Positions 1 through 25,197 of a stretch of DNA of 25,197 nucleotides are shown in pieces (position 1 is the first letter of the stretch; each line of letters begins with the position of its first letter). The stretch covers positions 1 to 25,197 of IMG/VR virus record IMGVR_UViG_3300006879_000020. One strand, 5' to 3'. The position numbers and the translations under genes were made by a program. The notes beneath the pieces were generated by a model that was not told the origin of the DNA, searched no databases, and was given only the letters and a program-made list of their open reading frames with translations. Source of the DNA: a virus. Taxonomy: Duplodnaviria > Caudoviricetes.

Positions 1-1663
1 CTGCAACGCTCTCGTACGACTTGGCAAGTTTATCGGCTTGTTTAGCTTCATTTTCAAATACTCGCGCCCGCTGCTCGGCATAATCCGCCACAGTCATTCC
101 CGTATGCGAAGATGACATCTGAGCGGCGGAAGCCACGTATCCACCCGCTCCAAACTCCTGGGTTTCGCGCGCATTCCGAGCTTTTTCCCGGCTGGTTTCG
201 GCATTATTCCGCTCTTTGATGGCTTTTTGATACTGCTCGATCGCCAATTCTCTGGCGGCGGCAGCCTTTGCCTGCTGTTTGAGAGCCTCAATTACTTTCG
301 GCGAATTTTCGACAAAGGCACTTTGCGCATCATCGGCATCCTGAATCGAAATACCGAGCTTCGTGAACTCCGATTGATTTTCCTTGATCCACTTCCGCTG
401 CTCGTCAGCCCCACCCTTCATGGCTTTCCACTCGCGTTGCAATTCTTTGTAACGAAGCAGGTTATCAGCTAAAGTTTTCGAGTTCTCCGACACGGCTTTA
501 TTCACATCCCCGAACATCTGCGTAGCAGTTCGCATCTTGGGGGTACCACCGAACAGCTGAGAGAAAAAGTTCCCGATCTCCTTGCCGTAAGCGGTCACCA
601 GCGTAATACCCACAACAAGTGCAGTTTGCCATGATACTATTGATTTCAGCAACTGTTTCCAAACCGGAACACCTTTCTGCCCGGATGCCAACAGTGCCTC
701 ATTGGCAATTCGCGCACGATGCACCTCGTCAATAAGCATCGGCAGGTTGTTGGAGATCGCCAGAAAGAATTGCCGAAGCGACATTGTCAGCGACGGCAAT
801 TCGCGCGCTACCTGCTGAACCTGATATTGCAGCGGAGTGAATGCGCCGCCATAGTTTCCGACATTCCGCTGGTAGTTTCCGATCGAAGCGTCCAATTTCT
901 TCATTTTGGAATCGAGCAAGCCGATGTTCTTGCGTGTAGCTTCACCCAGGGGCGAATTACGCTCGGCAGCCGTCATATCGCGGTAGGCCATACGAAGCCG
1001 GCCGAGCAGTTGCGACATCTCGTTCATCGAGCCGCCCGCGGCCTGCATCTGTTTCGTTTCGGCATTCAGGGACTGTTGCAACTGCGCAGAGGCCGTTTTG
1101 TGCTCCTGCTCGGCACGGATGATCCTCTCGCGCCGTGTCGCAGCCTCTTCGGCTGTAAGCATGCCGTCCTTTTCCACTTTGGCGAGGTTGGCCTTCTGCT
1201 GGCGCAATTTCGCCAACGCGGCCTGTTCGGCGGCAAGCTGCTTGATGACCTCAGCCCGGGTGCCGAGTATTCCTTCGACAATCTCGTTAAGCTCCTGCGT
1301 CGTTTTCGCCTCGGCCTGTGTGGCCTTGGTTTCTTCCTGCGTGGCCGAAGTCAATTCTGCTTTCTGCCGGCGGAGCGCAACGATCTCGCTTTCGAGTGCG
1401 GCGGCCTCCTTCTTCATCTCCTTGTAGGAGCGGGAAAGCCGGTCGGCCTCGACGGCAGCCTCCTGCGCCGCACGCTTTTGTTCGTCGGTCGTGCCGCTCA
1501 GCTTACGCAGGCTCTGATCCAGGGTGTTCGCCTTTTTCTGTATCTCGTCGATCGACTTGACGTACTTGTCGCGCAGCCGCTCCAGATCAGCAATCAGTTT
1601 GTCGATCGTGCCGTCGTCCTGGAACAGATCGCCGGTCTTTATCGGGTTGTTCACCTCAGCCAT
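1..1663 (-). CDS. Tail tape measure protein, N-terminal part (runs off the window start)
   Basis: Manual translation from ATG 1663 (MAEVNNPIKTGDLFQDDG...) appears open to base 1. It is Ala/Glu/Lys/Gln-rich and helical, contains IGNYQRNVGNY and QVARELPSL...FFLAISNNLPML motifs typical of Bacteroidales phage tape measures, and follows the tail chaperone. It is missing from the ORF track because it has no stop in the window. Confidence 0.9.
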   Translation of the reverse strand, partial: MAEVNNPIKTGDLFQDDGTIDKLIADLERLRDKYVKSIDEIQKKANTLDQSLRKLSGTTDEQKRAAQEAAVEADRLSRSYKEMKKEAAALESEIVALRRQKAELTSATQEETKATQAEAKTTQELNEIVEGILGTRAEVIKQLAAEQAALAKLRQQKANLAKVEKDGMLTAEEAATRRERIIRAEQEHKTASAQLQQSLNAETKQMQAAGGSMNEMSQLLGRLRMAYRDMTAAERNSPLGEATRKNIGLLDSKMKKLDASIGNYQRNVGNYGGAFTPLQYQVQQVARELPSLTMSLRQFFLAISNNLPMLIDEVHRARIANEALLASGQKGVPVWKQLLKSIVSWQTALVVGITLVTAYGKEIGNFFSQLFGGTPKMRTATQMFGDVNKAVSENSKTLADNLLRYKELQREWKAMKGGADEQRKWIKENQSEFTKLGISIQDADDAQSAFVENSPKVIEALKQQAKAAAARELAIEQYQKAIKERNNAETSREKARNARETQEFGAGGYVASAAQMSSSHTGMTVADYAEQRARVFENEAKQADKLAKSYESVA

Positions 1664-1670
1664 GATAATG

Positions 1671-2426
1671 TCAGTTTACTCGTCTTCGTAATTTCTTGGC
1701 CTCGTTTTTCATGTATGCGAGGGCCTGGTAAAATTCCAGCACCGTCATGTCCCGGGCGTCCATCTTCATGGACTTCGAAACGAGCAGCATGATGTCGGTG
1801 TAGTTCTTGTCGAACATCACGTCGGCGCCTTTGGTCGTCGAAAACGCCTGCGGCGGGTTCTGCATCAGGATGAAATCGTCGATGCGTCCGATGTCCTCCG
1901 AGGCATCCTGTCCCGCGGTTATTTCCGAAAGCACCAGCCGCGTACGCCGGATGATCCTCTCCGTCGCGTCTTTTTCATGCACGTCGTTAAACGTAGCCGG
2001 GAAATAAACAGAAAGGTCTTCGCTGATTTTTTTTTTGATCGCCTCGGCGAGCCGGGAGATCACGGTGTGTTTCACATCGGCCAGCAGGGCCAGCGTTTCG
2101 TTCAGCCCCTCGTCGCTCAGGTCGTCGCGCGGCCGGCCGTCGACCTCCGCTACCAGCGCAGCAAAGGCCATATGCCGGGGCGATACGCCCTGCACGATAT
2201 AGTACAGGTTGTTGCGCATGTTCTCCAGCTCCTGCAAAGCCTTCGCGGGGTCTTTGGGGATATACGATGCGATCCGTGCCATGTGGACATCCACGTCCGA
2301 GAAGTCCGATCCGATACCCGTGTCGTACAGCAGGCATTTGTTGAACCGCTGGAAGCGCCTGATCGGCATTTCGTCCACACCCTCGTATAGTTTCACGGTG
2401 TGCCCGCGGAATTGTTCCGTTCTCAT
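1671..2426 (-). CDS. Putative tail assembly chaperone
   Basis: Starts MRTEQFRGHTV at an ATGA overlap with the upstream gene and lies directly before the tape measure. C-terminus DARDMTVLEFYQALAYM resembles gpT-like chaperone ends. Internal A10 run at 2027-2036. Confidence 0.65.
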   Translation of the reverse strand: MRTEQFRGHTVKLYEGVDEMPIRRFQRFNKCLLYDTGIGSDFSDVDVHMARIASYIPKDPAKALQELENMRNNLYYIVQGVSPRHMAFAALVAEVDGRPRDDLSDEGLNETLALLADVKHTVISRLAEAIKKKISEDLSVYFPATFNDVHEKDATERIIRRTRLVLSEITAGQDASEDIGRIDDFILMQNPPQAFSTTKGADVMFDKNYTDIMLLVSKSMKMDARDMTVLEFYQALAYMKNEAKKLRRRVN

Positions 2427-2680
2427 AGCAGCGCGCGGGTTATAGGGGTGGACATGAAGGGTATGAGCAGCAGCGCCGCATCCCACATAATAACCGCTGC
2501 GACGACGGACAAGACGACGGCCACCCACCAGGACAGGCAGTAGTCGCAGCTGAAAAGTTGCGACACGAACCGCGGCGCCGTGGCGACAACCAGCTCGCGC
2601 AGTCCGGTCGTGACGAGGAAGACGATTATGAATGCAGCAAAGAGTGCTACGCAGAACATAAGGCAAATAAAGGCTATCAT
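2423..2680 (-). CDS. Small membrane protein with CxxC (DUF1360-like)
   Basis: 85 aa with hydrophobic segments flanking LFSCDYCLSWW; stop overlaps the next start. Confidence 0.65.
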   Translation of the reverse strand: MIAFICLMFCVALFAAFIIVFLVTTGLRELVVATAPRFVSQLFSCDYCLSWWVAVVLSVVAAVIMWDAALLLIPFMSTPITRALL

Positions 2681-2693
2681 ATCAACTAATGGT

Positions 2694-3332
2694 TTAAATT
2701 ATTTTTTGCGGAACCCGGAGCAGCCGCCCCTCCGAATCCTTGAGTGCGCGTCCTTGGTTGTCGTAGAGTTGGTCGGTGGCAGCGGCAGGCACGCATTCTT
2801 CCGACAGTTCCAGTTCGCCTTCGACGGCGAAGCCCCCGTAAGGCACCATCAGGTACTGCGTGTCCACCTCGGAGAGGGTATAGCCGCGGTAGATGTTCTC
2901 GTGGCGCTCGTATACTTTCTCGACCCACAGCCCGCCGTCGGAAAGGGTCGTTTGCCCGAGCACGGCCAGCACGTCCATTTTCAGCTGCTCGCGGTTGCTC
3001 ACACCTGGCCCCCAGATCGTCCGCTCATCGAACCACACCACCAGACGGAACGGCGTGAAGAATTTGTTCGGCATGAAGCGGTTGTACTCCGGAAACCGGT
3101 AGGCGTCCGGCACGTCGAAGAAACTGAAATTTCCCAGGCGCGCATCGGGCAGCATCGACAGGTATTCCGTGTCACCGGTATAGATGGCCGGCATGTAGTA
3201 ATCGCGGCCCTGTATGCGTTTGACGATGCGCTGCGCCTTGCCGTAGGCGTGCGTAAGCCAGGAAACATTCGTTTCCAAAGCCGTTTGCAACTGCCCGAGC
3301 ACCTTGTCGAGCAAAACCGGATTTTCATTCAT
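2694..3332 (-). CDS. Putative tail completion/terminator protein
   Basis: 212-aa ORF coupled to the upstream gene (ATGA overlap) in the neck region; function from position only. Confidence 0.55.
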   Translation of the reverse strand: MNENPVLLDKVLGQLQTALETNVSWLTHAYGKAQRIVKRIQGRDYYMPAIYTGDTEYLSMLPDARLGNFSFFDVPDAYRFPEYNRFMPNKFFTPFRLVVWFDERTIWGPGVSNREQLKMDVLAVLGQTTLSDGGLWVEKVYERHENIYRGYTLSEVDTQYLMVPYGGFAVEGELELSEECVPAAATDQLYDNQGRALKDSEGRLLRVPQKII

Positions 3333-3784
3333 TTTCTATTGTTTATCGTTTCCACAAGTTTTTCACGCAGGAACGGCAGGATATACGACCGCGCCAGGTC
3401 GTCGAGGTTCTCGCGGTTCAGGCCGAATATCTCCTTTCCGTATTTGCGCACCAGATCGTCGGTTTTCCAGTCGGAGGCCGTGATCTCGAACCCATCGTCC
3501 ATATAGCGGATATAAAAACTACTTTCGAAATCGCCCGTATCGCGCAGCGTTACCCGGTTGTAGGGCTGGCCGCGGAGCCGCTTCTCCTCGACGGTGACCG
3601 GAGAATAGGGCTGATAGTCCGCGATAGACACGCCAAGGCGGTTTTCGCCCCTTTCGAACAGCTGCTCCTCGGCATTGGCGTCGATTACGACCGCCTCGTT
3701 CTCACGCACGCATTCGAGCACGTAAAAATCCTTGCGCTGCCTGAAATCACGAAGGGCATTTATCATGGACTGGATCGGGCTCAT
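3329..3784 (-). CDS. Putative neck protein (HK97 gp10-like / virion morphogenesis family)
   Basis: VTLRDTGDFESSF and YGKEIFGL motifs; position between head and tail genes; start taken at MSPIQS. Confidence 0.6.
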   Translation of the reverse strand: MSPIQSMINALRDFRQRKDFYVLECVRENEAVVIDANAEEQLFERGENRLGVSIADYQPYSPVTVEEKRLRGQPYNRVTLRDTGDFESSFYIRYMDDGFEITASDWKTDDLVRKYGKEIFGLNRENLDDLARSYILPFLREKLVETINNRK

Positions 3785-3850
3785 TGTTCTAAAGGTTTGC
3801 ATTTCCCCGGAGAGAAACACCTACTTTCGAGGGTTAAATTGTTCTTTTCG

Positions 3851-5155
3851 TCACATTCCAGCGACCGAGCCGTAACGCACGCCGCCATTGTGGCAAGGCA
3901 GGCAGATGCGCGACATCCCGGCCGTATCGAGTTGCAGGGACTTGTATGCCCGGGTCAAATCGGCGACCAAGCCCGAAGGCCGGCCGGCGGTGTTGCCCTC
4001 CAGTTCGAACAGGATGTCCGTCCGCGTGATGTTCGACTGGTTGCGGTTGATCCTCACATTGGGATTGTAGGCCATCGTACGCAGTGCGTTCACCGCAACC
4101 TGCTTAGCTACGACCTCCGCGAAGTTCATGCGCTGCTCGACGATGAAGTCGGTGTAGTCGCATTCGATAGTCACTTCGAGGTTCATCCCGTAATTGCGCG
4201 TATAGGTGTAGCCCATGCACGCTATGTCCCACAATTCGGGGTTCCGGGCAAAGTCCGCCTCTGCGCGGACGGCGAACGGGTAAATCTCCAGGTATTTGTG
4301 GATCATCTTCCACAACTCGTATTCCCCGCGCCGGCAGGCGCAAGGCTGTTGCGACCAATCGCGGTTCAGGTTCACGGCCTGCATTTCCGCGGGCAAGTCC
4401 GGCTGGTTGTAGCACACGTACCACGACCCGCCGGCATTCCCCTGCTGCAAATAGGGCAGGTAGCAGTCTTTCACCGGGAACCACTGATACCCGGCCTTGG
4501 CCTTCACGTCGAACTGGAAGGTATACACCGGTTTGAGCAGGCTCGAATGGAACACGTACACCGTTACCGGGCCACTGCCGGTCATTTGCAGGCCGATGCG
4601 CTCGATCTTCGTGGTGACACCCAATGCGCGGATCGGCACCACCTCGTACCCGACGACCTTGCCGGTGCTCTGGATCGCATCGGCAATACGCCCGGTGCCG
4701 TCGAAAAACGCCCGCTTGTCGAGCAGGCTCTTCGCCCTGTTATCGACCGCATGACCGTTGATGAAGGTCTGGACGGCCAACGCCACCCCCGACTGGCGGA
4801 TCGAGCGCAGGAATGCGGAAAACGGATCGTATTTCGACCAGTATTCGCCATCGGACAACGCGGCACCCGTGCTGTCCTGCAAAGCCTCGTACAAATCCTT
4901 ATTGTCCTGAGGGTTCGCAACGACATCCCCGGCCCGATATTGGAAACCGGCGTCGTAGACCGCGTAAGTCACGGCAGTCCGGTCGGGCATGCAATGGTAC
5001 AGGTTCTCCAGCGTCAGGAGCGGATGCACGTCCTGAAAGTAAAGGCCGCTGTCGGATTGCGTCAGGTCTTCGTCGATCCGGTAGGCCGGATTCGGGTCTT
5101 TGCGCCATCCGACGAGCCCCGCGAGCGCGCTCTGAATTTCGGGTATTCTATACAT
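3851..5155 (-). CDS. Virion structural protein (putative head-tail adaptor)
   Basis: 434-aa ORF immediately after the major capsid, ending in CLPCHNGGVRYGSV; precise function inferred only. Confidence 0.55.
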   Translation of the reverse strand: MYRIPEIQSALAGLVGWRKDPNPAYRIDEDLTQSDSGLYFQDVHPLLTLENLYHCMPDRTAVTYAVYDAGFQYRAGDVVANPQDNKDLYEALQDSTGAALSDGEYWSKYDPFSAFLRSIRQSGVALAVQTFINGHAVDNRAKSLLDKRAFFDGTGRIADAIQSTGKVVGYEVVPIRALGVTTKIERIGLQMTGSGPVTVYVFHSSLLKPVYTFQFDVKAKAGYQWFPVKDCYLPYLQQGNAGGSWYVCYNQPDLPAEMQAVNLNRDWSQQPCACRRGEYELWKMIHKYLEIYPFAVRAEADFARNPELWDIACMGYTYTRNYGMNLEVTIECDYTDFIVEQRMNFAEVVAKQVAVNALRTMAYNPNVRINRNQSNITRTDILFELEGNTAGRPSGLVADLTRAYKSLQLDTAGMSRICLPCHNGGVRYGSVAGM

Positions 5156-5163
5156 TTCCAGTT

Positions 5164-5200
5164 TAATAAGAACGGGGGCAGGGTACTACCCTACCCCCGT
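5164..5200 (-). terminator. Intrinsic terminator/attenuator after the major capsid gene
   Basis: Minus strand ACGGGGGTAGGGT-AGT-ACCCTGCCCCCGT forms a 13-bp stem with one G-U pair, followed by TCTTATT. Confidence 0.7.
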
Positions 5201-5221
5201 CGGTTGAACTTGTGTGGTCGA

Positions 5222-6343
5222 TTACGCTCCCGCCACCTCTTTCGTGTTCACGGGCGATTCGGTCGGATTGACTACCTGCACCGGAATCGTCGTCACGGGC
5301 GTCATGGTCGATTTCAGGATGTCGAACTTCATGATCGGGTTGGCGATCTCCGCAGGGTCGGAATTGTAAGCCACCATGTAGGCCACGTCTACCGAGAAGC
5401 CGTAGTACTCCTTGTGTACGCACTTCATGTCGGCCGAAGCAGCGCCGGCAATACCCGAGTAGTCGCCTACGCTGTCCTTGAAGAATGTACCGACGGGAAT
5501 GTTCAGGACGGGCAGCGTCGAGACATCCCACTCACCCATCGGGCCGAGGTCGGTACGACGCAGGGCTTCGCGATCCACGCGGAACAGCATCCCCACGTTG
5601 CCGTGCTCGACGGCATAACCGCTCGCATAGGCGCTGGATTCGTTGGCGACATTGTTCGTGAAGTGGAAAATCTTGTTCAGGTACTCGTTGCGCTTGTCTA
5701 CATCGTTGTAGAGACCGTGCTGCGCGAGTTTCGTCACGAGGGCCTGAATTCCTGCGTTGCCGACGATGTGCATGCGGCCGAAATAGTCGTTTGCAGCCAT
5801 CATCGCGTCGAAATCGGCAAGGGCATCCTCACGCTGCACCCACGGCACCTGCACCGAGTTTCCCGCCTGCGTGTAAGTCAGCAGTTCTTTGAACACCTGC
5901 GTTTTGTTGGCCGAAAGAGCCGCGACCGCACCGGCATCGAGCGTGTCGGCCAGCTTGTAGAGGTACTTCAGGAACTTGCGCTCCCAGTCCTTCTGGATTC
6001 TGATTTCGTTGTTGTCGTACAACGTCGGAACCATCGTGAATCCCCACGCATACGTTACGAAGGTAACGTTTACGAGTTTCGACGTATTCTCGTCGTCGGC
6101 GATGTCGCAGCTACGGACATTCGAAATGGTTACTTCACCGTCGTAGTCGATGACGGGGATTTGCACTTCGCGGCCGTTGGCGGCGAAAGCACGCTCTCGC
6201 AGTTCGTCGGTGATGATCCCATCGCGGGCATAGGACTGCTCGACGAACAGGTCAAGCGCACCGTAACGGGACGGGCGGGCCATATTCTTGTCGAGGTCGG
6301 AATTAACCCGCAGATTCTGCATTTTTGTTTCGATAAGAGACAT
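5222..6343 (-). CDS. Major capsid protein
   Basis: 373 aa, after a scaffold-like gene and before a terminator; strongly biased codon usage; GREVQIPVIDY-type segment. Confidence 0.8.
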   Translation of the reverse strand: MSLIETKMQNLRVNSDLDKNMARPSRYGALDLFVEQSYARDGIITDELRERAFAANGREVQIPVIDYDGEVTISNVRSCDIADDENTSKLVNVTFVTYAWGFTMVPTLYDNNEIRIQKDWERKFLKYLYKLADTLDAGAVAALSANKTQVFKELLTYTQAGNSVQVPWVQREDALADFDAMMAANDYFGRMHIVGNAGIQALVTKLAQHGLYNDVDKRNEYLNKIFHFTNNVANESSAYASGYAVEHGNVGMLFRVDREALRRTDLGPMGEWDVSTLPVLNIPVGTFFKDSVGDYSGIAGAASADMKCVHKEYYGFSVDVAYMVAYNSDPAEIANPIMKFDILKSTMTPVTTIPVQVVNPTESPVNTKEVAGA

Positions 6344-6371
6344 AATAAAAAAGTTAAATAGTTAATACTTT

Positions 6372-6392
6372 CGAAGCTGACCCTTTGCCCCG
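6372..6392 (-). promoter_or_regulatory. AAGGGU-loop RNA hairpin upstream of the major capsid gene
   Basis: CGGGGC-AAAGGGTCA-GCTTCG: 6-bp stem with two G-U pairs, 28 nt before the ATG. Confidence 0.6.
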
Positions 6393-6404
6393 TTGGTTAT
6401 CGTT

Positions 6405-7349
6405 TTATCTGAGAGGTAGCTCCTGGACTTTGTTCTCCGCCCGAATCTTACTGTGCTCATCTGTGAATTCGGGCGTCCCTTTCACGAACCCGTCACGGCA
6501 AAGCTGCTCGACGATCATCTCGTCGGCCTCTACCTGCGTACGGGCACCTCCGATGTCGTATCGGCTGCCGCCCGCATTCCCCGGCGTGGCTTTTGTCCCG
6601 GCACCGGCCTGCTTCTGTCCCTCGGCCAGAATACCGAGCGCCGAGAGTTTCTGCGTGAGCAGTTCGGTCGCGGTGAAAGGTTGCAGGCCGTTGGCCGGGT
6701 TGTTGAGCTGCACCCCGTTCTCGTCCTTGAAAACAAGCCGCTGCCCGCCGTTGCCGTCGGGGATGAACTCGGGTTTATGAGCCGTTTCCAGCTCCTTGAC
6801 GATGTTCTGCACGGCCAGGTCGGCCACAGCCTGCGGAATCTCGGGTTTGAACTTGAGCGCCGCGGCTGCTCCCTTGATCTCGTAGCCAATTTGCAGCGCG
6901 GTCATCTTCGATACGCTCTCTTTTGTCAGCTTATCCAGGTCGGCCTTCGTGTCAGCGTAGAGTTTTTTGGTGTTCTTCAGCTCGGCCTCCTTTGCAGCCA
7001 ACTGAGCCGAAAGGTCGCCGGCGCCCCCGGCCTTCAGTTGCTCTCTCAGCGCATCACGCTCGCCCGTCAGCGCGGTGACTTTCTGCTGGAACTCATCGGA
7101 CTTATCGGCTCGGCGCTTGATCTCGCCGGCCGCGCGCTTGAGGTAGTCGTAGGTCTTTTCCCCCTGCTGCTTGGCAATCCCGGTCGCTGCCAGGATGTCG
7201 GCATCGTAGTTGCCGTGCAGTTCTCCGATTTTGTTGCCGATGACGGTATTCTCGTCATTGCGAGAAAGTGTTTCGATCAGGCTGACCTGCTCGTCGGAAA
7301 GCCCCGCGAGGGATTCATTCGCCCGAAGCGTTTCTTTTGTAAGTGCCAT
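6405..7349 (-). CDS. Capsid scaffolding protein
   Basis: 314-aa charged coiled-coil protein with a Gly-rich C-terminal linker (QAGAGTKATPGNAGG), directly upstream of the capsid gene. Confidence 0.75.
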   Translation of the reverse strand: MALTKETLRANESLAGLSDEQVSLIETLSRNDENTVIGNKIGELHGNYDADILAATGIAKQQGEKTYDYLKRAAGEIKRRADKSDEFQQKVTALTGERDALREQLKAGGAGDLSAQLAAKEAELKNTKKLYADTKADLDKLTKESVSKMTALQIGYEIKGAAAALKFKPEIPQAVADLAVQNIVKELETAHKPEFIPDGNGGQRLVFKDENGVQLNNPANGLQPFTATELLTQKLSALGILAEGQKQAGAGTKATPGNAGGSRYDIGGARTQVEADEMIVEQLCRDGFVKGTPEFTDEHSKIRAENKVQELPLR

Positions 7350-7372
7350 AATTTATTTACCCTTTATAAATT
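7350..7372 (-). promoter_or_regulatory. AAGGGU-loop RNA hairpin abutting the scaffold start codon
   Basis: AATTTAT-AAAGGGTAA-ATAAATT: perfect 7-bp stem immediately followed by ATG. Confidence 0.6.
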
Positions 7373-7379
7373 CGTGTGA

Positions 7380-7766
7380 TTACTGCTCCTCCTCCGAATT
7401 TTTGTCGGACTGCCTCTCCCCCGCGCTCTCGTCCGGCTTCCCGTCGTCTTTCTTGGTTGCCGGTGCAGGTGCTTCTCCCGCACGGATGACCGTTACCGGC
7501 GTAGGAGTTGCCGGAAGTTGCGCCTCGGCCAACGTCTTCGCCGTGGGCATGTAGAGCAATTCGACCGTGTAGCCCTGCTTATAGAGCTGATCCTTGACTT
7601 TGGCGTACTCGCGGACGCCGAATTTCTGCATGCGGGGACGTGAGAGTTTCTGCCCCGTCCGTTTGTCGTAATTAGGCTGTTCCAGTGTTACGTGGACATA
7701 AGCCTCATCGCCCGGAGCCGGTTTAAACGGCTCCTGCGCCTTCCTTGTTTTGTTGTTCTGTGCCAT
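7380..7766 (-). CDS. Hypothetical head-module protein
   Basis: 128-aa ORF between portal and scaffold with a low-complexity C-terminus. Confidence 0.7.
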   Translation of the reverse strand: MAQNNKTRKAQEPFKPAPGDEAYVHVTLEQPNYDKRTGQKLSRPRMQKFGVREYAKVKDQLYKQGYTVELLYMPTAKTLAEAQLPATPTPVTVIRAGEAPAPATKKDDGKPDESAGERQSDKNSEEEQ

Positions 7767-9463
7767 AGTTTCTCAAAGCGTTAGTGATTCGTTGTATTTT
7801 GGTGTCGTGTGGAATGTTCACGCCGAAATCGACTACATTCATATTCTCCCGTTCGAAGCGTGAGATAAAGGCTGAAAAATTCAGTTTCACAGCCAAATCA
7901 GCCGGGTCGGCCAGCCCCTTGTCATTGAGTTCCAGCAACTCGCTGCGGGTCAGGTGGCGGTATGGTTCCAGCTCCGAAAGGATCATCATGCGTTGCAGTT
8001 GCAACGGATCGTTCCGGTACTCGGTTTCGATGATCTTGCGAGACAAGGCATCCAGCTCGGCGTCCGAGGCGCCCTGCTCCTTGGCCTTGGCGTAGCGGGC
8101 CCGAAGTTCCGATGCGGTAGTCAGGTAGAACTCAGTACCCCAGTCGACCGTCGCCGACGTGAAACCCGAACCGTAACGCAGGCGGCAGACCGTTTCATCA
8201 ACGAACCGCTGGGCATTTTCGAAATTACGCTTCACGGTCGTCAATACCGTCGTGCGGTTTTCGAAGGATGCCTCAACCTGCATTTCGTTGACGGCCTGCC
8301 CGTTGACCTCCTCGTTATCCACGCCGACACAGTTGCGGATGATATTCCGTTCCATGCGCTCTACCTCCTCGACATTGTAGTCGAGCGAATTGCGGTCGAC
8401 CGTCAGTATCTGCACCGGATTACGCAGGTCGGGGCCGTTCGGCTGCGGGACGGGAACCTCGACGAATGAGCCGGGGCCGCTGAGACGCTTGTTGCCGCAC
8501 ACCGGGCATCGCTCCACGGCACCGGTCGTCGGGATGATCTTGTAGTTCCCGTTTTTGTTACGCAGGAACCCGCCGTCGCAATAATCCCCCGAATCGTCGT
8601 TATGGAAATTGCAATCCATTTCGTAACCCGAATACACCGGATAAGGCGCATACAGATCGAGGCATTGCTTCGATATGGCAAAGAACAGATACCAGTCGAG
8701 CGCGGCAAGCTCCTTCGACAACGGGCTGCGCTTGATCTCCGGCTCGCGCAGATTCACAGGTGTCGTCCAGAAAAAGCGGGCGGGACAATAGCCCAGTGTG
8801 TGCGGGTTATTCACGAGCAGCTCCCCCACGTTGCCGTCCTTTCCCTTGGAACAGACGGTAGCGCTCCTCGTCGAAAACTGCGATCCGGTCGTCACCGACC
8901 TCGAAAATGATCCATTCGAAATTCGAGAAGCCTTGCTTCGTACGGTCGATCCGGAAGTCGATCACCCGCTCGATCGACAGCCAGTAGAAATACGGCTCGG
9001 GCAACTCTCCGGCCTGCACTTCGGGCACGTCCACGATCAGCACCGAGTTGATCCCCGTCTGAAAGTGTTCGAACCCGTCCGTCTGCCACACCGTAGGCTC
9101 GTCGAGCCTCTCGGCACGGTATTTCTCCCAATCGTCCCGCTGCGCATTGTCCCGGAATTGGTAGGAGAAAACCGGATTGCGCCCGTCGAATACGCGGCTG
9201 AGTTTGTCGAAAATAACCCCCGTCAATTCATTCGTCTTGACCGGAAATCGAAACAGCGAGAGGAACGTAACGAACTTGTCGTGCGGGATCAAACCTTCGA
9301 CCCAACCGAGGAACTGCGTTGCCATCGCGCCCATTCGGTACTGGTCAAGGTTCGTTTCCGCATGAAATCGGATGCGTTCCTGCTGCCGGATAGCCTTATG
9401 CTTCGTCCCGCCGTGGTGCGGCGTTCTTATCCGGTCGCGTATTTCTTCGATGCTCAATCCCAT
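7723..9463 (-). CDS. Portal protein, split by a 1-base insertion near 8840-8842
   Basis: ORFs 8807..9544 (true start MGLSIEE at 9463) and 7723..8895 join as ...YRLFQGKDGNVGELLVNNPHTLGYCPARFFW if one T of TTT 8840-8842 is removed, giving about 580 aa with an inserted Cys-rich segment. Located after the terminase. Confidence 0.8.
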
Positions 9464-9611
9464 TTGCAAGGGTGAATGTGAAGGGTGAATCTTCGGGTAA
9501 TTTCCAGCCGCCGTTGCGCGGCATGCGCAGGAGCCTTTCGGCATGCTCCATCGAGTACTCCCGCTTCATGCCGTCGGCGGTAACGAGCGTCACTTTCGTT
9601 TCGCGCTTCAT
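9396..9611 (-). CDS. Small hypothetical protein
   Basis: MKRETKVTLV...HAERLLRMPRNGGWKLPEDSPF, 71 aa, overlapping the portal start. Confidence 0.65.
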   Translation of the reverse strand: MKRETKVTLVTADGMKREYSMEHAERLLRMPRNGGWKLPEDSPFTFTLANGIEHRRNTRPDKNAAPRRDEA

Positions 9612-9624
9612 GGTTTCCGGGAAT

Positions 9625-10263
9625 TTATTCGGCAGCGGCCACAAGGTCGCGCAGCGGGTTGAAGTCGGCAGGCTCGACAATCACGAAATCGTCCGACCAC
9701 CCGGGCAGGAACGAGAACGAGATATTGTTGCTGTCGGGGGCTTCGAATCCGCCCAGCCCCTTATCCGACACGAATACCGACTGCACGGGGATCGGATAAT
9801 AAGCCGTCTTAGACGGTTCGCCCGCGGTCGTTTCCTTGCGACAGCCGATGTTGCCGTGTTCATCCACCAGGTAGACACCGACATTCTCGCACATCAGTTC
9901 CTTCATGGCCTTGATCGTGTCCTGCTGAGATCGCAGAATTTTAGCCGTGAAGGCCGTCGGATTCGTGCCGAGGATGATTTCGACACCGCCGACGGTGGCA
10001 TTGCCGCCGCCATACGTGCGGGCCTCGCCCGGTTCTGCCGTGGGTTCGACGATAAACGGCGTGATGACGGCCTTCGTGCCGTCAGTCGCCGACAGGAGCG
10101 GCGTCCAGGACGCCAGTTTGGTAGGGTCGGCGATGCTGTTGAGCTCGTCGCCCGATTTGTAGATGCGCTGGAAGATCAACTTCTGCACCTGCCCCATGCT
10201 CTCCGGGCAATCGTGTACCGGAATAGTCTGAAGCGATGCGCCGCGCGGACAACCACAATTCAT
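9625..10263 (-). CDS. Putative major tail (tube) protein
   Basis: 212 aa, beta-rich and acidic, with CPESMGQVQKLIFQR and PDSNNISFSF motifs; no other tube candidate lies before the tape measure. Confidence 0.6.
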   Translation of the reverse strand: MNCGCPRGASLQTIPVHDCPESMGQVQKLIFQRIYKSGDELNSIADPTKLASWTPLLSATDGTKAVITPFIVEPTAEPGEARTYGGGNATVGGVEIILGTNPTAFTAKILRSQQDTIKAMKELMCENVGVYLVDEHGNIGCRKETTAGEPSKTAYYPIPVQSVFVSDKGLGGFEAPDSNNISFSFLPGWSDDFVIVEPADFNPLRDLVAAAE

Positions 10264-10293
10264 ACGTGAAATAAATTTATCGGTTAAACATCC

Positions 10294-10309
10294 GGGCGAC
10301 CCTTAGCCC
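10294..10309 (-). promoter_or_regulatory. AAGGGU-loop RNA hairpin upstream of the tail tube gene
   Basis: GGGC-TAAGGGTC-GCCC, 30 nt before the ATG. Confidence 0.55.
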
Positions 10310-10319
10310 ATTTTCATCA

Positions 10320-10341
10320 CAAAGGAAAATATTATTTTGAG
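10320..10341 (-). promoter_or_regulatory. Candidate late promoter (CTCAAAA-N7-TTCCTTTG)
   Basis: Degenerate Bacteroidota -7 box preceded by CTCAAAA; the same arrangement occurs at 12362-12383. Confidence 0.5.
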
Positions 10342-10352
10342 GCAGATCGGCG

Positions 10353-11828
10353 TCAATTCCGAACTCTTACGCCGCGCGTCGGTTTTCGGGTGCCGTTTTC
10401 ACACTCGGCGATACCCGTAAGCACGTCGGCAACCTCATCGTGCGCGTTGGCCTTGAAGATACGTTTGAACGAAACGGCATCCGCATAGAACCGCGGCCAG
10501 CGCTGCGCCCAGTCGTAGGGCATGACGATACACTGCTTCACGGTGGGGGCATAGGTGAGGATGCGCGATTCCTTGTTGCGCGACTGGAAGAACGGCGTGA
10601 TCTCCACGCCGGGGCACTTCGAGCGGAGTTTGCGGGCGAAATAGCCGCCGCCGTTGTTGCTCTCGATCATCGCGGCCCGCGTCTGGCTCCTGGAAAAAAG
10701 CATCGGCAATAACTTCTCCGCTTCGTCGAGGTCACTGCCCGTATACACTATGTCGGTGACGTAACATTTGCAGAATCCGACGCCGTCGACGACTTCGGCG
10801 GCGCCGACGCGGTACGAAACGGACAGCGTATTATCCGTGCCCGTATCGGCAATATCCGTATAGTTTTTATTCCCGAAGGTTGCGGGCAGCTCCGTATAGG
10901 TCTGCCACTCCCGGCCATAGAGCGCCCCTGCCTCGTTATAGGGGTTGCCCTGGCACATGCATTCGAATATCTCCGGGGCGAGTTTACGCGAGTTCAGAAG
11001 CCGTTCCAACGAATGCCGCTGCGGCCACAGGGCCTCTCCGACTTGCCGGGGGTCGAGCTCTGTCGGCTCGCTCTCCTTTATCGCCTGGAAATTGATCTTC
11101 GCCCAGGCATCCGCGGGGAAATTGTCGAGCTGCCCCCACGAGGTAACCTCGATCACCTTGTCGTGCTTCTCCAATCGGCCGATCAGGTCGTCCTCATGCC
11201 AACGCGTGAATACGATAAGCTGCTGGCTGTCGTTGTGCAGGCGGAAGTTTGCAACGGAGGTGTACCACTCCCAGCAGGATTCCCGGATAACGGGAGAATT
11301 ACCCTCCTCCGCATCCTTATACAGGTCGTCGATTATCAGGACGTCGACGGGATTGCCCGTAAGACCGCCGCCACGGCCGACACTCAGCAGACTACCCCGG
11401 TGGCCGATGATTTCGAACTCATTCGCGGTGTTGATCGCATCCTCCGCCGAGGTGCGCCCTTTGCTGATACGTGTATCGGGAAACAAGTCCGCGTATTGCG
11501 GGGTTCGCATATAACGCTGAATCTCTCGGTTGAATTTCTTGGCCTTTCCGTCATTGTAGGAAGCCACGGCAATACGGGCATCCGGATTTTGGCCCAATAT
11601 CTTGGCCGGAAGCAGACGGGTCGAACCTTCGCTCTTACCATGTTGCGGAGGAATCGACACGATCAACTTTCTGATCTTCCCCGTAGCGAACCTATGCAGG
11701 ATTCGGTAGTAGACGATATGGAACTGCGCGAACTCCAGCCGCGGGTTGACATACTTGGCAAAAAGCCCGAAAATATTCCGAGCTTTCTCCATACGCCATT
11801 GGCTGAGGGTATTTGCGTCTATCTTCAT
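10353..11828 (-). CDS. terL: Terminase large subunit
   Basis: Walker A IPPQHGKS, LTG..VDVLIIDD Walker B, FTRWHEDDL, nuclease motifs DIADTGTD, IESNNGG and HDEVAD. Confidence 0.97.
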   Translation of the reverse strand: MKIDANTLSQWRMEKARNIFGLFAKYVNPRLEFAQFHIVYYRILHRFATGKIRKLIVSIPPQHGKSEGSTRLLPAKILGQNPDARIAVASYNDGKAKKFNREIQRYMRTPQYADLFPDTRISKGRTSAEDAINTANEFEIIGHRGSLLSVGRGGGLTGNPVDVLIIDDLYKDAEEGNSPVIRESCWEWYTSVANFRLHNDSQQLIVFTRWHEDDLIGRLEKHDKVIEVTSWGQLDNFPADAWAKINFQAIKESEPTELDPRQVGEALWPQRHSLERLLNSRKLAPEIFECMCQGNPYNEAGALYGREWQTYTELPATFGNKNYTDIADTGTDNTLSVSYRVGAAEVVDGVGFCKCYVTDIVYTGSDLDEAEKLLPMLFSRSQTRAAMIESNNGGGYFARKLRSKCPGVEITPFFQSRNKESRILTYAPTVKQCIVMPYDWAQRWPRFYADAVSFKRIFKANAHDEVADVLTGIAECENGTRKPTRGVRVRN

Positions 11829-12253
11829 TCCAAAACATCGTCCGACAGGAATTGGGCCTTCTGCTCGGGGGTCATGCCTTTGAACGGATTGTCCGGGCTG
11901 GCCGGGCGGAACTTTACGGCCTGCTCGTCCTCATAACCGTGGTTATTCTTCAGCAGGAAGATTGCGGCAGCGGCACCGCACCCGCCTTTGAGCATCCTTA
12001 CGACCAAATCCCGCTGTACCCGCATACGCGCTTTTTTTACCGTAGGGAAAAACTCAGAGTATGCCTCCAGCTTGCCATAGTTGAGAATCGTTTTCCTGTC
12101 TACCTCAAGAGCCTCGCAAAGCCCCTCGATGGTAAGCGGTTCGTCTTTCTTCTCACACGCGGCGAAATAAGCATCGATGGCCGCCTGCATATCCTCCGGG
12201 CTGGAGAACTTACGCGGGCGCCCGATCTGTTTCTGTTCCTTATTTGCTGCCAT
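11825..12253 (-). CDS. terS: Terminase small subunit
   Basis: GRPRKFSSPEDMQAAIDAYF...PLTIEGLC...AIFLLKN; ATGA overlap with terL. Confidence 0.92.
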   Translation of the reverse strand: MAANKEQKQIGRPRKFSSPEDMQAAIDAYFAACEKKDEPLTIEGLCEALEVDRKTILNYGKLEAYSEFFPTVKKARMRVQRDLVVRMLKGGCGAAAAIFLLKNNHGYEDEQAVKFRPASPDNPFKGMTPEQKAQFLSDDVLE

Positions 12254-12266
12254 AATGTACGATTTG

Positions 12267-12338
12267 TAGCGGGGATGGGATTTGAACCCACGACCTCCGG
12301 GACATGAGCCCGGCGAGCTACCGCTGCTCCACCCCGCA
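12267..12338 (-). tRNA. Initiator-type tRNA-Met (CAT)
   Basis: TGCGGGG TG GAGC AGCGGTA GCTC G CCGGG CTCATGT CCCGG AGGTC GTGGG TTCAAAT CCCAT CCCCGCT A. Initiator hallmarks: 1:72 mismatch, A11:U24 and three consecutive G:C pairs in the anticodon stem. No encoded CCA. Confidence 0.9.
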
Positions 12339-12361
12339 ATGATTCCGTTTCAATCCGGAGG

Positions 12362-12383
12362 CTAAAATACAACGCTTTTTGAG
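12362..12383 (-). promoter_or_regulatory. Candidate late promoter (CTCAAAA-N7-TATTTTAG)
   Basis: Upstream of the tRNA/terS unit; matches the motif and spacing at 10320-10341. Confidence 0.5.
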
Positions 12384-12392
12384 TACCATCGG

Positions 12393-12755
12393 CTATCGGG
12401 AGGAGCCCCCCGAATTTCGAAGCCGTTTTATCCGTTTGGACAAAAACGGATTCGGCATGCAGTCGAGCGATCCGAGATGCTCGGATTCAGCCTTGTCAAG
12501 CTTTGCCGCCTTTTTCGGGGCCTTTCCCCGGGCGCCCTTGTTATGCGGGATGTGCCCTTTCTGAAACCGACCGGGCAGGTGCTTGCACTCTTCAATGAAA
12601 GCCTCGGATTTTTTCAAACCTAAGCGAGCCGCACAAGCAGCCACGGCTTTCGGCGACCGGCCGAACAACTCGGCCAGGGCCTTATTGAAAAAAGTCGGAT
12701 ATAACCGCGTCATTTCATACAGTTCTTCGCGCGTCCATTTTTTTACCCTACTCAT
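12393..12755 (-). CDS. DNA-binding protein resembling the N-terminus of phage HNH endonucleases, with no nuclease domain
   Basis: WT.EE....LYP...ALAELFGRSPKAV...A.RLGLKKS helix-turn-helix and RFQKGHIPHNKG motif; no HNH motif follows. Confidence 0.65.
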   Translation of the reverse strand: MSRVKKWTREELYEMTRLYPTFFNKALAELFGRSPKAVAACAARLGLKKSEAFIEECKHLPGRFQKGHIPHNKGARGKAPKKAAKLDKAESEHLGSLDCMPNPFLSKRIKRLRNSGGSSR

Positions 12756-12856
12756 TTGCAATCCTCCAAATTAATCACTACCTTTATTCCTGTGTGTAGG
12801 GGTGATCCGAAAGGATTGCCTCTTTTTTTCGCACCAATAGAACAATTATTTAGGAT

Positions 12857-13078
12857 TTATTGGGCTTTATTCCTGGGAGAAATAAAACCTTTAGAACAAT
12901 CCGCATCCTCAAAATCATCGACGACCTCTCCCGAATGCTCCCGACAAAATCCAATGGAGCGCACTTCCGGGCCTCTGGCATCTTCGAAGACTACAACGGC
13001 AACATCGTCTTCTGTACGGCATCCAACGAGCCTACACCCACTGGGAACACAAATTCGCACCTCCAAAGATTTATTCAT
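12857..13078 (-). CDS. Hypothetical protein
   Basis: MNKSLEVRICVPSGCRLVG..., start overlaps the upstream stop. Confidence 0.55.
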   Translation of the reverse strand: MNKSLEVRICVPSGCRLVGCRTEDDVAVVVFEDARGPEVRSIGFCREHSGEVVDDFEDADCSKGFISPRNKAQ

Positions 13079-13208
13079 CATTTCTTTGTTTTTCCAGTTC
13101 TTCAATAAGGGCTTCGGCGAGTTCAATAGCATTCTCTGTTACGTACCCGGTATACGGGTATCCCAATCCGTTCTCAGACAGATATTTCTCTGCTTTTTCG
13201 CTTTTCAT
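13071..13208 (-). CDS. Small hypothetical protein (45 aa)
   Basis: Manual translation MKSEKAEKYLSENGLGYPYTGYVTENAIELAEALIEELEKQRNDE fills the gap between its neighbours. Confidence 0.5.
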   Translation of the reverse strand: MKSEKAEKYLSENGLGYPYTGYVTENAIELAEALIEELEKQRNDE

Positions 13209-13214
13209 AGTTGG

Positions 13215-13664
13215 TCACCTTTTGTGTTTTACTTTTCGATTCGGAATGCAGGAAATCCAGCCCCAGAACGGTATGCGTCGCTTCAAATAGTCCGGATCAT
13301 CCTCGTAGTTGTATGCTTCGGTCTCGAAGCAGGTGTAGTAGTATGCGTCCGGATAAGGCGGCAGTATCGCTTCGCTCATCCACGAAATGCCGTAGCAAAT
13401 CCAGCCGGCGAAGAGAATGCCGACCACCGTCAGCGCCCAGCCCCACCAGGCGAACGAGCGGCATATGGCGACGGGCAGGAGGATTGCCGCGAACAGCACG
13501 GACAGTTCGATCTGCTGGGCGCAGTGTATTCCTTCGTGGCGGCGCGTAGTCTCGTCCATGCTCCACGCCATCGGCTTGCGGGTAAAAGCCCACAAAAGCC
13601 ATGTTACCCAACTGAACCCCTTGAACGGGATCAACTTGTTGTGAACTTCGATAGGTAGTTTCAT
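13215..13664 (-). CDS. Membrane protein with HExxH (zincin-like) motif
   Basis: RRHEGIHCAQQ, two hydrophobic segments, then CFETEAY. Confidence 0.75.
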   Translation of the reverse strand: MKLPIEVHNKLIPFKGFSWVTWLLWAFTRKPMAWSMDETTRRHEGIHCAQQIELSVLFAAILLPVAICRSFAWWGWALTVVGILFAGWICYGISWMSEAILPPYPDAYYYTCFETEAYNYEDDPDYLKRRIPFWGWISCIPNRKVKHKR

Positions 13665-14096
13665 TGCAAGTTCAGTTCATAACCGTTAGACACTATCCAC
13701 TCGATTCGGCCGACGAGGAGGTCGATAAGGCTATGGTTAAAGCCATAACCGAAGTCTTCGTCCCCTGAAATTTGACCAAATTCGAATACCCACTCTCCCT
13801 CATCCCCCTTTTTTTTCAAGGCAGGGGGCATACACATTCCGAGCAATATTAATTGGCTTAATAATTCCCAGCAGGTCGGCGACTGTAAAGGCAGGTGCGT
13901 ACTGAGAAGGAAAATTTCTGCACATCCATCCAATGTGCTCCTCGCATGCTATCTGTAACTTACTACGCCCGGTTTTTATCGGCATTGTGTGCCATATCAT
14001 GCTCGCCTTCTGCGCGGGCACTCCCAACTCGATCAGCCGCTTCGACTGCTCGATGCTCGTTACTTGGTCTTTCATCTTCATTATTGTTTTACTCAC
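13661..14096 (-). CDS. Conserved phage hypothetical protein with a 1-base insertion at the A8/G5 run (13804-13816)
   Basis: QVTSIEQSKRLIELG...PAFTVADLL N-half (13800..14096) joins ...SLIDLLVGRIEWIVSNGY (13661..13933) if one base of the homopolymers is removed. Confidence 0.7.
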
Positions 14097-14985
14097 ATAA
14101 TCCGTAATAACTCATACAGCTGGTAGCCGTATCATCGTCGAACAAACTGCCCGTAGCGTTCTGCCATTCGACATACCGCACAACATCGTAGATGTCGGGG
14201 TACTTGTTACCGCTGGTGATCGAGTGGGCAGGTATTTTGTCCGGGCCGAAAAATTCTGAACGCAACCGGTCACCGCATTGTAATTCCTGCTCAATTTTGG
14301 CAATGTAGGCGATCCGCTCTGGGGATTGCCGGGCTATATTGAGAATATCCCGCTGATTCGCCATCACGCACGGCCAGCAGCCGACACGCTTGTAGGCCAT
14401 CCGGTAGAGCGGGTTTGGCTCCAAACCTGCGTCGAGGATGTAATCGATCACCTGCTGCGCCGACCAGTCGAACACGGGCCGTAACAGATCGTCGGCGAAC
14501 TGCGCCCGAAATGCCCGTACCTCCTTACCCCGGTAGGTGTGCTTCTTCGGTTTGCCCGCTTTGTCGTAGCCGTAAGGCTCGAAATAGTACTTGAAGTACG
14601 TACATTGCGCCGACATCTTAGCTCGCGCAGGGGATTCCGCACCTCTGATGCCCTGAATCATCAGCATATTATCCTGAACCTTGTCCAGTACGTAGTCGAT
14701 GCAGGGCTTCGTCTTCAATTCCTCCGTGCAGAACCGCGCCCGCGTCGAAGGCCAACGCTTCTTCTGCCGCGCGAGATCGACCATCCCGTCGTATTTCTTC
14801 GACTTGAGTGTCACCAAATCCAAGTGGAGTTTATCCGCGATCCGGTTGATGTACTCGTAGGTCAGCGGATGCTCCCAGCCCGTATCGCAAAATACGGTCG
14901 TGAAATTCTTGGTGATATGCTCGCGTGTCCACAATAGCGCCGCAAGGCTGTCTTTTCCACCCGAAAAGGTTACTATGACTTTCAT
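14089..14985 (-). CDS. Phosphoadenosine phosphosulfate reductase family protein
   Basis: PP-loop FSGGKDS, FCDTGWEHP, RFCTEELK..P, GIRGAES..R, NPLY...KRVGCWPC. Confidence 0.92.
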   Translation of the reverse strand: MKVIVTFSGGKDSLAALLWTREHITKNFTTVFCDTGWEHPLTYEYINRIADKLHLDLVTLKSKKYDGMVDLARQKKRWPSTRARFCTEELKTKPCIDYVLDKVQDNMLMIQGIRGAESPARAKMSAQCTYFKYYFEPYGYDKAGKPKKHTYRGKEVRAFRAQFADDLLRPVFDWSAQQVIDYILDAGLEPNPLYRMAYKRVGCWPCVMANQRDILNIARQSPERIAYIAKIEQELQCGDRLRSEFFGPDKIPAHSITSGNKYPDIYDVVRYVEWQNATGSLFDDDTATSCMSYYGLCE

Positions 14986-15029
14986 TCTTATCGTTCGTTT
15001 AAGGTTAACGATAGGGTTCCGGCAGGTTT

Positions 15030-16262
15030 TTAATCGAACAGCGCCCCTTGAACAGTAGCACCCGGACTTCTGATGGCCTCCGCCCACCGTTTATGAACAA
15101 ATAGCCGCTCCCCCCGTTTTATCGTTTTAGTCGCCGAATAGGTGCACGTTTTGTCAGTACTCGCAATACACACGAAGTCATCCGGCATGTAATATTCCGA
15201 AACGAACACCGGGAAATCTCGATGTCGAATCCAGTCGAAAAATCGTTCATGGTCAAAGTCGTGCAAATATCCCGATGTGTTGGCATATGGCGGATCGCAG
15301 TATACAGTTGCATCCGACGGAACGGCAACATCGGTGTAATCCTTTCGGGATACTTGCAACCTTTCCAAATTTTGCAGCCTTTGCAGCCTTTGCAGCCTTT
15401 GCAACCTTTCCAGCCTTTCCAAACTTTGCAAACTGTACAGACTTTCCAGGCTTTTCAAACTTTGCATCCTTTCCGGGCTTTTCAAACTTTTCAGACTTTC
15501 GTTTAAGGACGCCCACGGAATAGTTAACGCCGGTAAAATTTCTTGCAACTTCTCGTATTGCTCGGAGGTTGGCAACAGCCATTGAGATTCGCCAAAATAA
15601 ATGGCTACTCATCTGATTTCCAAGGTGTCGATTGACATCTTCTTGCGTAAGACCGGATAATTTCAGGGCATTCTGTAAATACCCCCGCAACTCCGTCGAT
15701 TTGGCCCGAAAAACATCCTTATGTATTGATGCCGTGTTTAATGTACCATCGGCGTTGTATTGGGGTATCACACCGCATTCTTCGCACAGCTTTAACGCCT
15801 TTTGCGTAAGTTCTCCTATTTCTTCTTGGTTTTTTTAAATTCCCTGATAAACCCATTCCATGCCATGCGTGCTTCGCCGGGTGTTTTCGCAAAAAATATC
15901 GCATGAAGGTGCTTTTTGAAGCGCTCTACTTCCGGAGCATACAAATAGGATTTCATATCATTCCCAAAACTCCAACACAGCCTCACGTAGGGGTCGCTAT
16001 CTTTGAGGCGGAAGAAATCGTCCCGGCTGATCCATCGGTGCTCATTCTGATATTTCCCGGCAATAGCATCGCGGAATACTTGGGGGTATTCCGTAATATC
16101 GTTTGCTATGAATCGCTCGAATTTCCCGGACAGCATCGCGGCGTGAGTTATCGAACAACCTCCGGCAAATAAGTCTACAAATGTATGCGAATGGGGAAGG
16201 TTAGAGACAACCCACTTCGCAATGCTGTTTTTACTGCCCTTGTATGGTAATCCGTAGTTCAT
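15030..16262 (-). CDS. Dam/D12-class N6-adenine DNA methyltransferase, interrupted by two homopolymer frameshifts (about 15830-15836 and 15599-15601)
   Basis: YGLPYKGSK, VDLFAGG.SI, IAND at the N-terminus; YCDPPY, FDHERF, VFVSEY at the C-terminus; the middle segment is in another frame. Confidence 0.88.
15353..15500 (-). repeat. Degenerate 9-bp tandem repeat encoding (L-Q/E/K-S/R)n inside the methylase
   Basis: Plus strand TTGCAGCCT x3 exact plus variants (TTGCAACCT, TTCCAGCCT, TTCCAAACT, TTGCAAACT); protein SLKSLESLYSLQSLERLERLQRLQRLQRLQNLERLQ. Confidence 0.9.
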
Positions 16263-16276
16263 ATTATATTCCAATA

Positions 16277-16468
16277 TTATAGGTCGTTAAAGTTCAGGGA
16301 TGGGTTCTGGCGGGAGGATAGGATTTTGTTCACACGCTCTATCTCTTCGTCGATCTCCCGCTCCAACCGCTTACTGTCGGTAAGAGCGGCCGATGAACGT
16401 GTGCGGAAATACTCCTTTTGCTTGGAGCGCATACGCTCGACCTTGCGGAAAAACTCGTGCGGGGTCAT
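16277..16468 (-). CDS. Small conserved phage hypothetical protein
   Basis: MTPHEFFRKVERMRSKQKEYFRTRS...KRLEREID; ATGA overlap with the initiator gene. Confidence 0.8.
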   Translation of the reverse strand: MTPHEFFRKVERMRSKQKEYFRTRSSAALTDSKRLEREIDEEIERVNKILSSRQNPSLNFNDL

Positions 16469-17358
16469 GACTTAGGAATTCGATAATGAAGTTTTTTACC
16501 CGCCCCGCAACGGTGATCCAGCACCTGACGTATCAAGTGCAGACGATTGGGTTGTTCCATGAACTCCACGAGAGATTTGTTTGCCACCGTAACATGAATT
16601 GTATCGCCCTCTGCATAGAGCCCGCGGAACAGAGTAAGCATCGGGCTGCAATCAACATTGGGATCGGCGGCAGAAACGGCCTCGTATACTTCACGCCAGA
16701 CATCCGCTATGCCAGAGGGGCATTTGGCGGCTCCATCTTCCGGTCTCCACGACCTGAGCGCTGCGGCACGGTTTTTTATAGCATTTCCATTACCATCTAC
16801 CCATCCGATTTTTTCATAGTGAGTGATGAATCGGTCTAATTCCAGAAGCGGGTCAATCAATTTCTTTTCGAACAAAATAATTTTTAAAAAATTCTCTCTC
16901 TCTTTGGCGCCTGCGGCAGATAGAGAAATAAGATTATATTTAGAATCAGATTTAAGATTAGAATAAGAATAAGATTTAATAGGGTTTTCACTTTCTGCGT
17001 TCGGTTTTTCATCAACCGCCGTATTTCCGTTCGGTTCTTCCGAAAACCGTTCGCTTTCTTCGGAAACCGTTCGGTTGTTTTCGGAACCGTTCGCTCTGCG
17101 GGAAGGACGGCCGCCACGGGAACCGTTCTCGCGGTTCTTGTCGCAACGAGCCTGATACTTCTCCGAATTGGCATCCAAGGATGCCTTGATGAAGCCGAAA
17201 CACATCTGGGTAACCTGATCCATCTCCGGCAGCTCTTCGCCCGTAGAATAGGCGAAAATGGCCGTAAGAAGGTCACCCCGCTGTTCGCGGCCGAGCAGCT
17301 TAATCTGCGGAAAGAAATCGTTGCGCAGGATGAACGTATCTATTTTTTGTTTCGCCAT
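16465..17358 (-). CDS. Replication initiator protein (DUF6291-like N-terminus)
   Basis: LGREQRGDLLTAIFAY...KYQARCDKNRENGSRGGRP N-terminus, repeat-rich linker, FITHYEKIGW C-domain. Confidence 0.8.
   Translation of the reverse strand: MAKQKIDTFILRNDFFPQIKLLGREQRGDLLTAIFAYSTGEELPEMDQVTQMCFGFIKASLDANSEKYQARCDKNRENGSRGGRPSRRANGSENNRTVSEESERFSEEPNGNTAVDEKPNAESENPIKSYSYSNLKSDSKYNLISLSAAGAKERENFLKIILFEKKLIDPLLELDRFITHYEKIGWVDGNGNAIKNRAAALRSWRPEDGAAKCPSGIADVWREVYEAVSAADPNVDCSPMLTLFRGLYAEGDTIHVTVANKSLVEFMEQPNRLHLIRQVLDHRCGAGKKLHYRIPKS
16920..17100. repeat. Probable replication origin: iterons plus AT-rich tract inside the initiator gene
   Basis: CGTTCG cores at 16998, 17028, 17048, 17068 and 17088 (20-bp period for the last four), next to an AT-rich AGA(A/T)T(A/T)-periodic tract at about 16920-16982. 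Confidence 0.7.
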
Positions 17359-17359
17359 G

Positions 17360-17623
17360 TTATTTTCGATGTTGTTTCTGATGACATTCGCCGCAGAGGG
17401 TGATCAGTTTGTCCAAATGTTCGGCCTCACGCCCCACTATTGATTGCCCCTCCTCATCGTAGTAGGTCAGATGGTGTACCTCCAGCGTATAGGTCTTGCC
17501 GCAGAGCTGGCAGCGGTGGCCGTCGCGCAGACGCACACGGCGGCACACCTCCCGCCACTGAGGAGATTGTAATCCCCGAACATAGTTACTCCTCCGTCCC
17601 GGACGGTGCTGAAGCCTGCTCAT
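17360..17623 (-). CDS. HNH endonuclease
   Basis: RDGHRCQLCG...LEVHH...LITLCGECH. Confidence 0.9.
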   Translation of the reverse strand: MSRLQHRPGRRSNYVRGLQSPQWREVCRRVRLRDGHRCQLCGKTYTLEVHHLTYYDEEGQSIVGREAEHLDKLITLCGECHQKQHRK

Positions 17624-18188
17624 GCAATTCGTTCATGTCTATGCCCAGCACATCGAGGAAAGCCTGCTTGTTGGTTTCCAGGTTGGCGAAAAGGCTCTGT
17701 TCGTCCCATGACGGAATTTTGTCTACCCGGCAGAGTTGGAATTTACCATCAATCCAGGCGTAATAGAGGTAGTGCCCGCAGAGAGCCATCCGCACGGTCG
17801 ATTCGCCCGGCAGGTCGATCTCCTTCTCTCCGCGCTTGACCTGATAGACCAGATCACGGATTTGCGTGGTCACAGCCTGCAATTTCTCGCGGGCCTCCTT
17901 GATGATCGCCTTGCAAGATGCCTCGACTTCGGCCAACTTATCCTCCAGTTTGGGCTGTTCGTCCTCCATCAACTCTGAATAGTTAGCGCGGATCGTCGAC
18001 AGCTCATAGTCGTCGAGCAGCCGCACCGCCTTTGCGCCGGTCATACTTTCGGCGATGAATTTCCCGGACAGGTGTTTGCGAATCTCTTCCATGTCCTTGG
18101 CCCCTTCGAAGATCACCTTCGGAAACGAGGCGTTTTTCGGCAATTTGAACTCCGGCGATTGCGGAGCATAACCTTTCAGATCAATCAT
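17586..18188 (-). CDS. Hypothetical protein with coiled coil
   Basis: 200-aa ORF coupled to the NinG-like gene. Confidence 0.75.
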   Translation of the reverse strand: MIDLKGYAPQSPEFKLPKNASFPKVIFEGAKDMEEIRKHLSGKFIAESMTGAKAVRLLDDYELSTIRANYSELMEDEQPKLEDKLAEVEASCKAIIKEAREKLQAVTTQIRDLVYQVKRGEKEIDLPGESTVRMALCGHYLYYAWIDGKFQLCRVDKIPSWDEQSLFANLETNKQAFLDVLGIDMNELHEQASAPSGTEE

Positions 18189-18556
18189 AGTTTTGCGGTT
18201 TGTTGTTTGAAAAATCTTGTTAAAGTCCTGTAATCGTTGTCGGAGAGTTTAACCGTCGCATGGCGCTCCTGCTCCAGTTTATCAACCACCGGCAGTCCAT
18301 ATCGCTCGATAAGGCCGATGCGGTAGTTGCTTGCGTTGCCGTCCTTCATGCGGTTGCATTCCCGGCATTGGGCATTCACGTTGTAAATGTTCCATCGCGT
18401 AGCCGTATGTGCCCGCGGGATGTAATGACCGGCATCGCACGTCGAGAAGGAGATAGCCCGGCCGCAACTGATGCACCGTCCCGTCCCATCCCGGCAATCC
18501 CGGCGGCGGACGTAAATGCTGAAAGCCTTGTCAAGTATTTTCCGCGCGTTGCTCAT
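18185..18556 (-). CDS. ninG: NinG/Rap-family recombination endonuclease
   Basis: LDKAFSIYVRRRD...CISCG...DAGHYI.R...TRW...NVNAQC..CN; start MSNARK at an ATGA overlap. Confidence 0.9.
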   Translation of the reverse strand: MSNARKILDKAFSIYVRRRDCRDGTGRCISCGRAISFSTCDAGHYIPRAHTATRWNIYNVNAQCRECNRMKDGNASNYRIGLIERYGLPVVDKLEQERHATVKLSDNDYRTLTRFFKQQTAKL

Positions 18557-19680
18557 GCTTCCGGCAGGTATTGAGGTAACAACTCCGATTTGATATAGTC
18601 CGGCAGCTTGCACTGGATGATACCGTAGGCGCCCTCTTCGGCCTTGGCATCGAAGCCCGGCCAGCAATTCGTGTCCCGGCACTGTTTCACGATGTCCATA
18701 GCCTGTGCGTATTTGTATTTTCCGACCTGCAAATCCTCGGCATCCCAGTAGAACACCGCGACCTGGAACGGAATCGTCGTCTGAGCCATAATCATCACCG
18801 TCGCCGTGAACTTACGGCCCGTCACCTCGCTGGCAACTTTCAGGTACATCCCCTCGGCCAACTCGTAGCGGAACTTGGCGCAGTCGCGCATGAACGCCTC
18901 GACGGAGGTAGCGCAAGTCGTCTTCACCGACAGGATGGCATTCATCCCGAAGTTTTCGGCCAGCAGCAGGCCGTCGGGGCGGATTTTCACCTTCAGCCTC
19001 GTGGACGGATCGGTGCCGTACATCGAAGTTTCGGTTTTGACATATTGCATCAGCGTCGTTAATATCCCGCCGCCGTAGGTTTTGTATGAGGTCTTTATCA
19101 CGCGGATGATGTTGTAGTGCTCCTCGCCTATCATCGTGTAACCCGCCCTTTCGGCCTGTTCTTCCAAATCCGCCACGATGTCCTTCAGGGCTTGCAGTTT
19201 CAGCGTGGAAAGGATCGTGTACTGCGGAATGCAAAGCAGGTCGCAATAGAAGTTGATAAGCGTGCAGTTCCCCTCGATAGTCCCCCGGTTCGCCTTGGGC
19301 GCCACGACGACCTTCTCGAACTTCGACGGCTCCAGAATTGCCTGGTGGCAGAATGTTCCCAACTCGAAATGGTCGGTGTTGCGGGGTTTGACTTCCTCAT
19401 TCCGGGCAATCAGGTAGTGGCGCGGGGATTTCAAAGCCTCTTTGAGAAGCGACGAACTTTCCCCCGGGTGTGCGAGGTACTTTTCCATTCTGTCGTTCAC
19501 CACCCTGCCGTTCACGCCGAGCGCATAGTTATGTACCTTCTTCGGCTTCTCGGGCAGCATGGCGATACGGTGCAGGAACTCCTCGAAGGGCGTGTAATCC
19601 TCCCGGTCGAACTGGAGCGGGGAAAGCTCCTCCGCAACAGTCGCACCGGTCAGGTCGGATATGTCAAATCCGTAGTCCAT
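18553..19680 (-). CDS. PD-(D/E)XK exonuclease, RecE/ExoVIII-like (DUF3799-like)
   Basis: SSSLLK...SPRHY, GTFCH..ILEP..F, KIRPD, SVKTT, RYELAEGMY, WPGF. Confidence 0.85.
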   Translation of the reverse strand: MDYGFDISDLTGATVAEELSPLQFDREDYTPFEEFLHRIAMLPEKPKKVHNYALGVNGRVVNDRMEKYLAHPGESSSLLKEALKSPRHYLIARNEEVKPRNTDHFELGTFCHQAILEPSKFEKVVVAPKANRGTIEGNCTLINFYCDLLCIPQYTILSTLKLQALKDIVADLEEQAERAGYTMIGEEHYNIIRVIKTSYKTYGGGILTTLMQYVKTETSMYGTDPSTRLKVKIRPDGLLLAENFGMNAILSVKTTCATSVEAFMRDCAKFRYELAEGMYLKVASEVTGRKFTATVMIMAQTTIPFQVAVFYWDAEDLQVGKYKYAQAMDIVKQCRDTNCWPGFDAKAEEGAYGIIQCKLPDYIKSELLPQYLPEA

Positions 19681-19682
19681 AG

Positions 19683-20087
19683 CTATTTCTTGATGATAAG
19701 CCTTTTTACGCTCCAGTTGTCCGACTTGTAGCTGTTCGAGACGTTTTTCTTTTTTCCGAGGTAAGTGATCTCGAAAGCATCGCCCGGCTTGATCGAAGCC
19801 TGGAACGATTCGAAGATTCCCACCAGGCGACGCGATCCGTTGCGAACCGCGCGAAGTTGGCCGTTGACATTCTCCGCGAATTGAGCGACCAGCAGCTCGC
19901 GGGATTCACCCGATTCCATTTCCACGACGTTCTCCATATTCAGGCCTACGAAGAACAGGCGCCGCGTCTCGCCCTCTTTCTCGGGCGTCCAGTATTCGCC
20001 CGACATTTCAACCGGTTCGGCCTCGGCTTGCGAGAGATCGGGAAGGTTGCGAAAATCCGCTGTCGCAACTGCATTCACATTTTCCAT
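19683..20087 (-). CDS. Putative ssDNA-binding / recombination partner protein
   Basis: 134 aa, beta-rich (FEITYLGKKK..NSYKSDNWSV), directly upstream of the exonuclease. Confidence 0.55.
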   Translation of the reverse strand: MENVNAVATADFRNLPDLSQAEAEPVEMSGEYWTPEKEGETRRLFFVGLNMENVVEMESGESRELLVAQFAENVNGQLRAVRNGSRRLVGIFESFQASIKPGDAFEITYLGKKKNVSNSYKSDNWSVKRLIIKK

Positions 20088-20118
20088 AATTATAATTTTA
20101 TTGGTTAAACAATCGGTG

Positions 20119-20263
20119 CGGAGAGGGCGGGATTCGAACCCGCACGAAAGCTACTGCTCTTCGCTTTCAACCGGCCGGAAATCGTGGCTTTATTCATGTG
20201 CAGGTCGCATCTGCTGGCATACACTATTCCGACAGGTGCGCTTACCTGTTGCGCTACCTCTCC
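20119..20263 (-). ncRNA. tRNA-like RNA with Ser-like acceptor stem and greatly extended anticodon arm
   Basis: GGAGAGG/CCTCTCC-G acceptor, GCGC-AACAGGTAA-GCGC D arm and GCGGG-TTCGAAT-CCCGC T arm, with about 92 nt between the D and T arms. Confidence 0.8.
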
Positions 20264-20362
20264 GGGCGCCCCGTATCGTGGGGCGGACGGCCTGGGCGAC
20301 CCTCACGGGCGGCTTGCGCACCGAGTACCCGTTCGTACTCCCGATGTTGTAAAAGGTTTATG

Positions 20363-20812
20363 TCAGATGTTGTGTAATTTCGTTTTATGGGTATTGTAAA
20401 ATTCATTGAGCAGCACCCGCAATGCCGGCAGGCCGGCTTCATACTCGGCATCATAAGCCGCCACAACCTCGTAACTCTCAGCAAGTTCCCCGTAGGATTC
20501 GCAATACCCTTGGCAACTGTCACCGCCGGTCTTTTCTACCCAACGGTAGTGGTGACAAATCTTCACGTCCCACGGGCCGAGGCATACACCGAGGTCATCG
20601 CTCGTGAAAACCGCCCCGTCGACATCCCCGCGCGAATCATGCTCTACGGCAGCGATCACCTCGCGCCAGAAGGATTCGAGGCTCGAATCGCGCATGCAGG
20701 TTTCGGCCGCCGCACGTGATCGCAAATGCTTACCGTTGATGAACCGGCTTTTATAAAAGCCCAAGGCCTCGGGTTGGTTCGTAGTACTGGGGATGTCCCT
20801 ATATGCCTCCAT
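20363..20812 (-). CDS. Hypothetical early protein
   Basis: 149-aa ORF from MEAYRDIP. Confidence 0.7.
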   Translation of the reverse strand: MEAYRDIPSTTNQPEALGFYKSRFINGKHLRSRAAAETCMRDSSLESFWREVIAAVEHDSRGDVDGAVFTSDDLGVCLGPWDVKICHHYRWVEKTGGDSCQGYCESYGELAESYEVVAAYDAEYEAGLPALRVLLNEFYNTHKTKLHNI

Positions 20813-20823
20813 AGTGTTACGGT

Positions 20824-20961
20824 TTAGCGATAAAGCCTGAAAGTTCTCATTACCCACCGCAGGATCGCCCGGCGGCGCATGAAACGGCGGCGGTTGCGCT
20901 CGCTCCGTTCTTTTTGGGCCGGCGACTGGTATGCGGGCCGCAATTCAAGTGTCGATTCCAT
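20824..20961 (-). CDS. Small Arg-rich hypothetical protein (45 aa)
   Basis: Manual translation MESTLELRPAYQSPAQKERSERNRRRFMRRRAILRWVMRTFRLYR fills the gap between its neighbours. Confidence 0.55.
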   Translation of the reverse strand: MESTLELRPAYQSPAQKERSERNRRRFMRRRAILRWVMRTFRLYR

Positions 20962-20973
20962 AATGCCGATGTT

Positions 20974-21159
20974 TTACGATGGTTGCGTATATGCCCGTCG
21001 GGCCTGGTTCAGATTATAGAGAGTTTTGTAGCCTCCCGTATAAGTTTTGCGTGTCTTGGTCTTGAAATGCCCCGCGTTTGCATAGCGTTGTGCTGTCCAT
21101 CGGCTAATGCCGAGTTCTTTGCAGAGCTGTGTTTGCGTTACCCATACAATCGCCTCCAT
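20974..21159 (-). CDS. Excisionase-like winged HTH protein
   Basis: WVTQTQLCKELGISRWTAQRYANAGHF...TLY. Confidence 0.75.
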   Translation of the reverse strand: MEAIVWVTQTQLCKELGISRWTAQRYANAGHFKTKTRKTYTGGYKTLYNLNQARRAYTQPS

Positions 21160-21180
21160 ATTCTTCGTAATTATTGAATT

Positions 21181-21390
21181 TTATGACAACCGCGTCACCT
21201 TCATCTCATTGGTTACGGTGTCAATATCAAAATGCCACATTCCTTCCTTGTTGTTTTGCAGGCGCCCGCGCGCCGTGAGCATCGAATTGTATGTCGTGCC
21301 CACCATCTTGAACACCTGCGTAGCCCCTACCGGGATTCTGCGTAGCGTACCTACATAATCAGGTCGCTTCATTACTTCTTTTGCCTTCAT
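21181..21390 (-). CDS. Small basic hypothetical protein (possibly DNA-binding)
   Basis: 69 aa, TLRRIPVG...VTRLS. Confidence 0.75.
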   Translation of the reverse strand: MKAKEVMKRPDYVGTLRRIPVGATQVFKMVGTTYNSMLTARGRLQNNKEGMWHFDIDTVTNEMKVTRLS

Positions 21391-21424
21391 GCGTGCCTAT
21401 CTATTTATTATGTTGTTGCAAAGG

Positions 21425-21500
21425 AGCATCCCCGCGAGTTTTAGTGTCACTTAAAACTTACCCTATGCAATAGAATGAATTGCGGGGATGCTATTTTTTG
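21425..21500. other. Branched stem-loop element closed by an 11-bp inverted repeat, followed by T6 on the plus strand
   Basis: AGCATCCCCGC (21425-21435) / GCGGGGATGCT (21482-21492) enclosing AGTTTTAGTG/CACTTAAAACT and CTAT/ATAG stems. Confidence 0.6.
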
Positions 21501-21501
21501 T

Positions 21502-21509
21502 TAAATTTG
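21502..21509 (+). promoter_or_regulatory. Bacteroidota -7 box for the antisense membrane-protein gene
   Basis: TAAATTTG matches TAnnTTTG, 23 nt before ATG 21533. Confidence 0.6.
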
Positions 21510-21532
21510 TTCGTCACTTAAAATTTACTTTC

Positions 21533-21997
21533 ATGCAGCAACCGTCTCAACTCGGCTATGATTATTGGGCTGAATGCGAAAAGCATCGTATCAATTGGCT
21601 TAATGAAGCTTACAAAGCCCGATCTTCAACTATGTCTGCATTTCTAACCGCGTCGAGTGCGATCCTTGCCGTTACAATTGCGTTGAAAAGCATTGGTATT
21701 TACAAGTTTGACATTTCGTGGGTATTCTATACCGCGCTGGTCTTAAACATATTATCTGTCCTTTCCTGCGCAATCTCATTATATGAGCCCATAGAACTTT
21801 GTCGTCGCATGGAGCTTCGTCTCCATCAAGCAGGTATATCAGGCCCACCTCTCGTCGCACATGGTCAGACCAAAATTCGCGTACCCATTGGCATAGATCG
21901 TAAATTATTCTTTGTAGTCTGCGAGGTCGTTGCATATGTGCTTTTTGCCTTGCTAATTCTCGCTCTTCTAGCACTAGCGGTGATAGCGGGCGTTTGA
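21533..21997 (+). CDS. Accessory membrane protein (three predicted TM helices), AT-rich
   Basis: Hydrophobic stretches AFLTASSAILAVTIAL, VFYTALVLNILSVLSCAISLY and FFVVCEVVAYVLFALLILALLALAVI; has its own promoter box. Confidence 0.8.
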   Translation: MQQPSQLGYDYWAECEKHRINWLNEAYKARSSTMSAFLTASSAILAVTIALKSIGIYKFDISWVFYTALVLNILSVLSCAISLYEPIELCRRMELRLHQAGISGPPLVAHGQTKIRVPIGIDRKLFFVVCEVVAYVLFALLILALLALAVIAGV

Positions 21998-22128
21998 ACC
22001 GAGGGCTAACCGATTCCAATATTGCCGACAAATATGCCGCACTCAGACGCCATGATTCTATACTATTATTCAGGCTTATTAATACATCGACAGGCATCCT
22101 GAGCCTTTTTGCGTCCTCTTTATCCATA

Positions 22129-22374
22129 TCAGTCACCATAATATTGACCGCGCACACCATAGAAATTCGCGGGCACCGTCAGCAGCTCGGGACGGTATTC
22201 CGTGGCTTTCGGCTGTTCCGTCGGCCGGTTCTCTATCTTCGCCGTCATGATCGCCAGCTTCTCGTTGCGCCAAGCCTTACGCAGGCAAGCCGAGAAATCC
22301 ATCGAGCTCACACGCTTTAAATACCAGGCGTTGCGCATGATCTTCGAGAGGTTGTATTTGATCTTCGTTTTCAT
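22129..22374 (-). CDS. Conserved Bacteroidales phage early protein
   Basis: YNLSKIMRNAW...FSACLRKAW motif. Confidence 0.85.
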   Translation of the reverse strand: MKTKIKYNLSKIMRNAWYLKRVSSMDFSACLRKAWRNEKLAIMTAKIENRPTEQPKATEYRPELLTVPANFYGVRGQYYGD

Positions 22375-22485
22375 GGTTATGTATTTTTAACTCTTGCTCC
22401 CGCGCCGGCATCGCTCCGGATAACCGCTTGACGATTCGCGGGAAAACACTTAACTTTAGGCGTCCAACTCTAAAATTTAAGTGCT

Positions 22486-22614
22486 ATGATTACTACCGAA
22501 ATCAAGGATCGTATTCTATTCGACCTTACAAGTCGGGATTCAATAGTCTTTCATTACTCAAGTGTCGACATAGCTCAAAGGCTAAATCTATCTTGTGAGG
22601 TCGGGAATGATTAA
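22486..22614 (+). pseudogene. N-terminal fragment of an antisense HTH-like gene
   Basis: MITTEIKDRILFDLTSRDSIVFHYSSVDIAQRLNLSCEV, which stops just before the end of the convergent lectin-like gene. Confidence 0.5.
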
Positions 22615-22623
22615 ACTGTGAAA

Positions 22624-23082
22624 CTATTTCTTGAAAGCGGAAACCGGACGCACGGCGTTTGCGTAATACTTGTAGTTGCTGCCCATGTAGCCCGTGCTGC
22701 CGTTGTAGAAGAACGCGTTGATGGAATTGTACTCCGGATCGGGGTCGGCCTCGCTCGTCCAGTAGACGTTTGTAGCGGGCTTGCCGCCGATCTTCTTGAA
22801 CGCTTCGTCGAGGCCCCGGAACCGGGCGTCGTACATTTCTATCGCCTCGTGGCGGGTTGCGCAGCGGAAGCCCTCGCGGTATTCGGCAGCGGCTTTCTGT
22901 GCGCCCTCGAAATTGAATTCGCTCGGCAGGTCTTCTTTAGCGATTTCGAGCATCCCGGAATCGGTTACCAGTACGACCGTCTGTACTGTGGTCGGGTCTT
23001 CGCGTTTCATCCACTCGTCGAGCGGGTGCAGTTCGCGGTTTTCGTCGGGAATGTAAATCCCGTTTTCGATGTTGTTTTTCAT
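22624..23082 (-). CDS. DUF1566-like C-type lectin protein, probable DGR target
   Basis: FRCATRHE...YWTSE...YNSINAFFYNGSTGYMGSNYKYYANAVRPVSAF C-terminus, encoded mostly by NNC/NNT codons. Confidence 0.85.
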   Translation of the reverse strand: MKNNIENGIYIPDENRELHPLDEWMKREDPTTVQTVVLVTDSGMLEIAKEDLPSEFNFEGAQKAAAEYREGFRCATRHEAIEMYDARFRGLDEAFKKIGGKPATNVYWTSEADPDPEYNSINAFFYNGSTGYMGSNYKYYANAVRPVSAFKK

Positions 23083-23110
23083 TATTCAGTCAGTTTTTGG
23101 ATAATATAAT

Positions 23111-23473
23111 TCATGTAATAGCAGCTATGTTCGCCGCATGGAGTTGCCGTATTTGCACAAGTATTGTCTTTGAAATTTCGAAAGAAGCATAGTTACCGCA
23201 GTTATTAAACATTTTGTAAAAATCGGCTTCATAAAACTGTTTCGACCGGATAAACCCTACGCCGGCGATATCGAAATGCAGATCGAAGCCTATGATTTCG
23301 CAAACCGCGGGGGCTTTCTGGTTCAAGAGGAACTATTGAAAGCCAACATCCAAAAATTAGGGCTTGAAATCGACGTCCTTGCAAAAGAGCTTTCGCCAAA
23401 AGGGCTTGAGACAGCGGAGAAAATTGCAACAATCGGATCGTCTATACTCTCGGCTATCGGGATGATGCGGTAA
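23111..23473 (+). pseudogene. C-terminal fragment of an antisense HTH-like gene
   Basis: The frame of ORF 23276..23473 extends upstream as NFERSIVTAVIKHFVKIGFIKL...IEAYDFANRGGF; in-frame TGA at 23171-23173. Confidence 0.5.
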
Positions 23474-23677
23474 ATCACCCGCGAACCCCAGCAGCCATGT
23501 TTCAAGACTGTCAAGCGGAGTATGCCATAATATTTTTCCACGATCGCAATACACCTCCTTGCCATTCAATAAAACACGCCTTTCCGAAGAAGTCTCGCCA
23601 TGCGGTTCATCTGATTCTTTCAACCAGTACAAATCCACCTCTATATGGGCATATCTGTTTTTTCGTAATTCATCCAT
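23357..23677 (-). CDS. First ORF of the early transcript, hypothetical
   Basis: MDELRKNRYAHIEV... about 40 nt after the early promoter; its 3' part overlaps the antisense remnant. Confidence 0.5.
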   Translation of the reverse strand: MDELRKNRYAHIEVDLYWLKESDEPHGETSSERRVLLNGKEVYCDRGKILWHTPLDSLETWLLGFAGDLPHHPDSREYRRSDCCNFLRCLKPFWRKLFCKDVDFKP

Positions 23678-23685
23678 ATTTTTCC

Positions 23686-23748
23686 TATATTTGTACATAC
23701 GTTGTATGTTGACAATGCAAATATACAAATTGCTTGCATAAAAACAAA
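23686..23748. promoter_or_regulatory. Face-to-face promoter pair (early leftward promoter and rightward promoter)
   Basis: Minus strand: TTTG (23748-23745)-N19-TATATTTG (23725-23718), a full consensus. Plus strand: TATATTTG at 23686-23693. ACATAC-GTT-GTATGT palindrome between them. Confidence 0.75.
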
Positions 23749-23798
23749 CTTTTACACAAACTTTTTTATAGAAAATTTATAATACACTAAAAATCAAT

Positions 23799-24308
23799 AT
23801 GGAATTAAAGGAATTTATAATCTCCGCAACAAAAGAAACTATAAATGCTATTAGCGAATTACAAGACGAGTATAGTACAATAGATGCAATACGTTATGCT
23901 CCTATCATATCGCCAAGTGACATAAATAATGACGATACATGTGAATATAATAATATTCGAAGAAAGGTCAGCTATATAGATTTCGACATAGCGTTAACTG
24001 TTTCCGAACAAACAAAAGAAGGAGGAATTGCCGGGCTTAATATTAAAATATTTAGAGGAGAAAAAGACGAATCCATTCATTCGGAAAACACTGCCATTCA
24101 AAAAATTAAATTCAGAATACCAGTAGCTTTACCTGCACTCAAAACTGAGAACATGATTACAAATAGTATTTTTACTATCATTCTCCAAATATTCCAGCAA
24201 TTATTTTTCGTGCGGCCTCAAAAAAAGCATCCCCGGAATTTCCGGGGATGCCTTCACAGTCAATTCCATTTTCTCCATAGCGTCACACCTACGGTTCCCT
24301 GGAGATAG
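23799..24308 (+). CDS. Trypco2-like (trypsin-co-occurring domain) protein; true 3' end probably near 24150
   Basis: MELKEFI...I.FDIALTV.E...GG..GLNI...QKIKFRIPVALP pattern; very AT-rich. The tail after about 24150 runs through the terminator and into the opposing gene. Confidence 0.7.
   Translation: MELKEFIISATKETINAISELQDEYSTIDAIRYAPIISPSDINNDDTCEYNNIRRKVSYIDFDIALTVSEQTKEGGIAGLNIKIFRGEKDESIHSENTAIQKIKFRIPVALPALKTENMITNSIFTIILQIFQQLFFVRPQKKHPRNFRGCLHSQFHFLHSVTPTVPWR
24220..24251 (-). terminator. Intrinsic terminator ending the lysis operon
   Basis: GCATCCCCGGA-AAT-TCCGGGGATGC 11-bp stem followed by T7 on the minus strand, 8 nt after the stop at 24260. Confidence 0.9.
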
Positions 24309-24859
24309 AAACCGTCGCATCGGGGTGTCCAGCCACCTTCGGCCGTGAAGCTCAACCGGCCGCGGGTATGTCGCAAGCGTCCGCCGATCCACACCAGGGC
24401 ATCGTCCCGGGCATACAGCGCACCCGCGGCGGCCTCCAGCTCCCAGCGCGGGAACCGCTGCACGTCCCTCACCACCTCCCGCACCCGCTCCACCTCCTTC
24501 ATCAGCGGCCGGATCGTGGGTGAAATAGCCAGCAGGCGGTTGCGGCCGACCGAGGCATCCACCAGGAACATCCCGGTGGAATCGCTCGAAAAATCGAAGT
24601 GGTAGTCCCGCGTGCGCAGGTAGTCGGCAATGATTGCGGCCGTATCGGCCGGAGCGGGAATTCGTACCGTATCGGGCGGGTCGTGCACCGCCACCGGCCA
24701 CGGGTCGCGGATGGTGACCGTCAACGGGGGCAGCGGTTTCAGGCGTACGGTTACGCTGTCCCTCACAACCACCGACGCGGCGCCCCGGCGGTATCCCCAG
24801 CCGAAGAGCAGCGCCCCGGCCGCAAGGGCGGCGAGCAGGTAGAGGATCAGGCGTTTCAT
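24260..24859 (-). CDS. Membrane-anchored lysis accessory protein (spanin-like)
   Basis: N-terminal TM helix (MKRLILYLLAALAAGALLFGWGY), DTV-type linker, amphipathic beta-strand C-terminus; ATGA overlap with the upstream lysin-like gene. Confidence 0.65.
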   Translation of the reverse strand: MKRLILYLLAALAAGALLFGWGYRRGAASVVVRDSVTVRLKPLPPLTVTIRDPWPVAVHDPPDTVRIPAPADTAAIIADYLRTRDYHFDFSSDSTGMFLVDASVGRNRLLAISPTIRPLMKEVERVREVVRDVQRFPRWELEAAAGALYARDDALVWIGGRLRHTRGRLSFTAEGGWTPRCDGFYLQGTVGVTLWRKWN

Positions 24860-25197
24860 GCCTTTACGAACAAATCCCACCCGGCCTGTACGTCGAGCAT
24901 CTTGGCCTCGACGCCGTTCTCTACGAACGACATCGCAGCTACGATGGGAACCATCACGTCGCGGTTGGTCGTTGTGATCCGACTGTCGGCGGGCACCCCC
25001 GATCTTTCCGCCACGGTGCGGACATAGGCGTCCGTGTGGTTCTCCTCCGACGGGGCCCAGCGGCCGATCATCTTGCGGATCGTGTCCAACCCGTAGTTAC
25101 GCTGGTAGTTGTTCAACAGCTTGAAGGCAGCCCGATAGCCGTATGCCACCGTCGTAAATTGCGCGAAACGCTTGTCTTTCGACGGTACGACCTCGCC
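24856..25197 (-). CDS. Endolysin-like protein (lysozyme-fold, 'structural protein P5'-like), 5'-truncated by the window edge
   Basis: DKRFAQFTTVAYGYRAAFKLLNNY...TIRKMIGRWAPSEENHTDAY...AMSFVENG. Confidence 0.8.
   Translation of the reverse strand, partial: GEVVPSKDKRFAQFTTVAYGYRAAFKLLNNYQRNYGLDTIRKMIGRWAPSEENHTDAYVRTVAERSGVPADSRITTTNRDVMVPIVAAMSFVENGVEAKMLDVQAGWDLFVKA

Follow-up and report, generated by a model that had tools for sequence, protein, structure and literature searches.

Beyond a few models, little is known of how double-stranded DNA phages draw coat, scaffold and tail proteins in the proper ratios from shared late transcripts, and even less for phages of Bacteroidota. The late region of a Caudoviricetes virus (IMG/VR record IMGVR_UViG_3300006879_000020, positions 1 to 25,197; this whole stretch of 25,197 nt is called the window below) raises this question, as hairpins with different stems and very similar loops stand before its tail tube, scaffold and major capsid genes. 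A preliminary description had proposed that these hairpins are an RNA-level, loop-specific element common to the three genes. The questions are therefore whether they are one element and, if so, what reads it.

Hairpins and genes of the window

The hairpin sequences, coordinates and distances from the AUG codons given in the preliminary description were exact, and are collected in Table 1 with the genes around them.

Table 1. Features of the late region, in window coordinates
Feature	Position (strand)	Sequence, size or residues	Context and matches
-7 promoter-like box	10320..10327 (-)	TTCCTTTG, imperfect Bacteroidota type	10 nt before hairpin 1
Hairpin 1	10294..10309 (-)	GGGC-UAAGGGUC-GCCC, 4-bp stem, 8-nt loop	Tail-tube leader, 30 nt before AUG at 10263
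Tail tube protein (MP2 of B40-8/B124-14)	9625..10263 (-)	212 aa	PDB 9wwa 'tube protein', E 1.1e-63
Conserved 71-aa ORF	9396..9611 (-)		Minor candidate reader, more likely tube-associated
Portal gene	7723..9463 (-)	Split into two frames in the window	PHROG 7376 on both halves
Conserved 128-aa ORF	7380..7766 (-)	Small alpha/beta domain and low-complexity tail	Minor candidate reader
Hairpin 2	7350..7372 (-)	AAUUUAU-AAAGGGUAA-AUAAAUU, 7-bp AU stem	Adjoins scaffold AUG at 7349; operator-like position
Putative capsid scaffold protein	6405..7349 (-)	314 aa	Directly before capsid gene; PHROG 7970
Scaffold N-terminal patch	7125..7244 (-)	Residues 36-75: D49, G57, E64-K65-T66-Y67, Y69, R72	Candidate RNA-reading surface
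Hairpin 3	6372..6392 (-)	CGGGGC-AAAGGGUCA-GCUUCG, 6-bp stem, 2 G-U pairs	28 nt before capsid AUG at 6343
Major capsid protein (MP1)	5222..6343 (-)	373 aa	PDB 9ww9 'Capsid protein', E 2e-193

Hairpin 1 is predicted to lie at the very 5' end of the late transcript. The box upstream of it, a putative promoter element, has one mismatch against the TAnnTTTG consensus, which relatives carry at equal spacing, and 58 of 74 tube sites have a -7-like box no more than 45 nt upstream (modal gap 10 nt). The capsid is 50-56% identical to those of B124-14, PDS1, TCUEAP2 and AS73P1. The scaffold is named from its position and from the absence of a PDB match, though the capsid, tube and adaptor proteins match 9ww9/9wwa. 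PHROG 8193, to which the tube gene belongs, carries the wrong label 'major head'. The portal gene of the window is 2 nt shorter than those of close relatives near 8848, and is intact (580 aa) in L001, L003, L004, L005, L180 and L188; a further hairpin-like match at 8846 was discarded as an artefact of this lesion.

AAGGGT occurs nine times in the window, as against 9.2 expected. When the hairpins were folded in context, with 12 nt of upstream and 10 nt of coding sequence included, the probability of the stem pairs was 0.08 for tube, 0.15 for capsid and 0.63 for scaffold. The window alone would thus not prove the hairpins, and it is the homologues that do so.

Conservation of one mRNA element among relatives

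The three hairpins represent a single conserved mRNA element, a covarying stem of 3-7 bp with an 8-9 nt loop, N-A-N-G-G-G-W-N-R (16-23 nt altogether), which belongs to Bacteroidota siphophages of the B40-8/PDS1/TCUEAP2 type. It was present in 41/68 clusters at the tube gene, 42/68 at the scaffold gene and 65/79 at the capsid gene, and, as the preliminary description had remarked, it is rare before other structural genes, with at most 8/76 clusters in ten such genes. Under a strict core with at least three pairs, hairpins were found in 30 of 47 tube, 28 of 50 scaffold and 41 of 57 capsid leaders, i.e. 28-41 where shuffled leaders, a control suggested earlier, gave 1.2-1.7 and the antisense strand 0-1; each of the ten other genes gave 0-4 (17-56 leaders each). 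Among 116 genomes in which each of the three leaders could be read, the capsid-leader hairpin is the most widely kept (101 genomes).

The proposed covariation in orthologues was also borne out: in sites not selected for pairing, 610 of the 692 stem positions are paired, a value never reached in 2000 trials of within-gene arm swaps, and G-U pairs outnumber A-C (37 against 10). Covarying stems and specificity for the mRNA strand, in a fixed orientation, support an RNA-level, loop-specific element common to the three genes. The loop had been described as kept, but the bases on either side of its GGG are not fixed: the base after GGG is U at 107, A at 34 and C at 7 of 148 sites, and C, U or G is tolerated before GGG. 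The third loop G is invariant (GGG, rarely GAG). Loop concordance within genomes reached significance under free permutation, but nearest-neighbour pairs gave none (6:6, 7:3 and 2:1), and concerted loop evolution was rejected since its significance vanishes once phylogeny is controlled.

The element persists down to 31% capsid identity in a Hymenobacter prophage (L177), where, read by eye, hairpin-like sites stand at all three genes. Among cultured phages it is carried by PDS1, AS73P1, TCUEAP2 and BKO1-3; B124-14, with its clade and some other lineages, is without it. A scan with the capsid of L173 found no relatives. A fourth hairpin site lies in the terS leader, downstream of a -7 box as at the tube gene. 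One exact GC-stem pattern gave 122 viral-contig matches (no dereplication; 24 of 64 parts covered), of which 43 lie 28-49 nt before the tube or capsid gene of this family; the other 79 have no common position, and use of the motif outside the family is not supported.

The motif had been put forward as unrecognised, and remained so. Rfam 15 at the gathering threshold returned only two tRNAs in the window, none over the hairpins, and at E<=10 only two chance snoRNA matches in 6200-10500, both off the hairpins. The searchable supplements of PMC10690425 and PMC8040213 (alignment archives, some files left out) contained no occurrence, and we found no description in the literature, with thin coverage of subscription papers.

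Position of the sites, and readings by DNA, ribosome or host

The scaffold site adjoins or includes the AUG, with the loop end 4-5 nt from it in 65 of 91 sites, whereas the tube and capsid sites lie about 25-60 nt upstream, outside the A-rich initiation region. Only one of the three overlaps the initiation region, so that the common mechanism which the earlier idea of one regulon might imply is unlikely.

This arrangement bears on several readings, of which the promoter, Shine-Dalgarno, CsrA and refolding-switch ones are weak. That the sites are DNA-level late-promoter or activator sites, or a nut-like antitermination signal, is very unlikely: the tube and terS-leader sites do follow a -7 box, but the stems vary freely with pairing kept, G-U exceeds A-C and orientation is fixed; moreover the scaffold AUG is sometimes 1-3 nt from the loop or within the stem, too close for a start site to fit in, and no early regulator is common across the lineages.

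Slimmer still is the chance that a hairpin presents the loop as a Shine-Dalgarno-like AAAGGG able to pair with the 3' tail of the 16S rRNA. The purine run of the scaffold gene does stand at a Shine-Dalgarno-like spacing, and in the scaffold leader of the B124-14 clade, which lacks the hairpin, there is a genuine AGGAG run. However, the perfect complement AGGAG occurs in only 1 of 91 hairpin-bearing scaffold leaders, the base before GGG may be C, U or G, and 24-59 nt separate the tube and capsid sites from the AUG; neither a fixed 5-10 nt spacing nor anti-Shine-Dalgarno complementarity was found, the spacing varying by gene from 1 to 59 nt. In addition, Bacteroidia ribosomes disregard Shine-Dalgarno sequences according to PMC7797042 and PMC9976891; the absence of such pairing in these hosts, invoked earlier in favour of a regulon, is context only.

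A CsrA/RsmA target is a weak reading, as the invariant GGA is absent and U, A or C follows GGG. The CsrA gene (PF02599) was found in none of five phage records (two complete) and none of five host genomes, with the positive controls E. coli, B. subtilis and T. maritima all detected. A refolding switch, in which binding would free the AUG, was rejected as a general mechanism: with the hairpin held, the cost of opening the start region falls by a median of 1.3 kcal/mol at the tube gene (synonymous control 1.05; p 0.026, uncorrected for relatedness), and by only 0.07 kcal/mol at the capsid gene (control 0.7).

We also consider it improbable that a host factor (bS1/30S, an RRM or cold-shock protein, or a nuclease) reads the loop, making the element a cis enhancer or a processing or stability signal for high-copy genes. 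Such a factor would suit an element that precedes the three most abundant products and works in temperate and lytic lineages alike, and the loss of significance of loop concordance once relatedness is controlled is in its favour. Against it, the distance to the AUG spans 1 to about 60 nt, the motif is kept across hosts of Bacteroidia, Flavobacteriia and Cytophagia despite their differing downstream initiation regions, and the element co-occurs with a patch on a phage protein. Nor was its GC-stem form, the form scanned, enriched in 162 host genomes: 19 matches were obtained as against 33 for a reversed-pattern control in 81 genomes, and 11 as against 25 in 81 more, the matched loci not being inspected singly.

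The scaffold as candidate reader

The genes common to the window lineage and PDS1, TCUEAP2, AS73P1 and BKO1-3 (blastp, 1e-4) are morphogenesis genes only, and a reader encoded by the phage should therefore be among them. Of the readers named in the preliminary description, the scaffold is favoured by co-loss, whereas the 128-aa and 71-aa ORFs have neither comparable co-loss nor a clear RNA-binding fold. The best candidate is the N-terminal D49/K65/Y67 patch of the scaffold. It is intact in 125 of 127 hairpin-bearing but 3 of 8 hairpin-less clusters, by a post hoc criterion (the residues were picked after the first co-loss result) and over four independent losses, one of them in a distant lineage (L438); no additional loss lineage came from 152 further loci. 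Among 798 conserved columns, Y67 alone is radically altered in every one of the four loss lineages, and in distant scaffolds the patch can still be recognised where the rest of the N-terminal residues cannot. Scaffold residues 40-67 are the top-scoring segment for radical change in the loss lineages, at 17 against 15 for portal 350-374, so the co-loss peak stands out little from background. L168 has lost all sites and keeps the patch, as do L433 and L437, and L123 and L441 keep their sites with K65 changed. The patch is not basic-rich, and the scaffold N-terminus has no PDB match, no convincing Pfam match and no likeness to a known RNA-binding family. In 6 of the 8 hairpin-bearing clusters with E49, this residue comes together with a GAG scaffold loop; L046 has a GAG loop yet D49.

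Alternatively, another protein of the module (the 128-aa ORF, the 71-aa ORF, portal or capsid) may read the hairpins, the scaffold patch being a protein-protein surface that decayed alongside by chance. The two small ORFs are conserved family-wide with no PDB relative, the model of the 71-aa product weakly resembles small ribosomal-protein domains (Z 2.6), and portal 350-374 also changes in the loss lineages. But the 71-aa ORF has one column changed in three of four loss lineages and the 128-aa ORF none in two or more, and among three longer homologues of the 71-aa ORF the two that were read are tube-71aa fusions, which suggest a tail role. Neither gave a clear fold match: the AlphaFold2 model of the 71-aa product (pLDDT 80) was best matched to BRK domains (VIA Z 4.0), and that of the 128-aa product (pLDDT 88) had no PDB match at E<=0.001 and only uncharacterised phage proteins in BFVD. 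We regard this alternative as unlikely.

On balance, sequence comparison tips slightly towards the scaffold: the hairpins would be bound through its D49/K65/Y67 patch, and unassembled scaffold would tune the three most abundant morphogenesis proteins.

Proposed mode of action

At the scaffold gene, bound scaffold would block initiation in a P22-like autorepression because the hairpin abuts or includes the AUG. Autorepression would not be the universal role, since 35 of the 116 genomes carry hairpins at other genes and lack one at the scaffold gene. Where the sites fall 25-60 nt upstream, outside the A-rich initiation region, as before capsid and tube, binding would more probably be positive, or a tether holding scaffold next to nascent capsid protein; another option is that it protects the 5' end of the late mRNA. 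Binding at these upstream sites would make the output of coat and tail depend on free scaffold, and the least certain step is whether control there is positive or negative. A stronger version, which we regard as rather unlikely, is that the scaffold has a novel small RNA-binding domain and is a two-way controller of stoichiometry throughout the family, free scaffold stopping its own translation and activating or co-translationally chaperoning capsid and tube through the upstream loop, with residue 49 and the middle loop base co-evolving.

The element is sharply defined; lineages that have naturally lost it or changed its loop are at hand, as are cultured phage-host pairs with and without it, and the candidate reader offers three residues for testing. 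If the scaffold does read it, its patch would be an RNA-binding domain of a new kind, and gut Bacteroidales would gain a compact translational switch for use in them.

Comparison with known systems

CsrA/RsmA sites present ANGGA in hairpin loops and resemble the present element in their A-N-G-G core, free stems and location in mRNA leaders; they differ in that the third G is invariant here and GGA is not required. The MS2/R17 coat hairpin and the sites of T4 gp43 and RegA are phage translational operators. Like these, the element is a short hairpin, specific in loop sequence, that can lie at or over the AUG, with a phage protein as reader there and as candidate reader here; but it has an 8-9 nt A-N-GGG-W loop and would serve a morphogenesis regulon of dsDNA siphophages, and no homology is expected. 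The closest parallel is the scaffolding protein of P22 (gp8), whose post-transcriptional autoregulation Wyckoff and Casjens reportedly described in 1985. As there, the scaffold is proposed to control its own synthesis post-transcriptionally from a site at its own start, and the gene of this candidate reader does have a structured site that overlaps its initiation region. Unlike P22, these phages infect Bacteroidota and have a scaffold of unrelated sequence, and they repeat one loop before three or four genes, in two cases at a long distance from the AUG. By this analogy, the element likely works as a P22-type autogenous operator that has been extended to a small regulon.

Hairpins and gene content of the window

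The preliminary description had placed three hairpins with differing stems and a common AAGGGU loop before the tail tube, scaffold and major capsid genes, and all three are present at the coordinates and distances from AUG that it gave. The window by itself shows no excess over chance: nine copies of AAGGGT stand against an expected 9.2, and the longer leaders (the regions 5' of each AUG) do not fold better than their shuffled versions (z 0.5, -0.2 and 0.8). Searching Rfam, as had been proposed, returned only two tRNAs at the gathering score and no match to the hairpins even at E<=10, placing the element in no Rfam family.

CheckV estimates the 25-kb virus record to be 54% complete. Its capsid protein shares 50-56% identity with the capsids of B40-8, B124-14, PDS1, AS73P1 and TCUEAP2; PDS1 is assigned to the candidate family Paboviridae in PMC10773633. 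The minus strand carries, in order, terS, terL, tube, a 71-aa ORF, portal, a 128-aa ORF, scaffold, capsid and adaptor. Tube, capsid and adaptor match PDB chains of the same name (9wwa, 9ww9); no PDB match was found for the 314-aa gene, which we infer to be the scaffold from its position and this missing match. Near the portal break the window is 2 nt shorter than L001, L003, L004, L005, L180 and L188, where the portal has 580 aa, so that an assembly error or private lesion is likely; the portals of L013 and L181 have a break of another kind (140 aa). The 71-aa ORF has three longer homologues (P0121-P0123), and the two that were read are in-frame fusions of tail tube and 71-aa ORF, a hint that its role may be tail-associated or that a frameshift product is involved.

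Features of the window and fourth copies of the element in related loci
Feature	Position	Strand	Remark
Hairpin 1	10294..10309	-	tail tube leader
Hairpin 2	7350..7372	-	scaffold leader
Hairpin 3	6372..6392	-	capsid leader
71-aa ORF	9396..9611	-	
128-aa ORF	7380..7766	-	
Portal gene	9463-7723	-	split in two frames near 8848
tRNA-like match	12267-12338	-	ends 14 nt 5' of terS AUG
tRNA-like match	20119-20263	-	145 nt long; may hold an insertion
Terminator-like site	5156-5221	-	GC-rich hairpin, then U-rich tract, 3' of capsid gene, between high-copy and low-copy genes; kept in relatives
ORF	15030-15575	-	tandem three-residue repeat L-x-S/R-L-E/Q, then methyltransferase-like VYCDPPY stretch; downstream of next ORF
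Second methyltransferase-like ORF	15816-16274		
Fourth copies	L260:22438, L393:31676, L394:38510, L261:42505		purine-rich leader of ~250-270 nt, probable terS gene

Conservation across relatives

Clustering at 90% identity reduced 247 loci with a full capsid gene to 58 clusters. In these, 30/47 tube, 28/50 scaffold and 41/57 capsid leaders carry a hairpin of three or more pairs around AGGG(U/A). Shuffled leaders, one of the comparisons that the preliminary description had named, gave 1.2-1.7 against these 28-41 per gene, and the antisense strand gave 0-1. It had not seen the element before the low-copy structural genes; in the relatives, ten other structural genes gave 0-4 each. When more distant loci were added (80 clusters, relaxed loop core), the counts were 41/68, 42/68 and 65/79 for tube, scaffold and capsid, against 8/76 and 7/67 for the best-scoring other genes. 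The loop, mostly 9 nt, has the consensus N-(A>G)-(A>U,C,G)-G-(G>>A)-G-(U>A)-N-(A>G). Inspection by eye shows the element before tube, scaffold and capsid in a Hymenobacter prophage with 31% capsid identity, directly against the AUG in the scaffold case; scoring recovered only the capsid site.

In 4/4 complete PDS1/TCUEAP2-type genomes the gene preceding terL has a long leader with a fourth copy, sometimes weak, which is absent from the window, whose terS differs. This copy sits ~75-90 nt 3' of a TAAATTTG box; the gene, annotated 'sigma factor' (PDS1) or 'RNase E' (BKO1-3), resembles B124-14 ORF044, which precedes terL. B124-14 itself has the element at none of its tube, scaffold and capsid genes. 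Divergent lineages carry other leader loops, possibly representing shifted specificities: AGGU-type in L437, one of 6 nt in L438 and, shared by the tube and capsid leaders of L450, one of 11 nt.

RNA structure and position

In 173 distinct loop-anchored sites, for which pairing was not selected, 610/692 stem positions are paired. Swapping 3' arms within each gene lowered pairing from 222 to 186 (tube), 164 to 111 (scaffold) and 224 to 158 (capsid), and 0/2000 swaps reached the observed value, a control that ignores relatedness. G-U pairs outnumber A-C (37 to 10 in the best register, 40 to 18 in a fixed one), which favours structure on the mRNA strand. On these alignments the element is an RNA structure with varying stems, as originally suggested; pairing kept across those stems and the G-U excess both argue against a DNA-level or antitermination signal, which we consider very improbable. 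Locally, stem pairs have a median probability of 0.7-0.94; the value drops once the fold takes in more coding sequence, and the tube and capsid hairpins of the window itself score low. The free hairpin is thus marginal, as expected of a ligand-stabilized site.

The loop core ends 32-59 nt upstream of the AUG in tube, 24-59 nt in capsid and 1-13 nt in scaffold leaders, with 65/91 scaffold loops ending 4-5 nt away. A promoter-like TAnnTT(T/A)G box lies just 5' of the element in 58/74 tube (modal gap 10 nt), 16/118 capsid and 0/91 scaffold sites. As structure near the start reportedly lowers initiation in a cited paper, and adenines at -3 and -12/-13 promote it, a bound scaffold hairpin would repress, and the tube and capsid copies would leave the initiation region free. 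SD-like pairing by the loop is a most improbable account, the element having failed the SD test; PMC7797042 and PMC9976891 state that Bacteroidia ribosomes ignore SD sequences. Without the hairpin, the scaffold gene is in many cases coupled to its upstream neighbour: 14/35 have a gap of <=6 nt, against a minimum of 12 nt in 76 hairpin-bearing cases.

An extended SD-like AGAAAGGAG run together with a stop-start overlap, unusual for Bacteroidia, marks the scaffold start of the hairpin-less B124-14 clade (L020, L026, L029). A separate high-expression signal is possible in T(T/A)AAC, which lies 10-40 nt upstream of the AUG in 67/116 tube and 85/135 capsid leaders; four other genes have it in 0-28 of about 100-130.

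The scaffold as candidate reader

The window lineage and lytic motif-bearing phages share only terL and the tube-to-tail genes (blastp, E 1e-4, which a small divergent gene could escape). Reading by a host factor is unlikely, one exact GC-stem pattern showing no enrichment over control in either of two sets of 81 host genomes (19 hits against 33; 11 against 25).

Comparison of lineages without any site pointed to the scaffold N-terminus, where residues 36-75 form a candidate RNA-reading patch. In 135 scaffold clusters from 433 loci, and by a criterion set post hoc (D/E49, K65 and Y/F/H67), the patch is intact in 125/127 hairpin-bearing and 3/8 hairpin-less clusters (Fisher p 3e-6, relatedness ignored). 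The five losing clusters represent four lineages: the B124-14 clade (two clusters), L149, L461 and L438. The 11 structural proteins compared have 798 conserved columns, of which Y67 alone is radically changed in all four lineages; radical changes average 1.1 per column in residues 36-75 against 0.44 elsewhere. The segment most changed in the loss lineages is scaffold 40-67 (17), followed by portal 350-374 (15), whose rank speaks for another protein of the morphogenesis module as reader, a reading we regard as doubtful. A GAG loop occurs at the scaffold gene in 6/8 hairpin-bearing clusters with E49, probably of two origins; L046 runs counter to this pairing.

We lean slightly towards a model in which free scaffold would bind the loop, block its own AUG and, at the capsid and tube genes, where the site lies further upstream, work as a positive regulator or a tether. 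Several observations tell against it. Loci added after the criterion was set brought zero new losses, L168 has an intact patch despite the loss of its sites, in L123 and L441 the sites remain although K65 is changed, and loop concordance within genomes disappeared under a neighbour control. Moreover, in 35/116 genomes the element is present but does not precede the scaffold gene, and it is at the capsid gene that it is kept most widely (101/116), so autorepression cannot be the whole function. A refolding switch as the account of activation was not supported.

Relationship to known systems

The element failed the CsrA test, and no CsrA gene was found in five phage or five host genomes. We found no description of the motif in the literature; two large candidate-RNA catalogues may hold it as an uncharacterized entry in their alignment supplements. 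It is a real and uncatalogued RNA of the whole family, presumably cis-regulatory, and its candidate reader is specific and testable. The P22 scaffold is said to regulate its own synthesis, and the element would work in a similar manner to this and to other phage operators, as a candidate member of that group.
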